NCBI GenBank assembly: GCA_964604945.1
Contig: CAZSBK010000005.1
Location: forward strand, 3,185-67,184
Reading direction: 5' to 3'
Length of the DNA: 64,000 bases
DNA from: an uncultured Candidatus Solibacter sp.
GTDB lineage: Bacteria; Acidobacteriota; Terriglobia; Bryobacterales; Bryobacteraceae
Part shown: positions 1-64,000 of the stretch, piece by piece
Layout of the letters: each line of letters begins with the position of its first letter
Numbering within the stretch: the stretch's first letter is position 1
Program-made: the position numbers and the translations under genes
The notes under the pieces: model-generated
Seen by the model: the letters and a program-made list of their open reading frames with translations, nothing else
Databases searched by the model: none
Told to the model about the DNA's origin: nothing

Positions 1-1016
1 ATCGACATCTGGATGGTTGTGTTGGCCGAGGCCGAATGCCGCATCACCGACATGCCGATCACCGGCATCATGGCAAGGCAAAGCCAGAACGAGGGTGAGG
101 CGCCATAGATACCCATTGCCACGGCCATCATCGCCGTCGAACCGAGGATCACTTTCGGCAGTCCCTTGGTGGCGCGGCGGCGCGCCAGGCTCAGCGTACC
201 CAAAATCGCACCCACGCCCATGCCCGCAGAAAGCAGGCCCAGCCCCTGTGCCCCCATTTTGAAGATGCCCTCGGCGAAGACCGGCGCAAGAGTCGTGCCC
301 GGCGACCCGGCCAAGGAGATCAGCCCGCACAGTGCCAGCAGCGCTAAGGCTTCGGGCGTCCGGCGCACGAATGCGATGCCTTCTTTGAGAGAGTCCACCG
401 GCGATTCGGCCTGTGCCCGAGGCTGCTCCCGCACGCGCATCGCCGCAAGGCAAACCAGCACGGCGATGAAGCTCAACGAGTTCAGCAGGAAGCACATACC
501 CTCACCCCAAAGGGCCACGATGAAACCGCCGACGGACGGTCCGATGACGCGTGCAACGTTGAAGGTGGCCGAGTTCAGGCTGATGGCGTTCAGCAGATCA
601 TCCTTGCCCACCAGGTGGATGAACAGCGATTGGCGGCTGGGGATGTCGAAGGCAGTCGAAATACCCAGCACGAACGCCAGGACCAGCACGTGCCAGATCT
701 CGACCCGTCCGGAGATGGTCAGCGCCGCCAGGATGGCTGCCTGCACCATGCCCACAACCTGGGTGGCCATCACGATGCTCCGCCGCGGCCAGCGGTCGGC
801 CATCGCTCCAGCGATGGGGCTGAGCAGGAGGACAGGCAGGCTGGCGCAGAACCAGGTCAGGCCCAGCATCCATTCTGAGCGCGTGAGCCGGTAGACCAGC
901 CACGCCTGGGCCATGTTCTGCATCCATGTCCCGGCGAGCGACACCGCCATGCCGCCGGCATAGAGCCGGAAGTCGCGGTGGCGCAACGCCCTGAACATGT
1001 TTCCGCCGATCGCCAT
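1..1016 (-). CDS. MFS transporter (DUF894/EntS-like type), 3' end runs off the window
   Basis: My translation of the minus strand from ATG at 1016: MAIGGNMFRALRHRDFRLYAGGMAVSLAGTWMQNMAQAWLVYRLT...ADRWPRRSIVMATQ..., with repeated hydrophobic helices. It is absent from the ORF track because it has no stop inside the window. The + ORF 166..894 is its antisense shadow. Confidence 0.75.
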   Translation of the reverse strand, partial: MAIGGNMFRALRHRDFRLYAGGMAVSLAGTWMQNMAQAWLVYRLTRSEWMLGLTWFCASLPVLLLSPIAGAMADRWPRRSIVMATQVVGMVQAAILAALTISGRVEIWHVLVLAFVLGISTAFDIPSRQSLFIHLVGKDDLLNAISLNSATFNVARVIGPSVGGFIVALWGEGMCFLLNSLSFIAVLVCLAAMRVREQPRAQAESPVDSLKEGIAFVRRTPEALALLALCGLISLAGSPGTTLAPVFAEGIFKMGAQGLGLLSAGMGVGAILGTLSLARRRATKGLPKVILGSTAMMAVAMGIYGASPSFWLCLAMMPVIGMSVMRHSASANTTIQMS

Positions 1017-1063
1017 GCTAAACTCTAGAATGACATCCCAAGGTCGAGATTGAGGAAACAACT

Positions 1064-1210
1064 TTGTCAAACGACACCAAGACCCCCGAGAAGCTCTATC
1101 AGGCTGATTACATTGGCAGCGGCACTTTCATCATTTCGAAGCCGAAGCGCAACAAACGCAAGATGCGTCAGCTCAAGCTGAAGAGCCCAAGCCCCGGCAT
1201 GCGCAAGTAA
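1064..1210 (+). CDS. Small basic protein (48 aa), TTG start, hypothetical
   Basis: My translation: (M)SNDTKTPEKLYQADYIGSGTFIISKPKRNKRKMRQLKLKSPSPGMRK*. GAGGAA lies about 7 nt upstream of the TTG. Third codon positions are strongly G/C-biased, as in real genes here. It is below the track length cutoff. Confidence 0.3.
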   Translation: MSNDTKTPEKLYQADYIGSGTFIISKPKRNKRKMRQLKLKSPSPGMRK

Positions 1211-1270
1211 TCCTCCCCATTCGATCCGGCCTGGCTCGGGCGCCTGGGCGTGATATCCTGCGCCTGAGCC

Positions 1271-2572
1271 ATGCGGATCAAATCCTTCACCACTTTTCCC
1301 CTCGCCGTCGCCGACCCCCCTATCAGAAGTTCTTACGGCCGCCACGCGCCCTATGCGCTGCGGACCGCGCTCGTCCTTGAAACCACCGACGGCATCACAG
1401 GCATAGCCGAGGCCCATGGAGGCGATGGACCGCTGGCCGCGCTGGAAACCATCAAGCCCATGGTCTTGGGGATGGACCCATTCCAACTTGTCAGGCTCTG
1501 GGAGCAAACCGCCGAGCCGTCCGGCGCGGGCGACCGCTCGCAGACCTGGTTTGTCCCCGGCGAGAACCCGCGCGACGCGCGCACACGTTCCTTTGCCGCC
1601 GTCGAGGCCGCCTGCCTGGACATCATTGGCAAGGCCGTCAACCGCCCGGTCTGTGACCTGCTCGGCGGGCGCGCCCGCGATGCCGCTCCGTTCTCCGCAT
1701 ACCTTTTCTACAAGCACGGCGGCGGGGGCGGGGAAGGCGAGGACGCTCGTGACGACGAGTATGGCGAATGTCTCACGCCAGCGTCGATGGTCGCTCAGAC
1801 CCACCGCATGATGGAGATCTACGGCTTCAAAGAGATCAAACTCAAGGGCGGCGTTCTGCCGCCCGAGGACGAAATCGAAACCATGAGGCTGCTCAGGGCG
1901 GAGTTTGGCCCGTCGGTACCGCTGCGGATCGACCCTAATTGCGCCTGGTCAGTCGAGACATCGGTCAGCATCGGCGTTGCGCTCAAGGCTGAACTCTCCG
2001 GCGGCGGTTACTTCGAAGACCCCACGGCAGGCATGGACGGCATGGCAGAGGTCAGGCGGCGGTTGCTCGCAGCCGGTGTCGAGACGCCATTGGCGTCGAA
2101 TGTCGCCGTGACCGCTCTGGAGCACGTCGTACCGGCCTGGCAGACCGGCGCATCGCAGGTGATCCTTTCCGATCCGCACTATTGGGGCGGCGTCCGCGCC
2201 GTTCAACGATTGTCCATGCTCTGCGATTCGCTTGGCCTCGGCGTTTCGATGCATTCGAACAACCATCTGGGCTTGAGCTTGATGATCATGGCCCACACCT
2301 GTTGCGCCGCGCCGGCGATGCAATTCGCATGCGACACGCATTACCCCTGGCAGACTGAACAGGATGAGATCATCGAAGGCGGACGTGTCAAATTCGTCGA
2401 CGGCGCGGTGCCGATTCCAGACAAACCCGGCTTAGGTGTGACATTGGACATGGACCAGGTGCACCGCCTCGGCGAACGGTACCGTAAGCTCACCTACCGC
2501 AAACGCGACGATGAGGCCGAGATGCGCAAGCATGTCGATCCGGAATGGAAACGCGTCTTGCCCCGCTGGTAG
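1271..2572 (+). CDS. Enolase-superfamily dehydratase, glucarate dehydratase-like
   Basis: 433 aa. Contains KLKGGVLPPEDEIETMRLLRAEFGPSVPLRIDPNCAW and the C-terminal HSNNHLGLSL pattern typical of glucarate/mandelate-racemase-type enzymes. Confidence 0.8.
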   Translation: MRIKSFTTFPLAVADPPIRSSYGRHAPYALRTALVLETTDGITGIAEAHGGDGPLAALETIKPMVLGMDPFQLVRLWEQTAEPSGAGDRSQTWFVPGENPRDARTRSFAAVEAACLDIIGKAVNRPVCDLLGGRARDAAPFSAYLFYKHGGGGGEGEDARDDEYGECLTPASMVAQTHRMMEIYGFKEIKLKGGVLPPEDEIETMRLLRAEFGPSVPLRIDPNCAWSVETSVSIGVALKAELSGGGYFEDPTAGMDGMAEVRRRLLAAGVETPLASNVAVTALEHVVPAWQTGASQVILSDPHYWGGVRAVQRLSMLCDSLGLGVSMHSNNHLGLSLMIMAHTCCAAPAMQFACDTHYPWQTEQDEIIEGGRVKFVDGAVPIPDKPGLGVTLDMDQVHRLGERYRKLTYRKRDDEAEMRKHVDPEWKRVLPRW

Positions 2573-2768
2573 GACGCGCCGTCCAAGCCATTCATTACCG
2601 ACATGGGGTGCGGCAGCACGGCACCGCAACCCTTCCATCGGCGGCGATCCGGTGCGCATGCCACAAACGAATTGGAGGCTATCCGGGTCCAAAAGCTTGC
2701 CTGGAGCCGCCAAGCCGGATCGTGTTTAGGGATCGGTATATGCTGATCTGTTACTGCAGGAGGTGAGT

Positions 2769-4139
2769 ATGAGGCAGCCCGCAAAGCACATTCCTCGTTC
2801 CGGCAATTCGCGCCGGGAAGCGCTGATCCGGCTGGGAGGCGCTCCCGCGGTCCTGGGGATGGCGAACGTGGAAGCGTCGCAATCGCAGTCCGAACTGGTC
2901 ACTGCCGACGTTCTGATCATTGGCGGCGGAACGGCCGGGGCAATCGCCGCAATACAGGCCGGGCGATTGGGAGCGCGCACGATGCTGGTGGAAGCCGGCA
3001 GCCAGTTGGGCGGGACGATGAGCACGGCGGGCGTGGATTTTCCGGGCCTGTTCCATGCCTGGGGCCGGCAGGTGATTGCCGGCATCGGGTGGGATTTGGC
3101 GTGCGCGGCGGTGGAACTGAACGGCGACAAGCTCCCTGACTTTTCCGTGCCCTATGGCACCCAGCACTGGCGGCATCAGGTGCGCCTGAACGGGGCGTTG
3201 TATGCCGCGCTGGCCGAAGAGGCGTGCGTGAAGGCGGGCGTCAGGCTGCGCTACTACGAATCGCCGCTCTCCATCACCCGCGGCGACAACAGTTGGCGCG
3301 TGCAGCTTGCCGGCAAGGGGATGCAGGTCGTGGTGCACGCGCGCCAGTTGGTGGATGCCACGGGCAACGCAGCTGTCATCGGGATGATTGGACTGACAAG
3401 GCACCGCGAGGCGGTCAACCAGCCAGGCACTCTGATCTACCGGCTGGGGGGCTACGACCTGGAAAAGGCGGACCTCGACGGGATGGTGGAAGCGGCGGCC
3501 GAGGCCGTCAGGCAGGGTCGTCTTGAGGGGCCGGACTTCCGCCAGAGTCTGCGGGGATTCCTCGGGAGCGGCGGCGAGAACTCGACGCACATTCTGGGCG
3601 CGGACTCGACTACATCCGAGCTTCACACCCAGACCAACATGCGCGGCCGGGCGTCGATGCTGCGCATGATGCGCTTCCTGAAGCCGTTTCGGGGCTTCGA
3701 GAACCTGCGGCTGGAGCGCTTGCAGCCGGAAGCGGGCGTGCGCGAGACCTATCGCATCGCCGGCGAGACCGTGGTGACCGTCGGCGACTACACCAGCGGC
3801 CGGAAGTTCGATGATGGCGTGGCGCATTCGTTCTATCCCATCGATCTGCATGATGAGCGTGGCGTGCGCCCCCGGCAACTCACACACGGCACAGTTCCGA
3901 CGATTCCCTTGGGGGCGCTGATTCCGAAATCGAGCCGCGATCTACTGGTCGCAGGGCGGTCGATCAGCAGCGACAGGCTGGCCAACTCGGCGCTTCGCGT
4001 CCAGGCCTCCTGCATGGCCATGGGACAGGCGGCGGGCGCGGCGGCGGCGCTGGCCTCGAAGCAGAACCTCACGCCCGCGAAGGTGCCGCTGGCCGACATA
4101 CTCGCGACCTTACGTGAACATGGGGCGATTACGCCCTGA
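2769..4139 (+). CDS. FAD-dependent oxidoreductase with Tat-like leader
   Basis: Dinucleotide fold motif DVLIIGGGTAGAIAAIQAGRLG. RREALIRLGG leader. GCAGGAGG RBS lies 6 nt before ATG 2769; the track start is GTG 2763. Confidence 0.8.
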   Translation: MRQPAKHIPRSGNSRREALIRLGGAPAVLGMANVEASQSQSELVTADVLIIGGGTAGAIAAIQAGRLGARTMLVEAGSQLGGTMSTAGVDFPGLFHAWGRQVIAGIGWDLACAAVELNGDKLPDFSVPYGTQHWRHQVRLNGALYAALAEEACVKAGVRLRYYESPLSITRGDNSWRVQLAGKGMQVVVHARQLVDATGNAAVIGMIGLTRHREAVNQPGTLIYRLGGYDLEKADLDGMVEAAAEAVRQGRLEGPDFRQSLRGFLGSGGENSTHILGADSTTSELHTQTNMRGRASMLRMMRFLKPFRGFENLRLERLQPEAGVRETYRIAGETVVTVGDYTSGRKFDDGVAHSFYPIDLHDERGVRPRQLTHGTVPTIPLGALIPKSSRDLLVAGRSISSDRLANSALRVQASCMAMGQAAGAAAALASKQNLTPAKVPLADILATLREHGAITP

Positions 4140-4171
4140 TTCCGCCCCTCGCCCGCCCGGGCGCATGGCCT

Positions 4172-5326
4172 TTAGTCGAGCCGTAGGGGTGGCGGCAGCG
4201 GGCTGCCGAACTCATCCGATGTAAAGACCTCGACCCTGACGCCCAGTTCACGTTCGCCGCCGGGCTCGGCGATGGCGCGGTTAAGCGAACATTCCACCGT
4301 ATAGGCGTTGCCGGGCTCAACCGAACAGGACAGCGAGACTGTGTGCATACCGGCTTCGCCGATGATATAGGGTTTCAGCGCCACGCCATTGAGCCGAATC
4401 TGGAGGACCACCGGACCCTCGGCGATCAGATACGGGTGGGCAAAGAACTCGAATTGCAGGCGCGAGGCTTGGTGGAAGGCATGGAGTTTGGCCGAGAACT
4501 CGCGGCGCGTCCAGCGCAGCGAGCCATCCTCGATCGGATACCACCCATCCAGGGGTTGAAACGCTTCAAACTGGGGCAGGAACGAGGATCGGGCGAGGAC
4601 GTAGATGCGTTCGTCGCGGGCATCGGGCGACAGGGCGAACGGAGCGCGATGGGCACGTTCGGTGAATTCGGCAAGAATCTCCCAACCGGCGCGCGTGAGC
4701 AGGCGGCGCAGCGAGCGGCGGGTGAAGAGCCAGTAGTTTGTCGGGTCGAAGTTGATTTCTGTCCGGCCGGCGAGATAGACGGCGGGCAGGGGGAGCAAAT
4801 CGGTGAGCAGGGTGGAGAGCAGGCGCGTGCTCATGTAAAGGTAGGGCGAGCGGCGGGCGAGGTTTTCCAGCACGCAAAACGGATTCCGCAAGTGATAGAG
4901 GATCCCGAGCAGGAGCGTGAAGGCGTATTGGCCGGATGGAGGGTAGGGCGAGACGTCGAAGTTGATGTCGTGGATGCGGATGGCGGAATTCAGGGAACCA
5001 GCGAGCTGGCGGATTCCGTTCATGTAGTTGAAGTTTGTGGCCGGGTGGTCGATCGCGTCCACTTCATGGCCAAGCCGTTCGAACAGGAAGCTCATATGGC
5101 CGTCGGCGGCGCCGATGTCGAGCACCGGCAGGCCGTGTTTTGGTTCGGGCAGTCCGAGCCCGGCGGCATCGAGCAGGCGCTGGAGGCGCGGGACATTGGC
5201 CAGAATGTTGTAGGGATACCAGCCGTGCAATGGCGGCTCACCAGAACCCTGAATGCGCTCGATGTCGCCTTCCAGCCGCGCGCCTTCTGCCAGCAACGGG
5301 GCGTTCCGTATTGATTTAGGGTGCAA
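4172..5326 (-). CDS. Class I SAM-dependent methyltransferase with a C-terminal extension of about 130 aa
   Basis: Motif I VLDIGAADGHMSFLFERLGHEV and LLLGILYHLRNP. The track ORF extends to 5518 but would then overlap the DksA-like gene, so I place the start at in-frame TTG 5326 (LHPKSIRN...). Start uncertain. Confidence 0.65.
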   Translation of the reverse strand: MHPKSIRNAPLLAEGARLEGDIERIQGSGEPPLHGWYPYNILANVPRLQRLLDAAGLGLPEPKHGLPVLDIGAADGHMSFLFERLGHEVDAIDHPATNFNYMNGIRQLAGSLNSAIRIHDINFDVSPYPPSGQYAFTLLLGILYHLRNPFCVLENLARRSPYLYMSTRLLSTLLTDLLPLPAVYLAGRTEINFDPTNYWLFTRRSLRRLLTRAGWEILAEFTERAHRAPFALSPDARDERIYVLARSSFLPQFEAFQPLDGWYPIEDGSLRWTRREFSAKLHAFHQASRLQFEFFAHPYLIAEGPVVLQIRLNGVALKPYIIGEAGMHTVSLSCSVEPGNAYTVECSLNRAIAEPGGERELGVRVEVFTSDEFGSPLPPPLRLD

Positions 5327-5412
5327 GAGCCGACTATAACAAAGCGGGCTGCCGGCCCACCAAGCCCGTCCTGGCGACGCCGGCGGCCCTTTGGGAGGAG
5401 CAGAGAGAAGCC

Positions 5413-5748
5413 TCAGGCGGCGGCCCGTTCGAGACGTTCCTGGCAGCCTCGGCAGCGCCGGGCGTAGGGCACGGCCCTCAGGCGCGTCCGCGCGATGGGC
5501 TGCTCGCACTCCTCGCAAATGCCGTACTGGCCTGATTCGATCCGTTCCAGCGCGTCGACCACTTCGCGGTAGCGTGTCACGGCGAGATGGTGGTAGGTCA
5601 GCGACGCGTCGCGTTCGATGGCGGCCAGAAGACTGTCCACTGGATCAGCCAGGCTCTCGACATGGATTGGCGCGCGCTGCCGCAACTCCCGCGCGAGGCT
5701 TTCGCGCAGACCGGTGAGAGCGCGTTTGGCAAGTGTGTTTTGTTTCAT
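5413..5748 (-). CDS. DksA/TraR family C4 zinc-finger protein
   Basis: 111 aa from MKQNTLAKRAL. Contains CEECEQPI...(17)...CRGCQ four-Cys finger preceded by a coiled-coil-like region. Confidence 0.8.
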   Translation of the reverse strand: MKQNTLAKRALTGLRESLARELRQRAPIHVESLADPVDSLLAAIERDASLTYHHLAVTRYREVVDALERIESGQYGICEECEQPIARTRLRAVPYARRCRGCQERLERAAA

Positions 5749-5855
5749 TGCGATGGCTCCCAACCCCATGCTAGGGTAAATGGACGTTTTCGTTCGATCC
5801 TGAAAACAGGTGACAGGCGAACCGAAAACACACCACGCCAGAGGAGGCTCAACCG

Positions 5856-6290
5856 ATGAAAGAACAGAACTACGCCAACCACACTCGGCTTGCGGCTGGA
5901 TTCCATTTCGTGCTACTGCCCCTGCTGCTGCTGACCCTGATCGGGTCGGGCGTGAACCTTTACGGATCATGGGGAGACCATACGCGGTTTTACAGCGCCG
6001 CGCTGATCGTCGTCCTGACGTTCTGCGTGATCGTGGCCGCGGTATTTGCCCGCGTGTTCGCCCTCATGGCCCAGGACCGGGCGATCAAGGCGGAAGAGAA
6101 TTTCCGGCACTACCTGCTGACCGGCAAGCCGCTGGACCCGCGCATCACGGTGCGACAGATCATCGGCCTGCGGTTCGCGTCGGACGAAGAGTTCCCGGCC
6201 CTGGCGGCCAAGGCCGCCGAGGTGGGGACGAGCGAAGACGATATCAAGAAGTCGGTCAAGAACTGGCGCGCGGATCACTACCGGGTCTAG
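5856..6290 (+). CDS. Two-TM membrane protein, unknown function
   Basis: 144 aa. Two hydrophobic helices (FHFVLLPLLLLTLIG, ALIVVLTFCVIVAAVFARVFAL) followed by a soluble tail. Confidence 0.6.
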   Translation: MKEQNYANHTRLAAGFHFVLLPLLLLTLIGSGVNLYGSWGDHTRFYSAALIVVLTFCVIVAAVFARVFALMAQDRAIKAEENFRHYLLTGKPLDPRITVRQIIGLRFASDEEFPALAAKAAEVGTSEDDIKKSVKNWRADHYRV

Positions 6291-6563
6291 CAGCCTGTGG
6301 TAGAAGTCGCGTGCGGCCGCGCAGCCAACTGAATTGCCGCGAGAGCGAGGCGGGAGGAGGAAGTTGATGTTATTCATCCACGACGACGACCAACGAAGCT
6401 ATCGCGGCAAGTCATTGCTGCCCTTTGGGTTGCGGCGGCGCCGGGCGATCTGCTTCGCACCGACTCCTCATCGATGGCCCGCATCGCCGTCGTCGCCGCT
6501 GCTCGCATCTCGGCCCGGCGGCGCTCGCAACGCGGCTCGCGGGACTTCTACCACAGGCTGCTA
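6288..6563. repeat. Perfect 21-bp inverted repeat pair bracketing about 234 bp (MITE-like or long hairpin element)
   Basis: TAGCAGCCTGTGGTAGAAGTC at 6288-6308 and its exact reverse complement GACTTCTACCACAGGCTGCTA at 6543-6563. The inner flanks are partly complementary as well (CCGCGAG...). Confidence 0.6.
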
Positions 6564-6622
6564 GCAAGCTGCCGAAGTAATCCCGCCGGCGCGTGGGACC
6601 ATTTTGGCGGCCTGTCAGCCGG

Positions 6623-7474
6623 CTACCTGGTTGGTTTTGCGTTGGCGCGTGCTTGCATGGAGTCGAGCAAGCTCAGGAATCCTGCCATCAGCTTGTAGGT
6701 GTCGCGGTAGTTGTCGAAGCTTAGGTTCTCGGGCTGGTCCTGGTGGCTGTGCAGGTAGCGCATCGTCTCGGTGGTAATTGAGTGAACGTCGAGCGAGGGG
6801 ATCTTGGCGTTGGCGAACTCCTCATGATCGGAGGTCCCGACGCGTTCCGCGTTCATGCCCATCAGAGGGAGTTTCATGGCCTGTGAGAGTCGCCAGAGGA
6901 TATCGACGAGGCGCTTATCCGACGTGCTGACTCCGACTTTGGTCGGTGTCAGGCCAATCGTGTCGATGTTGATCATCGCCAGCGGTAACGGCCGCTTTTC
7001 GCGCTTCCATTGCTGGACGAAGTAGCGTGAGCCGTTGAGTCCGGATTCCTCCTCGGTGAAGCCAGCAAAGACGAAGGTGAGCGTCCTGGGGGACTTGGCG
7101 AGCCCCTCATACAGGCTTGGCAGGAGGGATGCGCCAGACCAGTTGTCGACGGCGCCACTGCCGATCTCGACATGGTCGAAGTGGGCGCCGACGACAACGG
7201 TTCCTTCGCCCGTTCCAGGCAGCGTGCAGATCACGTTAGGCAGCGCATGGCCCCTGACGCTCTGGCGCTGGAGTTGCCGGTCCTTGCAGCCGCTCTCCGC
7301 GAACAACGCTTCAAGTGTCTCCATCCGAGCCTTATTCTTTTCCGGGTTGGCGGCGAGACGTTGGCGGAGCCTGTCGTTGGCGGTGAATTCAATCCGCAGC
7401 CCCTGCGCGGACAGACGGGGCAGAACTGCCAAACAAAGAAGCGGAAGCACACGCCGGGCCAATTTCAAAGACAT
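6623..7474 (-). CDS. M28 family metallopeptidase (secreted aminopeptidase-like)
   Basis: Signal peptide MSLKLARRVLPLLCLAVLPRLSAQG. Contains VVVGAHFDHV, DNWSGASLL and FAGFTEEESGLNGSRYF motifs. Confidence 0.8.
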   Translation of the reverse strand: MSLKLARRVLPLLCLAVLPRLSAQGLRIEFTANDRLRQRLAANPEKNKARMETLEALFAESGCKDRQLQRQSVRGHALPNVICTLPGTGEGTVVVGAHFDHVEIGSGAVDNWSGASLLPSLYEGLAKSPRTLTFVFAGFTEEESGLNGSRYFVQQWKREKRPLPLAMINIDTIGLTPTKVGVSTSDKRLVDILWRLSQAMKLPLMGMNAERVGTSDHEEFANAKIPSLDVHSITTETMRYLHSHQDQPENLSFDNYRDTYKLMAGFLSLLDSMQARANAKPTR

Positions 7475-7564
7475 CAGGCCGTATTTTCTCAGATCAGCCG
7501 GGCAATAGTCAGTTCGCGGCGTGTGCTCAGGATGGGCAGAATGGATGCCGGCTGTCGAGCGCGG

Positions 7565-8071
7565 TCAGGGTGCTGAGGAAAGTCCAGGCCGATTCATGGC
7601 GCCGCGGCATTGAAGTGAGCCGCAGCGGCAGGGGTGGAGCGGATCGTTGCCGGTGATCTGGTAGTCGATCAGCAGTTCCTCGCCGTCGGCGATCCTCCGC
7701 AGGCTGACCATCCAGATGCGGCCTCCGTGCAACCGGGCCACGAGATTGGGTGAGCAGGAGTGATTGATGAACTCGGCGCCGCTGCCGCCGATGGCGCCGT
7801 CAATGAGTGTGCGCTTCCCGGCTACGAAAATGTAGATCAGCGGGCGGATGCTCCGCCGCCGGCCTTCGGCAAGTCCGATGCGCTCGCCCGTGTACTCGAT
7901 CACGCGCCGCCGGGAAGGAATGGGCTCAGCGGCGAAGACCCCCCACCGGTGAATGGGCGAAGCCGCGGCGCGCAACTCAAAACAGCATGCTGTCGGATCG
8001 ATCACCGGCTGCCGGTCCGGCCCAGCCGGCAACACGACCTCGCGTACGAATGCGGTCAGTTCGTCCGTCAC
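7565..8071 (-). CDS. SET-domain protein (putative protein-lysine methyltransferase)
   Basis: 168 aa. Contains FINHSCSPN, GEELLIDY and a post-SET Cys cluster CRCGSLQCRG. The GTG start overlaps the stop of the upstream gene (GTGA at 8068-8071). Confidence 0.85.
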   Translation of the reverse strand: MTDELTAFVREVVLPAGPDRQPVIDPTACCFELRAAASPIHRWGVFAAEPIPSRRRVIEYTGERIGLAEGRRRSIRPLIYIFVAGKRTLIDGAIGGSGAEFINHSCSPNLVARLHGGRIWMVSLRRIADGEELLIDYQITGNDPLHPCRCGSLQCRGAMNRPGLSSAP

Positions 8072-8628
8072 CAGCCGCCACTCTTGTAGCCGGGTACTTT
8101 GTACCCTGGCGGTCCTGCTTGTTTGTAGTCACCGGGCGTACCCGCCTGCTTGGTCGCAGGCGGGTAGCCTTCAGGGCTGGCCTGCTTGTAGTTGCCGGGC
8201 GAACCTGCCTGTTTGGTTCCACCGGGCCAGAGATCCTTGTACCCTGGCTGGCCGGCCTGTTTCCAACCAGGTATCTTGAGATCCTTATATCCCGGCGGTC
8301 CGGATTCCTTCTTGTAGCCGGCCGGCGACTTGGGAAACGACGCTGCCGGCGGCATGGGTTGATCCGGGTAAGGATCAAACTGTTGAAGCCGCGCCAGCGT
8401 GGGTCCTCCCGGATCCACACGGCCATCGGGACTGCTAAGCGAGCCCCGCTGGAAATCCGAGATGGCGGCCATCGTTTTCGGGCCCGCGATTCCATCAACG
8501 ACCAACTCGGGCGAGGGCCCGCCCTTGCTCGTCGGGACACAGTTCAGCAAATACTGAACGGTCATCACATCCTGGGGTAGAACGTTTTGTCCGCCTCGTC
8601 CGACAGAAAAACGAATAGATTTGGGCAT
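8068..8628 (-). CDS. Peptidoglycan-binding-like domain protein with a C-terminal Lys/Tyr/Pro/Gly tandem-repeat tail
   Basis: N-terminus VQYLLN...VVDGIAGPKTMAAISDFQ (PG_binding_1-like). C-terminal repeats PGYKDL, TKQAGSPGNYKQA, TKQAGTPGDYKQAGPPGYKVPGYK. GAGGAGG RBS before the ATG. No signal peptide seen. Confidence 0.7.
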   Translation of the reverse strand: MPKSIRFSVGRGGQNVLPQDVMTVQYLLNCVPTSKGGPSPELVVDGIAGPKTMAAISDFQRGSLSSPDGRVDPGGPTLARLQQFDPYPDQPMPPAASFPKSPAGYKKESGPPGYKDLKIPGWKQAGQPGYKDLWPGGTKQAGSPGNYKQASPEGYPPATKQAGTPGDYKQAGPPGYKVPGYKSGGW

Positions 8629-8845
8629 GCGCCCCTCCTCTGCATCCAGCTTGGGCTCAGTCTAAGGGTGAAACAGATGGCCTGTCAATCGGTCAGAGCG
8701 CCGAGTTTGTTGAGTGAGAGCCGGAGCCAGAGCGAGAATGCGCTTGAAACGGGTCGCCTTTGGTTCGTTTGGGCGGCGGCGTGCCCTAGCTCGACTGTCG
8801 GCTTCGTCCGGGCGCCGCGGTGGATGAGGAAGATGCCGTGGCCTG

Positions 8846-10057
8846 CTAGCGGGCTGTCTGAGACTCGGGGCGGACGCGCCGCCACGGGCCGGGAGAGAAT
8901 GATCTGAAATCGATGCGCGCCGCGGCAACGCTTACGCCGGCGATCTCGACGCGGCCCAGATCGCGTGTGCCCAGACCCTGTTGCTCGGCCAGCAGAAGCG
9001 TGGAATCGCAGCCTTCGAATGGCATCTGCCGGTGTCCGGCCATCGGGTCGAAGCCCATCAGGGCGGCACCGACGGCGTCGGTGGAGACAGGGTTCAGACC
9101 GGCTACGAGCACGCCCGGCTTGATGTGGCGCGCCGCGCTCACCCAGCCGCCCTCTCCACCAGCCATACCCTCGATGCCGTCGATGATGGAGAGATGGATC
9201 GGGACGGCGGCGCAGATGTCGGTGACGATGCGAGGCACGCGCCAGCGGTCCTCGCGCGGCGAGGCCGGGTCGCGCTCCTGCGGTGCGCTCAGCGAGGGGC
9301 CGCGTGCCCCCTGGTGAAGGATGGTTCCGCGGCCGCCCGAGGCGTCAGGCGACGGCTCGTCCCGGCCGGCCTGGTCTCCATAGATAGTGACCGGCGTGAT
9401 GCCGAACATATTCTTCAGCGACAGGGTGATGCCGCACGTGGCATGTTCCTTCATTTTGGCGATCGACACCATGACGTCACATTCGTCGTAGGCATGGTTC
9501 AGATCGAAGCCGGGGAAGACCAGCCCGCCGCCGGGAACAACTCTCCTGTGATACCGCTTGCCGCGGCCGAGGACATTGGTATTTTCCATCTCCACGCGAC
9601 GGCCGGCGTTGATCAACCTCAGCGGATCCCAACCGGCGTCGTACATGAATTCTTCGAGCGGATCACCGCAGGCGAAGCACCCCTCCAACACGCGTATTCG
9701 CGTAGCGCCCGCGTCGGTTATGAGCCGTATGGCGGCGCCGGCGACATCGGGGTGGGTGTAAGCGCTGCGCTCAATCGGCACGTTACCAATCCGCTGGCGG
9801 GGACCTCCCGTGAGGTTAAGCTTGATGCCAACAGTCTTGCCCTTCACGAGCCGGCCAATGCCCCCAAGCTGGTCGAACATGATTCGCATGGCGTTGTAGG
9901 GCGCCTGGGCATACTCAGCGCAGCGAGCGACGCTCACCCGCGCCGCGGGGGCGGCAGGGTCAGACCAAGCGCGGGCGGCTGCAGTCACGCCGATTCCCGA
10001 TCGAAGCCACTGGCGGCGGCCTATGGCGCGGTTGCGATCTGGCGGGGCGGGCGTCAT
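8846..10057 (-). CDS. DUF362 domain protein with Tat-type leader
   Basis: RRQWLRSGIGVTAAARA leader. Contains KGKTVGIKLNLTG, VSIAKMKEHATCGITLSLKNMFG and HLSIIDGIEGMAGGEG, as in DUF362 proteins. Confidence 0.7.
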   Translation of the reverse strand: MTPAPPDRNRAIGRRQWLRSGIGVTAAARAWSDPAAPAARVSVARCAEYAQAPYNAMRIMFDQLGGIGRLVKGKTVGIKLNLTGGPRQRIGNVPIERSAYTHPDVAGAAIRLITDAGATRIRVLEGCFACGDPLEEFMYDAGWDPLRLINAGRRVEMENTNVLGRGKRYHRRVVPGGGLVFPGFDLNHAYDECDVMVSIAKMKEHATCGITLSLKNMFGITPVTIYGDQAGRDEPSPDASGGRGTILHQGARGPSLSAPQERDPASPREDRWRVPRIVTDICAAVPIHLSIIDGIEGMAGGEGGWVSAARHIKPGVLVAGLNPVSTDAVGAALMGFDPMAGHRQMPFEGCDSTLLLAEQQGLGTRDLGRVEIAGVSVAAARIDFRSFSPGPWRRVRPESQTAR

Positions 10058-10069
10058 GCTGATCTTTCC

Positions 10070-11332
10070 TCAAGCATGCGACAACTCGATGGCACAGTAA
10101 GACGGAAATGGCGGAACATCGATTTCAGTGCGGTTGTCGCGCCGGACGCTGGCGATCGGCGCTTTGTCCATGTCCAGAGTATGCAGCAGGGCTGAGCGCG
10201 TGTTCGCGGGCACCTGCAACGAGACTACGTTGGCGGACGGCCGGCAGGTGTAGTTGAGCAAATGCACGACGCTCGATGCGCCGCCCGGCGCAGCGGCGTG
10301 ATGGGCAAGCATCGAGCCGGCGTTGAACAACCGGATGCTGTCCCAGCGGCGGCTCATGAGCAGATGGGCGTCGCGGGCCAGGATCCAGGGATCGTCATAG
10401 TCCTGCTTGGACACGGCGATGCGGCCTTTGCCGAAGGCCCGGACGGTGAACCGGGGATGCGTGGAATCCAGCACGCCCGCAGCGGCAAACAGAGCCGCCG
10501 TGTTCGCTGGAGTCAGCAGCAGACCGCCGGCCGAGACGAAGGCACGCAGATGCCCCATCGCTGGCGCCGGAGGCGGCTGAGTATCGACATAGAGAGCAGC
10601 TCTTTTGCCGCCAAACGCGACCGCCGACAGGCGGCGCGTCTCGACAGGTGTGAAGGCGATATGCTGGCGTGCGGCAAGGTTGAGCACCTCGCCGGACATG
10701 TACTGATTTGGGCCGGAAAAATCCGAGATGACGAGCAGGCGGGTCACGGGCTGAAAGCGCGCCCAGTCCTGGCGTGCTTGCTGCCAGCGTAACAATTCGA
10801 CGATCGAACGCCAGACCGTTGCGCCAGCGCCCGAGCCGCCCAGCGCTTCGGTGGCGTGTTGTGGAGCCAGCCAGACGGGCCTGACGGCCCCGTAAGCCCA
10901 GCTTTCCGAAAGCGCCAGCAGATAACTCTCCACCGTGAGCGAGGCCGTGTCTTCCGGCGGAGCCGAGTTTAACAGGAGTTCAGCGCCCTCGGGCATGCGG
11001 CCGCGGGCCAACTGGATGATCCAGCCGTTGGCATCCACCCACGGCGCGCCTGTTGGTCCGCCTTCCTGACGGTTCTGCCCACTAGCCGAACCTGGCCAGA
11101 AGCCGTCGCCGATCGAAATCAAACCACCGGACGGCCAATCGATTTCTCCCCAATCCCTCCACGCCACCGGCTCGCACGACAGACCCCTGCCCCGGGCAGC
11201 GTGCTCCACTGCGGCGGGCAGGGTTGGATTGGGGATCAGGTGGTTGATTGGCGAGGAGTTGAGCAACGCCAACGCATCCGCGTGCGTCCACGACGCCGGC
11301 CACAAAAGAGGGACGCGAGCCGTTGCCGCCAT
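10070..11332 (-). CDS. Hypothetical protein (420 aa), no recognised domain
   Basis: Long ORF with plausible composition. It lies 12 nt upstream of the DUF362 gene on the same strand. No motif I can name. Confidence 0.55.
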   Translation of the reverse strand: MAATARVPLLWPASWTHADALALLNSSPINHLIPNPTLPAAVEHAARGRGLSCEPVAWRDWGEIDWPSGGLISIGDGFWPGSASGQNRQEGGPTGAPWVDANGWIIQLARGRMPEGAELLLNSAPPEDTASLTVESYLLALSESWAYGAVRPVWLAPQHATEALGGSGAGATVWRSIVELLRWQQARQDWARFQPVTRLLVISDFSGPNQYMSGEVLNLAARQHIAFTPVETRRLSAVAFGGKRAALYVDTQPPPAPAMGHLRAFVSAGGLLLTPANTAALFAAAGVLDSTHPRFTVRAFGKGRIAVSKQDYDDPWILARDAHLLMSRRWDSIRLFNAGSMLAHHAAAPGGASSVVHLLNYTCRPSANVVSLQVPANTRSALLHTLDMDKAPIASVRRDNRTEIDVPPFPSYCAIELSHA

Positions 11333-11352
11333 GACACGATCCGCAACGCCAC

Positions 11353-12405
11353 TTAGTCCTTGCCGAAGCCCGGCGCGATGGTCTTGGCCAGTTGATTGAT
11401 GACCTGCGACTCATTCCGGCAGGCATCGACATAGGCGTTGCGCAGCAGTTGTTCCTTGCGGTTGCGCAGCGTTTCGCGAATGTTCTGCTGGACCCGCGGA
11501 TCGTTGAGTTCCCGCTGTCCCGCCGGTTCGCGGGACACCATCTTCAGCAGCCGGTAGCCGATAGGAGTCTTGATCGGCGCCGACACCTGGCCGGGAAGCA
11601 GAGTGAGGATCGCCTTACGCGTCTCGGCGTCGGCTTTCTCCAGAGCCGATTCAGGCACGTAGCCCATGTCACCGCCGTTGGGCGCACTCGACGGATCCTC
11701 GGAGAAGTTCTGGGCCACGGCGCCGAAATCCTCACCCTGACGGATTCGGGCCTCAAGCATCTGGATCTTCCTGCGGGCCTGCTCATCGTTCTGCGCCTTG
11801 TCGCGCTTCAGATTGCGGACGTTGGGGTCGGGCTGCGGCGTGGCGACGATCTGGGCGACGTGGTAGTTGTTCTCCGGGTAGTTGAAGGCTGCCTTATTGG
11901 CGGCGTAGAAGTCGGTAACGTCCTTGTCGCTAATGTTGATCTGGGAGATGATCTCTTTGTTCATCAGCTTCTCGACGCTGAGGTCGCGGCGTAATTGGGC
12001 CTTGAGCTCATCGAGGCTCATCTGGCGCGCGTCGAGCTGGCGCTGGAACTCTTCCTGTGTGTAAGGCGCGCGGATTTCGTTGAACTTCGAGTCGACCTCG
12101 GCCTCGGTGGCGATCAGGCTGAGCTTTTCGGCGCGCTGGAGAAGAATCTCCTCGTCGATCATGGCGCGCAGAAGTTCTAACTTCTGAAACTGCACCTGAT
12201 CCTGAGATACGCCATCAGGTTGGTTGGGAAACTGCCGTTTGAACTGCTTCTCCAGGTCGGCGGTGGTCAGAGCGCGGCCATTCACCGTCGCGGAGACGTT
12301 GGCCGGAACAGACTTTTTACAGCCTGAGGCGACGAAAAAGACGCCCAGGGCGACAGCCAGGGCTGTGATGGAACGGAACCGCAGGTCCAACATGGCAGTC
12401 ATCAT
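11353..12405 (-). CDS. SurA-like peptidyl-prolyl isomerase lipoprotein (PpiC/parvulin domain)
   Basis: Lipobox FFVASGC. SurA_N-like region, then the parvulin signature GGDMGYV...GQVSAPIKTPIGYRLLK. Start taken at MMTAMLDL (12405). Confidence 0.8.
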   Translation of the reverse strand: MMTAMLDLRFRSITALAVALGVFFVASGCKKSVPANVSATVNGRALTTADLEKQFKRQFPNQPDGVSQDQVQFQKLELLRAMIDEEILLQRAEKLSLIATEAEVDSKFNEIRAPYTQEEFQRQLDARQMSLDELKAQLRRDLSVEKLMNKEIISQINISDKDVTDFYAANKAAFNYPENNYHVAQIVATPQPDPNVRNLKRDKAQNDEQARRKIQMLEARIRQGEDFGAVAQNFSEDPSSAPNGGDMGYVPESALEKADAETRKAILTLLPGQVSAPIKTPIGYRLLKMVSREPAGQRELNDPRVQQNIRETLRNRKEQLLRNAYVDACRNESQVINQLAKTIAPGFGKD

Positions 12406-12453
12406 TGTACTTGAGTGCGGCGGACAACACACGGCTCGGTCAGGCTCAACCAA

Positions 12454-12852
12454 TCAATGCTGACAGGGCAAACGGACCGTTGACCCAACAGAAGCTGCCA
12501 AACCGCCGAGTCTCGCCGCAATCGATTGAGAGCCGCCCGGCGAATACCGCGCATCCATGCCGTAGCCCGGCACCGCCTTCGACATCGCCTCGTCGAGCAC
12601 GGCGCTCAGCACTCCGCCGTGGACGATTCCGCTAAAGCCCTCGAATGCCTGTCCTGGGCTTCAGGCCGCCACGGCCTCACCATCGCCGAGCTGGCGGAAA
12701 CGCACCTTCAGTCCGGCCGGGTTGTCCTGGCTGCAGACGAAACACCGCGACTGCAGCCGTGCGCGGAGCCGGTCTTCCGCCCTGTCTGCACGCGGCCCGT
12801 TTTCACTCGCCGGGACGTGAGCCGCGGCGGCGTGACGGCGTTCGTTCCTCAT
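12454..12852 (-). pseudogene. Hotdog-fold (PaaI-type) thioesterase-like frame with one internal TGA and an atypical, short C-terminal half
   Basis: MRNERR...CFVCSQDNPAGLKVRFRQLGDGEAVAA-TGA(12661-12663)-SPGQAFEGFSGIVHGGVLSAVLDEAM... continues in the same frame (my translation). After the HGG motif only about 50 codons remain, and they do not look hotdog-like. Confidence 0.5.
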
Positions 12853-12868
12853 CACTCGGCCTGACCCA

Positions 12869-13207
12869 TCAGTGCTCACAGATGACTTCGCGAGAAACCA
12901 GTTGCCCATCCAGATAGAGCCGGACCAGCGCCTCAGGGCTCTCCTCCGGGGCGCCCGTGAAGACCTCAACCGCGAGGGCTTCAAACATCATCTTCGCCCG
13001 TGACCCCATGCCGCCGGCGATCACCACATTGACGCCCTGCTGCTCCAGCCACGGGGGCAACAGACTGGGTTGATGCTCTGGAGCGTCGATACCGGAAACG
13101 GCGGTGATCGTCCGCGTCTCCAGGTCCGCATCCACCAGCGCGAACCTCCTGCTATGTCCAAAATGCTGTGACAGCAGATCTCCCGCCACCGGTACCGCAA
13201 TTCGCAT
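12869..13207 (-). CDS. NifB/NifX-family (dinitrogenase FeMo-cofactor-binding domain) protein
   Basis: 112 aa. MRIAVPVAGDLLSQHFGHSRRFALVD...VNVVIAGGMGSRA is the typical pattern of this small domain family. Confidence 0.75.
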   Translation of the reverse strand: MRIAVPVAGDLLSQHFGHSRRFALVDADLETRTITAVSGIDAPEHQPSLLPPWLEQQGVNVVIAGGMGSRAKMMFEALAVEVFTGAPEESPEALVRLYLDGQLVSREVICEH

Positions 13208-13246
13208 CTCCAGGGATTCCTTTCAGCCGCCCGTTGCATGACGCGG

Positions 13247-13273
13247 CATCTAGTAGATGTAAGTCACATCTAG
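13247..13273. promoter_or_regulatory. Operator-like overlapping palindromes in the divergent NifX-like/trmO promoter
   Basis: CATCTAgTAGATGTaagtcACATCTAG has three alternating CATCTA/TAGATG half-sites. The ATGT-N5-ACATCTA core (13257-13272) recurs at 14438-14453. Confidence 0.4.
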
Positions 13274-13279
13274 AGTACA

Positions 13280-13789
13280 ATGGAGCCTATGAAGAAGTCA
13301 AGCCCGGGATTGCGGCCGCTGACGGTGGAGCCGATTGGAATGATTGAGACTCCGTTTCGCGAAGCCGCTGGCACCCCCATCCAGACCTCGCGCGCCGGCG
13401 GCGCGAGAGGACGGGTGAGGATTGACCCTCCGTTCCGAGACGGGTTGAGAGACCTGGAGGGCTTTGAGCGAATCTGGCTGACCTATTGGTTTCACCGCGC
13501 ATCCGGCTTCAACCTGGTAGTCACGCCGTTCCTGGATGTTCAGGAGCGGGGTGTCTTTGCCACCCGCGCTCCCCGCCGCCCGGTCCCGATCGGGATTTCG
13601 GTGGTCAGGCTGCTGTCCATCGGCGAAGGCGCAATTGAGGTGGCGGGCGTTGACATGCTCGACGGCACGCCGCTGCTCGACATCAGGCCGTACGTGCCGG
13701 AGTTCGATTCCTATCCCGGCAGCCGGGCCGGCTGGTTTGATGAATCCAATTCCACGCGGTGTAGCGCCGACGACAGATTTGACCTGTAA
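13280..13789 (+). CDS. trmO: tRNA (t6A37 N6)-methyltransferase TrmO (TsaA/YaeB family)
   Basis: IGMIETPFRE...GFERIWLTYWFHR...GVFATRAPRRPVPIGISVVRL...GVDMLDGTPLLDIRPYVPEFD are canonical TsaA motifs. Confidence 0.85.
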   Translation: MEPMKKSSPGLRPLTVEPIGMIETPFREAAGTPIQTSRAGGARGRVRIDPPFRDGLRDLEGFERIWLTYWFHRASGFNLVVTPFLDVQERGVFATRAPRRPVPIGISVVRLLSIGEGAIEVAGVDMLDGTPLLDIRPYVPEFDSYPGSRAGWFDESNSTRCSADDRFDL

Positions 13790-13902
13790 ACGGCTGTGAA
13801 AACCCTTCGCGCCGCATAATAGGTGGTTGTCGCATCTAGAACGTCGTGGTGCTATTCTCGGTCTTTGGTGGTCGCCCATCGCGGCGTGAACAGGAGTTCC
13901 GG

Positions 13903-14349
13903 ATGCCCAACAAGCTCTGTCCCAGGCATGGTGGCAACCACCCTTGCACCTGCGCAATGGGCAATCTCTACCGCTTCGTCGAGCCAGTGGCGTTGCTCCT
14001 GCTGAAGCGCAAGGGCCGGTCCTACGGCTACGACCTCGCCGGCGACATGCGCAAGTATGCGCTAACCGATGCCGAAATCGAGCGCGCCGCGCTCTACCGG
14101 ACGCTGCGCCAGTTGGAGTTGAATGGCAACGTGGCGTCGGAATGGGAAACCGACCAGGGTGGTCCGGCGAGGCGCGTCTACTGGCTCACGGCAGATGGCG
14201 AGCGCCACCTTGAGGAGTGGGCTTCAGTGCTCGAACACGTCTCCAAGTCGATGAGCCGGTTTACTCGCGAGGCGCGACGCCTGATTCGCAATGCGGGTGC
14301 TCCCAAAGCCGCATCGGCGAAGCCAGCCAGGAAAACCGCAGGCCGCTAA
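13903..14349 (+). CDS. PadR-family transcriptional regulator with an N-terminal Cys/His-rich segment
   Basis: FVEPVALLLLKRKGRSYGYDL...LYRTLRQLELNGNVASEWE...RRVYWLTADGE winged-helix pattern. N-terminus MPNKLCPRHGGNHPCTC. CAGGAG RBS lies 7 nt upstream of ATG 13903. Confidence 0.8.
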   Translation: MPNKLCPRHGGNHPCTCAMGNLYRFVEPVALLLLKRKGRSYGYDLAGDMRKYALTDAEIERAALYRTLRQLELNGNVASEWETDQGGPARRVYWLTADGERHLEEWASVLEHVSKSMSRFTREARRLIRNAGAPKAASAKPARKTAGR

Positions 14350-14437
14350 ACTCGCGCCGTACGTCCACATCCGCTCTCGCGGCGGCTCCACGCCAGCTTA
14401 AACAGCTTGCCGCTAATGCAGTGGAAGTATATGCTAT

Positions 14438-14453
14438 ATGTAACTGACATCTA
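14438..14453. promoter_or_regulatory. Second copy of the ATGT-N5-ACATCTA operator-like motif
   Basis: ATGTaactgACATCTA, compared with ATGTaagtcACATCTA at 13257-13272. It lies in an AT-rich patch 48 nt upstream of the small ORF at 14501. Confidence 0.35.
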
Positions 14454-14500
14454 ACTGTCAACTGCTGCTAATCTGGCGGGCGAACCGCAAGGAGCCGGAC

Positions 14501-14689
14501 ATGCTCATCGAAATGGTTGCATTAGCAAAAACCTGTATGGCTCCGCTTCTCGCTGCGGTTTGCCTCATCTGGACTCTCTGGTTGCTGTTGGTCGTCAGCG
14601 CGGCGTTCCGCAGGCTTGGACCGGGACCCCACTCCTCGCCGACCGAGGACGATCTCGCCTTTCTTCGCCGCCTCCACATCCGGTTCTGA
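14501..14689 (+). CDS. Small membrane protein (62 aa), hypothetical
   Basis: AAGGAG lies 6 nt upstream of the ATG. One long hydrophobic helix, LLAAVCLIWTLWLLLVVSAAF. Confidence 0.4.
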   Translation: MLIEMVALAKTCMAPLLAAVCLIWTLWLLLVVSAAFRRLGPGPHSSPTEDDLAFLRRLHIRF

Positions 14690-14749
14690 CCAGCGGCTGC
14701 CAAAGCCCGGCGGTGCCACGTCATTGGCCCGCCGGGGGACTTGGAGCAA

Positions 14750-15109
14750 CTACTTCACCGTTTGTTGCGGTGGAACGGCCTGCTGGCCACCCCAGGCGCC
14801 CATCCCGCGGCCCATGCCACGACCGAAGCCGCGGCTCATGCCGCCGGCAAAGCCCCGGCCCCTACTCCGCATACCTGCCTGACCGCGGCCCCGGCCCCTT
14901 GCGCCCATCGCATTTTGACCCTGGCGTTGGCTGACAGGCTGGTTGGTGACATCGCAGACGCCGTCCTTGTTCTTGTCGTTCCAGGCGTGAGGCGCACCGC
15001 CTCGGCCGCGACCCATCGGCTGGCCTTCGGTGTTAGCGGCCGCCTGGCCCAAGGCCAATCCGGCCGTACCTATCGCCAATCCAAGCACCGTGATGAGAAC
15101 CTTGTTCAT
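14750..15109 (-). CDS. Secreted Arg/Gly-repeat protein (119 aa), unknown function
   Basis: Signal peptide MNKVLITVLGLAIGTAGLALGQAAA. DKNKDGVCD acidic loop. RGRGRG / GFGRGMGRGMG repeats. GCAGGAGG RBS. Confidence 0.6.
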   Translation of the reverse strand: MNKVLITVLGLAIGTAGLALGQAAANTEGQPMGRGRGGAPHAWNDKNKDGVCDVTNQPVSQRQGQNAMGARGRGRGQAGMRSRGRGFAGGMSRGFGRGMGRGMGAWGGQQAVPPQQTVK

Positions 15110-15247
15110 AACTGCCTCCTGCTATACCAGAAGCACAGCAGGTGCCGTTTGCGGGTCCGATGTGTTTTCAATGACTTGTTGGCAGGATACGGACGCGCCG
15201 GAATGCACTATTTGCGCATCGGCGAAAAACATGCGCAGACGGCACGG

Positions 15248-15685
15248 TCAAAGCTCGATTACGCTCAGGATTTCGTCCACGGGCGGCGCGCCCCGTTTGG
15301 CAAAGACAACCTTCGAGTCAGGCGAGATAACATAGACGGTTCGGCGGACCATCGGGCCCCATCCCGAACGAAATGCCCGCGCGATGCGTCCGCCGGTATC
15401 CACGATGAGAGGAAACTTCAGCCGGAGCTTTTCAATGTACTTCCTATGACTGATATCCGATGCCGGATTGACGCCATACACGATAGCGCCGGCGTCCTGA
15501 AGCCTCTCGATGGTAGCGCTCAGGGCACCCAACTGGCGGTTTCAACCCGGCGTGTCGTCGGCGGGATAGAAGACAAGCACGGCGAATCGGCCGGCGATGG
15601 TGGAGAGAGAAACAGTATTGCCCGCCTGGTCCCTGCCATGGAATTCCGGCGCGGGCGCGCCAACGGGGATCGGTGCGCCTACCAT
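15248..15685 (-). CDS. Bcp/PrxQ-type peroxiredoxin with in-frame TGA at the peroxidatic Cys position (selenocysteine candidate; alternatively a pseudogene)
   Basis: Track ORFs 15542..15805 and 15248..15532 are in the same frame and separated only by TGA at 15541-15543. The joined product is MVGAPIPVGAPAPEFHG...VLVFYPADDTPG-[TGA]-NRQLGALSATIERLQDAGAIVYGVN.... The conserved FYPxxxTPGC motif places the catalytic Cys exactly at the TGA. Confidence 0.7.
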
Positions 15686-15690
15686 GAAGC

Positions 15691-16125
15691 TCAGTTTTGC
15701 ACGAACGACAGCAGCCGTTCGTGCACTGCCTTGGCCCGCTGATCGTCCCAACAGGCGATGAGCACGGTATCGTCGCCTGCGATGGTGCCGGCGATTTCGG
15801 CCCAATCTTCCTGATCCAGGGCGACAGCAAGCGAACTGGCGCTACCGACCGAGGTCTTCAGGATGACCAGGCTTTGCGCCAGGCGGACGTCGAGCAGGTA
15901 TTCGGACATGACCGTGGCCAGATCGGGGCCGGTGGGGTCGGGCAGTATCTCGACATAGCCCTCACTGGTTTTGGCGAGTCCCATTTCGCGCAGATCGCGC
16001 GACAGCGTCACCTGGGTGGCTTCAATGCCCTGGGTGCGGAGCTCGCGGGAGAGTTCCTCCTGCGTCTGGATGCGCTTCGCGCGGATGAGTTTGAGGATCT
16101 GTCCCTGGCGGTAGTTCTTGGTCAT
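15691..16125 (-). CDS. argR: Arginine repressor ArgR
   Basis: RQGQILKLIRAKRIQTQEELSRELRTQGIEATQVTLSRDLREMGL plus C-terminal GTIAGDDTVL. 4-nt overlap with argH. Confidence 0.9.
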   Translation of the reverse strand: MTKNYRQGQILKLIRAKRIQTQEELSRELRTQGIEATQVTLSRDLREMGLAKTSEGYVEILPDPTGPDLATVMSEYLLDVRLAQSLVILKTSVGSASSLAVALDQEDWAEIAGTIAGDDTVLIACWDDQRAKAVHERLLSFVQN

Positions 16126-17534
16126 GAGAGTTTCTCCAAACGGGTGCGGGCTTCACTGAGCGCCGCCAGAACGGTTTCAGGGGCCGTGCCGCCATGGGCG
16201 CGGCGGGTTTTCATGCCCTGGCCGGGGTCCATCAGCGAGGCCATTTCCGGCGTGAAACGAGGGTCAAAGGCAACCAGAGCGTCAGGTGTCCAATCCGCCG
16301 GCTTCTTGCCGGTCTGGACCGATTCAAGCACGAGCTGGCCTGCCAGGACGTGCGCCTGGTGGAACGCCACGCCCGAGCGGGCCAGCGCCTCGGCCAGATC
16401 GGTGGCGACCACCCAGGAGTCTTCAGCTGCCTGGCGGGGACGCTCGGGCTTCAGCGAGGTCGTATCGATCACCTCGCGCACCATCTCAAGCGAGGAGGCC
16501 AGCGTATCGGCGGCATCGAATAGCTGTTCCTTGTCCTCCTGCATGTCGCGATTGTAGGTCATCGGCAGGCCCTTCATCAGCACCAGCACGGCGGTGAGGG
16601 CGCCGATGACGCGGCCCGACTTGCCGCGCACCAACTCCATCGAATCCGGGTTCTTCTTCTGCGGCATCAGCGAACTGCCGCTGGTGACGCCGTCGCCAAG
16701 CTCCAGCCAATCGAACTCCTCGCTGCTGTAAAGGATCCAGTCCTCAGCCAGGCGCGACAAGTGGACCATGGCGATGGAGGCGGCCGAGAGAAAATCGAGT
16801 ACGAAGTCGCGGTCGCCGGAGACATCCATCGAATTCAGCGTGATCGATTCGAAGCCCAGTTCGGAAGCCAGCGCCACGCGGTCCACAGGGAAGCCTGAAC
16901 CGGCCAGAGCGCCCGAGCCGAGAGGCATCACGTTGACGCGGGAACGGGCCTGGGTGAGGCGCTCATGGTCGCGCATCAGCATCTCGTAGTACGCCAGCAG
17001 GTAGTGGGGCCACAGCACGGCCTGGGCCCGGCGCATATGCGTGTAGCCGGGAACCACGGCTTCGGGATACCGTGCGGCGAGATCGAGCAGGGCCGACATG
17101 AGGCCGCGGAGAAGGCCAAGCGTCCCGTCGATTCTCCCGCGCAGCCAGAGCCGCGTGTCGAGCGAGACCTGCTCGTTGCGGCTGCGGCCCGTATGAATCT
17201 TGTCGGCCACCGGGCCCGCTTTTTCCTTCAGGCAGCCGATGACGTAGGTGTGGACGTCCTCGTCGTTTGACTGAGCGGCGGAGTCGGGATCGATCGAAGC
17301 CAGAGCCTTGCAGATTGTGGAGGCCTCATCAGACGTGAGGATGCCGACCCGGGTCAGCGCCCGCGCATAGGCCTGCGATCCTTCAATGTCGGCGCCGATC
17401 AGCCGGCGATCAAAGTGGAGCGACCCCGAGAATCGTTCAAACGTGGGCGATGGGCCGGACTTGAACCGTCCACCCCACAGCTTCATCGGCTTCTGGCCGG
17501 CTGTTTCTTGTCGGTTATCGTTTTCGTCAGCCAT
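16122..17534 (-). CDS. argH: Argininosuccinate lyase
   Basis: 470 aa. WGGRF start, GYTHMRRAQ, and the GSSLMPQKKNPDSMELVRGK fumarate-lyase signature. Confidence 0.95.
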   Translation of the reverse strand: MADENDNRQETAGQKPMKLWGGRFKSGPSPTFERFSGSLHFDRRLIGADIEGSQAYARALTRVGILTSDEASTICKALASIDPDSAAQSNDEDVHTYVIGCLKEKAGPVADKIHTGRSRNEQVSLDTRLWLRGRIDGTLGLLRGLMSALLDLAARYPEAVVPGYTHMRRAQAVLWPHYLLAYYEMLMRDHERLTQARSRVNVMPLGSGALAGSGFPVDRVALASELGFESITLNSMDVSGDRDFVLDFLSAASIAMVHLSRLAEDWILYSSEEFDWLELGDGVTSGSSLMPQKKNPDSMELVRGKSGRVIGALTAVLVLMKGLPMTYNRDMQEDKEQLFDAADTLASSLEMVREVIDTTSLKPERPRQAAEDSWVVATDLAEALARSGVAFHQAHVLAGQLVLESVQTGKKPADWTPDALVAFDPRFTPEMASLMDPGQGMKTRRAHGGTAPETVLAALSEARTRLEKLS

Positions 17535-17546
17535 ACGGTCGAAATC

Positions 17547-18512
17547 CTAGATTGCCCGCGCGCCGAGCATCAGCATCAGCGCTTTCTGAGCATGAAGCCG
17601 GTTTTCGGCCTGTTCGAAGACCACCGAGGCGGGCGATTCCATCACCTCGTCGGTGGTTTCCTCCTCGCGGTGGGCGGGCAGGCAATGCATGAACAATGCG
17701 CCGGGCGCCGCCATGCGCATCAGGCCGGTATTCACCTGGTAGGAGGCGAACAGGCGGGCGCGCTCGGCCGCTTCGTGTTCCTGTCCCATCGAAGCCCAAA
17801 CGTCAGTGTAAACGGCTTCCGCCCCGGCCAGACCCTCGTCGACCGACGTCGTGGCGATGATTTCCGCGCCTGTCGCCGCGGCCATGCTCCGCGCTGTCGC
17901 CAGGATTTCGGCTGACGGCTCATAGCCCGGCGGAGTGATACAAGCGAAATGGATGCCTAACCGGGCGGAGTCGAGCATCAGCGAGTGCGCGACATTGTTG
18001 CCGTCGCCGACGAAGGCCAGCTTGTGGCCCTGCCACTGGCCCCAGTGTTCCCTTAGCGTGAGCATATCGGCCAGCGCCTGGCAGGGATGGTAGAGGTCGC
18101 TAAGGGCGTTGATCACCGGGACACTCGCCCATCGGGCCAGTTCGTCCACCGTGTTCTGGGCGAATGTCCGGGCGACGAGCATCGTCGTCCAGCGTTCGAG
18201 ATTCCGGGCCACGTCCTTCACCGGCTCGCGGCCGCCGATCGGCCCGGTATACAGAATCGAGTCGCCGCCCAATTGCTTGGCCGCCACCTCAAATGTGACA
18301 CGTGTCCGCAGCGATGGTTTTTCGAATAGAAGGCTGACCACGTTGCCTGCGAGTGCCTTGGCGTAGGCCTGAGGCACGCGTTTGACGTCCGCGGCCAGTT
18401 CCAGGCACGAGTTGAGTTCAGCGACTGTCAGGTCCAGGTCGGAACGTACGTTGGCCGCCTCGACTGGAATCGGTGCGCGTGGCGGCGCGATAGGGGAGGA
18501 ATCGATAGTCAT
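17547..18512 (-). CDS. argF: Ornithine carbamoyltransferase
   Basis: SLRTRVTFE, HPCQALAD, and HCLPAHREEE motifs. 321 aa. Confidence 0.9.
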   Translation of the reverse strand: MTIDSSPIAPPRAPIPVEAANVRSDLDLTVAELNSCLELAADVKRVPQAYAKALAGNVVSLLFEKPSLRTRVTFEVAAKQLGGDSILYTGPIGGREPVKDVARNLERWTTMLVARTFAQNTVDELARWASVPVINALSDLYHPCQALADMLTLREHWGQWQGHKLAFVGDGNNVAHSLMLDSARLGIHFACITPPGYEPSAEILATARSMAAATGAEIIATTSVDEGLAGAEAVYTDVWASMGQEHEAAERARLFASYQVNTGLMRMAAPGALFMHCLPAHREEETTDEVMESPASVVFEQAENRLHAQKALMLMLGARAI

Positions 18513-18523
18513 GGCTGCCGTCG

Positions 18524-18561
18524 GCTGAATACTTATACATTACCATGAATAATTAGGCAAG
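18524..18561. promoter_or_regulatory. Tandem ARG boxes (putative ArgR operator) upstream of argF
   Basis: gcTGAATacttATaCAtt (18524-18541) and caTGAATaattAggCAag (18544-18561), compared with the consensus wnTGAATwwwwATTCAnw. The spacer is 2 bp. This is the only AT-rich island in the 200-bp intergenic region, 12 nt from the argF start. Confidence 0.5.
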
Positions 18562-18713
18562 CAAGAAGTTCTCCCTGAGACGGCTGCACGCTCCGTAGGG
18601 TGTTTGCTGGAGCGATTCGCCTGCAGAGCCGCGGTGGCGCGCCCGAAAGCCAAACAATCAGGTTACCCCCATTCAGGCTAAACATTTAGGCGAGGCAAGT
18701 CGATGGATACGGT

Positions 18714-22331
<3,618 letters not shown>

Positions 22332-22383
22332 GCGCGAAGGCGGTTGCCGATCCCCTCTTCCCGCGGATACTATCCTGTGAGTC

Positions 22384-23976
22384 ATGGACACGCGTCTTGA
22401 CGCCTCGCGCCTGGAGAGTCTGCTTGAATCGGCGCGGCTGCTCGGCGGTTCGCTCGAACTGGATCAGCAGATCGGCCACCTTCTCCGCACCGTCATGGGC
22501 CGTCTGCTGTCGACGCGCGCCTTGGTGGCGCTCAATCAGCCGGCGGGTTACCGCGTTGCCGCCGCGCGCGGTCTCAAAGGATTGAAGGCAGGCGATCCCA
22601 TTACGCCCGAGGCGGCTCAGGCGCTTGGGCTGGACCACTGGTTCAACATCGACGGACAGGACGGCCCCGCTGGTTTCCTGGCCGTGAACGATCCGCTTCA
22701 AAAGGGCCTCGATCAGGCTGAAACCGAGTTCATGAGGACCCTCGCCGGTTTGGCTTCGGCCTCGATCGCCAACGCCCGCGACCACCAGCAGGCCCTCCAA
22801 AGCAATCAGGAACTGCGGGCCATGCTTGAACTCAGCTCAAGCTTGGCCGCGGCGATCGAACCGGACGAAGTCGCGCGGCTCCTCATGCTGACCCTGGCCG
22901 GACGTTGGGCTATTTTGAAGTACGGCCTGGTGACCTGGAAGCCCGGAACGCCACCGATCCGCCGATTGAAGGGCTTGGAGCCGCCTCCTGATCCGGAAAT
23001 CAAGTCGGCGTTGGAACACGCCTCGGTGGCCCGCTTCGGCGCCGTCGTCGCACTGCCGGTCCGCCTGGGCGAGGAAATCGCCGGTGCCGTGCTGCTTGGC
23101 GCGCCGGCCTCGGGGCGCCCATTGGACGAGGCGGACCTGGAATTCGGCGTCGGCCTGGTTTCGATCGCCGGCGTCGCCTTGGACAACGCCTGGCGAGTCC
23201 AGGATACACTCTACCGCCAGCGCGTCGAACGTGAGCTCGGCTTGGCCGCATCCATCCAGCAGGATCTCTTCCCTCAGCAACTGCCGCTGCTCGCGGCCAC
23301 CGAACTGGCCGCCCGGAACCGCCCGGCGCGCGAAGTTGGCGGCGACTACTACGACGTGTTGAGCATCGCCGGCGCTGGCGCAGACGGGCCGCACCTGCTC
23401 GCAGTCGTTGACATCTCAGGCAAGGGCATCGGCGCTTCGCTTCTGATGGCCAACATCCAGGCCACCCTCAGAGCGCTGCTCTCCATGGAATCCTCGATCG
23501 AGGAGATCGCCCGCCGCACTTCGGACCTGCTTTATGCCTCTACGCCGGCCAGCAAGTACGCCACCGCCATCCTTGTGAAGTATGACCCGTTGACAGGCGC
23601 TTGCGACTACATCAACGCCGGCCACAACGAGGGTTTGATCCGCCGCGCCTCCAGCGAGGTCGAGCGCCTGGATTCGACCTCGATTCCGCTGGCTCTGTTT
23701 CCAGGCCGCACGTACGCCAAATCCAGCTTCGCCCTCAACCCCGGAGACGTCCTGCTGTTGTACTCCGACGGCGTCACGGACGCCTGTGGGCTCGACGGCG
23801 TGGAGTACGGCACCGAACGCCTCATCGAACGGCTCGTTCGATCTCCCGGCGAGCAACTGGAGCGCTTGGTTGACGGAGTCTTCGACTCGATCGACTCGTT
23901 CGCCGGCGCCGCGCCCCAACACGACGACATCACCGTCCTTGCGTTGCGGCGGACCCGGGGAACTGGCGTAAGATGA
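22384..23976 (+). CDS. GAF-domain PP2C/SpoIIE-family serine phosphatase (RsbU-like)
   Basis: C-terminal EVGGDYYDV...VVDISGKGIGASLLMA...NAGHNEG...LLLYSDGVTD...HDDITVLALRR. N-terminal GAF-like repeats. Confidence 0.85.
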   Translation: MDTRLDASRLESLLESARLLGGSLELDQQIGHLLRTVMGRLLSTRALVALNQPAGYRVAAARGLKGLKAGDPITPEAAQALGLDHWFNIDGQDGPAGFLAVNDPLQKGLDQAETEFMRTLAGLASASIANARDHQQALQSNQELRAMLELSSSLAAAIEPDEVARLLMLTLAGRWAILKYGLVTWKPGTPPIRRLKGLEPPPDPEIKSALEHASVARFGAVVALPVRLGEEIAGAVLLGAPASGRPLDEADLEFGVGLVSIAGVALDNAWRVQDTLYRQRVERELGLAASIQQDLFPQQLPLLAATELAARNRPAREVGGDYYDVLSIAGAGADGPHLLAVVDISGKGIGASLLMANIQATLRALLSMESSIEEIARRTSDLLYASTPASKYATAILVKYDPLTGACDYINAGHNEGLIRRASSEVERLDSTSIPLALFPGRTYAKSSFALNPGDVLLLYSDGVTDACGLDGVEYGTERLIERLVRSPGEQLERLVDGVFDSIDSFAGAAPQHDDITVLALRRTRGTGVR

Positions 23977-24368
23977 AGCGAGCCTCTGAGGAGAAGCGAG
24001 ACCGCGTGACCCAGTCATTTCAGGTTGCCATCAGCGATATCGGTGCTGTGCGCGTCATGTCGATCGAAGGCTACCTGGACGCGCACACCGCGCCCTCGTT
24101 CGAATCTTCGATTGAAAACGAAATCCGTTCAGGCAAGATTCGCCTCGTGGTGGACTGCGCGCGTCTGACTTACATCTCCTCCGCCGGCCTCGGCGTCTTC
24201 ATGAGCTTCCTCGAAGAGGTTCGCGAACAGGGCGGCGATATCAAGCTGGCCGCCATCACGCCGAAGGTGTTCCAGGTTTTCGACGTGCTGGGTTTCCCGA
24301 AGTTGTTTGACATCACGCCGGCGGTTAAAGAGGCCGTTGAGCAGTTCAACCGTCCTCGGGAGTCATGA
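23973..24368 (+). CDS. STAS-domain anti-sigma-factor antagonist (RsbV/SpoIIAA-like)
   Basis: LVVDCARLTYISSAGLGVFMSFLEEVREQGGDIKLAAITPKVFQVFDVLGF. ATGA overlap with the phosphatase gene. Confidence 0.85.
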   Translation: MKRASEEKRDRVTQSFQVAISDIGAVRVMSIEGYLDAHTAPSFESSIENEIRSGKIRLVVDCARLTYISSAGLGVFMSFLEEVREQGGDIKLAAITPKVFQVFDVLGFPKLFDITPAVKEAVEQFNRPRES

Positions 24369-24369
24369 G

Positions 24370-24804
24370 ATGGACGCCTTCGAACGCAGCTTCACGCTTC
24401 ACGTTCCCTCGTCGACCGAGAACCTGGCGATGATCCGCGATTTCGTTGCGTCTATCGGCGCCAAGGCCGGCTTCGACGAGAACGAAGCCGCGCGCATCAC
24501 GCTGGCCGTGGACGAAGCCTGCGCCAACGTCATCGAGCATGCATACAGCTCCGAAGATACGCACGCCGTCACTATCCGGGCCACGCTCGACAACAAGGAT
24601 CTGGTCTTCGACATTATCGACAACGGCCGCGGCTTCGTGGCCGGCGACATGGCCCAGGTTGATGTCGAGGAGTTAATCCGCCAACGCAAGTCCGGCGGGC
24701 TCGGGTTGCGGCTGATCCGCGCCGTCATGGACGAGGTCAACTATCAGATCACGCCCGGCGAGAAGAACGAACTCCATATGGTCAAGCGCCTGCACCGCGG
24801 CTGA
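24370..24804 (+). CDS. Anti-sigma regulatory Ser/Thr kinase (RsbW/SpoIIAB-like, HATPase_c_2)
   Basis: MIRDFVASIGAKAGFDENEAARITLAVDEACANVIEHAY...DNGRGF...GGLGLRLIRAVMDEV. Start taken at ATG 24370, right after the STAS stop. Confidence 0.8.
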   Translation: MDAFERSFTLHVPSSTENLAMIRDFVASIGAKAGFDENEAARITLAVDEACANVIEHAYSSEDTHAVTIRATLDNKDLVFDIIDNGRGFVAGDMAQVDVEELIRQRKSGGLGLRLIRAVMDEVNYQITPGEKNELHMVKRLHRG

Positions 24805-24851
24805 TCCGGCCCGCCGGAGCCCGGCGGATCCAGAACCGGCGTATCCGGCTC

Positions 24852-26093
24852 CTAGAGCGAAAGCGCGCGAACCGCCGCGGCCAGCAGTTCATCGTCATTC
24901 GCGAAACGGTCGGCGCGTAGCACCGTGACCGGGCCGGGACCGCAGGGCGTCCACCGGGCCAGCATCCGTTCATTGACGAATCCCTTGAAGACCGACACCA
25001 GCGGCACACCCATGGCTGCGGCCACGTGCTGGCCGGCCGAATCGTATCCGAAATAAAGCTTGGATGCCGCGATCATCGCGGCAAAGCTGGCAAACGGTCC
25101 GCTGTGGATGCCGATCCGTTGGCCGCACTCTCCGGCCTCGCTGACCGCCGTGCGCACGCGCGCCTCCTCCTCGCTGCCGGGCGCGCCGGCGTCGATGAAG
25201 ACCTGTGCGCCGAGTCCGCCCAGGTGGGTCGCGATTTCCCGTTCAAAGGATCCGCTGGCGCGCTTGGCCGGATTCTCACCGACGCCGAAGCTGGCAGTCA
25301 CCACCGGCAGTTCGCCGAAGTCGAAGTTGAACTTGGGATGCAGGTACGGTTCGGCGCCGCCGATGCCCAGCGTCGATTCAAGCCACCGCGCAGCCAGCGC
25401 TGGCAGAGGTTCCATCGAATCGCCGCCGATGGCCCGGCTCTCGAAAAGGTAATGGCGCGGGGCAGGGCAGAGAGGCAGCAGTCCGAGCTGCGACAAACGC
25501 GAATCGGGGTCGAGCAGGATTGTGCCTTCCTGGCTGCACAACTGGGCAAGCGGCTCGTAACATGCCAGCCGGCTGGCCAGCGCCGCCGTCCGGCCATACT
25601 CAACCCGGAAGTGTGTCAGCCGCGGGTCGCGCTCGAACAGTCCCCAGGCCTTTGTGGTTCCGGCGAACACGATCTCAGCCGATGGAAATCGCCGTTTCGC
25701 CGCATTCAGGAACAGGCTGGTGATGGCCACATCGGCGCCCAACGTCACGCGCGACAGCACAACCACCCGGCTCGGATCTTTTGGCGCTGCGCGAATCTGG
25801 GCGGCTTCGGTGTAGCGCATCTCCAGATGGGCGGCGTCCAAACCAGGGATGGCCTGGCTCAGAACGCGGCTGAACAGCTTCGCATATTCACCTGAAAGGC
25901 GTGGCTCGAACATGTCGGCTAGTGGTTCGGCCAAACCCGCGAACAGCGCCCTGGACGCCGCTGCGGCCAGATACTCGTCGGAATCGAGCGCGGCTGCGGC
26001 CAGCGCCTCGATATCGTCCGGGTCCCAGGCGTGACCCGTCAGACAGTCGTCGAGTAGCCGTGCAGCCAGTTTACTGGCTGAGATATTTGCCAA
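24852..26093 (-). CDS. Glycosyltransferase family 9-like (heptosyltransferase fold) protein with an extra N-terminal region
   Basis: [17 protein letters not shown] and C-terminal [24 protein letters not shown], typical of GT9. Confidence 0.65.
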
Positions 26094-26937
26094 CGATCAA
26101 CTCCAGCTTCTTACGCGTCTCGGCGGGGATGGCCGAGCGGTCTGTGATCAGCGCGTATTCCAGGGCGTGCGAGCAGGCGCACGTCCGCTCGCCGATTTCG
26201 AGCAGCTTCACTGCGGCGCGCACCACTTTCTGCGCGTTCTCTGCGTTGTGGGTCAGATTGCGGATGATGTCGGCGACGGTGACGGCCTCATGGTCCGGGT
26301 GCCAGCAATCGTAATCGGTCACCATGGCGACGGTCGAATAGCAGATCTCGGCCTCGCGTGCCAGCTTGGCCTCCTGCAGGTTGGTCATGCCGATCACGTC
26401 CATACCCCAACTTCGGTAGAGGTTCGATTCGGCTTTCGTCGAAAACGCTGGACCCTCCATGCAGACATAGGTCCCGCCAAGCTTCGCAGCCACGCCCGCC
26501 TCGTTGCAGGCAGACTTCACCAACTGCGCCAGGCAGCCACAGACCGGATCGCCGAAGCTGACATGAGCGACGAGTCCCTCGCCGAAGAATGTGGACTTGC
26601 GGCCCATCGTCCGGTCGACGAACTGGTCCGGGATCACAAAGTCCATCGGCTTGTGTTCGGCCTTCAGCGAACCCACGGCGCTGAGCGAAATGATCCATTC
26701 AACGCCTAATTGCTTAAAACCGTGAATGTTGGCGCGGAAGTTCAGCTCCGACGGGCTGAGTCGGTGGCCGCGGCCATGGCGGGGGAGGAATGCGACCGGC
26801 TTGCCTTCCAGCTCCCCAGCGATGTAGGCGTCCGACGGGTCGCCAAACGGGGTCTCCAAGCGGACCTCCTGCTGTCCGGAAAAGCCAGGCATCGAGTAGA
26901 GCCCGCTGCCGCCGATAATGCCGATCTTCGCTTTCAA
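26071..26937 (-). CDS. mtnP: S-methyl-5'-thioadenosine phosphorylase
   Basis: [11 protein letters not shown]...[10 protein letters not shown]...[23 protein letters not shown]...[13 protein letters not shown]...[18 protein letters not shown]. Start set at TTG 26937, preceded by AAGGAG; the track ORF extends further upstream. Confidence 0.85.
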
Positions 26938-27110
26938 GTCCTGGTCTCCTTTCCGGTCTGAACGGATGGCGTCGCGCGCCACTCTAACATGATCGTGCAT
27001 CTGCGCCAGCCCGCGCCAGTCTCGTCGCGGTCGGGCCATCGGTTGTAAAGTCCAGCGAGAGGATGGAAGGTGGTGGAATCTGCCACAATGTTGAAGTTTG
27101 GTCACGGCGG

Positions 27111-28244
27111 ATGAACATGATTCAACCCACCTGCGCGGCTGAGTTGAGCCAGGCATTGCGGCAAGCCGCAGCCACTTCAACGCGCATCCGCTTGGGCGGC
27201 GGCTTCACCAAGGACGCACTGGGTGGCACGGTCCACGCTGCCGGTGTATCGATCTCGACCGCCGCCATGAGCCGTGTGCTTGCCTATGAACCCAAGGACC
27301 TGACCGTCAGCGTCGAAGCCGGCCTGCCCTACGCCGAGTTGTTGGCCCTGCTGACCGCCGAAGGCCAGATGCTGCCGCTCGATCCGCCGCTGGCCGGAGT
27401 CTCCACGGTCGGTGGGGTGATTGCCGCCAACCTGTGCGGCTCGCGGCGGAGGCTCTACGGGACGGCCCGCGACGTGGTTATCGGCATGTCTTACTGCACG
27501 CTCGACGGAGATATTGCCGATTCAGGCGCGCTCGTGGTAAAAAGCGTCGCCGGCTACGACATCCACAAACTGCTGACCGGCAGCTTCGGCACCCTGGCGG
27601 CCATTGCCAGCATCAACTTCAAGGTGTCGCCGGCGCCCGAACTCACCCGGACCTACATCCTCGCCCATCCAAGCACCCAGGCTGCATCCGCCACACGCGC
27701 CCGGCTGGCCAGCGGCGTCCTCCAGCCGGCCGCGGTTGACTACCTGAATCCCGCTGCGGCCGCGCGCTGCGGACTCGACGGCCATGTGATCCTGGTGCGC
27801 GCCGCCGGTGCCGAGCGCGTCCTGGCCCGCTATGCGCGTGAGCTCGATGGGGCCGAGACAGTCGAAGGCGGGCAGGAAGCTGCGCTATGGGAGCGGCTGA
27901 GCGGCCTCGCGCCCGATTGGCTGAGCGGCCAGGACGGGCTGGCCGTGGTCAAGGTCGTCCACCCCGTGCAGGTTCTTGCCGATCTATCGGACCTGGTCCC
28001 CGGGCCGGTCTGGTCGCACGCCTTGAACGGCGTAACACGCCTCGCTTGTATGAACGCCGTCGAGGTGGCCAAGGCCTGTTCGAGTGCACATCTTTCGCTG
28101 GTCGAATGGTCGGATCCCTCTCGCAGGCAGGGCCTTCAACTCTGGCCCGCACCGGGCCCCGACCTGGAATTGATGAAACAAATGAAGTCCGTCTTCGATC
28201 CGAAGGGACTTCTCAATCCTGGGAGGCTGCATGGCCGCATCTGA
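27111..28244 (+). CDS. glcE: Glycolate oxidase FAD-binding subunit GlcE-like
   Basis: FAD_binding_4-type N-terminus. [20 protein letters not shown], and C-terminal [18 protein letters not shown]. Overlaps the glcF start. Confidence 0.75.
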
Positions 28245-29547
28245 CCACGCGCCCGATCCCGGACGTCCCCGTCACGCCGACGCCCCCCGACAGGCAGACC
28301 TTGATAAGTGCATCCATTGCGGGCTGTGCCTGAACGCCTGCCCGACCTATCGTGAACTGGGCGTCGAAATGGACTCGCCTCGCGGCCGCATCTACCAGAT
28401 GGCCCGCGTCGCGGAGGGCGAAATGGAGATCGGCCCCTCCTACATTGCCCACATCGATCTTTGCCTGGCCTGCCGTGGCTGCGAATCGGCGTGCCCATCC
28501 GGCGTATCTTACGGCCGTCTGATCGAGGCCGCGCGGGCGGAGATCGAAGCCGTCGTCCGGCGGCCCTGGCACGTCCGGTTGCTGCGGTCGCTGGTTTTCA
28601 AGCATATCTTGCCGTCGCGAGGCTGGATGAAGACGCTCGGTGCTCTTCTCTACCTCTATCAGGTGAGTGGACTGCGCGCCGTGGCCGAAGGCAGCGGTTT
28701 CCTGAAACTGTTCGGCAAACTGGGCCGCATCGCCCCGCTGGCACCGGCTGCCGAAGTCCCTTTCTTTTTCGATCAGATCGGCAAGACTTTCCCTGCCGAA
28801 GGCGAGCGCCGTTTCCGGGTCGCCTTGCTGGCTGGCTGCATCGCCAACGTCTTCTTCGCCCGGCTGAACGAGGCCACCGTCCGTGTACTGTGCAAGAACG
28901 GCTGCGAGGTCGTTATTCCCGGCGATCAGACCTGCTGTGGGGCGCTCCACGCGCACGCCGGCGAACGCGCCCATGCTCGCTCGCTGGCCCGCCGCAATAT
29001 CGACGCCCTGTTGCCTGGCGATTACGATGCCATCCTCACAAACGCCGCTGGCTGCGGTTCGACGCTGAAGGAGTACCACGAACTCCTCGAATCGGATCCG
29101 GACTATGCAGGCAAGGCCGAACGTTTCGTGGAGCGCCTTCGCGACGTGACCGAGTTCCTGGCCTCGATCGACCTGAATCCGGAGATGAAATCGATCGATG
29201 CCCTTGTGACCTATCAAGACTCCTGCCACCTGCTCCACGGCCAGAAGATCCGCAACGCCCCGCGTGAAATCCTCACAGCTATTCCTGGCCTGCGCCTGAA
29301 GGAGTTGCCCCACTCCGAGATCTGTTGCGGCAGCGCCGGCGTGTACAATGTCGTCCACGACGAACTGGCTGCCTCGCTGTTGGAAAACAAGATGGAGATG
29401 GTCAATCTGACAGGTGCGTCCATCGTCGCCACGGCCAACCCCGGCTGCATGTTGCAGTTGCGCGCGGGCGTCGAACGCCACGGCAAGGGCCAAAGGGTTG
29501 TGCACGTCGTCGAACTGCTCGATGAAGCCTATCGCGCCGCGCCCTGA
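28231..29547 (+). CDS. glcF: Glycolate oxidase iron-sulfur subunit GlcF-like ((Fe-S)-binding protein with CCG domains)
   Basis: CIHCGLCLNACPTY and CLACRGCESACPSGV ferredoxin motifs. Two CCG-type Cys-rich domains (CCGA..., CCGSAGVYN). Confidence 0.85.
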   Translation: MAASDHAPDPGRPRHADAPRQADLDKCIHCGLCLNACPTYRELGVEMDSPRGRIYQMARVAEGEMEIGPSYIAHIDLCLACRGCESACPSGVSYGRLIEAARAEIEAVVRRPWHVRLLRSLVFKHILPSRGWMKTLGALLYLYQVSGLRAVAEGSGFLKLFGKLGRIAPLAPAAEVPFFFDQIGKTFPAEGERRFRVALLAGCIANVFFARLNEATVRVLCKNGCEVVIPGDQTCCGALHAHAGERAHARSLARRNIDALLPGDYDAILTNAAGCGSTLKEYHELLESDPDYAGKAERFVERLRDVTEFLASIDLNPEMKSIDALVTYQDSCHLLHGQKIRNAPREILTAIPGLRLKELPHSEICCGSAGVYNVVHDELAASLLENKMEMVNLTGASIVATANPGCMLQLRAGVERHGKGQRVVHVVELLDEAYRAAP

Positions 29548-30332
29548 CGCGACAGTGCGCGGACGGCCGCCCGCGTCTTGCCCAGCGTCGATTCCAGGGT
29601 CTCCTTCGGCATGGATGTCACCATCGGCTTGATCGCCCACGACAGCCCGAGCGGGATGTCGCGAGTCAGAGAAATAGACCGCAACTCCATCACCACCCCG
29701 CCGTCGCGTTCCTCGACATGCCACCAGCTGTTCAGTCGCCAAAGGAACCCGAAGCCGGTCCCCTCTGGCTTCTGGCGCTCGTCCTTCTCGCCGAAGTTCT
29801 CCACCTCGACGATCTTGGTCGATCGCACTACGCCCTGCCAGCGGCCCGGCGCCAGTTCGCGGTACACCGTCTGGAATTCGTAGTCGAGCACGGCCGTAAC
29901 CACCTTCTTCTTCAACGTTCGCAAGGAGGACCGGAACTCGTTTGCCCCGCCGGACAGCTTGCGTGCTGCTAGAGTCTCAGGGGCGTAGATGCGGGGGTGG
30001 TTGTTCACATCCTCGAGAACGAGCAGCGCATGTTGGGCCTTGGCTCCGGGGATGAAGACGGCTCCAGTCCAATCGTGGATCAATCCGTACCGCACATCCT
30101 GCGACGGAGACTCATTGGTCGGCGACACCAGAACGCCGTCCGATTTCAGCGTTTTCCATCTCTCTTGGCTCGATGCACTCCACAGAAATGATCCGCGGCC
30201 CTCCGCACGCGCCTGCATTTGGCTGCTGGCCTGCGCCATATAGGCATCGAACTGCCGCACTGTTTCCGGCTTCAGCTCCGCGGCGAAAGCGGAGGGTTGC
30301 CACAATAGCAGGAATGCCAGCAGTAGGCTCAT
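29529..30332 (-). CDS. Secreted protein of unknown function (267 aa)
   Basis: Start at MSLLLAFLLLWQPSAFAAE (signal peptide). ATGA overlap with the upstream serine-hydrolase gene (30329-30332). The track ORF extension to 30701 is an Arg/Gly-rich shadow. Confidence 0.55.
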   Translation of the reverse strand: MSLLLAFLLLWQPSAFAAELKPETVRQFDAYMAQASSQMQARAEGRGSFLWSASSQERWKTLKSDGVLVSPTNESPSQDVRYGLIHDWTGAVFIPGAKAQHALLVLEDVNNHPRIYAPETLAARKLSGGANEFRSSLRTLKKKVVTAVLDYEFQTVYRELAPGRWQGVVRSTKIVEVENFGEKDERQKPEGTGFGFLWRLNSWWHVEERDGGVVMELRSISLTRDIPLGLSWAIKPMVTSMPKETLESTLGKTRAAVRALSRQGAAR

Positions 30333-31399
30333 TGGGCCTGGTCCTTCAGCAGCGCTTGGAGCATCGCCGTGGCGATGGCCGGCGCGCCCGATCCTTCTAG
30401 GTTTGCCATCACGGCGATGGCAATGCGCTTGCTCGGTACGAGCAACAGGTGCGTATTGGCGCCTTGCTGGCCGCCGCTGTGTTGAACCACCTTCACGCCA
30501 TCCACCTCCGTCACCACCCAGCCCAAGCCGTAGCCGGTCCCATCGCCGTTGGCCAACTTCTGAGGCGTCCACATCGTCTCCAGGCTCCGGCGCGTCACGA
30601 TCTTTCCGTCGTTCAGCGCTCTGGCAAACAGCACCAGATCGCTGGCAGTGGCCACCCATCCGCCCCCGGGCAGCTTGTTGCTCAGATCGGCGAGCGCGCA
30701 ATTCTGCAAAGTCCCGTCCTTGCGCAGAGAATACCCCCGCGCCCGGAACGGGATGACAGCATAGACGTCGTCGGGCCTCATTGTTTCGATGCCTGCCGGT
30801 ACGAGGATGGTTTCATGCACGTATTCGGCGAAACTGCGTTTGGCGGCGCGCTCCACCACGGCGCCTGCCAGGTTGAATCCGTAGCTCGAATAGAGGTACT
30901 TCGTTCCGGGCTGATGCTCAAGCGGATCCAGGGCGAAGATCGTCAACGGCTCCAGAACCCCGGTATAGTGATGCGTGCTATCGAAATCCTGACCCTTGTA
31001 GTGCCTGATGCCGGCCAGGTGCGAAAGCAGTTGCCGCGTGGTGATAGGCCACTTCTTGCGCGGGAATGGCACGTACTGCTGCACTTCTGCATCGAGACTC
31101 AACTCGCCCTTCTCCGCTAGCGCCATAGCCGCCGTCGCCGTGAACGTCTTCGAGATCGAAGCCAGCCGGAAGACGGTTCGCGGCGTCGCCGCGACATGGT
31201 TTTCAATGTCGGAAAAGCCCCACGCCCTGGCCCAGACGGGCGCGTCGCCGGTGGCCACGGCCACCGACAACGCTGGAATCCGATTGGCTGAAATGCCGGC
31301 CAGTGCGGTTTGTTCGAGCGAAGCCTCCTGGGCTGGACTCAATTGGCCCCAGGCGGCTGGAAGCAGACATGCGAGGAGTGTGGCCGTAGTGATGCGCAT
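30329..31399 (-). CDS. Serine hydrolase, beta-lactamase (class C/PBP4-like) family
   Basis: Signal peptide MRITTATLLACLLPAAWG. SxxK motif RLASISKTFTA. YSSYGFN (YxN-like). Confidence 0.8.
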   Translation of the reverse strand: MRITTATLLACLLPAAWGQLSPAQEASLEQTALAGISANRIPALSVAVATGDAPVWARAWGFSDIENHVAATPRTVFRLASISKTFTATAAMALAEKGELSLDAEVQQYVPFPRKKWPITTRQLLSHLAGIRHYKGQDFDSTHHYTGVLEPLTIFALDPLEHQPGTKYLYSSYGFNLAGAVVERAAKRSFAEYVHETILVPAGIETMRPDDVYAVIPFRARGYSLRKDGTLQNCALADLSNKLPGGGWVATASDLVLFARALNDGKIVTRRSLETMWTPQKLANGDGTGYGLGWVVTEVDGVKVVQHSGGQQGANTHLLLVPSKRIAIAVMANLEGSGAPAIATAMLQALLKDQAQ

Positions 31400-31559
31400 C
31401 ACTCTAAGGTTTACCAGATTCCGCGGCGATTTCCCTTTTCCCGGCGGCGAAGTGGGAGTACCCTGAGGGCGGAAAGGCTTGCTGAGTCCGCTGCCGCGCT
31501 CAAGTATGGCGGCAGCCGGGTTTCCACCGTTACCCCAACCCTGGGGAAAGGAGGCCATC

Positions 31560-31775
31560 ATGGCAGCGACGTCCACCGCACAGCCCGTTCTGACTGAGCA
31601 GGAATGGGATTTCATCGCCCTGCTGCTCAGCTCCGAGCAAGACCGGCTGATTCGCGAGATCAATCATTCAGTGACGCGCAGTTTCCGGCACTCTCTTCAC
31701 GACATACTCAGTATCGTTGAAAGCCTGCTCGCCCGGATTCCGCGCTTGGAGGAGTCATCACACCATGGATCGTAA
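31560..31775 (+). CDS. Hypothetical small protein (71 aa)
   Basis: AAGGAGG RBS lies 5-6 nt before ATG 31560. The sequence looks helical (LTEQEWDFIALLLSSEQDRLIREI). No family recognised. Confidence 0.4.
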   Translation: MAATSTAQPVLTEQEWDFIALLLSSEQDRLIREINHSVTRSFRHSLHDILSIVESLLARIPRLEESSHHGS

Positions 31776-31901
31776 ACAGCACCCGTTGGTTATTCGCCCA
31801 TGGAACGCCGGCCGGACTCATGCCCCTGTGGTCGCAACGCACGCCGGCAAGACCAGGGCGCCCCAAGCCCGCCAGAAACAGGCCGTGAAACGGAGCAAAC
31901 C

Positions 31902-32381
31902 ATGACCACTCTCGATCGCATACTCGCCCTGCTAGAAATGAGGGAAATCAGCTACACTCACGACCTCCACCCGCTCACATACACCGCCCGCGAGACCGCC
32001 TCGGTCGAGCACGTCCCGCCCCGCTGTTTCGCCAAGACCGTCATCGTGCACTTCTCTGATGGATTTGCCATGGCCGTCCTGCCGGCCGACCGCCATGTCG
32101 ATCTCGAAGAACTGCGGCTCGCCTTCGGCAGCCGCCAACTGCGCCTTGCCACCGAGACCGAGTTGCAGGAACTGTTCCCGGAGTGTGAACTGGGCGCCAT
32201 GCCGCCGTTCGGCAACGGCACCGTCTTCGATTTGCCCGTGTGGGCTGACGGCCTGGTCCTGGCCGAGGAACAGATCTGCTTCAACGCTGGCACCCATCGA
32301 GACGTGGTGCGCATCACCACCGAAGACTGGGAGCACCTGATCAGGCCTTCCGTGCTGGCCTTCGCCCAGGTGAGCCGTTAG
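31902..32381 (+). CDS. YbaK/EbsC-family aminoacyl-tRNA deacylase domain protein
   Basis: KTVIVHFSDGFAMAVLPADRHVDLEEL...LGAMPPFGN...ICFNAGTHRDVV pattern. Confidence 0.8.
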   Translation: MTTLDRILALLEMREISYTHDLHPLTYTARETASVEHVPPRCFAKTVIVHFSDGFAMAVLPADRHVDLEELRLAFGSRQLRLATETELQELFPECELGAMPPFGNGTVFDLPVWADGLVLAEEQICFNAGTHRDVVRITTEDWEHLIRPSVLAFAQVSR

Positions 32382-32504
32382 CTTTCTCTTCCCGAAATCG
32401 GTCGCCAACTGGCCGGCTGAGGTGATCCCTGCGTCTCGATAGGCGTACGTACAGAACCTGACGAACCAATTGGATAGACGGATTATCTTCCGGCAGGCTC
32501 TGCG

Positions 32505-34283
32505 CTAGAAGATGAAATTGAACCCACCGCGCAACGACCGTGGGAACTGGACCAGGTAGATGGTCCGGCCGTCCGGCGCTGGAATCGGCGTGTAGCCGGC
32601 AGCGAGCAGGTTGCGCACTTCGGCGATCATTTCGAACCGCCCTGGGATGATGCCGGAAGAAGGCAACGGTTGGCGCAACTGGAGATTCAAGCCGGCCTGA
32701 GGGCCGGTCCTCTGTGTCATCCAGGCGTGCGTCGCCGGAACTACCCCCTCAGGCGTCCAGACGTAAGTGGCTGCCAGGCGCGTCCCGGTCTGGCGGAACA
32801 GCCCGTTGACCCGCGCCGTGCCCCACATGCGCCGGTCGACGGCCAGCCGCGACCGCATCGTTTCCGGATCCACGCTCACTGGATCCATGCTGCTGGGCGC
32901 CAGCATGCCGCTCCAGCCAGTCATGATGCCTGCCGACCAGTCCTGGCCGAGCGTCCGCGACAACGACACCATCATGCCGTCAGTCCGGTACGCGCCCATG
33001 TTGAAAATGGAGCTGTTCGAGGCGATGTCCGGCAACAGATCCATCGAACTGTATAACCCGGCCGGTGCGGCCACGGTGAAAGCCGCGTCGCGGACTCTCT
33101 CGGTATAGGCCGCCGTCGCGATCGTCCAATTACCCATGAGCCGGCGGTAGCCGGCTTCGTAGGATTCAGTGCGCTGCACGCGGGCATGACCTCCGCGGAG
33201 GCTCACTCGCGGAAACATCGCCAGTCCAACCATGTCGCCCTGCAGGGACCCTTCCATCGATGTCGGCGATAGCAAATCCAGCGGCGGCGCCCCGCTCGAG
33301 TACGCCAACTCCACCACCCCCCGGCCGCCCAGATCCGTTGTCAGCCGGGCAAACGGGCTGAACATCGTCATGCGGTCCAGAAACGCCACTGCTTCCAACA
33401 GGGCGCCATACTCAAGCGAAACCTCCTCGGTGATCTGCTGCTGGTCTAACACCTTGGCCGACATGGTCCGCAACATTGGTGCTTCTGCGCCGCCCGGTCC
33501 GTCCAGCAACCGTTGACTGGCCGCATGACGCATCGAGACCTGCCGGACCGTCAGTTCCACGTCAGGGCTCGACAACCCCGAATAGCTCGTCCTGAAAGCC
33601 GTCACAGGCACGCCCATCGACGACGCGTAGCCCAGATTGCCCAGCACTCTGAGTTCGTTGCCCCCAAACACTGTTGTCGCCAGCGCGAAAGCAGTACCCA
33701 AATCGGGCTCATGGCCCAACACCGAACTCGATCCCTCACTGCCGGCCGAAACCCGCATCAGCCCGCGCGTCAGTTCAAAGCCCGATCGCTTGGCGCGCGG
33801 CGGTAGCCCCGGGAATTGAACGTCGAGGCCAGGTAGCGCGCGCAGCACCGGCCTGGTGACGCCTGAGGAGCGCAAGACCCACTTCCAATCCTCGGTCAGC
33901 AGCGGCGAACCCATCTCCGGCGCCGTGTAGACGAGTTCGATCGAACTGAAAATGGTTGCCAGTTCGATGCTCAGGAAGCTCTCCATGCCGGCTCGCACGG
34001 CGATATTGGTGCGGTTCGCCGGGACGTAGGTGCTCAGATTCACTCGGACGGCATACTGGTCCGGCGCCAACGCGCGAAATTCGAAGCGGCCCGATGCGTC
34101 GGTCAGGGCCTTCTCAATCAATCGCTCGTAACGGTTGTAGAGCGAGACCACCGCACCCATCTGGGTTGTGCCCGCCGGATTGCGCACCTCTCCCCTGATC
34201 GTGCCGAGCAACCTATACTCGGCCCCCAGGACCGTCACGGGCATCACTGCCAGCAACGCCATGAGTGCAACGCCGGCTTTCAT
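32505..34283 (-). CDS. Outer-membrane beta-barrel protein with an N-terminal carboxypeptidase-regulatory-like domain
   Basis: Signal peptide MKAGVALMALLAVMPVTVLGA. GTIRGEVRNPAG...SGRFEFRALAPDQYAVRV (CarboxypepD_reg). Alternating beta-strand pattern and terminal ...GGFNFIF. Confidence 0.7.
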   Translation of the reverse strand: MKAGVALMALLAVMPVTVLGAEYRLLGTIRGEVRNPAGTTQMGAVVSLYNRYERLIEKALTDASGRFEFRALAPDQYAVRVNLSTYVPANRTNIAVRAGMESFLSIELATIFSSIELVYTAPEMGSPLLTEDWKWVLRSSGVTRPVLRALPGLDVQFPGLPPRAKRSGFELTRGLMRVSAGSEGSSSVLGHEPDLGTAFALATTVFGGNELRVLGNLGYASSMGVPVTAFRTSYSGLSSPDVELTVRQVSMRHAASQRLLDGPGGAEAPMLRTMSAKVLDQQQITEEVSLEYGALLEAVAFLDRMTMFSPFARLTTDLGGRGVVELAYSSGAPPLDLLSPTSMEGSLQGDMVGLAMFPRVSLRGGHARVQRTESYEAGYRRLMGNWTIATAAYTERVRDAAFTVAAPAGLYSSMDLLPDIASNSSIFNMGAYRTDGMMVSLSRTLGQDWSAGIMTGWSGMLAPSSMDPVSVDPETMRSRLAVDRRMWGTARVNGLFRQTGTRLAATYVWTPEGVVPATHAWMTQRTGPQAGLNLQLRQPLPSSGIIPGRFEMIAEVRNLLAAGYTPIPAPDGRTIYLVQFPRSLRGGFNFIF

Positions 34284-34331
34284 AGGCTTCGTCGTCGCTG
34301 TGGGCCTCCTCGCCCAATTGGGGGGAACCAC

Positions 34332-35996
34332 TTAAGTTATAGAAAACTCCGCCTGTTGCGTCAAGCTTTCATTCTTCAGGCTATCGGTAACTTTCAGCTT
34401 CAGTATGTACTTGCCCGGCTCGAGCGAACCCAGCGGCAGCAGTTTCTCAATCGTCATCTGAGAGGCGGAACCCTCAAGGGCTGACACCTCTTCGGTGAAT
34501 TCCAGCACTTTCGAACTGTCACCGGCCTTCACAATCTCGTACTCCACCTGGCCGCGCGGCTTGTTGGTCTTCTCTTCCGGTTGGAAATTGTACAGCTTCA
34601 GAAAGATGCCCATCTTCTCCGATCGCTTGAAATTCACGTTCATCCGCGGCCGGACCTTCGACGAGCCGATCACGAACTGTCCCGACCCGATCGATTTGGT
34701 CGGCACCTTCTCCAGCACATCGGCCAGGATCAGCGAACTGGTGAAAAGCTGATCCTCTTCCATCCTGGGCACGTTCAGCGCCTGCTCGTAATTCACCATG
34801 TTGCCGCCCACGATGTCCTTGGCCACCACGTTCAGCCGGTACATGCCCGGCGCCAGCGGAACCGACTTCTGGTAAATCGACATCCCCTGGCTGACCTCTT
34901 GGAGCATCGAGGTCGGCACATCCACGGTCACCACATCCTCAAAAATGTTGGCCGGGCGGCGCGACATCGTTGAAATGCGCGCGTAAATGTTGACGATCGC
35001 CTTCGAAACCTCGCCCTCGGTCTTGAACTGCAAATCCTTGCGGCTGAACTGCAAGGTGATGTTGGTCATCACAGTCGAGGAAGTGGCGGGGAAGAAATCC
35101 ACCCGCGACTGCATCGGTAACACGTTATAGATAATCCGCGACGAAACCTGCGCTTCCAGGTCCTTGAACTTCACCGACGGCGGCTTCTGCAACAGCGCGA
35201 ACTGCTGCAAACGCTCGAATTGCTGCATCTTGGCCGGCAGTGGTTGCGTGCCCGTGCCCAAACGCGTGCCGTCCGTGCGGCTGAACCGGTCCGCCTTATC
35301 GGACATGCCCATCTCTTCCATCAGAGTCAGGCCAGCGCCGGGCACATGCAGCAAAGCGTCTTTCTCCGACGGGTCCATCGTCATCCGGTATTCGCCCGTC
35401 ATCGTCGGGTCGACAAACTCGATGTTCACGTCCGTACCGATGCCCTCGATCCAGCGGTACCGCCATTTCTCAAATGGATAGGTGGACGTCGTGCCGCCGC
35501 CTTCTTCGTACGGGCGCTCGTAAGTGCCGCCCGACGGGTGAGATTCGATCTCGTCCGGAGGCCCAAAGGTGATGTAGATCCGCCCCCGGTCGGTCTTCCA
35601 ACCCGGAATCCCCGATGCATACCGCTCGTTGGAGTATGCCATCCGGCGGTAGTGCTCTTCTTTGTACTCGTTCTCTATCGAATCCGGAGTCGGGTCGCGC
35701 CGCATCCAGAACTGCTCGATGAACTGTTCCATCTCCTCGGCCGTTGTGAAGTTCTTGAACGCCTTGCGCTCTTCGTCCGTGAGGATGTACAGTACATCCT
35801 CGTCAAGCCACTTCTTGTAGGGCCGTTCAAGCTCTTTCCGCAACCGCTCCTGTTGCTTCCGTGTCTCCTTTGCAGTCAATGGCTTGGCGACGGTTTCGCG
35901 CGGCGCCTCGCTTTTCTTTTGGGCTGCTGCCGGCAAGGTCCAGATCAGAAGCCCCACGGCCGTCAGGAATACGGAGAGAAAGTCTTTGCTCTTCAT
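34332..35996 (-). CDS. GWxTD domain-containing protein
   Basis: Signal peptide MKSKDFLSVFLTAVGLLIWTLPAAAQ. FIEQFWMRRDP...SGIPGWKTDRGRIYITFGPPDEIE contains the GWxTD signature. Confidence 0.8.
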   Translation of the reverse strand: MKSKDFLSVFLTAVGLLIWTLPAAAQKKSEAPRETVAKPLTAKETRKQQERLRKELERPYKKWLDEDVLYILTDEERKAFKNFTTAEEMEQFIEQFWMRRDPTPDSIENEYKEEHYRRMAYSNERYASGIPGWKTDRGRIYITFGPPDEIESHPSGGTYERPYEEGGGTTSTYPFEKWRYRWIEGIGTDVNIEFVDPTMTGEYRMTMDPSEKDALLHVPGAGLTLMEEMGMSDKADRFSRTDGTRLGTGTQPLPAKMQQFERLQQFALLQKPPSVKFKDLEAQVSSRIIYNVLPMQSRVDFFPATSSTVMTNITLQFSRKDLQFKTEGEVSKAIVNIYARISTMSRRPANIFEDVVTVDVPTSMLQEVSQGMSIYQKSVPLAPGMYRLNVVAKDIVGGNMVNYEQALNVPRMEEDQLFTSSLILADVLEKVPTKSIGSGQFVIGSSKVRPRMNVNFKRSEKMGIFLKLYNFQPEEKTNKPRGQVEYEIVKAGDSSKVLEFTEEVSALEGSASQMTIEKLLPLGSLEPGKYILKLKVTDSLKNESLTQQAEFSIT

Positions 35997-36158
35997 AGGC
36001 TTGCGTTGCGCGCCGCCAGGACTCGGCGCTCCTCTCCAGTCTAGCTCAATTCTAGGGCCACCCGGCCCACCGGTCAACCCGTCAACTCAATTGCGCAGGC
36101 AGAGTCAGCACTCCGGCGACTCATCCTGACGTTGGACGCCGCCGGCCGGCGGAGGGTT

Positions 36159-36923
36159 TCACTGTCCGGCGGTCCGCAGCGGGCGAAACTCCTCGCCTTC
36201 AACGCCCGAGGCAAACGGGCTGAAATCGGTGGCCACGTCATACACATCCACGGTCTCGGCCCGCTTCAGAGCGTTCACCACGCCATAGGTCACAGGCGTC
36301 ATCGCCGCCTCATAGAGCACCTTGCCCAGATACCCCGATATGATCAGGTTCACGATGGTTCCGGCGCTCGCCCGTCCGGCGAAAGCCAGCGTGATAATCA
36401 CTGTGGAATCCACGAGTTGCCCCACGGCCGTCGATCCGATCGTCCGCATCCAGAGGTGTTTTCCGCCGCTCAGGACCTTCATCCTCGCCATCACGTAGGA
36501 ATTGGCGAACTCACCCGCCCAGTAAGCCACCAGGCTGGCCGCCACCATCCTGGGGATAAAGCTGAACACGGTCTCGAATGCCCGCTGATTCTGCCACTCC
36601 GGCGCCGCCGGCAGAGCAACCACGATCATTCCGAACACGGCCATCAGTGCCGAGGCGAAAAAGCCCAGCCAGATCGCCCTCCGCGAACCGGCGTAGCCGT
36701 ACACTTCGGTGAAAATGTCGCCGAAGATGTACGTGATCGGGAACAGCAGTTGCGCCCCGCTGATTCGGAACGGCCCCACCGCGCAGATCTTTTGTCCGAT
36801 CAGGTTGCTGATCAGTAGAACGACGACAAACACCACCACCGCCAGGTCGAAATAGCGGAAGTGGTGCGTCGGGCGCTCGAACTTCTGCGCCGCCTGCGAA
36901 AGGACACGAGTCGTTGGATTCAT
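36159..36923 (-). CDS. yhhQ: Queuosine-precursor transporter (YhhQ/VUT family, DUF165)
   Basis: LLISNLIGQKI...LLFPITYIFGDIFTEVYGY...VGQLVDS motifs. Confidence 0.8.
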   Translation of the reverse strand: MNPTTRVLSQAAQKFERPTHHFRYFDLAVVVFVVVLLISNLIGQKICAVGPFRISGAQLLFPITYIFGDIFTEVYGYAGSRRAIWLGFFASALMAVFGMIVVALPAAPEWQNQRAFETVFSFIPRMVAASLVAYWAGEFANSYVMARMKVLSGGKHLWMRTIGSTAVGQLVDSTVIITLAFAGRASAGTIVNLIISGYLGKVLYEAAMTPVTYGVVNALKRAETVDVYDVATDFSPFASGVEGEEFRPLRTAGQ

Positions 36924-36980
36924 CCGAGCCTTTCCAGATTCGCCCCGCCGGCGCGGGGTCGCAAGAGATGACGCCGCTTG

Positions 36981-37454
36981 CTACTGCTTCGTGAAGACGG
37001 CCTTCATCGACACTTCGCCTGACGGCAGGACCATCTTGCTTTCCACCGTCATCGTTTTGCCGTCCCCGGACAGCGACCAGCGCTCGAAACCGGTGATCTC
37101 CACCTGCTGGCCGGCCACCGTCACGTTCCGCTTCGAATCGATCATCACGACGTCGCCCTCCCACTTCGGCGTATACAGCACCACGCCGCGCGGGTTCTCC
37201 TGCTTCTGTTCCTTGCCGTCGAGCGTGTATTCAGTCTCGGTCGTCCGGTCGCCCTTGGGCGTCGACTGGATGGTCTTGATCTTGATCGCCGGATCCTTGT
37301 GATCGATCACCCGCTCCATCTTGTCCGGCGGTGTCATTTGGCCGAAATCGCTCTTCGATGGGTCCAGTTTCCACGTTCCGGTGAAATCCGGCTTGCCGGC
37401 CGCCAGCGCCGTAACCGCCATCGCCATCAGCCCCAACACGATCCTGCGTTTCAT
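36981..37454 (-). CDS. Secreted lipocalin-like small protein, unknown function
   Basis: Signal peptide MKRRIVLGLMAMAVTALAAG. FTGTWKLDPSKSDFG start, typical of small beta-barrel proteins. Confidence 0.55.
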   Translation of the reverse strand: MKRRIVLGLMAMAVTALAAGKPDFTGTWKLDPSKSDFGQMTPPDKMERVIDHKDPAIKIKTIQSTPKGDRTTETEYTLDGKEQKQENPRGVVLYTPKWEGDVVMIDSKRNVTVAGQQVEITGFERWSLSGDGKTMTVESKMVLPSGEVSMKAVFTKQ

Positions 37455-37558
37455 ATCTTTGAGTTCCTTTCACTCAGTGGGACAGGTCTCCCGGCCTGTC
37501 CTCAAGCGGTCGTTTCCGCCGGCCAGCCTCTTCTCTTAGCCAGAATATCGCATAACGG

Positions 37559-38923
37559 TCAGCCAGCCTTCAGCACCAGTGACGTGTCCAGCAGGTACGG
37601 CGATACCACGCCGGGCAGGTTCGACAGTGGCAGAACGTCAGCGCCCAGCCACAACCCAAGTTCCCGCCCCATCCACTCCCGCCTCGCTTCGCACCGTGCC
37701 AGGCACCCCGGCGAGACCTCGCCGATCTCCTTCCTCAAGTGGTCGTCGGCCAGCGCGTAGCCGTCCTCCATCCGCGTCGAATAGTAGACCGGGTTGGATG
37801 GAATGACATCGGATTGCATCACCATGCCCGAACGAAATTCGACTCCCGACCCCGCCCACACCGGCGAACTGATCCACTCGTCGAATCCGATCAGGTGCCC
37901 GGCATTCAAGTTGATATTGAACTTCTCCTTGCTAAGCCGCTGATGAATCGCCTCATGCAGGTCTCCGCCGCACGCGCCGACCCTGAGCTTGCCGAACCAA
38001 CTGGCCATCGCGTCCATGTAGGGTCCGGCGAAGGCGTCGACATAATCTCTTGTTTCTTCCGCCAGTTCCCCCGGCCCGGCCACCGCCCAGCCGGCGCGGC
38101 AACAGTTCGCTCCCCAATAGCAGATTCCGCACGACAGCCGCCCCCCGCGCACCACCCGTTCGCCCCGGGCGCTGCCGAGCGACACCCGGTTCGAGCCGCA
38201 TTTTAGCGTCATGTGGCAGCCTAGCGGCACACCGTTGTACTCGGCCTGCTTCAGCAGGTCGTGATCCATCGCACCCGGTCCAGCCGCCTCCAGCACCCGT
38301 CTCATCCCGTCGCTGGCCAGCGTCCCGGTCCACTCGAAAAAGACAATCTCCTGGGCGGTGGCCACCGCCCGCAGCCCATCCGCAGGGTCAACAAACAACC
38401 CGGCGGCGTTCTCGACATGCTCCCATCCGGCCTCGAACCGTACGGCATCCACCAGGTAGCTGGGCGCATCGATCCTGCTCGGATCGTCATATTCCTTCCA
38501 TCCGGCCAGTCCCACCCGCGAGTGGGCATCCAGGCCTTCGCCGCGCAGGATCTCGGTCAGTGTCCTCGACTCGTCTTTCGGCATCGATGGCAGCGACAGC
38601 CATTGAAACCGTTCGACGCGCATCGGCGCCGCCGTCGCCGGCAGGTAGTTGACACACTCGTTGCCAGCCAGCATCAACGGATCGCCGCGCAATCCAACAA
38701 TGAGAAGCGCCTCCTCATACCGTGGATCGAAGCCGGCCAGCCACAACAGGTTGGCAAAGTGCTCCCTATCTCCATAGACAATCAGGTGCGTCCACCCCCG
38801 GCGTTCCATCCGCTGGCGGACGGCATCCAGTCTTAATTGATAATGCTCTCTCGATAGACGCCATCGCGGCGGCTCGCCGGCCCGCCCAAAATCCGGAACT
38901 TGACTCTCGATCAGCCTTGCCAT
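37559..38923 (-). CDS. M24/creatinase-prolidase-fold protein
   Basis: Start at MARLIESQ. Creatinase_N-like region (THLIVYGDREHFANLLWLAGFDPRYEEALLIV) and C-terminal pita-bread-like region (NLNAGHLIGFDEW...GMVMQSDVIP). Confidence 0.65.
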   Translation of the reverse strand: MARLIESQVPDFGRAGEPPRWRLSREHYQLRLDAVRQRMERRGWTHLIVYGDREHFANLLWLAGFDPRYEEALLIVGLRGDPLMLAGNECVNYLPATAAPMRVERFQWLSLPSMPKDESRTLTEILRGEGLDAHSRVGLAGWKEYDDPSRIDAPSYLVDAVRFEAGWEHVENAAGLFVDPADGLRAVATAQEIVFFEWTGTLASDGMRRVLEAAGPGAMDHDLLKQAEYNGVPLGCHMTLKCGSNRVSLGSARGERVVRGGRLSCGICYWGANCCRAGWAVAGPGELAEETRDYVDAFAGPYMDAMASWFGKLRVGACGGDLHEAIHQRLSKEKFNINLNAGHLIGFDEWISSPVWAGSGVEFRSGMVMQSDVIPSNPVYYSTRMEDGYALADDHLRKEIGEVSPGCLARCEARREWMGRELGLWLGADVLPLSNLPGVVSPYLLDTSLVLKAG

Positions 38924-40083
38924 TGGTCTACCACCATCCCGAATAGATCGCCCCACGGCCCGCCCATCCGCCCGAATCCCCGCTGCATCTCCACCCATTC
39001 CCGCCTGCCGGTATCCATCCCTGCCAACCCAAGACAGTAGCCGCGGTTTCGGCCCAGCGGCGTCATCTGCGGCTTTGTCCACTTTGACGGATCGGTCAGG
39101 TACCGCGAGATGTACTCAATGCTCCGCAGAACCCCCGCCCCGCCCTTCGTTCGGTAACTCCAAAGATCGCGTCCCCGCCGCTTCGCCATCCGGCACAACA
39201 GGGCAAAGCCGTCCAGATTCATGATCGAGTAGCTGAGCGACTTCGTCCGGGCCTCTTCCAAAGGCGCGCTCCCGTCGGGTCTCAACTGCCTTGGCACGAG
39301 ATCGGATTCGAGGAAGCCGTAGGCGATCTTCTCCTTTTGTTCGTCCAACGCGTAGAGCGCATAGGTGGCCACCTGCGCCGCCCACCACGTGGAATGGTTG
39401 TTGCCGTTGCCCGCTTCGTCCTTCCCTTTCTTCGAGTTAAGGAGCCAATCGAGGTAGGCGGCAAACCAGGCGCGAGTTCGTTTGGTCAACTCCGGCCGGC
39501 TGTCGCTGGCCTCCAGGAACGCGAGTCCCTGGACGCACCAAATCAATGGCCGGGTATCAATAATGCCGATCCCTCTGCCTGTCGTGACACCCCGAATCGC
39601 CTGGCCGTACTCGAGATTCGGATTCATTCGGGTCTTCGGATCGCCGAACCAGACGCGCGCCACTTCCCATGCCCGTGCCGCCGCAGCCTTGTCTTTCAGG
39701 AAAAACGACGCCATGCCCATGGACAACAGGGCCTCGGACATTTGCCCGAGATCGCGGTCGTTGTCGGCAAAGCGGTCAGGATTCACCACGCCGTCCCGCC
39801 TGACATACGGTCCGCTTGGGTTATTGGGATCGGGCCACCAATAAGGGCCCTCACTGAAGAAATCGTTTGGTCTTGCCTCGGTCAATCCCTCCTGGGGACG
39901 GTGGTAGGTCACACTCCACTGCCCTTGCCCCATCGCCTCGGCCGCCCGCTTCGACAACAGTCCACCCGGCTTCAACCGGACCGCCTCCTGCCGGGATAGG
40001 AGGATCAGGCTCCGCCCGTTTACCCCAAACGCGGGAAGGGCCGCCCCGGCGGCGGCCCCTTTCAGAAAAGTCCTGCGTTCCAT
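38911..40083 (-). CDS. Alginate-lyase-family (all-alpha polysaccharide lyase) protein with Tat leader
   Basis: MERRTFLKGAAAGAALPAFG. DFFSEGPYWWPDP...YVRRDGVVNPDR...NNHSTWWAAQVATYAL matches the Alginate_lyase domain pattern. Confidence 0.7.
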   Translation of the reverse strand: MERRTFLKGAAAGAALPAFGVNGRSLILLSRQEAVRLKPGGLLSKRAAEAMGQGQWSVTYHRPQEGLTEARPNDFFSEGPYWWPDPNNPSGPYVRRDGVVNPDRFADNDRDLGQMSEALLSMGMASFFLKDKAAAARAWEVARVWFGDPKTRMNPNLEYGQAIRGVTTGRGIGIIDTRPLIWCVQGLAFLEASDSRPELTKRTRAWFAAYLDWLLNSKKGKDEAGNGNNHSTWWAAQVATYALYALDEQKEKIAYGFLESDLVPRQLRPDGSAPLEEARTKSLSYSIMNLDGFALLCRMAKRRGRDLWSYRTKGGAGVLRSIEYISRYLTDPSKWTKPQMTPLGRNRGYCLGLAGMDTGRREWVEMQRGFGRMGGPWGDLFGMVVDQWQG

Positions 40084-40091
40084 CCTGCCGT

Positions 40092-41543
40092 CTATTCCTT
40101 GGCGGCCACCGCCTGTTGCAGGTGGCTCTTCCGCCGGCTGTATCCAAAGTAGATGACCATGCCGATCGCCAGCCACACGAACAGCCGTATCCAGTTGTCC
40201 ACGCCCAGCCCGAACATCAGCGCCAGGTTCGCCAGTATACCCAGAATCGGCACCAGCGGGACAAGCGGCGTTTTGAACGGCCTTGGTAGATGCGGGTGTG
40301 TCTTGCGCATGACGAGGATGCCGATGCAGACCAGCGTGAATGCAAACAGTGTGCCGATCGACGTCATGTGGCCGACGAACTGGATCGGCGCGAACGCCGC
40401 GAAGATCCCGACGAAGGCCATGAAAAGCAGGTTGCTCCGCCACGGGGTCCTGAATTTCGGGTGGATATCACTGAACAGCCGCGGCAGCAGCCCATCGCGC
40501 GACATCGAATAGAACACCCGGCTTTGCCCCAGCAGCATCACCAGAATCACCGACGTGTAGCCGGCGATGATGGCCAGCTTGATCGCCGTCTTCAACCACT
40601 GGTAAGGCGTCTGGTCGATTGCCACCGCCACCGGCGCGGCGTTGTCCAGATCCTTGAAGTTCACGATACCCGTCAGCACGTGGGCAAACAGCACGTAGAG
40701 AATCGTGCAAACCACCAGCGAACCGATGATGCCGATCGGCATATCCCGCTGCGGCTTCTTCGCCTCCTGCGCCGCCGTTGACACCGCGTCGAAGCCGATG
40801 AAGGCGAAAAACACCACGCCGGCGGCCCGCAATATGCCGCTGAAGCCGAACTCACCGCTCACACCCGTATTCTTCGGAATGTAGGGAACGTAGTTGGCCG
40901 AGTTGATGAAGCCCCAGCCGACGACGATGAACAGCACCACCACCGACACCTTCAGCGCCACGATCAGAGCGTTGAATCGCGCCGATTCCTGGATGCCGAT
41001 TATCAGAACCGATGAGACCGCCATCACGATGAGGATCGCCGGGATGTTGATGATCCCGTGAACCACGTCACCGTTCTCCAGCTTCAACTCCTGGAACGGC
41101 GAGTTGATGTACTGAAGCGGCAGATAGATCCCGAAGTCCTTCAACAGCGATGCGACATAGCCCGACCAACTCACCGCTACCGTCGCCGCCCCCACCGCGT
41201 ATTCCAGCACCAGATCCCATCCAATGATCCATGCCAGCAGTTCGCCCATCGTCGCGTATGAATACGTGTACGCGCTCCCGGCGATCGGAATCATCGTCGC
41301 GAATTCGCTGTAGCATAGCCCGGCGAATGCGCACGCGACCGATGCCAGTATGAACGACAACGTCACTGCGGGGCCGGCATGGTTCGCTGCCGCGATGCCG
41401 GTGAGCGAGAACAGGCCCGCGCCGATGATCGCCCCGATCCCCAGCGCAACCAGTTGCACCGGACCCAGCGTTCGTTTCAGTCCGTGCTCGACTTCCGATT
41501 CGGCCTTGATCTGCTCGACCGATTTGGTCGCGAAGAGATTCAT
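40092..41543 (-). CDS. APC-superfamily amino acid permease
   Basis: 483 aa. LKRTLGPVQLVALGIGAIIGAGLF and 12-TM pattern. Confidence 0.85.
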   Translation of the reverse strand: MNLFATKSVEQIKAESEVEHGLKRTLGPVQLVALGIGAIIGAGLFSLTGIAAANHAGPAVTLSFILASVACAFAGLCYSEFATMIPIAGSAYTYSYATMGELLAWIIGWDLVLEYAVGAATVAVSWSGYVASLLKDFGIYLPLQYINSPFQELKLENGDVVHGIINIPAILIVMAVSSVLIIGIQESARFNALIVALKVSVVVLFIVVGWGFINSANYVPYIPKNTGVSGEFGFSGILRAAGVVFFAFIGFDAVSTAAQEAKKPQRDMPIGIIGSLVVCTILYVLFAHVLTGIVNFKDLDNAAPVAVAIDQTPYQWLKTAIKLAIIAGYTSVILVMLLGQSRVFYSMSRDGLLPRLFSDIHPKFRTPWRSNLLFMAFVGIFAAFAPIQFVGHMTSIGTLFAFTLVCIGILVMRKTHPHLPRPFKTPLVPLVPILGILANLALMFGLGVDNWIRLFVWLAIGMVIYFGYSRRKSHLQQAVAAKE

Positions 41544-41546
41544 CAG

Positions 41547-42947
41547 CTATGCCTCTTTCTTCTTCAACAACGTCCAGCCCCAGTACACCGGGATACCCGT
41601 CAGCACCAACAGCAGTCCGGGCCACGTATAGCTCGGCTTGTACAGCAGCAATAGAACTTCGATCACCGACGCCGCAACGATATAAAGAGCCGGCAGCACC
41701 GGGTATCCGATCGCCCTGTAAGGCCTTTCCATCTCCGGCCGCGTGCGGCGCAGCACGAACAGTCCGGCAATGGTCAGGACGTAGAAAAGCAAAACAGCGA
41801 AGATAACATAATCGAGCAGGTCGCTGTAGGTTCCGCTCAGCGTCAGCGCACAGCCCCACGCGCATTGCACCCACAATGACGTGACCGGCACGTGTGTTTT
41901 CGGGTCCACACGCCCGCAGGCTTTGAAGAACAGTCCGTCCCGCGCCATCGCGTAGTAGACTCTCGAACCCGTCATCACCAGCCCGTTCACGCAGCCGAAC
42001 GTCGACACCAGCACCGCCAGCGCCATCATCCAAGTGGCCGAACCGCCGAACATCACCGTCATCACCGCCGTCGCCACCCTGTCTTCCGGCGCGTTCTGAA
42101 TCGCGCTCAAAGGCAGCGCCGACAGATACACCAGGTTGCACAGCAGGTAGATCACGCTCACCACGCCCACGCCCAGGGCCAGCGACAACGGCAGGTCGCG
42201 CTTCGGATTCCGGATCTCGCCGGCGGTGAACGTGACGCTGTGCCACGCGTCGGACGAAAACAGCGATCCCACCATCGCCAGGCCCACCATCTTCACCGCC
42301 GCCCAACTCCATTCCGCCCCGCCCCAGAAGTTGCCGAAGTTTGCCGAAATCGCTTCCGGCCGGCGGCCCAGTGCGATCCCCAAAATGATCAGCGCGGCCA
42401 GTGCGCTGATCTTGGCGAAGGTGAAGACGTTCTGCACCATCGCCCCTTCCTTCAATCCGCGGGTGTTCACCCAGGTCAGAAACACCAGCAGCGCGATGGC
42501 CGTCGCCATCTGCGTGTTCAGGCCCACCGGGCCGATCTTGAAGATCCAGTTTCGCGCCGAGACAGCCGGGAAGAACTCGCCCAGGAACTTCGCGAACGCC
42601 ACCGCCACTGCCGCGATAGTGCCGGTCTGGATTACCGTGAACAGCGTCCAGCCGTACAGGAACCCGCTCAAGGGCCCGAACGCCTCCCGCAGGTAGACAT
42701 ACATTCCGCCCGCCTTCGGCATCGCGGCAGCCAGTTCGCCATAGCTCAGCGCGGCAATGGTGGTCAGCACCGCGGTCACCACCCAGGTCAGCATCAGCAG
42801 GGCAGGGGACCCGGTCTGCCGCGCGATATCGGCCGACACGATAAATACGCCCGACCCGATCATCGACCCCATCACCAGCGTGGTGGCATCCATGAGGCCA
42901 AGCCCCTTGACCAGCCCGCCCGTGCTTACTTGGTTGCTTGAATCCAT
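41547..42947 (-). CDS. APC-superfamily amino acid permease (second, divergent paralogue)
   Basis: 466 aa. LGLMDATTLVMGSMIGSGVF and 12-TM pattern. Separated from the next permease by TAG plus 3 nt. Confidence 0.85.
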   Translation of the reverse strand: MDSSNQVSTGGLVKGLGLMDATTLVMGSMIGSGVFIVSADIARQTGSPALLMLTWVVTAVLTTIAALSYGELAAAMPKAGGMYVYLREAFGPLSGFLYGWTLFTVIQTGTIAAVAVAFAKFLGEFFPAVSARNWIFKIGPVGLNTQMATAIALLVFLTWVNTRGLKEGAMVQNVFTFAKISALAALIILGIALGRRPEAISANFGNFWGGAEWSWAAVKMVGLAMVGSLFSSDAWHSVTFTAGEIRNPKRDLPLSLALGVGVVSVIYLLCNLVYLSALPLSAIQNAPEDRVATAVMTVMFGGSATWMMALAVLVSTFGCVNGLVMTGSRVYYAMARDGLFFKACGRVDPKTHVPVTSLWVQCAWGCALTLSGTYSDLLDYVIFAVLLFYVLTIAGLFVLRRTRPEMERPYRAIGYPVLPALYIVAASVIEVLLLLYKPSYTWPGLLLVLTGIPVYWGWTLLKKKEA

Positions 42948-43552
42948 GCTCTGATCCGCTCACGCACCGTGGCTTCCGTCATCGCTTCAGGGGCCAGATC
43001 GCCGATCACGGCCACCGAATCCGCCCCGGCATCAAGGACCGCCGCTGCGCTTTCCACCGTGCTCCCTCCAATGGCTACCAATGGCAGATGCGTCAACGCC
43101 CTTGCCCTTTTCACACCGTCCAACCCGACCACCGGATCGGGATTCTCCTTCGTCCCTGTCGTAAAGACTGGGCCGATGGCGAGGTAATCGACAGGTTCTT
43201 GCGCGGCACGCTCGGCCTGCGCTTCATTGTGCGTAGAGAGGCCCGTCAGCGCCGCCGGAGCCACCTTGCGCGCCAGCGCCGGGGGCAAATCATCCTGGCC
43301 CAGATGAAGGCCCGCGCCGAGCAACGCCGCCACGTCGGCCCGGTCATTGATGATGCAAATCGCGCCGCCTTCAGCGCACCGCGACCGGATCTGTTCCATC
43401 GCTTGATACACCAGGCGCGTCAACGCGCCTTTGTGGCGGATCTGTAGGATGCGTGCGCCTTCCTCGATCAACAGCCCGGCAAACCGCGGAGCGCCGAAAC
43501 CCCGCCTGTCAAGCAGGCCCATGTCAACGATTGGGTAGAACCGCGGAAGCAA
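42926..43552 (-). CDS. thiE: Thiamine-phosphate synthase
   Basis: YPIVD...ILQIRHKG...IINDRADVA...GLHLGQDDL...STHN...DYLAIGPVFTTGTK...LVAIGG. TTG start. Confidence 0.8.
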   Translation of the reverse strand: MLPRFYPIVDMGLLDRRGFGAPRFAGLLIEEGARILQIRHKGALTRLVYQAMEQIRSRCAEGGAICIINDRADVAALLGAGLHLGQDDLPPALARKVAPAALTGLSTHNEAQAERAAQEPVDYLAIGPVFTTGTKENPDPVVGLDGVKRARALTHLPLVAIGGSTVESAAAVLDAGADSVAVIGDLAPEAMTEATVRERIRAWIQATK

Positions 43553-43644
43553 TCAGACTATGATACGCGATCTCCACGCGGCACAGCCCATCCGGCTGGT
43601 TTGGGGCGGGCGTGCGGCCGGTGACGCAGCGTAACCAGGGCGCA

Positions 43645-44235
43645 TCACTCGCGCACCCACCACTTGCCGGCTTCGGGCGCCCGGTAGTCGAGCATCCTGG
43701 TCAGCAGCGCGGCCGGGTCTGTGCCGACGTGGATCATTCCGCGGTGGGCGGGATGAATGAATCCGTCCGCGACGGCGCGGTCGCAGAACGCGAGCAACCC
43801 GTCAAAATAGCCGCTGACGTTGAGCAGTCCGATCGGCTTGCTGTGAAACTTGAGTTGGCCCCAGGTGAGGATCTCGAAAAGCTCGTCCAGGGTGCCGAAG
43901 CCGCCGGGCAAGGCGAGGAAACCGCCCGCAAGTTCCGCCATCAGTGCCTTGCGGTCGTGCATGGACTCGACGATGTGCTGCTCTGTCAGGCCGGGGTGGG
44001 CTACTTCCTTTTCGACAAGCGCTCGCGGGATGATGCCGACCGCGTGCCCGCCGCAGGCCAGCACCGTGTCCGCCACGACGCCCATCAGTCCGACCTTCGC
44101 GCCGCCATAGACGAGGCCAAGGCCGAGCGAGGTGAGCGCCTGGGCTGTGGCGCGGGCGGCGTCGAAATACTCGGCGCGGGCGCGCGAACTGGAACCGCAG
44201 TAGACACAGATGGAGGTGATGGGCGCCGGAGACAT
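43645..44235 (-). CDS. LOG-family (TIGR00730) nucleotide phosphoribohydrolase
   Basis: ICVYCGSS...LVYGGAKVGLMG...ALPGGFGTLDELFEILTWGQLKFHSKPIGLLN. Confidence 0.85.
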   Translation of the reverse strand: MSPAPITSICVYCGSSSRARAEYFDAARATAQALTSLGLGLVYGGAKVGLMGVVADTVLACGGHAVGIIPRALVEKEVAHPGLTEQHIVESMHDRKALMAELAGGFLALPGGFGTLDELFEILTWGQLKFHSKPIGLLNVSGYFDGLLAFCDRAVADGFIHPAHRGMIHVGTDPAALLTRMLDYRAPEAGKWWVRE

Positions 44236-44354
44236 ACCTCTAAAATACTGGGATTCGGAACGGGAGGGGCCTGACCGATGGGATTGCATCGCTCAGGCCC
44301 CAGTGTTTCGCGGGCGCCGATCGCAACGGTTTGCGCCCGGCGCCGCTTTTTGCC

Positions 44355-45425
44355 TTAGGAGAGGTACTCCTTGGCGTTCATCGGGTTGGAGAGCAACACC
44401 TTCTGCTCGGGCAACGAGGTCCGCAGCATCTCGAGTTCATCCGCTCCGGCAGTCAGCGGCAGGGCGACCTGCCCCCTGCCCGCAACTGAACGGCAGAGCG
44501 CCATCATGATCTCCAGCCCCTGGTAGGCGCTGTCGAAGTTGCACTCGTGGACACGCGCATCGTCGTCCAGCCAATCGGCCATCTGCTGGATGTAGGGCGG
44601 CATGTCCAGGTCATAGTTCATGCAGCCTTCACCCGACTGGACGCCGTTCTTGGTCACCGCACGCCAGCCGCCGCCGGTCAGCACTTCGGCGTAGCCGTCG
44701 GTGCCCTGGGCGCCGATGCGGCACTTGCGCCACCAGTAATCGACTTCGGGCACATCCGGCGCGCCGGCGCCGCATTCGACGATGCCGCGTACGCCGTTGG
44801 CGAATTGGATGAAGCCGCCGATATAGTCCGGCGATGGATGGGCGTCGGCCATCTTCCCGCGTCCGGCCGCCTGGGCCATTACCCATTCGGCCGCGGCTTC
44901 GCCGTTGTACCAGCGCATGTAATCGATCAGGTGCGAGATCATGTGCATCATCCAGCCGCTGGCTGTGCCGTAGACGGTATGGATGCGGCCCAAGGCCCCG
45001 CTCGCGATCACGTCCTTCACCGCCCGGTAGTGGCTCCCGTAACGGTGTTGATGGCTCACGACGACCTTGACGCCGCTGGACTCCACCAACCGCTTGACCT
45101 CGAATCCCACAGCGCTTGTCAGCGCCACGGGTTTCTCCATGGCGATCAGCCGCGCTCCGCTCTCGATGCCAATCCTGATCAACGGCGTGCGCACGTTGGC
45201 CATGGTGCAGAAACAGAACACATCCGGTTTAAGGTCGCGGGCCACCTGGGCGGCATCGGTCCCTTTCACCGCGACGCCCAGTTTGGCGGCCGCGGCGTCC
45301 AGGCGCGCCTGATCGATGTCGCAGATGCCAACGACCTCAAAGCGGCCGTTGGCCTGGAACGCGGCGGCATGGTGCATACCGCGTTTGCCCATGCCCGCCA
45401 CGACAACTCTGTACTTCTTCTCCAT
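44355..45425 (-). CDS. Gfo/Idh/MocA-family NAD(P)-dependent oxidoreductase
   Basis: YRVVVAGMGKRGMHHA Rossmann start, MEKPVA motif, 356 aa. Confidence 0.85.
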   Translation of the reverse strand: MEKKYRVVVAGMGKRGMHHAAAFQANGRFEVVGICDIDQARLDAAAAKLGVAVKGTDAAQVARDLKPDVFCFCTMANVRTPLIRIGIESGARLIAMEKPVALTSAVGFEVKRLVESSGVKVVVSHQHRYGSHYRAVKDVIASGALGRIHTVYGTASGWMMHMISHLIDYMRWYNGEAAAEWVMAQAAGRGKMADAHPSPDYIGGFIQFANGVRGIVECGAGAPDVPEVDYWWRKCRIGAQGTDGYAEVLTGGGWRAVTKNGVQSGEGCMNYDLDMPPYIQQMADWLDDDARVHECNFDSAYQGLEIMMALCRSVAGRGQVALPLTAGADELEMLRTSLPEQKVLLSNPMNAKEYLS

Positions 45426-45428
45426 GGA

Positions 45429-46553
45429 CTATTCCGCCTTGGCGTCCCACTCGAGGACTTTTTCGATTGTGAAGTCGATCTGAGCCTCGGCCAGTTCGGG
45501 GAACATCGGCAGCGAGATGCAGCAAGCGGCATTGCGTTCGGAGTTCGGAATCGGACCCGCGATGCGCGCTTCCTTGCCCCACGGATAGCCTTCCTGCTGA
45601 TGAATGGCGATCGGGTAGTGGCACTTGGCGTCGATGCCGGCTTCGTTCAGGAAGTTCAGCAACTGGTCGCGCTGCGCGGCCTTGCTGGTCTCGATGACAT
45701 AGAGGTGGAAGATATGGCGGTATCCGGGCACGACGTAGGGCAGCGTGAGCGTCTTGGCGCCGGCCAGTCCGGCCGTGTAGCGGGCGGCCCATACGCGGCG
45801 CTGGTCGTTCCAGGAGTCGATGTGCTTCAACTTGGCGCTGAGCACGGCGGCATGGATGTCGTCCAGGCGGCTGTTGAAGCCATAGCTGTGGCAGGAACAC
45901 TTTTCCGATCCGTGGTTGCGCAGACGGCGGACGGCGCGGTCAACCTGTTCGTTGTTGCTCACAACGGCCCCGCCGTCGCCAAAGGTGCCGAGGTTCTTCT
46001 GGATGATGAAACTGGTGCATGCGGCGTCGCTCAACTCGCCGATCTTGAAGCCGTCGCCAGCGGCGCCGAACGCCTGCGCGTTGTCCTCGATCACGAAGAG
46101 TTTGTGCTTGTCGGCAATCTTGCGAATGGCCTTCATGTCGGCGCACTGCCCGTAAAGGTGAACCGGCACAATCGCCTTGGTCTTCGGCGTGATGGCGGCC
46201 TCGATCAGTGACGGGTCGATGCAGTTGGTCTTCGGGTCGGAGTCCACGAAGACGGCCGTCGCGCCGGCGACCCACATTGCTTCCGCTGTAGCGAAGAACG
46301 TGTTCGTCGTGGTGATGCACTCGTCGCCGGGCCCGATGCCGAGCGCCATGAACGACAGCCACAGCGCGTCGGTCCCATTGCCGACACCGATGGCGTATCT
46401 TGTTCCGTGATAGGCCGCCAGCTCTTGCTCGAAGCGCTTGAGCATCGGCCCCATCACGTATTGTCCGCTTTCGAGGACCTCTTTTATGTTGGCGTCGATC
46501 TCGGCCTTGATGTTCTGGTATTGCTTTACATGTCCGTAGAATGGCACTTGCAT
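45429..46553 (-). CDS. DegT/DnrJ/EryC1/StrS-family PLP-dependent sugar aminotransferase
   Basis: YVMGPMLKRFEQELAAYHG...GVGNGTDAL...SFIIQKNLG (PLP Lys)...LPMFPEL. 3 nt from the downstream oxidoreductase gene (a WbpB/WbpE-like pairing). Confidence 0.9.
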   Translation of the reverse strand: MQVPFYGHVKQYQNIKAEIDANIKEVLESGQYVMGPMLKRFEQELAAYHGTRYAIGVGNGTDALWLSFMALGIGPGDECITTTNTFFATAEAMWVAGATAVFVDSDPKTNCIDPSLIEAAITPKTKAIVPVHLYGQCADMKAIRKIADKHKLFVIEDNAQAFGAAGDGFKIGELSDAACTSFIIQKNLGTFGDGGAVVSNNEQVDRAVRRLRNHGSEKCSCHSYGFNSRLDDIHAAVLSAKLKHIDSWNDQRRVWAARYTAGLAGAKTLTLPYVVPGYRHIFHLYVIETSKAAQRDQLLNFLNEAGIDAKCHYPIAIHQQEGYPWGKEARIAGPIPNSERNAACCISLPMFPELAEAQIDFTIEKVLEWDAKAE

Positions 46554-46648
46554 GATGCAGGTCTCCTTTTAATGTGCTTCAGTATACATTACCGCCCCTA
46601 ATGATGCTTGCGGCGGTTCTTTGCGGTCGCCCTGGCGAGCGCGCCGGG

Positions 46649-47068
46649 CTATCGTACCCCGAGGATGTTGGCGCTCTTGCGGAAGTCCGATTGCGGGACG
46701 GCGATGAGCGCACCAAACCGGCCGCCGCCCGCGCTGAGCGCGTGCAGTGAGGTCACGTTGATGCCCGCCTCGGCCAGCCGGCACATCAACTCTGCGATCG
46801 CACCCGGCCGGTCTTCGCCCTTGACCATGAAGCCCTTCAGCTTGGGTCCAAGTTTCAGGCCGGCTTTCTTGCTGGCAGCGGCGAGACCGGGCGCTTTCTG
46901 GTCCAGGATGAGAACGATCTCGGCGCTCCAGCCGGTCTTCCAGTAGCCGAGGAACCCGGTCAGGTTCGTCCCCGCCTCTTTGAGCACGGAGAGGATCCGT
47001 GCGCCCTCTCCTGCGTGATGAGGGATCGCGGCGAAACAGTATTCAACGACGGAGATTTCGTCTGGCAT
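46649..47068 (-). CDS. ACT-like small-molecule-binding domain protein (hypothetical)
   Basis: Two beta-alpha-beta-beta-alpha-beta-like halves ([21 protein letters not shown]; [23 protein letters not shown]). The start is either 47086 or 47068. Confidence 0.5.
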
Positions 47069-47817
47069 TCTGATACTCCTCTCCAAGGTTGCGGCATGAA
47101 AACCGCGGGGCGACGTGGACCGCTGGTGCCTGCTTCCGGATGACGGTAATGTTTTCGATTAGATCACAGTTGGCCAGGGCTTGGCGGCCGCTGGCGCCGC
47201 AAGGCACGCGCAGTGCCGCAAGAGGAACTCGCGGAGCTGATGTCGGCGGCGCACTCGGTGATCGTGCGGCTGGATGGAGAGCGGGTAAGCGAGGCCATCG
47301 ACGCAAGCTCTGGAGCGGCTGGCGGCGGCGACGGGGACTCGGATGAGGATCGAGTTTGAACCTCGGGGTCGAGGTAGCAATGAGGGCTAGCTAACACCCT
47401 TCCTTTGAATCCGGGAACTCCGGGGCCCAATGCAACCTGACTCGTCCCAGACGGAATCGCCGTGGGATTCCGGGGTCCACGAGGAATCCACAATTAAGCC
47501 GTGCTTCAGAAGGCACTGACCAGAACCGACTACGGGTGGGGTGTGCCCTTGATGCCACGGCATGGAGTGAGATGGGCCTTGCGATGCACACGCGTGGGGA
47601 ACGTGGCTTTACGGTCAATATCCTGTCAAAAGCCAGCGGTAGAGTCGCTCAAACCGCTGTATGATATGGTCGATTGGGTTGCAGCGATGAGAATTGGATG
47701 GAAATCGCAAGTGCGACAGGTCAGGCCTCCCCGGCCAGCGGTCGCCCGGCTGCCATTCCTGGCGCTATTCCGGCGCAGGCTACGAGGGTAGATGGCGCAC
47801 TTGGTGGAGATAGACAC

Positions 47818-49269
47818 ATGCAAACGCTTCGACTGATAGGGCAGGCAGCGGTGCTCGCTCTGGCGCTACACCTGGTGCCGTTGTTATCTGCATCACCTCC
47901 CAAGCTCTCACCGGATGTCAAGAATGCACTCGATCAAGCTGCCACCCTGAGAGTCGAACTTGCAGCCGATTTACTGTTCGGGATCATCGATTCAGGGAGA
48001 GTCCCAAAGGACACCGGTCTTGAGTATCTTGAGCGCCTGTTTTACAGGGCATCTGAAGCGCAACGCAGCTACCCGATGATCTCTGTGCCAAGACGGGACC
48101 GTGAAACCAAGGCCAGCGAGTTTCCACAGTTTTTGTCTCAGATGGCTGTCACACGTCACGACATACGACTGCGGGCCGTTCTTCGGATGGCTGTTTTGGA
48201 TAAGAAAAGAGCGCGCCAGCTATTAATCGGGCTTCTCAACGACGCTCCGTCAATTGCAGCTAATTGTGGACAAAATGCAATTCCAGTCTATTCTAATAAT
48301 TTCTACCAACGACTTCTGCCGGCGTTTGTCGAAGACTTCAATGACATAGTTCAGAATGTCTCAACGCCCCAGCAGGCAGCCGCATTGATTGAGTCGCTTC
48401 AGGTTTTAAAGAACGTCACCGATACTGACATGATGTCAACGGTATCTTCAATAGCTGGCGTACTTGAAGCGGCGGCTGTCTCGGACCGTACGTTCAGTTC
48501 GACCGAACTTCAATTGAAGCTGGGCGCGAATCTTGAGCGATTGATCGGCAGTGGCACGGTACCACCGGGTGCGGAAAGCAGGCTGGTGAAGGCCTGGATC
48601 GACTATGTAGTCCGGCACCTGGGCCGGGAGCGGTGCTCTGACGTCCGGACGCCGGCCAACGAAGATGCACTGATCAAAGTGACGGTTAGCTTGGCTAATC
48701 GTTTGGCCGAGAAGCATCAACTCCCGCAAGTGGACACTTCGCGCATAGAAATGCGATACTCTGGGCTGCGGCCTGAGATTCCTGCGGGAGGCGACCTTGA
48801 AAAAGAAGCTCCTAATCTCATTGCGCTTGTCAGAAAATTGTCGGAAGGCGGTTCGCCAGATGTGGCAGCTCGATTTGCCACTGAATTACAGGAATACACA
48901 TCAAAGGGTCTGCGACCCGGTGCCTCAGCCTTCGACATCGCTGGCCGAGCAGGGATGCTTATGGCGTTGGTTACAATGTTCGAGGACGAGTACGTCACGG
49001 AATTAGCCGTCAAAGAGTTATTCCGCGTTTTGGAACATCCCAGGCTCATGGAGCTTGACGCAACAGCATGGATGGTTGTCGCACGCACTGTTTTCAACAT
49101 ATCGAAGCACCCGCGGGCTTCACTAGCTCAAATGGTGGCCAGCCGAATCGCCGCATCTGCTGATCCGACATTGATCTCTTATTACTCAGTGAGCCGTTTT
49201 ATCGGCACGCCGCAGGAGTACATCAAGGATGCCTTTTCGTCTCCGCGTGAGATGATGACGAAGTACTAG
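47818..49269 (+). CDS. Orphan secreted alpha-helical protein (483 aa) in a lower-GC segment
   Basis: Start at MQTLRLIGQAAVLALALHLVPLLSA (signal-like). No recognisable motif. Hand-counted lines inside the gene are 38-53% GC, against about 63% for a neighbouring gene. Confidence 0.6.
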   Translation: MQTLRLIGQAAVLALALHLVPLLSASPPKLSPDVKNALDQAATLRVELAADLLFGIIDSGRVPKDTGLEYLERLFYRASEAQRSYPMISVPRRDRETKASEFPQFLSQMAVTRHDIRLRAVLRMAVLDKKRARQLLIGLLNDAPSIAANCGQNAIPVYSNNFYQRLLPAFVEDFNDIVQNVSTPQQAAALIESLQVLKNVTDTDMMSTVSSIAGVLEAAAVSDRTFSSTELQLKLGANLERLIGSGTVPPGAESRLVKAWIDYVVRHLGRERCSDVRTPANEDALIKVTVSLANRLAEKHQLPQVDTSRIEMRYSGLRPEIPAGGDLEKEAPNLIALVRKLSEGGSPDVAARFATELQEYTSKGLRPGASAFDIAGRAGMLMALVTMFEDEYVTELAVKELFRVLEHPRLMELDATAWMVVARTVFNISKHPRASLAQMVASRIAASADPTLISYYSVSRFIGTPQEYIKDAFSSPREMMTKY

Positions 49270-49295
49270 GGTGTCGGGTTTCCTGGATTAGGAAA

Positions 49296-49317
49296 GACCC
49301 GCTCTCTGCGTTCGCGG
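49296..49317 (-). repeat. Dispersed 22-nt repeat, copy 1 (reverse orientation)
   Basis: GACCCGCTCTCTGCGTTCGCGG is the reverse complement of CCGCGAACGCAGAGAGCGGGTC, which is found at 63892-63913 and, for 21 of 22 nt, at 63771-63791. Confidence 0.7.
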
Positions 49318-49351
49318 TTGATCAGGTGATGATGCGGCTCCGGGCCTTTGT

Positions 49352-49993
49352 TCAAAAGTCGATCGCCGCCAGCAGTTCGCTCGGTTTGGCGTCGAAGGCG
49401 CGAGCGATGGCCAGCAGGCTTTCCATCGACGGCAGGTTCGCTCCGCGTTCGATTGACGACAATTGCGAAACGGACAGTTTCGCCGCTTCGGCCAGATCCT
49501 TCAATGACCAGTCGCGTTCGGCGCGTAGCATCCTGATGCGGTGGCCGAGCCGTTCGCGAAGCTGATCCTGCGGCGATTTGCCGAGCGAGTAGGTTTCGAT
49601 GGCGTTCGAGAGGACCTGTCGGAGTTGGGCGATGGAGAAGGGTTTGGCGATGTAGTCAAAAACCTTCATTTTGAAGGTCGCGCGCATGTCCTCGAGCGAC
49701 GGGTAGCCGGTGACGACGATGACGCAGAGCGAGGGCCAGCGGGCGAGCAACTGCTCCAGGACCTTGTCGCCGCGGACCTTGCCCATCTTCATGTCGAGCA
49801 AGACGATGCCGGGCGGACGCTGTTCGGCGGCGGCATAGAGTTGTTCCGGCATTGAATAGGATTGGACGCTGTAACGGCCCTCGTCGATCAGAAGGTCTTC
49901 GAGGTACTGGCGGAAATCGGTGTCGTCGTCGAGGATGGCGACGTCGATCATTGAGCCCTGGGATTCGCTATGCGGGTCGGTTTTCATGTTCAT
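49352..49993 (-). CDS. Response regulator with REC domain fused to a C-terminal XRE-type HTH
   Basis: REC: IDVAILDDDTDF...IVLLDMKMG...VIVVTGY...DYIAKPF. HTH_3: LGHRIRMLRAERDWSLKDLAEAAKLSVSQLSSIERGANLPSMESLLAIARAF. ATGA overlap with the kinase gene. Confidence 0.85.
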   Translation of the reverse strand: MNMKTDPHSESQGSMIDVAILDDDTDFRQYLEDLLIDEGRYSVQSYSMPEQLYAAAEQRPPGIVLLDMKMGKVRGDKVLEQLLARWPSLCVIVVTGYPSLEDMRATFKMKVFDYIAKPFSIAQLRQVLSNAIETYSLGKSPQDQLRERLGHRIRMLRAERDWSLKDLAEAAKLSVSQLSSIERGANLPSMESLLAIARAFDAKPSELLAAIDF

Positions 49994-51495
49994 GCTTGCT
50001 CCTGATCGGCCGCGGGGAGGGTGACTTCCAGGCGGGCGCCGCCGGCGGCGCAATTGGTGGCGGTGATGGTCCCGCCGTATTGGTGAACGATGCCCTCGGC
50101 GACGGTCAACCCGAGGCCGGTTCCGCGGTCGTCGAGGCGGGTTGTCACAAATGCTTCGAAGATCTCGGGCAGAACCTCGGGCGGGATGCCGGGACCGTTG
50201 TCATCGACACGGATACTCCAGGCTTGGCGGTCACCGATCCGTGACTGGGCTGAGGTCACACGGACGCGCCCGCCAGGCGGGACGGCGTTGAGAGCATTCC
50301 TTAATAGGTTGACGAAGACCTGGACGAGGCGGTCCGAATTGCCGACGACTTGGGCCAGGGGATCAGTTTGGTTCAGGAAGTTCACTTCACCGGCCTTTTC
50401 GTCGATGGCCACAAGGTGCCAAGCTTCGTCGATCAGGGGCCGGACATGGATCGATTCGGTTTCGTGCCGCCTCACGCGGGCGAAATCCAGCAGGCCGGCG
50501 CTGATCGTGCGTAGACGTTCTGTGACACGGATCATCCTTTCAAGTCTTGCCTGTGCGCCCTGATCTTTCACTGTTTCCATCAACTTCTCAATTGAGCCGT
50601 GAAGGACGGCGAGCGGGGTATTCATCTCGTGAGCGACCCCGGCGGAGAGAAGGCCGAGCGAGGCTAGGCGATCCTGAGCTTCGAGATTTCGTTTGGCGGC
50701 TTCGAGCTGTTCGTTCTTCCTGCGGAGGTCGTGGGCGATGGATTCCAGACGGCGGAGGGCCTCTTCGAGGACGTCCTCCTGCATGCGGAGGGCTTCGACC
50801 GTGTCGTTGCGGGAGCGCATGATCTGGCCTACCTCGTCGCCGGGAATCAGCGGTTCGGGGACGATTTCGGCGCTGCGGTCGCCGCGGCGCGTGGCGGCAT
50901 CGGCCGCGAGAAAGAGTTGGATCGGCTGGTAGACATGCTTGGGCATGATGACCAACTCCAGCAGCAGGACGGCGAGGACGTAACATGCTCCGAGGACGGC
51001 GAACATGGCCAGTTTGATGCGGAACAGGATAGCGTCGTAGAACTCGATCGGTAGGGTGAGGCGGTAAAAGCGAGTATCGGAGCCTTCGACCAGTTTGTAG
51101 ATGGTGTCGGAGCGGGAGTCTCGCTGCCAGATTCTACCTGGGTATTTTCGCATCCACATTTGGGCGGCGTCAGGCAGACCGAATTCCGGTCCTGTGGCAG
51201 TCCGCAAGTCGTAGATGTGGAGTTCGCCTTCGCCGGAATCGGCGGTGAGGGCGGAGAAGGAAGTCCAAATGAGCGTCACTTCGCGAGTGCGGGCGGCGGC
51301 CAGGCGCTCTTCGACCAAAGGAACCAGGGAAAAGTATACGGCGAAGGTCAGAATCAGGAAGAAGAAGTTGTGAAGGACCATCAGCTTCGGGCGAACTCGG
51401 AGGTTGCTGAACCGCCGCCCAACGCCGGTGAGCGGCTCTGCCGGCAAAGAGGTTGCGACCTCTGGGGGGCGGGCAGCATCATTACGGTCTGACAA
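49990..51495 (-). CDS. Sensor histidine kinase (two TM helices, periplasmic loop, HAMP-like, HisKA, HATPase)
   Basis: LSAGVAHEMNTPL H-box. NLLRNALNA, DNGPGIP and GTGLGLTVA boxes. TTG start at 51495 is uncertain. Confidence 0.85.
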   Translation of the reverse strand: MSDRNDAARPPEVATSLPAEPLTGVGRRFSNLRVRPKLMVLHNFFFLILTFAVYFSLVPLVEERLAAARTREVTLIWTSFSALTADSGEGELHIYDLRTATGPEFGLPDAAQMWMRKYPGRIWQRDSRSDTIYKLVEGSDTRFYRLTLPIEFYDAILFRIKLAMFAVLGACYVLAVLLLELVIMPKHVYQPIQLFLAADAATRRGDRSAEIVPEPLIPGDEVGQIMRSRNDTVEALRMQEDVLEEALRRLESIAHDLRRKNEQLEAAKRNLEAQDRLASLGLLSAGVAHEMNTPLAVLHGSIEKLMETVKDQGAQARLERMIRVTERLRTISAGLLDFARVRRHETESIHVRPLIDEAWHLVAIDEKAGEVNFLNQTDPLAQVVGNSDRLVQVFVNLLRNALNAVPPGGRVRVTSAQSRIGDRQAWSIRVDDNGPGIPPEVLPEIFEAFVTTRLDDRGTGLGLTVAEGIVHQYGGTITATNCAAGGARLEVTLPAADQEQA

Positions 51496-51654
51496 GAATA
51501 AGTTCCCCTATTGCGGAATTCTTACGGCTATGGTAGAAAAGTTCTAATCCTCCCCGCCACAGGGGAGATCCGTCCGGACATGCACAACCTATCATGAACC
51601 GGATTGGCCCACAGAGGGGCGGCAAGGTTTCCAGAAGAGAAAGTACATTCGCCA

Positions 51655-52302
51655 ATGAGCGCCATCTTCTCAAAGAAGTTTGACACGACGTTGCGGCTGG
51701 CAGTGGCCGGGGTGGTACTGGTGCTGGCCGGAGCGGGCGGAGTGGCGGCCTATCTGCTTCATCCGAAGCAGGTTGACACGGGCTACACGCCGCATCAGCC
51801 GGTCCCATACAGCCACAAAGTCCATGCGGGCAACCTCGGGATGGACTGTTACTACTGCCACACAACGGTGGAAAAATCGAGCTTCGCCGCAGTGCCGCCG
51901 GCCGAGACGTGCATGAACTGCCACCACCGGGTGAGGGAGAAGAGTCCAAAGCTCCAAGTGGTGCGGGAGAGCTATTCGACGGGCCAGCCGATTCCGTGGG
52001 TGAAGGTCCACCGGCTGCCGGACTACGTTTATTTCAACCATCAGGCGCACGTGATCTCGGGCGTGAGCTGCGTTTCGTGCCACGGGCGGGTGGACCAGAT
52101 GGTGGAAGTGAAGCAGGTGCAGCCGCTATCGATGGCCTGGTGCCTGGATTGCCACCGGAATCCGGCGGGCAATATCCGTCCAGCCGAATTCGTCACCAAA
52201 CTGGACTGGGCGCCTGAGGGCGACCCGGTCGAACTTGGAATGAAGATCGTCCAGGCGAAGGGTATCAAACCTCCGACGAACTGCTCGGGGTGCCACCGCT
52301 AG
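51655..52302 (+). CDS. actA: Alternative Complex III pentahaem cytochrome c subunit ActA
   Basis: N-terminal TM anchor plus five CxxCH sites (CYYCH, CMNCH, CVSCH, CLDCH, CSGCH). Confidence 0.9.
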   Translation: MSAIFSKKFDTTLRLAVAGVVLVLAGAGGVAAYLLHPKQVDTGYTPHQPVPYSHKVHAGNLGMDCYYCHTTVEKSSFAAVPPAETCMNCHHRVREKSPKLQVVRESYSTGQPIPWVKVHRLPDYVYFNHQAHVISGVSCVSCHGRVDQMVEVKQVQPLSMAWCLDCHRNPAGNIRPAEFVTKLDWAPEGDPVELGMKIVQAKGIKPPTNCSGCHR

Positions 52303-52326
52303 GGCCGGGCGAAGGAACCAAAGTCG

Positions 52327-55302
52327 ATGAGCCAACTCGTTCAAATCAATCCAACGACAACCACTGGCAGGAAGTACTGGCGCAGCCTGGATCAACTGAC
52401 CGGCACGCCGGAGTTCAAGCAGTGGGTGGAGCGTGAGTTTCCGGAAGGGATCGAAGTGACTGGCGCATCACGCCGCAGCCTGTTGAAACTCATGGCCGCC
52501 AGCTTCGGCCTAGCGGGATTGGCCGCCTGCCGCCGCCCGGTGGAACACATCCTGCCACACGCAAAGGGGATAGAGGGCTTCGTTCACGGCAAGCCGTTGC
52601 ACTATGCGACCGTGGCGACTGTCGGGGGCGCGGCAACGGGCCTGATGATCGAGACGCATGAGGGACGTCCGACCAAGGTCGAGGGGAACGAGAAGCACCC
52701 GGCTTCGCTCGGTGCGACCTCGGCTCATATGCAGGCGCTGGTGCTGGCACTCTATGATCCGGATCGTGCCAAGGGCGTGAAGCGGGCCGGGGCGAGGTCG
52801 TCTTGGGATGAGTTCACGGCATGGGCGAAAGACGAGTTCTCGGCCGAAAAGCAGGGCGATGGGGCAGGGCTGAGGATTCTGGCCGAGCGGTCGTCGTCGC
52901 CGTCGTTGAAGAGCGTGCGCGGGGAGATCGCGAAGAAGTTCCCGAAAGCGCAATGGGTCGAATTCGATTCGGTGAACTTCGACAACGCCCGTCTGGGCGT
53001 GCAGATCGCCTTCGGGCAGCCGCTGGAAGCGCACTACGACTACAGCAAGGCCGATGTGGTGCTGGCGCTGGACGCTGATTTCCTGGGGCTGGACTCGCCG
53101 ACGATTCTGCCGGTGAAGCAGTTCTCGGCGAAGCGCCGGGTGACCGACTCCAAGTCGGAGATCAATCGGCTGTATGCAGCCGAGTCCAACTACAGCATGA
53201 CGGGCGCGATGGCCGATCACCGGCTACGGGTGCGGGCGTCGGACGTGGCTGCGCTGGCCCTGGCTGTGGCCAGGGAATTGAACATCGCGGGCGGCGAGTT
53301 GAAGATTCTTGGGCAATCGGGTTCGGGGTCGCAGGCCAAATTCGTGGCGGCAGTGGCGAAGGATCTGGCGAATCATAGGGGCAAGTCGATCGTCGTTGCC
53401 GGACCGAGGCAGCCGAAGGAAGTCCACGCGCTGGCGGCCCTGATCAACCAGGTGCTGGGCAACGTGGGCACGACGGTCAACTATACGGCGCCGGTCGTGG
53501 AAGTGAACGATTCGGTGGCGGCCGTGAAGCAGTTGACTTCCGAGCTGAACGCCGGCCAGGTGAAGACGCTGGTGGTGCTGGGCGGTAATCCGGCCTACAC
53601 GCTTCCGGCGGACCTGAAGTTCAAGGACGCCATGAAGAAGGCGGGTTCGACTGTCGTCCTCGCAGCCGAAGAGAACGAGACCTGGGCCGCGGCGCAATGG
53701 CAACTTCCAGAGGCGCATGTGTTCGAAGCCTGGGGCGATGCGCGGGCGCTGGACGGCACAATTTCCATCCAGCAGCCGATGGTGGCGCCGCTGTACTACG
53801 GCAAGCCGGCGCTGGAAGTGGCGGCGATGGTGGCGGGTCTGGAGAATGCCAATGCCTACGATGTCGTGAAGTCATTTTGGGCGGCCAAGTGGGGCGCGGC
53901 GGCGGATAAGACCTGGAAGCTGTCGCTTTACAACGGATTTGTTGAAGGGACGAAGCTGGAGCAGGCCAACGCCACGGCGGATATCGCCAAGGTCTATGCG
54001 GCGATCGCTCCCGCGCTGCAGGCCGCGCCGGCCGGTATCGAGGTGACGTTCCACCCAGGCCACTCGACCTGGGATGGACGGTTTGCCAACAGCGCCTGGA
54101 TGCAGGAAGCGCCGGACCCGATGACGAAGGTGGTCTGGGACAACGCGGCGCTGATGTCGCAGGCGACGGCCGACAAATTAAGCGTGAAGAACGGCAGCGT
54201 CGTTAACGTCAGCGCGTACGGGTATGGCAGCGATGTCGCAGTGATGGTCATGCCGGGCCATGCCGACGATTCGATCTCTCTGACGCTAGGTTACGGCCGG
54301 GCGGCTTGCGGGCGGGTCGGTCGCGGCGTCGGGCACAGAGTGGAAGGCATCCGCACGACGGGCGGGTTCCACATCGCGCAGGCGTCGGTGAAGCCGAATG
54401 GCAACACCTACAAGCTGGTGACCACGCAGGAACACCACACCCTGGAAGAGCCCATCACGCACAAGCTTCGCCCCATCGTCCTCGAAGCGACGATGGAGGA
54501 GTACGCCCACCACCCTGACCATTTCGAACACGCCGTCCATGTCCCGGAAGTTGTGAACATGTTCGAGCAGTTCGAATGGAAAGGCCAGCAGTGGGGCATG
54601 GCGATCGATTTGAACTCCTGCACGGGCTGCAACGCCTGCCTTGTGGCCTGCCAGGCCGAAAACAACATACCGGTTGTCGGCAAGGAGCAGGTGGGCAAGG
54701 GCCGCGAGATGCACTGGATCCGGCTCGATCGCTACTTCACCGGCGAGCTGGACGACCCGCAGGTGGTCAATCAACCGATGGCCTGCGTGCAGTGTGAAAA
54801 CGCGCCATGCGAAAGCGTCTGTCCGGTGGCAGCAACGACGCATTCGCCCGAGGGCCTGAACGACATGGCTTACAACCGCTGCGTTGGCACCCGCTACTGT
54901 GCCAACAACTGCCCGTACAAGGTCCGCCGCTTCAACTTCCTGAACTGGAACAAGGACCTGGAAGAAGCGCAGAAGATGGTCTTCAACCCTGACGTCACGG
55001 TGCGCATGCGCGGCGTGATGGAGAAGTGCAACTACTGCGTCCAGCGCATTCAGGAAAAGCGGATCGAGACCAAGGCCAACAATCGCGCCGAGATGAAAGA
55101 CGGCGACGTGAAGTCGGCTTGCCAGCAGGCCTGCCCCGCCGAAGCGATCGTCTTCGGCAACATTAACGACCCGCAGAGCCGGGTCGCGCAGATGAAGAAG
55201 CAGCAACGCGACTACATCCTGCTCGAAGAACTGAATATCAAACCGCGCACCAGCTATCTCGGCAAGCTGCGCAATCCCAACCCGGAGCTGACTCATGGCT
55301 GA
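52327..55302 (+). CDS. actB: Alternative Complex III ActB (fused molybdopterin-oxidoreductase-like B1 and 4Fe-4S ferredoxin B2), Tat leader
   Basis: 991 aa. [21 protein letters not shown] leader. C-terminal [49 protein letters not shown], and CNYC...CQQACP clusters. Confidence 0.9.
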
Positions 55303-56680
55303 TCTCGCCCTCGATCCCCGCGCCGAACTCAATCCCACCCTGATTCAGGGCGACGCGTCGTATGGGAGCGTCACGGACAACATCAGCATCATCACCGAAT
55401 CGAAGCCGCCCAGGCAGTGGTATTACGCCATGGCCGTGGCGATTCCGCTGGCCGGGCTGCTGTTCTTCTGCCTTGGCTACCTGGTGATGAACGGCATCGG
55501 CGTGTGGGGCAACAACTCGCCTGTAGGCTGGGGCTGGGACATCACGAACTTCGTGTGGTGGATCGGCATCGGTCACGCCGGAACGCTGATCTCGGCCATT
55601 CTCTTCCTGTTCCGCCAGAAGTGGCGGACATCGATCAACCGCGCAGCCGAGGCGATGACGCTGTTTGCCGTGGCCTGCGCGGGCATTTACCCGCTGTTTC
55701 ATACGGGCCGTCCGTGGCGCGCCGCGTACTGGCTATTCCCGATGCCGAACGAACTGTTGACTATGTGGCAAAACTTCCGTTCACCTTTGATGTGGGACGT
55801 TTTCGCTGTTTCGACCTACGCCACAGTGTCGGCACTGTTCTGGTATGTCGGCCTGGTCCCCGACCTAGCGACGCTGCGCGATCGGGCCAAGGGCCTTCGC
55901 CAGCAGATCTTCGGCATCCTGAGCATGGGCTGGCGCGGATCGGCGCGGCAGTGGAAGCACTACGAGCTGGCGTACCTGATCCTGGCGGGCCTTTCGACGC
56001 CGCTGGTGCTGTCAGTGCACTCGATCGTTTCGTTCGACTTCGCCACATCGGTGATTCCCGGCTGGCACACGACGATCTTCCCGCCCTATTTCGTCGCCGG
56101 CGCGATTTTCTCTGGATTCGCCATGGTGATCACGTTGATGGTGCTCGCGCGCTGGGTCTACAACCTGCAGCATCTGATCACGATCAAGCACCTGGAGAAC
56201 ATGTGTAAGGTGATTCTGGCGACGGGCATGATTGTGGGGTTCGCTTACGGGACCGAATTCTTCATCGCCTGGTACAGCGCCAACCAGTATGAGAAGTTCG
56301 CTTTCCTGAACAGGGCGTTCGGGCCGTATGCGTGGGCGTACTGGTCGATGATCACGTGCAACGTGATCTCGCCGCAGTTTTTCTGGTTCAAGAAGGTGCG
56401 CACATCGATTCCGGCGATGTTCATCCTGGCAATCTTCATCAACATCGGCATGTGGTTCGAGCGCTTTGTCATCATCGCCACGTCGCTGCACCGCGATTTC
56501 CTGCCTTCGTCGTGGGGTTACTTCCAGCCGACCTGGGTCGATATTGGAACCTTTGTCGGGACGATGGGCCTGTTCCTGACGCTGTTCCTGCTGTTCCTGC
56601 GCTTCCTTCCAGCCATCGCCATCAGCGAAGTGAAGGGCGTGCTGCACAACCAGTTCGTCTCCCAGAAAGGAGGCCACTAG
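55295..56680 (+). CDS. actC: Alternative Complex III membrane subunit ActC (NrfD/PsrC-like)
   Basis: 461 aa polytopic protein. [26 protein letters not shown] is the typical NrfD-family motif. Overlaps the actB stop. Confidence 0.9.
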
Positions 56681-56683
56681 AAA

Positions 56684-57267
56684 TGGCCGATCTTCTCGAC
56701 AAGCTGCCTCTGCCGGCTTTCCTCAGGCCCGCTGAAACGGGGCCGCACTACGGCGTGATGGGCGACTTCGACTCGCCTGAGGCGCTGTTGCGCGCGATCC
56801 GGACGGCGCGCACGGCCGGCTACACGAAGCTGGAGGCGTACACGCCATTCCCGATCCATGGCATCGACGACGCCATGGGCGAGCCGCGCTCGCCGCTGGG
56901 CAGGATCGTCATCGCCTGCGCCCTGGCCGGCCTGACGCTGGCCGTGGTGCTGCAATGGTGGACCGGCGCGGTGGATTACCCCCTTATCATCGCCGGCAAG
57001 CCGCTTTTCGCCGTTCAGCCGTCCATCCCCATCATGTTCGAATTGAGTGTACTGCTGGGCGCGTTCGGCGCGGTGATCGGCATGTTTGCGCTGAATAAGC
57101 TGCCGACCTACTACCACCCGGCGTTCAAGTTTTCGCGCTGGGCCGGCGCCACCAACGACCGTTTTCTCCTGGCTGTCGAGGCCAGCGATCCTAAATTCAA
57201 CGCAGACGAGGTCCAGTTGCTGATGGACTCGCTTGGCAGCCGATGCACCGAGTTGGTGGAGGCATAG
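56684..57267 (+). CDS. actD: Alternative Complex III subunit ActD (DUF3341-like)
   Basis: MADLLDK...YGVMGDFDSPEALLRAIRTARTAGYTKLEAYTPFPIHG followed by two TM helices. AAGGAGG RBS before ATG 56684. Confidence 0.8.
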
Positions 57268-57273
57268 AGAGAA

Positions 57274-57918
57274 GTGAAGACAAGCTCCATCGAACCGAAT
57301 CTGCTCCGATCGAACCGCCGCACGGCGCTACTGCTGGCCGTTGCAACGCTCGGCCTGCTCCAGGCCGCCTGCTCGAACTTCACCACGCGCGAACCACCCG
57401 TCTGGGTCTGGTCCGACATGAAGAAGCAGGACAAATACAAGGCGCAGGCCGAAAGCCAGTTCTTCGCCGACGGCCGCGCCTCGCGCCGCCTGGTGGAAGG
57501 CACCGTCGCCCAGGAGCTCTACAAGGCCGATGTGCCTCGCGCGACTGGGATTGAAGAAAACGGAAATTACGTGGCCCGCAATCCGCTGCCGCTGAGCAAA
57601 GAGGTTCTGCTCCGCGGGCAGCAGCGCTTCGACATCTACTGCGCTCCGTGTCACGACCGGACCGGCTCGGGCCGAGGCCCGATCCCGGCCAAGACGGTCT
57701 GGATCCCAGGAAACCTGCACGATCCGCGCATCGTGAACATGGTGGACGGCGAGCTCTATCACGTCGCCTCGATGGGCCGCCGAAGCATGCCCGGTTACCG
57801 GTTCCAGGTCACCGAAGACGACCGTTGGGCCATCGTTGCTTACGTCCGGGCGCTGCAACGCGCCTCGCTATCCACGGTTGCCGACGTGCCGGCCGGCATG
57901 CAGGAAAAGGTGAAATAG
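57274..57918 (+). CDS. actE: Alternative Complex III monohaem cytochrome c lipoprotein ActE
   Basis: Lipobox LGLLQAAC. Single CAPCH haem site. MPGY distal Met region. GTG start. Confidence 0.8.
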   Translation: MKTSSIEPNLLRSNRRTALLLAVATLGLLQAACSNFTTREPPVWVWSDMKKQDKYKAQAESQFFADGRASRRLVEGTVAQELYKADVPRATGIEENGNYVARNPLPLSKEVLLRGQQRFDIYCAPCHDRTGSGRGPIPAKTVWIPGNLHDPRIVNMVDGELYHVASMGRRSMPGYRFQVTEDDRWAIVAYVRALQRASLSTVADVPAGMQEKVK

Positions 57919-57920
57919 CC

Positions 57921-59129
57921 ATGTCTTACACGCATCACGACTCCGCACTGCCGCACGAGAGCGTCTTCCTTAAGCCCGAATTCTGGACGCGGGTCCGTAA
58001 CTCGATCGCCTTCGCCGCGCTCGCCGGCTGGCTCGCCCTGGGCGCCGGATTCGCCCTGAACCGCGAGCAGTTCCATTTTTCGTATCTGGTCGCCTTCGTC
58101 TTTTGCGTGTCCATCCTGCTGGGCGCGTTGTTCTATGTTCAGATCCAGCATTTGACCGGTTCGGCCTGGAGCGTCACCGTCCGCCGGCTGATGGAAACGC
58201 TTATGCGCTCCATCCCGGCCGGGCTGATCCTGTTTGTCCCGATCGCCTTCGGAATTCATTCGGTCTATGAATGGAGCCACACCTCGGCCGCATCGGACCC
58301 GATCCTGTCCCAAAAGGCCAGCTTCCTGAACTCGGCCAGCTTCATTATCCGTAGCTTCGTCGTTCTGGCACTGTGGAGCATCTGGGCCGTGAAGCTCTAT
58401 TCCCTGTCGCGCCGCCAGGACGATTCCGGTTCGCTCGAATACACGAAATCGGCGGAAAAGTGGAGCGCTCCGGGCGTACTCATCCTCTTTCTGTCGGCCT
58501 CGCTGGCCTCGTTTGACTGGATCATGTCGCTGGACCCGCACTGGTGGTCGACCATGTTCGGCGTCTATTTCCTGGCTGGCGGCGCCGTCGGCTTCATGGC
58601 TGTCCTGATTGCCATTTGCCTGGGCCTGCGTAACGCCGGTTACCTGGTGGAGGCGATCAACGAGGAGCACTACCACGACCTGGGCAAGTGGCTTTTCGCG
58701 CTGACCGTGTTCTGGGCTTACGTCGCGTTTTCGCAGTACATGCTCATCTGGTATGGCAACCTGCCCGAGGAGGGCATCTGGTACCACCGCCGGATGGCGG
58801 GATCGTGGTCGGCTTTCATGCCGCTGCTGATCGTGGGCCACTTCATCGTGCCGTTCTTCACGCTCATGCCGAGGGAGAACAAGCGAAACCTGAAGGTACT
58901 GGGTTTCTTTGCCGGCTGGATGCTGGTGATGCATTACTGCGACCTGTACTGGCAGATCATGCCCGTGCTGCACAAAACCGGAGCCGTCTTCCACTGGATC
59001 GACCTGGCCGCCCTGGTGGCTGTCTCGTCGACGTTTGCGTTGGTGTTCTGGTCGGGTTTGAGGGAACGTCCGCTGACGCCGCTGGCCGACCCGAGGCTGG
59101 ACCAGTGCCTGGGCTTCCATAACGCCTGA
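57921..59129 (+). CDS. actF: Alternative Complex III membrane subunit ActF
   Basis: 402 aa polytopic membrane protein immediately after actE. The position and topology match ActF. Confidence 0.8.
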   Translation: MSYTHHDSALPHESVFLKPEFWTRVRNSIAFAALAGWLALGAGFALNREQFHFSYLVAFVFCVSILLGALFYVQIQHLTGSAWSVTVRRLMETLMRSIPAGLILFVPIAFGIHSVYEWSHTSAASDPILSQKASFLNSASFIIRSFVVLALWSIWAVKLYSLSRRQDDSGSLEYTKSAEKWSAPGVLILFLSASLASFDWIMSLDPHWWSTMFGVYFLAGGAVGFMAVLIAICLGLRNAGYLVEAINEEHYHDLGKWLFALTVFWAYVAFSQYMLIWYGNLPEEGIWYHRRMAGSWSAFMPLLIVGHFIVPFFTLMPRENKRNLKVLGFFAGWMLVMHYCDLYWQIMPVLHKTGAVFHWIDLAALVAVSSTFALVFWSGLRERPLTPLADPRLDQCLGFHNA

Positions 59130-59152
59130 TCGCGGGGAAAGGAACCTTCAAC

Positions 59153-59611
59153 ATGCCGGAAGAAATCAATCAGCCGCAAACGCCCAGCGAGGAACAGGGA
59201 TTTGACCGCCGCGACGCGCGCCCCGGAATGGTCGCGCTGGTTTCTGGCTTGACCGTGACGCTGCTAGCGGTCTTCGTGATCGGGACCTACTGGTTGTATC
59301 AGGTCTATTTCGAGAGCGTCGAGCAGGAAGTCTACACCGGAGTCACAAGCAAGGAATTGATTGCGATTCGTGAGCGCGAGGACGCGCATCTATACAGGTA
59401 CGCCCTGATCGACAAGCAGAAGGGCGTGGTCCGCATCCCGATCGACCGTGCCATGGAAATCGTGGCCGCCGAATTCGCTCAGGGTAAGGTCTTCTACAAC
59501 ACGGCCACATATGCCGCAAAACCCGAGCCCGCCGGTGGAGCCGCCGCGCCTGTCCAAGCCCCAGCTGTTGTCCAAAAGGTGGAAAATGCCAAAACTGCTC
59601 CAGCCCATTAG
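59153..59611 (+). CDS. Single-TM membrane protein of unknown function between actF and sco1
   Basis: 152 aa. One TM helix (MVALVSGLTVTLLAVFVIGTYWLY), then a soluble domain and an Ala/Pro-rich tail. Overlaps the SCO1 start by 26 nt. Confidence 0.55.
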   Translation: MPEEINQPQTPSEEQGFDRRDARPGMVALVSGLTVTLLAVFVIGTYWLYQVYFESVEQEVYTGVTSKELIAIREREDAHLYRYALIDKQKGVVRIPIDRAMEIVAAEFAQGKVFYNTATYAAKPEPAGGAAAPVQAPAVVQKVENAKTAPAH

Positions 59612-60419
59612 TATCGCGGCCCTGGCGCTGATGTTATTGGCCCTTGCCGCGCCCGCGCAGGTGACCGGGGAACAGACCCCGCCGGAGCTTTCAGGCGTCC
59701 AGGTGGACGAACACCTCGGCGCACAGCTCGATCTCGACCTCCAGTTTACGGCCGAGGACGGCTACCAGCATCCTCTGCGTGAGTACTTCGCCTCGGGCCG
59801 GCCGGTGATCCTGAACCTGGTCTATTACACCTGCCCGATGCTCTGCAATCTGGTCCTCAACGGGCAGGTAGCTGCGCTGCGCAAGATCGACTGGACGCCC
59901 GGCAAGGAGTATGAGATCGTCACCATCTCGATCGATCCCACCGAAAACTACGCCATCGCCCGGTCAAAGAAAGCCACCTACCTTGAATCCTACGCCCGCC
60001 CGGCCCCCGGCTGGCATTTCCTGACCGACTACAACGGATCAGTGGCCCGGCTCGCTAAACAGGTTGGCTTCAATTACAAGCTGGATGAAAAGACAGGCCA
60101 ATACGCACATCCGGCCGTGATCTACGCAATCACGCCCGAAGGCAAGGTCAGCCGCTACCTCTACGGCATCAACTTCAAGCCCTTCGACATCCGCCTGGCT
60201 CTGGCCGAAGCGGCCAAAGGCAAGTCCGGCATGTCGGCCGAGAAGTTCCTGCTCTATTGCTTCCACTACGACCCGGCGGCGAAGAGCTACACCCTGTTTG
60301 CCCGCAACGTCATGCGTTTCGGCGGCGCGGCCTCGCTGCTCGTGCTCGGTTTCATCCTATTCGGTCTCTGGAGGCGTGAACGCGCGTCTTCCACCCATCT
60401 CATGGTGAATGTGAAATGA
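59586..60419 (+). CDS. SCO1/SenC-family copper chaperone
   Basis: Signal peptide MPKLLQPISIAALALMLLALAAPAQ. Thioredoxin-fold CPMLC (CxxxC) and downstream His (YAHPAVIY). C-terminal TM anchor. Confidence 0.85.
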   Translation: MPKLLQPISIAALALMLLALAAPAQVTGEQTPPELSGVQVDEHLGAQLDLDLQFTAEDGYQHPLREYFASGRPVILNLVYYTCPMLCNLVLNGQVAALRKIDWTPGKEYEIVTISIDPTENYAIARSKKATYLESYARPAPGWHFLTDYNGSVARLAKQVGFNYKLDEKTGQYAHPAVIYAITPEGKVSRYLYGINFKPFDIRLALAEAAKGKSGMSAEKFLLYCFHYDPAAKSYTLFARNVMRFGGAASLLVLGFILFGLWRRERASSTHLMVNVK

Positions 60420-61357
60420 ACTGGTTCCGTGATTTTCTTCTGCCCAAGGCAGCCAGCGCGAATACCGGGGACGTCGATGGACTTTTCATGTTCATCGCCT
60501 GGCTGACCGTCTTCTTCTTCTTCTTCAATGGCGGACTCATCTGGTATGCCGTCCGCAAATGGAAGCGCCGTTCCACAAATGACATCACGCCCCACATCAC
60601 CCACAACACGCGACTCGAGGTCGTCTGGAGCGTCATCCCGCTCATCGTCGTCATGGCCATCTTCTTCTATGGCTTCCGCGGCTATGTTCGAGCCTGGGTG
60701 GTGCCGAACGACGCGCTGGAGATCGTCGTCACCGGAAAGAAGTGGGTCTGGGAGTTTGAATACCCCGACGGTACCCGCAGCCTCAACGACCTGCACGTGC
60801 CGCTCAACAAGCCCGTCAAGCTCGTGCTCCACTCAGAGGACGTCATCCACTCCTTCTTCGTGCCGGCCTTTCGTATCAAACGCGACGCCATCCCGGGCCG
60901 CTACACCGAGCTGTGGTTCACCGCCACTGAGCCCGGCGTCCACCAGGTCTTCTGTGCAGAATACTGCGGCAAGGGCCACTCCGACATGTTGGCCCGCGTC
61001 TTCGCCGATACGCCCGGGCAATATGACACGTTCCTCAAGGAAGGCGACGAGCAGGTCCGCAAGATGCCGCTGAAGGAACTCGGCAAGCTGGTGTACGAGA
61101 ACAAGGGCTGCGCCACGTGCCATTCAATCGACGGCACCCGCGGCCAGGGCCCCAGCCTCAAGGCGATCTTCGGCCAGGAAGTGAAGGACTCGACGGGCAA
61201 GACCCATCTGATCGACGCCAACTATATCCGCGAGTCGGTCCTTAGCCCGCAAGCCGTCGTGGTTCAGGGCTATGAGCCGATCATGCCCACGTTCCAGGGT
61301 CTGCTGCGCGAACGTGAACTCGCCGGCGTGATCGAGTACATCAAGTCGCTGCAGTAA
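60416..61357 (+). CDS. coxB: Cytochrome c oxidase subunit II with fused C-terminal cytochrome c domain (caa3-type)
   Basis: CuA site HSFFVPAFRIKRDAIPGRY...CAEYCGKGHSDM. C-terminal CATCH haem c site. Confidence 0.9.
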   Translation: MNWFRDFLLPKAASANTGDVDGLFMFIAWLTVFFFFFNGGLIWYAVRKWKRRSTNDITPHITHNTRLEVVWSVIPLIVVMAIFFYGFRGYVRAWVVPNDALEIVVTGKKWVWEFEYPDGTRSLNDLHVPLNKPVKLVLHSEDVIHSFFVPAFRIKRDAIPGRYTELWFTATEPGVHQVFCAEYCGKGHSDMLARVFADTPGQYDTFLKEGDEQVRKMPLKELGKLVYENKGCATCHSIDGTRGQGPSLKAIFGQEVKDSTGKTHLIDANYIRESVLSPQAVVVQGYEPIMPTFQGLLRERELAGVIEYIKSLQ

Positions 61358-61367
61358 TTGAGGAGAT

Positions 61368-63020
61368 TTGAACATGGCAGACGTCACCGCACATCCAGCC
61401 GTTCATAGCCACCCCGACTACCTGTCGGAGAACAAGGGGCTGTGGAACTGGCTCACCACCGTCGACCATAAGCGCATCGGCCTGATGTACATGTGGTCGG
61501 TCGTTGGCTTCATGATTATCGGCGGCCTGCTCGCCCTCTCCATTCGCCTGGAACTGCTCACCCCTCGGCATACCATCATGTCGGCCGAGATGTACAACCG
61601 CGCCTTCACCCTGCATGGCGCCATCATGACCTTCCTGGTGATCATCCCCGCCATCCCCGCCGCGCTCGGCAACTTCATCCTGCCGCTGCTGCTGGGAGCC
61701 AAGGACGTCGCTTTCCCGCGCCTGAATCTCGCCTCGCTCTGGGTCTATTGGACCGGCGCCGCGATGGCCGTCTCTACCCTGATTCTCGGCGGCGTTGACA
61801 CCGGCTGGACCTTCTACACGCCCTACTCGACAACCACCGGCGGCGGCGTCTCGATGATGGTGCTGGCCGCGTTCGTCCTCGGGTTCTCGTCCATCTTCAC
61901 CGGCGTCAACTTCATTGCCACCATCCACAAGCTGCGCGCGCCCGGCATGGGCTGGTTCCAGTTGCCGCTGTTCGCCTGGGGCATGTACTCGACCGCCGTC
62001 ATCCAGATTCTGGCTACCCCTGTCCTCGGCATCACTTTGCTGTTGCTGGTGATGGAGCGCGTCTTTAACATCGGCATCTTCGATCCCCAACTCGGAGGCG
62101 ATCCGGTTCTGTTCCAGCACTTCTTCTGGTTCTATTCGCACCCGGCCGTCTACATCATGATTCTGCCGGCAATGGCGGTGATTTCGGAGATCATTCCCAC
62201 ATTTTCGAAAAAGTCGATCTTCGGCTACAAGGCCATCGCCTTCTCTTCGGTCACCATCGCCCTGCTGGGATTCTTCGTCTGGGCTCATCACATGTTTGTT
62301 GCCGGAATGAGCCTGTTTGCCGGAGCGGTGTTCAGTTTCATCACCTTCTTCATCGCCATTCCCTCGGCCATCAAGGTCTTCAACTGGATTGCGACGATGT
62401 GGCGCGGCTCCATCGAACTGAAGACGCCGATGCTCTACGCCATCAACTTCCTGCTGCTGTTCACCATCGGCGGCCTCACCGGACTTTTCCTGGCCTCGCT
62501 TTCCACCGACGTTCATCTGCACGACACCTACTTCGTCGTGTCGCACTTCCACTACGTCATGGCCGGCTCCAACATGATCGCCCTGCTGGCGGGTGTGCAT
62601 TACTGGTGGCCGAAGATGTTTGGCCGCATGTACAACGAAACGGCTGCTTCCATCGGCTGTGTGCTGGTCTTCATCGGCTTCAATGCGACGTTCCTTCCGC
62701 AATTCGTCATGGGCAGCCGCGGCATGCCGCGCCGCTACTACAACTACCTGGATCAGTTCCAGACCATGCACGTCGCCTCCACCATCGGCAGTTGGATTCT
62801 CGCCGCAGGGCTCTTTCTGGCCCTGGCCACGCTGCTGGCCAGTCTGCGAAAACCCAAGGACGCGCCGGCAAACCCCTGGGGCGGCCGCACATTCGAATGG
62901 GAGGCCGGCTCGCCGCCGATCACCCACAACTTCGAGCACACCCCCATCTGCATTTACGGGCCCTACGACTACCGCGAGCACCCCGTGCCCGTCGCCGAAG
63001 AGGAGAATGCCGCCCACTAG
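61368..63020 (+). CDS. ctaD: Cytochrome c oxidase subunit I
   Basis: [40 protein letters not shown], and [14 protein letters not shown] motifs. The start is TTG 61368 or ATG 61374. Confidence 0.95.
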
Positions 63021-63041
63021 GGTGCGCCATCAGGTACCGCT

Positions 63042-63713
63042 ATGAGTGACTTGTCCAGTACTGTTCACACCAGCCACGAAGAGCACGCGCCCGGCCTGCA
63101 GCATCACTTCACCACGATGAAGCAGCAGTTCGAGGCCGCCAAGATCGGTATGTGGCTGTTCCTCGTCACTGAAGTCCTCCTGTTTGGCGGACTGTTTGTC
63201 GGCTATGGCATCATGCACGCCAAGCACCCCGAGGCCTTCGTCGCCGCCCACCATCACCTGGATTGGCGCCTTGGCGCCGTCAACACGATCGTGCTGCTGA
63301 TGTCCTCGTTCACTATGGTCATGGGCGTCTGGTCCGCCCAGACCGGCCAGAAGAAGAAGCTCATCGCCTTCCTGCTGCTCACCGTCGTGCTGGCCATGGT
63401 CTTCATGGGCATCAAGTATGTCGAGTACTCCCACAAGTTCCATGAAGGGCTGCTGCCGGGCAAGTATTACTCGCATCAAGGTGACACCGTGCCGGGCCAG
63501 TTCATGTTCTTCAGCTTCTATTTCATGATGACCGGCCTCCACGGCATCCACGTCTTGCTGGGCGTCGCGGCCATCCTGTGGGTGATGTTCCGCGCCATGC
63601 GCAACGAGTTCTCCGCCCAATACTATGGCCCGGTCGATATCGTCGGCCTTTACTGGCACCTGGTCGATCTCATCTGGATCTACCTGTTCCCCCTCATGTA
63701 CCTGATTTCGTAA
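63042..63713 (+). CDS. ctaE: Cytochrome c oxidase subunit III
   Basis: FEAAKIGMWLFLVTEVLLFGGLF...FYFMMTGLHGIHVLLG...YWHLVDLIWIYLFPLMYL. Confidence 0.9.
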   Translation: MSDLSSTVHTSHEEHAPGLQHHFTTMKQQFEAAKIGMWLFLVTEVLLFGGLFVGYGIMHAKHPEAFVAAHHHLDWRLGAVNTIVLLMSSFTMVMGVWSAQTGQKKKLIAFLLLTVVLAMVFMGIKYVEYSHKFHEGLLPGKYYSHQGDTVPGQFMFFSFYFMMTGLHGIHVLLGVAAILWVMFRAMRNEFSAQYYGPVDIVGLYWHLVDLIWIYLFPLMYLIS

Positions 63714-63770
63714 GGAGTGCCCATGTGCCGCTGGCCCACGAATATTGCTGAAAATCACCCACTCGCGGAA

Positions 63771-63791
63771 CCGCGAACGCAGAGAGCGGGT
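63771..63791 (+). repeat. Dispersed 22-nt repeat, copy 2 (21 nt identical)
   Basis: CCGCGAACGCAGAGAGCGGGT is identical to copy 3 and to the reverse complement of copy 1. Confidence 0.7.
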
Positions 63792-63891
63792 TCCTGTCGG
63801 CGAACGGAGAGAGTGGGTCCACTTGTGGGGCAGACTTCAGTCTGCGAAGGGCTTCAGCCCGCCTCGCTGCGAGGCCCTCTTTACTCGAAGT

Positions 63892-63913
63892 CCGCGAACG
63901 CAGAGAGCGGGTC
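63892..63913 (+). repeat. Dispersed 22-nt repeat, copy 3
   Basis: CCGCGAACGCAGAGAGCGGGTC is the exact reverse complement of 49296-49317. The upstream flank ACTCG... is also shared with copy 2. Confidence 0.7.
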
Positions 63914-64000
63914 CCGGGCCTTACGAGACGAGCCGCAACTGGAAGGAGCGGTTTCGGGGCTGTTTTTCGACAGAGTGCCCATGGGCCTCCGGCCCCAAAA

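Follow-up and report, generated by a model that had tools for sequence, protein, structure and literature searches.

SET and partner genes at the locus

The window analysed here, a 64,000-nucleotide stretch of a contig from an uncultured Candidatus Solibacter sp., contains a SET-domain methyltransferase gene and, directly upstream of it, a gene for a second small protein (the partner; Table 1). The overlap of the two genes in a GTGA tetranucleotide, which the first-pass annotation took to imply coupled translation, is seen in the sequence but is not a general trait of the pair, as an overlap occurs in only 10 of 45 homologous pairs and the median gap is 20 nt. The candidate promoter upstream of the partner gene has 10 of 12 consensus matches and is the sole such site within positions 7300-9000.

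Table 1. Positions of the genes, protein regions and predicted signals of the SET-partner pair in the window.
Feature	Position	Strand	Description and basis
SET gene	7565-8071	minus	168 aa, GTG start; ORF found where the first-pass annotation placed it
Post-SET Cys cluster	7607-7630	minus	C148-x-C150-x4-C155, with C110 of NHSC a predicted Zn site; sequence, Set1 CxCx4C alignment
SET catalytic core	7658-7945	minus	aa 43-138 (IHRWGVFA, NHSCSPN, ELLIDY); Pfam, Set1/MLL alignment, Foldseek
SET N-terminal extension	8015-8059	minus	aa 5-19, 'LTAFVREVVLPAGPD', marks the partner-linked subclade; motif/partner co-occurrence
GTGA overlap	8068-8071	minus	Partner stop TGA (8068-8070) and SET start GTG (8069-8071)
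Partner gene	8068-8628	minus	186 aa, ATG start; ORF found where the first-pass annotation placed it
Partner tail	8071-8343	minus	aa 96-186, disordered, Gly/Pro/Lys/Tyr, ends KSGGW; composition, motifs, AF2 pLDDT 32-45
Partner head	8344-8628	minus	aa 1-95, PG_binding_1-like, three helices; near-invariant Lys3, QYLLNCVP, DGRVDPGG; Pfam, 1LBU profile match, AF2, conservation
Ribosome-binding site GGAGG	8634-8638	minus	5 nt 5' of the partner ATG; sequence inspection
Candidate sigma-70-like promoter	8659-8688	minus	TTGACA-18 nt-TAGACT, upstream of the partner gene; consensus match alone

The GC3 of the partner ORF is 0.64, below the value of about 0.77 in neighbouring genes, and long ORFs are also present on the opposite strand. 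Both observations could point to a fortuitous adjacency or to a repeat ORF that is an artefact of the antisense strand, a worry raised in the first-pass annotation. GC3 proved uninformative as a frame test and left the partner frame undecided, so the frame was settled by homologs. More than 140 homologs share the architecture of the partner, and its family is found at 318 genomic loci. With the association with SET in both search directions and the natural fusions described below, these homologs effectively refute chance or artefact, which retains almost no probability.

The SET protein matches Pfam SET (PF00856) with E=3e-18 and 66.5 bits, against a cut-off of 22.4, and the complete core and post-SET cysteine cluster reported in the first-pass annotation are both there. 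All the motifs that it quoted, namely VVDGIAGPKTMAAISDFQ, FINHSCSPN, GEELLIDY and CRCGSLQCRG, are present. The cofactor and catalytic motifs HRWGVFA (GxG-like), NHxCxPN and ELxxDY, the last with the catalytic Tyr, are likewise all found and are invariant in family alignments, and C148, C150, C155 and C110 occupy cysteine columns that are invariant in two family alignments. Sequence matches in the PDB are to Set1/MLL (best E=2e-19, about a third identity over the SET core). Foldseek, run with the modelled homologous fusion P0386, matched MLL1/3/4 with a TM of about 0.7 and 32-36% identity. By these sequence and model comparisons, the window SET appears to be a lysine methyltransferase closest to the MLL/SET1 family, and it looks active.

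The enzyme is a member of a distinct subclade of small bacterial SET proteins with a 'TAFVREVxLPGGP' extension and almost no lysines of their own. The FVREV segment is modelled with low AF2 confidence (pLDDT below 50). The median number of lysines in the SET core is 1 in partner-linked enzymes versus 7 in the partnerless sister clade (Mann-Whitney p about 5e-13, a value that ignores phylogeny and GC; mean GC is 0.65 at partner-linked metagenome loci versus 0.60 at partnerless loci). Such a lysine desert would suit an enzyme of relaxed sequence specificity that has to avoid methylating itself.

The peptidoglycan-binding-like fold that had been proposed for the N-terminal part of the partner was recovered by three approaches. 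The head matches Pfam PG_binding_1 (PF01471) marginally, at E=2.5e-5 and 24.8 bits against a cut-off of 23, and its homologs reach 35 bits; a profile built from the head family hits 1LBU at its PG_binding_1 domain (E=1.4e-5); and AF2 models three helices at residues 18-29, 50-63 and 76-82 with pLDDT 90-98. The reported absence of a signal peptide also agrees with the partner N-terminus (MPKSIRFSVGRGG), which is hydrophilic, conserved from Met1 and modelled inside the fold. A cell-wall role of the partner is possible if its predicted head truly binds peptidoglycan, and the first-pass annotation had likened the repeat to adhesive or cell-wall-associated proteins; no export genes are linked to the pair. 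A search with the head returned 554 clusters (50% identity) at E<=1e-10. In SET-less relatives, the head is fused to Peptidase_C70, CHAP, Peptidase_M15_4, M35-like and PAAR-like modules.

The 91-aa tail of the window partner contains 18 Gly, 15 Pro, 13 Lys (14%), 8 Tyr and no Arg. It has seven P-G-(x)-[YW]-K motifs, and its lysines are spaced 1-12 residues apart, mostly 5-9. The lysine repeat of about 90 aa described in the first-pass annotation is therefore real as a degenerate repeat at the peptide level, whereas Tandem Repeats Finder detected no tandem repeat in the tail DNA. Across the family, the tails are unalignable, with their composition kept (G 29.5%, P 11.7%, K 10.9%, R 0.7%). Tyr is a feature local to the window lineage, and F, W or G is found in other tails. 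A chromatin-like role finds no support: no DNA-binding domain was found in the partner, and its tail, although basic, is rich in Gly and Pro and averages about 11% Lys across the family.

Conservation of the pair across phyla

Among partner homologs from species-representative genomes that have the QYLLNC motif and enough downstream DNA, 46 of 50 are directly followed by a SET gene. The pair occurs in at least six phyla, with carriers in Acidobacteriota, Gemmatimonadota, Planctomycetota, Gamma- and Betaproteobacteria, a MAG labelled Deltaproteobacteria, and others. In the reciprocal scan, starting from SET, the partner was found upstream in 7/7 loci with the FVREV extension and in 0/37 without it. 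Head and SET are also naturally fused in at least seven protein clusters; fusions from outside the query fusion's own lineage share 42-50% identity with it, and one genome carries a fusion and a split pair together. Thermomonas mangrovi 2C3345 is a cultured host of the pair. Synteny in relatives, named at the outset as a test of the pairing, is thus conserved across phyla. On the evidence of gene order and fusion, SET and partner are a real, conserved and functionally linked module, and their adjacency is not due to chance.

The first-pass annotation had linked the SET gene to the K/Y repeat, and here the conservation points elsewhere. Burkholderiales carry SET-linked partners of 101-102 aa that are tail-less, and the SET-linked partners L052 and L071 have Ala/Arg/Glu tails that are almost Lys-free. 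From these distributions, the conserved SET-linked element is the partner head together with the SET N-terminal extension, rather than the repeat. The head is much better conserved than the tail, a difference to be expected should it be through the head that the partner works with SET.

The genes that flank the pair are unrelated between lineages, and all-against-all clustering of neighbour ORFs at the fetched loci revealed no third conserved gene. In the window, the pair is adjoined by M28 peptidase and DUF362 genes, an arrangement that is local only. In Thermomonas, a RuBisCO_large-family gene lies just upstream. Plant Rubisco LSMT is a SET enzyme; a Rubisco link was nevertheless dropped because neighbours of this kind form no recurrent cluster among the fetched loci.

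The domain partners of the SET-less relatives, which are proteases and peptidoglycan hydrolases, raise the question of export. The head could mark Sec-independent export, with SET acting as an immunity or chaperone-like partner or as an exported effector on foreign proteins. A variable C-terminus followed by a small downstream gene resembles toxin-immunity pairs, and the known SET proteins of bacterial pathogens are secreted effectors (PMC3980110). Against this, no T6SS, contractile-injection, phage-tail or other secretion gene recurs near any head-containing gene, and a Pfam survey of 117 neighbour proteins of SET-less relatives found no family in more than two. PADLOC gave no match, the scan of viral contigs for the head domain was empty, and PHROGs matched the head to an endolysin PG-binding module only; with the lack of recurrent neighbours, these results led us to reject a phage, defence or toxin-immunity origin. 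No enzymatic or toxin-like domain is present in the tail, an immunity protein would not be expected to keep a catalytic SET conserved in full, and the pair is hosted by free-living Acidobacteriota, Gemmatimonadota, Planctomycetota and Proteobacteria of soil, water and sludge. Secreted SET nucleomodulins (RomA/LegAS4, NUE, BtSET) were rejected as counterparts as well: the score with the NCBIfam LegAS4/AnkI model is 15.8 bits, far below its cut-off of 550, and ankyrin repeats and nuclear localisation signals are absent. A secreted effector or conflict system is consequently regarded as improbable.

Candidate targets of the methyltransferase

The reading that we favour, with about even confidence, is a writer and partner cassette, encoded by two genes or by one fused gene, in which the partner tail would be methylated by SET. 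The partner would be a cytoplasmic protein that, in most lineages, has a disordered Gly/Pro-rich tail with a Lys every 5-10 residues. The partner head and the SET N-terminal extension would dock the enzyme to the partner, as suggested by their strict co-occurrence and recurrent fusions. The SAM-dependent SET could then methylate many tail lysines whose surroundings loosely follow P-G-x-K-x-G, and Lys3, which is nearly invariant, may be methylated too. More speculatively, methyl-Lys would keep its positive charge and alter hydrogen bonding, cation-pi contacts, protease sensitivity and the amine reactivity of the tail.

That the partner is a dedicated substrate of SET had already been suggested in the first-pass annotation, and three features of the family give this part of the idea indirect support. 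First, K/(K+R) is 0.80 in tails versus 0.42 in the head and 0.32 in other genes of the window, which indicates selection for lysine itself, beyond mere positive charge. Second, tail lysines share a common context: in 42 non-redundant tails, Pro is found at -3 in 34 of the 42 proteins, Gly occurs at -2 and +2, Pro is excluded at +/-1, and acidic residues are depleted. Third, the partner-linked SETs are the lysine-poor ones. The part of the idea that did not hold is its generality. The link to SET persists in partners that have lost the tail, in those whose tails lack Lys and in the fusion P0390, which appears to have no Lys anywhere, so the tail cannot be the universal or sole target. In addition, an enzyme is not usually coupled in equimolar amounts or fused to its substrate, which counts against the tail-substrate reading. 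Structure prediction of the pair with AF2, which had been proposed as a check, gave well-folded domains and no confident interface (pTM 0.42 for the concatenated pair and 0.59 for the natural fusion).

These last observations on tails and coupling would be accommodated if the head were a targeting or activating subunit of SET and the complex methylated another protein, for example in the cell envelope. The tail would then be an accessory polycationic tether or decoy, with the physiological target elsewhere. The head is the conserved SET-linked element, the association persists where tail or lysines are missing, and 1:1 coupling with recurrent fusion fits a stable complex. The MLL SETs, which are the nearest structural relatives, require bound partner proteins for activity. 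Such a holoenzyme leaves unexplained the strong preference of the tails for Lys over Arg, the common local context of tail lysines and the restriction of Lys loss to partner-linked SETs, and no conserved neighbouring gene offers itself as a third-party substrate. We consider it a tentative alternative, well short of probable.

Another candidate target is Lys3 of the partner, with an unrelated role for the tail. Of 46 SET-linked partners, 45 have Lys at position 3, where SET-less relatives mostly have Arg; this comparison ignores phylogeny and GC, and the difference between K and R could instead mark a clade. In the tail-less L046 and L054, the head has no Lys other than Lys3, and L046 and the fusion P0386 contain no further Lys anywhere; in those Lys3-only proteins, GPKT has been changed to GPRT or GPQT. 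Lysines near the N-terminus of EF-Tu and of ribosomal protein L11 are methylated by other enzyme classes. Methylation of Lys3 alone is nonetheless unlikely. L039 (MPR) and the fusion P0390 (Gln at this position) lack Lys3 and are still SET-linked, and neither the Lys-specific tail composition nor the lysine desert would be explained. Furthermore, AF2 packs residues 1-10 of the window partner against the domain with pLDDT about 90, and Lys3 may hence be structural.

The acceptor could also be something other than a protein. Should the head bind peptidoglycan, or precursors of it in the cytoplasm, SET might act on the stem-peptide meso-DAP or Lys amine of UDP-MurNAc-pentapeptide or lipid II, and the tail might be a pseudo-substrate that competes or regulates. 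Such an activity would account for a cytoplasmic PG_binding_1 head, the conservation of that head and the Lys-free fusions. We rate it as very improbable; if true, no SET enzyme before it would have had a non-protein substrate, and the chemistry of the bacterial cell wall would be extended by a new modification.

Significance and comparison with known systems

A few pathogens and archaea apart, next to nothing has, to our knowledge, been established on the substrates and roles of the many SET genes of free-living bacteria. The cassette gives one large SET subclade a genetically hard-wired candidate partner or substrate. If methylation of the tail is confirmed, the pair would match, in minimal bacterial form, a histone-tail writer with its substrate, with a disordered, Lys-patterned tail encoded beside its own methyltransferase; it could then serve as a model for the effects of multi-site Lys methylation on a low-complexity polycation. 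Peptidoglycan binding by the head would, if real, tie lysine methylation to the cell envelope. Practical handles are the small size of the proteins (168 and 186 aa), the natural fusions and the cultured Thermomonas host. The first-pass annotation had not recognised the arrangement as a described system, and none was found in the searchable literature, the coverage of which excludes subscription-only papers; the cassette thus looks like an undescribed system of an enzyme and its dedicated partner.

SET1/MLL (KMT2) enzymes give the best sequence and structural matches to the window SET and share its NHxCxPN, ELxxDY and CxCx4C motifs. The window enzyme differs in being a stand-alone bacterial protein with its own FVREV extension, without WRAD partners or histones; it is also nearly lysine-free and paired with a PG_binding_1-like protein.

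Among prokaryotic enzymes, Go1-SET of Methanosarcina acts on MC1-alpha, and cpnSET/NUE of Chlamydia acts on Hc1-like proteins or host histones. As far as we know, none of these substrates is defined by a conserved adjacent gene. Both systems resemble the window pair in combining a small SET enzyme with a Lys-rich basic protein, which was the analogy drawn in the first-pass annotation. Their substrates are DNA-binding chromatin proteins, whereas the window partner has a head of a cell-wall-binding type and a Gly/Pro-rich tail and, unlike them, is adjacent or fused to its enzyme. Prokaryotic SET enzymes with small basic protein substrates have been reviewed (PMC3980110).

The modular endolysins and hydrolases offer a likeness to the head. 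PG_binding_1 modules such as those of 1LBU and phiKZ gp144 belong to the family that the head matches, and in SET-less relatives the head lies N-terminal to CHAP or M15 hydrolase domains, as in modular endolysins. The window partner has no hydrolase domain, carries the family motifs Lys3 and QYLLNCVP, and is coupled to a SAM-dependent enzyme that is necessarily cytoplasmic.

Diatom silaffins are Gly/Ser/Lys/Tyr-rich low-complexity cell-wall proteins with heavily N-methylated lysines, and diatom-specific SET enzymes have been proposed as their writers. These are eukaryotic proteins of the secretory pathway that function in silica formation and are not encoded in an operon, so the likeness to the window pair is a mere resemblance.

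For the tail, a bacterial parallel is found in mycobacterial HBHA and the laminin-binding protein, in which methylation gives protection from proteases. Both consist of a folded N-terminal part and C-terminal Lys-rich repeats that are multiply Lys-methylated, and both reach the cell surface without a classical signal peptide (PMC8467707). HBHA is thus like the partner in having a folded N-terminus followed by a Lys-rich low-complexity domain, and in lacking a classical signal peptide. It differs in that its Lys/Ala/Pro-rich repeats bind heparan sulfate and it has no homology to the partner; moreover, its methyltransferase is neither a SET enzyme nor a conserved neighbour, in contrast to the pair described here.

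The gene pair and its conservation

The two minus-strand ORFs and GTGA overlap proposed in the first-pass annotation are both present in the window, with the partner gene (protein P0001 is identical to its product) directly upstream of the SET gene. GC3 is 0.64 in the partner gene vs 0.78 in the SET gene and 0.75–0.78 in neighbouring genes, which may reflect unusual tail codon usage or a different history. The listed DksA ORF overlaps the ORFs on either side, and its true start therefore probably lies further downstream.

Coordinates of features in the window and in assembly GCA_963852695.1
Feature	Location	Strand	Remarks
Partner gene	8068-8628	minus	186 aa, ATG start
SET gene	7565-8071	minus	168 aa, GTG start
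GTGA overlap	8068-8071	minus	partner TGA stop and SET GTG start
Sigma-70-like promoter candidate, TTGACA-18-TAGACT	8688-8659	minus	5′ of partner
GGAGG	8638-8634	minus	5′ of partner
Methyltransf_23 ORF	4172-5518	minus	across M28 peptidase gene from pair
DksA/TraR zinc-finger ORF	5413-5970	minus	across M28 peptidase gene from pair
DUF6526 ORF	5856-6290	plus	across M28 peptidase gene from pair
GCA_963852695.1 fusion/pair loci	L165:5001-5885 and L167:3507-4549		contig CAWKUA010000003.1

The complete SET core and post-SET cysteine cluster claimed for the downstream protein are borne out by a profile search (Pfam SET, E=3e-18) and by the full set of hallmark motifs (HRWGVFA, NHSCSPN, ELLIDY and post-SET CxCx4C). 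Its closest solved structures by sequence are Set1/MLL SET modules (E=2e-19), and the model of a homolog superposes on the SET domains of MLL1/3/4 with a TM of ~0.7. Four proteins of 312–328 aa (P0395, P0409, P0411 and P0426), whose match to the query is confined to its SET half, carry ~140–160 extra residues and precomputed Pfam assignments to PF00856 and PF21549; they represent a further architecture within this SET family.

A partner-based scan of 185,579 species-representative genomes yielded 318 loci, 80 of which were fetched. Of the 50 partners among these that carry the QYLLNC motif and are followed by enough sequence, 46 have SET directly downstream, with a median gap of 20 nt and overlap in 10 of 45 pairs. 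In the reciprocal SET-based scan of metagenome loci, the partner is upstream in 7/7 loci whose SET bears the N-terminal ‘TAFVREVxLPGGP’ (FVREV) extension, vs 0/37 in which SET starts directly at ‘PRIDP..CFRL’. The suggested pair of SET and repeat-protein genes is thus conserved on neighbourhood survey and real in both search directions, and partner association is confined to one SET subclade. Among the hosts are Acidobacteriota, Gemmatimonadota, Planctomycetota, Gamma- and Betaproteobacteria and one MAG labelled Deltaproteobacteria; Thermomonas mangrovi 2C3345 (L013) is a host available as a cultured isolate. Across the fetched loci the flanking genes are unrelated between lineages, and no third conserved gene was found near the pair.

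The partnerless sister SET clade (L096–L164, e.g. L096:659-1597:+) has a malate/lactate-dehydrogenase-like gene (MRNKVTVVGAGNVGAS...) ~1.1–1.4 kb upstream in 24/68 metagenome loci, a conserved neighbourhood that differs strongly from that of the partner-linked clade. Both Thermomonas mangrovi and a contig of a related metagenome sample have a RuBisCO_large-family gene immediately 5′ of the pair (L003:6673-7914 and L004:561-1802). The plant Rubisco LSMT also belongs to the SET enzymes, but this neighbour cluster does not recur across the fetched loci.

Architecture of the partner

The peptidoglycan-binding-like N-terminal fold attributed to the partner holds: the head (aa 1–95) clears the PG_binding_1 threshold narrowly (24.8 vs 23 bits), its profile also matches the PG_binding_1 domain of 1LBU, and AF2 predicts a three-helix domain with very high confidence (pLDDT 90–98). 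Head conservation starts at Met1, with 69% mean column identity across homologs and the motifs MPKxIxGSVG, QYLLNCVP, ELxVDG..GPKT and DGRVDPGG. The tail (aa 96–186) is predicted to be disordered (pLDDT 32–45). Its description as a Lys/Tyr tandem repeat applies, in degenerate form, to the peptide, which has seven PG(x)[YW]K motifs (G18, P15, K13, Y8, R0), but no tandem repeat was detected in the DNA of this region.

Tails of different lineages are unalignable, with repeat units such as KDPFGK, GGQYPPGGAKGG, PGYKQ and KGGGYGGQAA. Their median length is 94 aa, their composition is G 29.5%, P 11.7%, K 10.9%, R 0.7% and E 0.8%, lysine spacing peaks at 5–10 residues, and they usually terminate in G-K-[GS]-[FW]. 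In a Ca. Solibacter homolog (L006:4001-5140), an assembly gap (N run, read as X) inside the tail-coding region is bordered on both sides by near-identical HPGHKGGYKQTGPPGYKDATPPGYKDYG units, which suggests that tail repeats can grow long and collapse or break assemblies. Long (200–280 aa), helical-looking tails rich in Ala/Lys/Gly, rather than Gly/Pro, occur in L014, L020, L024, P0016, P0032 and P0084; L020 and L024 are SET-linked, and no SET was found within 3.2 kb downstream of L014.

At least seven clusters of proteins (P0379, P0380, P0381, P0386, P0390, P0400 and P0352) are natural head::SET fusions, and those outside the query's own lineage share 42–50% identity with the query fusion. As classic Rosetta-stone evidence, they indicate a physical or functional link between head and SET. 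Assembly GCA_963852695.1 carries a fused gene and a separate pair ~830 kb apart, and several further MAGs have two or three head-containing loci each. Judged by eye, one fusion (P0390, 289 aa) has apparently no lysine and another (P0386, 267 aa) exactly one, the near-invariant Lys3 of the head; both are extremely lysine-poor for fusions that contain a lysine methyltransferase.

Substrate or complex

Three sequence signals, each independent of the others, favour the tail as putative substrate. Tails reach a K/(K+R) of 0.80, vs 0.42 for heads and 0.32 for the remaining genes of the window, and the window tail has 13 Lys vs no Arg; such a preference in genomes of 60–65% GC argues for selection for lysine chemistry, not charge alone. 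When 42 non-redundant tails were compared with within-tail shuffles, Pro was enriched at −3 of lysine (0.31 vs 0.12, seen in 34 of 42 proteins), as was Gly at −2 and +2, while Pro was excluded at ±1 and acidic residues were depleted. This shared context could be a loose motif readable by one enzyme family in otherwise unrelated sequences. The median lysine count of partner-linked SET cores is one and their K/(K+R) 0.10 (1 K and 20 R in the window enzyme), vs seven and 0.32, the background level, in the partnerless sister clade (lysine count, Mann-Whitney p ~5e-13, uncorrected for phylogeny or GC content). This desert would fit avoidance of self-methylation by an enzyme of relaxed specificity. 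A fourth signal comes from position 3, where 45/46 partners linked to SET have Lys and relatives without SET mostly have Arg. In L046 and L054, tail-less partners from Burkholderiales, Lys3 is the sole head lysine; the entire L046 protein, like P0386, has no other lysine.

The reading ranked most likely, to which we give an even chance, is that SET would dock on the partner head via its N-terminal extension and multiply methylate tail lysines, possibly also Lys3. A simple enzyme-substrate relationship is countered by several observations: conservation in the partner lies in its head rather than its tail, and SET linkage is kept in tail-less partners (L046, L048 and L054), with Lys-poor helical tails (L052 and L071) and in the apparently Lys-free P0390. 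The 1:1 coupling also counts against it and, together with fusion, suggests a stable complex. Nor do AF2 models of the concatenated window pair (pTM 0.42) and of P0386 (pTM 0.59), in which both domains are folded, show a confident interface, and the FVREV segment is of low confidence. The main rival, a holoenzyme in which head and SET act together on something else, is considered rather unlikely.

Relatives of the head and standing of the module

At E<=1e-10 the head subfamily comprises ~554 clusters formed at 50% identity, among them large proteins with 2–13 tandem head copies. In SET-less relatives the head is N-terminal to Peptidase_C70, CHAP, Peptidase_M15_4, M35-like and PAAR-like modules, company consistent with a genuine wall-directed module. 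Heads with Arg3 fused to other modules are found in L049, L050, L062–L065, L067, L070, L072, L077, L080, L081, L083 and L084; in the members tested, Pfam confirmed Peptidase_C70 (AvrRpt2-like), CHAP and Peptidase_M15_4, the Aspzincin_M35 match was weak, and PAAR-like ‘CPHGG’ and HExxH modules were identified by eye. These head-bearing proteins lack a signal peptide, the neighbourhoods of the SET-less relatives show no recurrent secretion, injection or phage genes, and a PADLOC search and a viral contig scan for the head were negative.

The module of partner and SET is real and widespread, and lends itself readily to experimental testing by co-expression and mass spectrometry. In line with the first-pass annotation, which did not recognise the arrangement, no published description of it was found in the literature searched. 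It joins a dedicated partner to a SET lysine methyltransferase, a known kind of system in a new form.

Follow-up and report, generated by a model that had tools for sequence, protein, structure and literature searches.

A candidate selenocysteine codon at the peroxidatic position of a Bcp/PrxQ-type peroxiredoxin gene next to arginine biosynthesis genes in a Solibacter-type acidobacterium

The stretch of 64,000 nucleotides of Candidatus Solibacter DNA analysed here (the window) carries, directly behind a group of arginine biosynthesis genes, a peroxiredoxin gene (prx) whose frame is interrupted by a single TGA, located at the codon where these enzymes have their redox-active cysteine. The question raised by this locus is whether that TGA ends the protein or is read through, and as which residue. 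In our opinion, and with a probability of roughly 0.87, the gene (15685-15248, minus strand) encodes a functional peroxiredoxin of the Bcp/PrxQ type with 145 residues, in which the UGA at codon 48 is decoded as selenocysteine (Sec). The features of the locus are the following:

17547-18512, minus strand: argF, an ORF identified by its Pfam label.
16122-17534, minus strand: argH, an ORF identified by its Pfam label.
15691-16125, minus strand: argR, an ORF identified by its Pfam label, scoring 122.7 bits with the NCBIfam ArgR model, just under its cut-off of 130.45.
15248..15685, minus strand: peroxiredoxin CDS (prx), 145 codons plus stop, with U48, of Bcp/PrxQ type and without cysteine, based on translation, Pfam, matches to Bcp structures in the PDB and end-to-end alignment of orthologues.
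15542..15544, minus strand: in-frame UGA, putative Sec codon 48, at the peroxidatic cysteine position of the PxxxTxxC motif.

Reading frame, active site and relatives of prx

The prx frame begins at an ATG (15685-15683), 5 nt past the argR stop, and ends at a TGA (15250-15248), both on the minus strand. Its sole internal stop is the TGA at 15544-15542 (codon 48), around which the joined product reads ...FAVLVFYPADDTPG-[TGA]-NRQLGALSATIERLQDAG... An earlier reading of this DNA, made from its letters alone (the sequence-only reading), had proposed that two predicted ORFs, 15542..15805 and 15248..15532, lie in the same frame with only a TGA between them, and that translation starts at ATG 15685, 5 nt after the argR stop. 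The frame check and the position of argR agreed with both proposals, and the peptide that it quoted on the two sides of the TGA matched the joined translation exactly. Its coordinates for the TGA, 15541-15543, were one base off. The expectation that gene callers would split such a gene was also right, as two ORFs are predicted here and fragments are stored for the relatives too. The argR gene, directly upstream, terminates with TGA and UGA is therefore an ordinary stop codon in the source organism.

When a cysteine was put at codon 48, the Pfam domain AhpC-TSA (PF00578) matched residues 8-128 of the product over profile positions 1-123/124 (E = 1.2e-30), with a score of 106.4 bits against a gathering cut-off of 26. 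The best matches in the PDB were Bcp/PrxQ peroxiredoxins (E = 3e-14 to 1e-11), and in two of these, 5enu and 5iox, codon 48 aligned with the peroxidatic cysteine of TPGC. The PxxxTxxC motif is present as P41-A-D-D-T45-P-G-[UGA]48, and the column of codon 48 is an invariant cysteine among the Cys homologues. The catalytic arginine block, R115-T-V-Y-V-I, is invariant in the orthologue alignment, where P41, T45 and R115 are all invariant in the relatives, and aligned with the arginine of ...RSTFLID in 5enu. Pfam, the solved Bcp structures and the orthologues thus all bore out the proposal of the sequence-only reading that the TGA occupies the peroxidatic cysteine column of Bcp/PrxQ proteins. Regarding narrower classification, the product missed the NCBIfam equivalog cut-offs for PrxQ (NF053650) and Bcp (PRK09437), with 68.9 vs 260 and 54 vs 140 bits respectively, and also that for PrxU (NF040737; 36.8 vs 270 bits). 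By these profile scores, the protein is a predicted member of the Pfam family that is nearest to PrxQ and Bcp, yet it is not an equivalog of the curated models of either.

In atypical 2-Cys PrxQ proteins the resolving cysteine follows the peroxidatic one at a distance of five residues. In the prx protein position 53 is a glycine, and there is no cysteine at all, so that the protein, as judged from its residues, would be of the 1-Cys (here 1-Sec) Bcp type. The Cys relatives P0002 and P0007 and the Sec lineages L103, L148 and L150 retain CxxxxC or UxxxxC. In the proposed catalytic cycle, the selenolate, activated by T45 and R115, would reduce the peroxide and become a selenenic acid. Since the protein lacks cysteine, its regeneration would need an external thiol, presumably thioredoxin, glutaredoxin or a low-molecular-weight thiol.

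Relatives of prx were collected from the contigs of clusters of protein fragments and from one scan each of genome and metagenome collections. In this set, the codon-48 column showed TGA in 23 distinct sequences, drawn from independent assemblies, and TGC or TGT in 55-56 homologues, which is the signature of a Cys/Sec pair that had been suggested from the window alone. The titled records bearing the TGA are MAGs of Candidatus Solibacter, Bryobacteraceae and Bryobacterales. The metagenome scan gave few close relatives, but it uncovered independent Sec lineages. In addition, a protein search, which also matched full-length Cys homologues, found at least 13 database clusters consisting of C-terminal fragments of 81-104 aa that begin just past the cysteine column. 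In a neighbour-joining tree the window sequence fell in one large Sec clade with one Cys member, L017, nested inside, and at least four more Sec lineages (L103, L135, L148 and L150/151) were dispersed among the Cys forms. This scattering agrees with a published account in which peroxiredoxins changed from Cys to Sec repeatedly (PMC1794560).

RNA structure downstream of the UGA and the selenocysteine machinery

If codon 48 is decoded as Sec, RNA structure within the 75 nt that follow the UGA would recruit SelB with Sec-tRNASec, allowing read-through by the ribosome. [quoted passage not shown] These rules were applied through our own strict and relaxed implementations, and neither of them detected a canonical bSECIS at 16-37 nt in the window or in the majority of the members of its clade. 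Three structures in the region were considered (numbering in nt takes the U of the UGA as 1):

15491..15529, minus strand: hairpin 1, nt 16-54, 39 nt long, about 13 bp with mismatches, from the MFE fold and RNAalifold.
15471..15489, minus strand: hairpin 2, nt 56-74, 7-bp stem with pentaloop CGUGU, 59 nt from the UGA, from RNAalifold.
15517..15538, minus strand: stem-loop CGCCAG...CUGAGCG put forward by the sequence-only reading as a SECIS; it can be drawn in the sequence and is unsupported as a functional element.

The last of these was rejected. Its stem can indeed be formed by the letters of the window, but neither the count of pairs in orthologues nor the loop distance supported a conserved element. 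The published model calls for a spacing of 16-37 nt, but the loop of this stem already begins 9 nt past the UGA, and neither of the first two loop positions is a G. Pairing was found in just 61% of alignment cells over 18 orthologues, three of its six pairs being unpaired in 12 of the 18. Moreover, it is mutually exclusive with the better-conserved hairpin 1.

The UGA is separated from hairpin 1 by 12 nt and from its apical loop by about 27-29 nt. Hairpin 1 thus suits the model in its spacing but not in its loop, where most orthologues lack the G or GU. Its lower stem was paired in 76.5% of cells, vs 25-50% in slid controls, and its basal pairs are its best-kept part while the loop varies. In hairpin 2, the sole GU-pentaloop hairpin, stem and loop conform to the model, whereas the distance of 59 nt does not. 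In the window copy, two of the pairs within its 7-bp stem are G.U. All the changes at synonymous sites in this hairpin preserve pairing, including an A-U/G-C exchange at positions 61/69 that is split 9:9. When RNAalifold was run with 18 main-clade sequences, hairpin 2 alone was recovered, hairpin 1 being missed because its upper part shifts register between subgroups; with the nine closest orthologues both hairpins were recovered.

The excess of RNA structure downstream of codon 48 is specific to the Sec forms. The MFE of the hairpin 1 region was -20.3 kcal/mol in Sec forms vs -12.6 in Cys forms, and that of the hairpin 2 region -9.5 vs -3.9 kcal/mol (p ~1e-8 in both cases, for sequences that are not phylogenetically independent). 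Against synonymous resampling, the mean z was -1.65 (Sec) and 0.06 (Cys) for hairpin 1, and -1.66 (Sec) and -0.19 (Cys) for hairpin 2. Within the clade, the weakest hairpin 1 is that of the window (z = -0.35 by synonymous recoding), and a fold of 81 nt from just upstream of the window UGA had no excess stability over dinucleotide shuffles (z = 0.12). A 7-bp stem with an N-G-U-N-N pentaloop was present in 23/23 Sec forms and in 11/56 Cys forms. A weaker hairpin 2 was seen in 10/56 Cys forms, since the G-V-x-V-F/Y-G-V protein motif partly encodes this hairpin. L135, a separate Sec lineage with Cys sisters, has both hairpins.

The hairpins of prx resemble the standard bacterial SECIS of the E. 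coli fdhF type in lying inside the coding region just 3' of the UGA, and hairpin 2 also in having a small G-U loop on a 7-bp stem. They differ from it in that the GU-loop hairpin of prx is at 59 nt rather than at 16-37 nt. The standard layout is found in other genes: the Sec lineages L103, L148 and L150 have a textbook element at a distance of 21 nt from the UGA, with a 7-bp stem and the pentaloop CGUGA, and two acidobacterial fdhA genes that were read have a GU-loop hairpin 19 nt after theirs. Unlike the window clade, FdhA genes of related Acidobacteria and other Sec-Prx lineages keep the element at 19-21 nt.

A tentative explanation for this difference, to which we give appreciably less than even odds, is a bridged SECIS of two hairpins, outside the consensus model, in which hairpin 2 would be the element presumed to bind SelB and hairpin 1 a self-folding spacer that would cut the effective distance between the UGA and hairpin 2 to about 20 nt. 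In its favour, 59 - 39 = 20, which matches the 19-21 nt of Sec-Prx lineages and acidobacterial fdhA, and the same type of stem and loop stands at 21 nt in independent Sec lineages. The conservation of the basal pairs of hairpin 1 together with a variable loop, and the presence of both hairpins in L135, also favour it. On the other hand, it is disfavoured by the overlap of hairpin 2 with a conserved protein motif and by the weaker hairpin 2 of some Cys forms. Alternatively, hairpin 1 itself could be a non-consensus SECIS. If the two-hairpin arrangement were true, the model used by selenoprotein finders would have to be widened, and genes with such signals are now being missed.

Regarding the trans-acting factors, ARAGORN detected no tRNA or tRNA-Sec in the 64-kb window, Rfam gave no matches over the whole window at gathering thresholds, and tblastn with E. 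coli SelA, SelB and SelD gave no true match to selA, selB or selD in the window or in any of the fetched loci. The single SelB match, in L074, resembles an ordinary GTPase domain. As only 64 kb were covered, the absence of sel genes from the window, which corresponds to a JGI metagenome contig of 65.8 kb (sample 3300010352), is expected. At the level of the lineage, SelA, SelB and two Sec-FdhA sequences are listed for Solibacter usitatus (PMC1794560 supplements), and four selenoproteins in three families have been counted in Acidobacteria (PMC1794560). More than 120 SelA clusters were at least 72% identical to S. usitatus SelA, some of them named Bryobacteraceae, and N-terminal FdhA fragments ending at the Sec codon were abundant. 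Two NCBI SelA matches were traced to GCA_965185055.1 and GCA_025361425.1, which are not prx-carrier assemblies, and the tRNA adjoining selA in the traced loci was tRNA-Pro and not tRNA-Sec. The Sec trait is thus present in the lineage, this support applying to the prx carriers at lineage level only.

These data bear on the alternative that survives best, which is nonetheless improbable: that the UGA is read through without selenium and yields Cys, Trp or some other amino acid, through near-cognate or suppressor decoding or through SelB loaded with a Cys-tRNASec, the hairpins merely stimulating read-through. An RNA structure unlike the standard bSECIS model would suit this alternative, as would a Sec machinery that is supported for the carriers at lineage level only. 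However, the recoded position is exactly the redox-active cysteine, as is typical of Sec/Cys pairs, and the lineage has SelA, SelB and other selenoproteins. In addition, the independent Sec lineages of the family have a canonical GU-pentaloop hairpin at 21 nt, and a TGC codon would give Cys at no cost. For these reasons we infer that the residue inserted at codon 48 is selenocysteine.

Selection across the UGA codon

That the TGA may be a true stop was considered separately. In such a case a peptide of 47 residues would be made and the 97 codons downstream would be the decaying remnant of a pseudogene. Gene callers treat the gene in this way, and the lack of sel genes in the window and of a canonical bSECIS at normal spacing could be taken in the same sense. 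Nevertheless, in 16 diverged Sec orthologues of the main clade dN/dS was 0.25 for the part preceding the TGA and 0.26 for the part following it, so that purifying selection acts alike on both sides. These orthologues are near saturation at synonymous sites (pS ~0.59), and despite this divergence they contain no other stops or frameshifts; the orthologues of prx align end to end. The check for further disabling lesions in TGA-bearing relatives, which the sequence-only reading had named as a way of exposing a pseudogene, therefore revealed none in the 16 sequences. Likewise, the TGA has been kept in 23 distinct sequences belonging to at least five lineages. The retention of the TGA, the equal dN/dS on both sides and the absence of lesions argue strongly against a pseudogene with a functionless downstream remnant, which we consider very unlikely.

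Even less probable is a split enzyme, in which the 47-aa peptide and a product of about 94 aa, initiated at TTG 15532, would be made separately and would assemble into a peroxiredoxin-like fold devoid of the catalytic residue. This TTG is located 9 nt past the TGA and gene callers do predict the 94-aa ORF. However, the predicted internal starts vary among the orthologues (L, M or V, at differing positions), and the codons in between (N/T-R/A-Q) show the conservation of a coding sequence. Furthermore, the peroxidatic residue would be missing from an enzyme in which P41, T45 and R115 are nevertheless invariant. Finally, a sequencing or assembly error turning TGC into TGA, one base being all that separates TGA from a cysteine codon, is refuted by the presence of the same TGA in independent assemblies from NCBI, ENA, JGI and Logan, and it is the least credible of the alternatives.

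Comparison with known selenoperoxiredoxins and the arginine gene neighbourhood

With codon 48 read as Sec, prx is a mis-annotated selenoprotein gene of an already known class. Sec-containing peroxiredoxins with a TxxU motif are an established prokaryotic selenoprotein family (PMC13188914), and members of the Bcp type were already included in the catalogue of Zhang, Romero, Salinas and Gladyshev (2006). The statement of the sequence-only reading that they form an established bacterial class is therefore backed by both sources. The 2006 catalogue includes the sequences ...FYPKDNTPGUNRQLAAARD... of Symbiobacterium thermophilum and ...FYPKDSTPGUTKEANGF... of Geobacter metallireducens. The Bcp-type proteins of that catalogue share with the window prx the PF00578 domain, the PxxxTxxU motif with U at the peroxidatic position and a similar size; the TPGUNRQL motif of the Symbiobacterium protein is identical to that of prx, the overall identity being 35%. 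Unlike them, the window prx belongs to a different phylum, the Acidobacteriota (Bryobacteraceae or Solibacter-type), is embedded in an arg operon and comes from a clade without a canonical bSECIS at 16-37 nt.

PrxU (NF040737 peroxi_PrxU), an experimentally studied type of Sec peroxiredoxin that is listed as the verified peroxiredoxin selenoprotein (PMC13188914), also carries Sec at the peroxidatic site of a thioredoxin fold, but it is of a different subfamily and the window prx is about 90 residues shorter than its 233-position model. With the Cys-type Bcp/PrxQ proteins (E. coli Bcp PRK09437; 3drn, 5enu and 5iox) prx has in common the fold and the catalytic Pro, Thr and Arg. It differs from them in having U instead of the peroxidatic cysteine, Gly53 instead of the resolving cysteine and no other cysteine.

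The basic picture is unchanged, as Sec-containing peroxiredoxins of the Bcp type were already known. Three traits of prx go beyond it: the protein is entirely free of cysteine, two Sec-specific hairpins replace a consensus SECIS, and throughout the clade the gene is linked in an operon to genes of arginine biosynthesis. In public databases the acidobacterial prx clade is stored as fragments of 47 aa and about 81-104 aa or as 'hypothetical protein'. Joining the fragments restores an intact antioxidant enzyme, and it places soil-dwelling Bryobacteraceae and bacteria of the Solibacter type among the users of Sec peroxiredoxins. Moreover, the repeated switching between Sec and Cys among close relatives provides a natural series for studying what Sec buys a peroxiredoxin.

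Regarding the neighbourhood, the sequence-only reading had described the pairing of a peroxiredoxin with arg genes as odd. The arrangement is, instead, conserved across the clade. The order argF-argH-argR-prx recurs in the relatives, with 3-5 nt from the argR stop to the prx start, and the arg-prx order holds in L135 and in every member of the main Sec clade for which upstream DNA could be read. The conservation of the argH-argR-prx order is a further argument against a pseudogene. ArgR precedes some of the Cys forms too (L017, L111 and L142), which indicates that the operon association predates the Sec/Cys switches. The prx gene is probably the last cistron of the operon, co-transcribed with the arg genes, and one more feature was found directly after its stop:

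15230..15246, minus strand: weak terminator-like stem with a T run, a consensus match only, of 5 bp plus TTTTT.

The window was also scanned for other in-frame TGAs flanked by high GC3 both upstream and downstream; at a threshold that missed prx itself, five weak candidates came up, none of them with a redox motif.

Further probable selenocysteine lineages of the peroxiredoxin family

Among the Cys forms (TGC or TGT at the peroxidatic column) in the neighbour-joining tree, at least four more Sec lineages belonging to this peroxiredoxin family were identified, with the TGA located at the following positions of the fetched loci:

L103: 982
L148: 1630
L150: 1642
L151: 1015
L135: 1633

The resolving Cys was retained in L103, L148 and L150/151 (UTKQLCQ), and their RNA contained, 21 nt past the UGA, a canonical 7-bp stem capped by the pentaloop CGUGA. 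The RNA of L135 presented the two-hairpin layout of the clade of the window's gene (main Sec clade).

Nested within this main clade, a single Cys-form gene was found in the Bryobacteraceae MAG JACADU01 (TGC at L017:3019). This gene is likewise placed after argR, and its hairpin 2, the element found 59 nt from the UGA in the window, is still strong (-10.6 kcal/mol). L017 may be a recent Sec-to-Cys reversion in which the RNA element was left as a relic.

Of the 56 Cys homologues, 11 already contained one of the hairpins in weaker form, at spacing 21 in L096 and at spacing 59 in L019, L031, L040, L112 and others. The inverted repeats are encoded by the peroxiredoxin motifs Q-L-R-D-N-W and G-V-x-V-F-G-V, and such latent structure in Cys forms may make Cys-to-Sec conversion easier in this family.

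Acidobacterial fdhA and selA loci

Acidobacterial fdhA gene calls were 188-193-aa N-terminal fragments stopping at the Sec UGA (at least 120 clusters among the matches). The two genes read were:

L179: 1765-1805
L180: 1768-1808

In both, a hairpin whose loop contains GU lies about 19 nt past the UGA, as in the standard bSECIS layout.

In two acidobacterial MAGs, a tRNA-Pro(CGG) gene lies immediately upstream of selA on the opposite strand:

L177: 2295-2371
L178: 74-150

The S. usitatus SelA of the 2006 supplement (PMC1794560) carries an N-terminal extension (…GEWIRTTGLLVPNQALYQAEPRPE…), which looks like read-through into a similar tRNA gene, that is, an over-extended start call.

Other in-frame TGAs and gene surroundings in the window

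A crude scan of the window revealed five further in-frame TGAs flanked on both sides by high GC3:

29545, plus
45310, plus
38262, plus
3625, minus
53375, minus

No redox motif was seen at any of these five sites, which probably reflect overlapping non-coding frames in a GC-rich sequence.

Genes surrounding the peroxiredoxin include:

12869-14349: three genes, namely a 112-aa protein and the next two
13280-13789, plus: TrmO-like ORF
13846-14349, plus: PadR-family regulator
14750-15109, minus: 119-aa ORF, just 3' of the peroxiredoxin
18714-22331, plus: 1205-aa hybrid sensor kinase (Reg_prop repeats, HisKA, HATPase, receiver)

The 112-aa protein matched the C-terminal domain of MrpORP, an iron-sulfur cluster carrier. 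The 119-aa ORF, which had no match in Pfam or NCBIfam, has a signal-peptide-like N-terminus and a repetitive, Gly/Arg/Met-rich tail (GRGMGRGMG...); a 132-aa gene occupies the equivalent position in L008. The kinase and argF are divergently transcribed, an arrangement kept in L002, L006 and L008.
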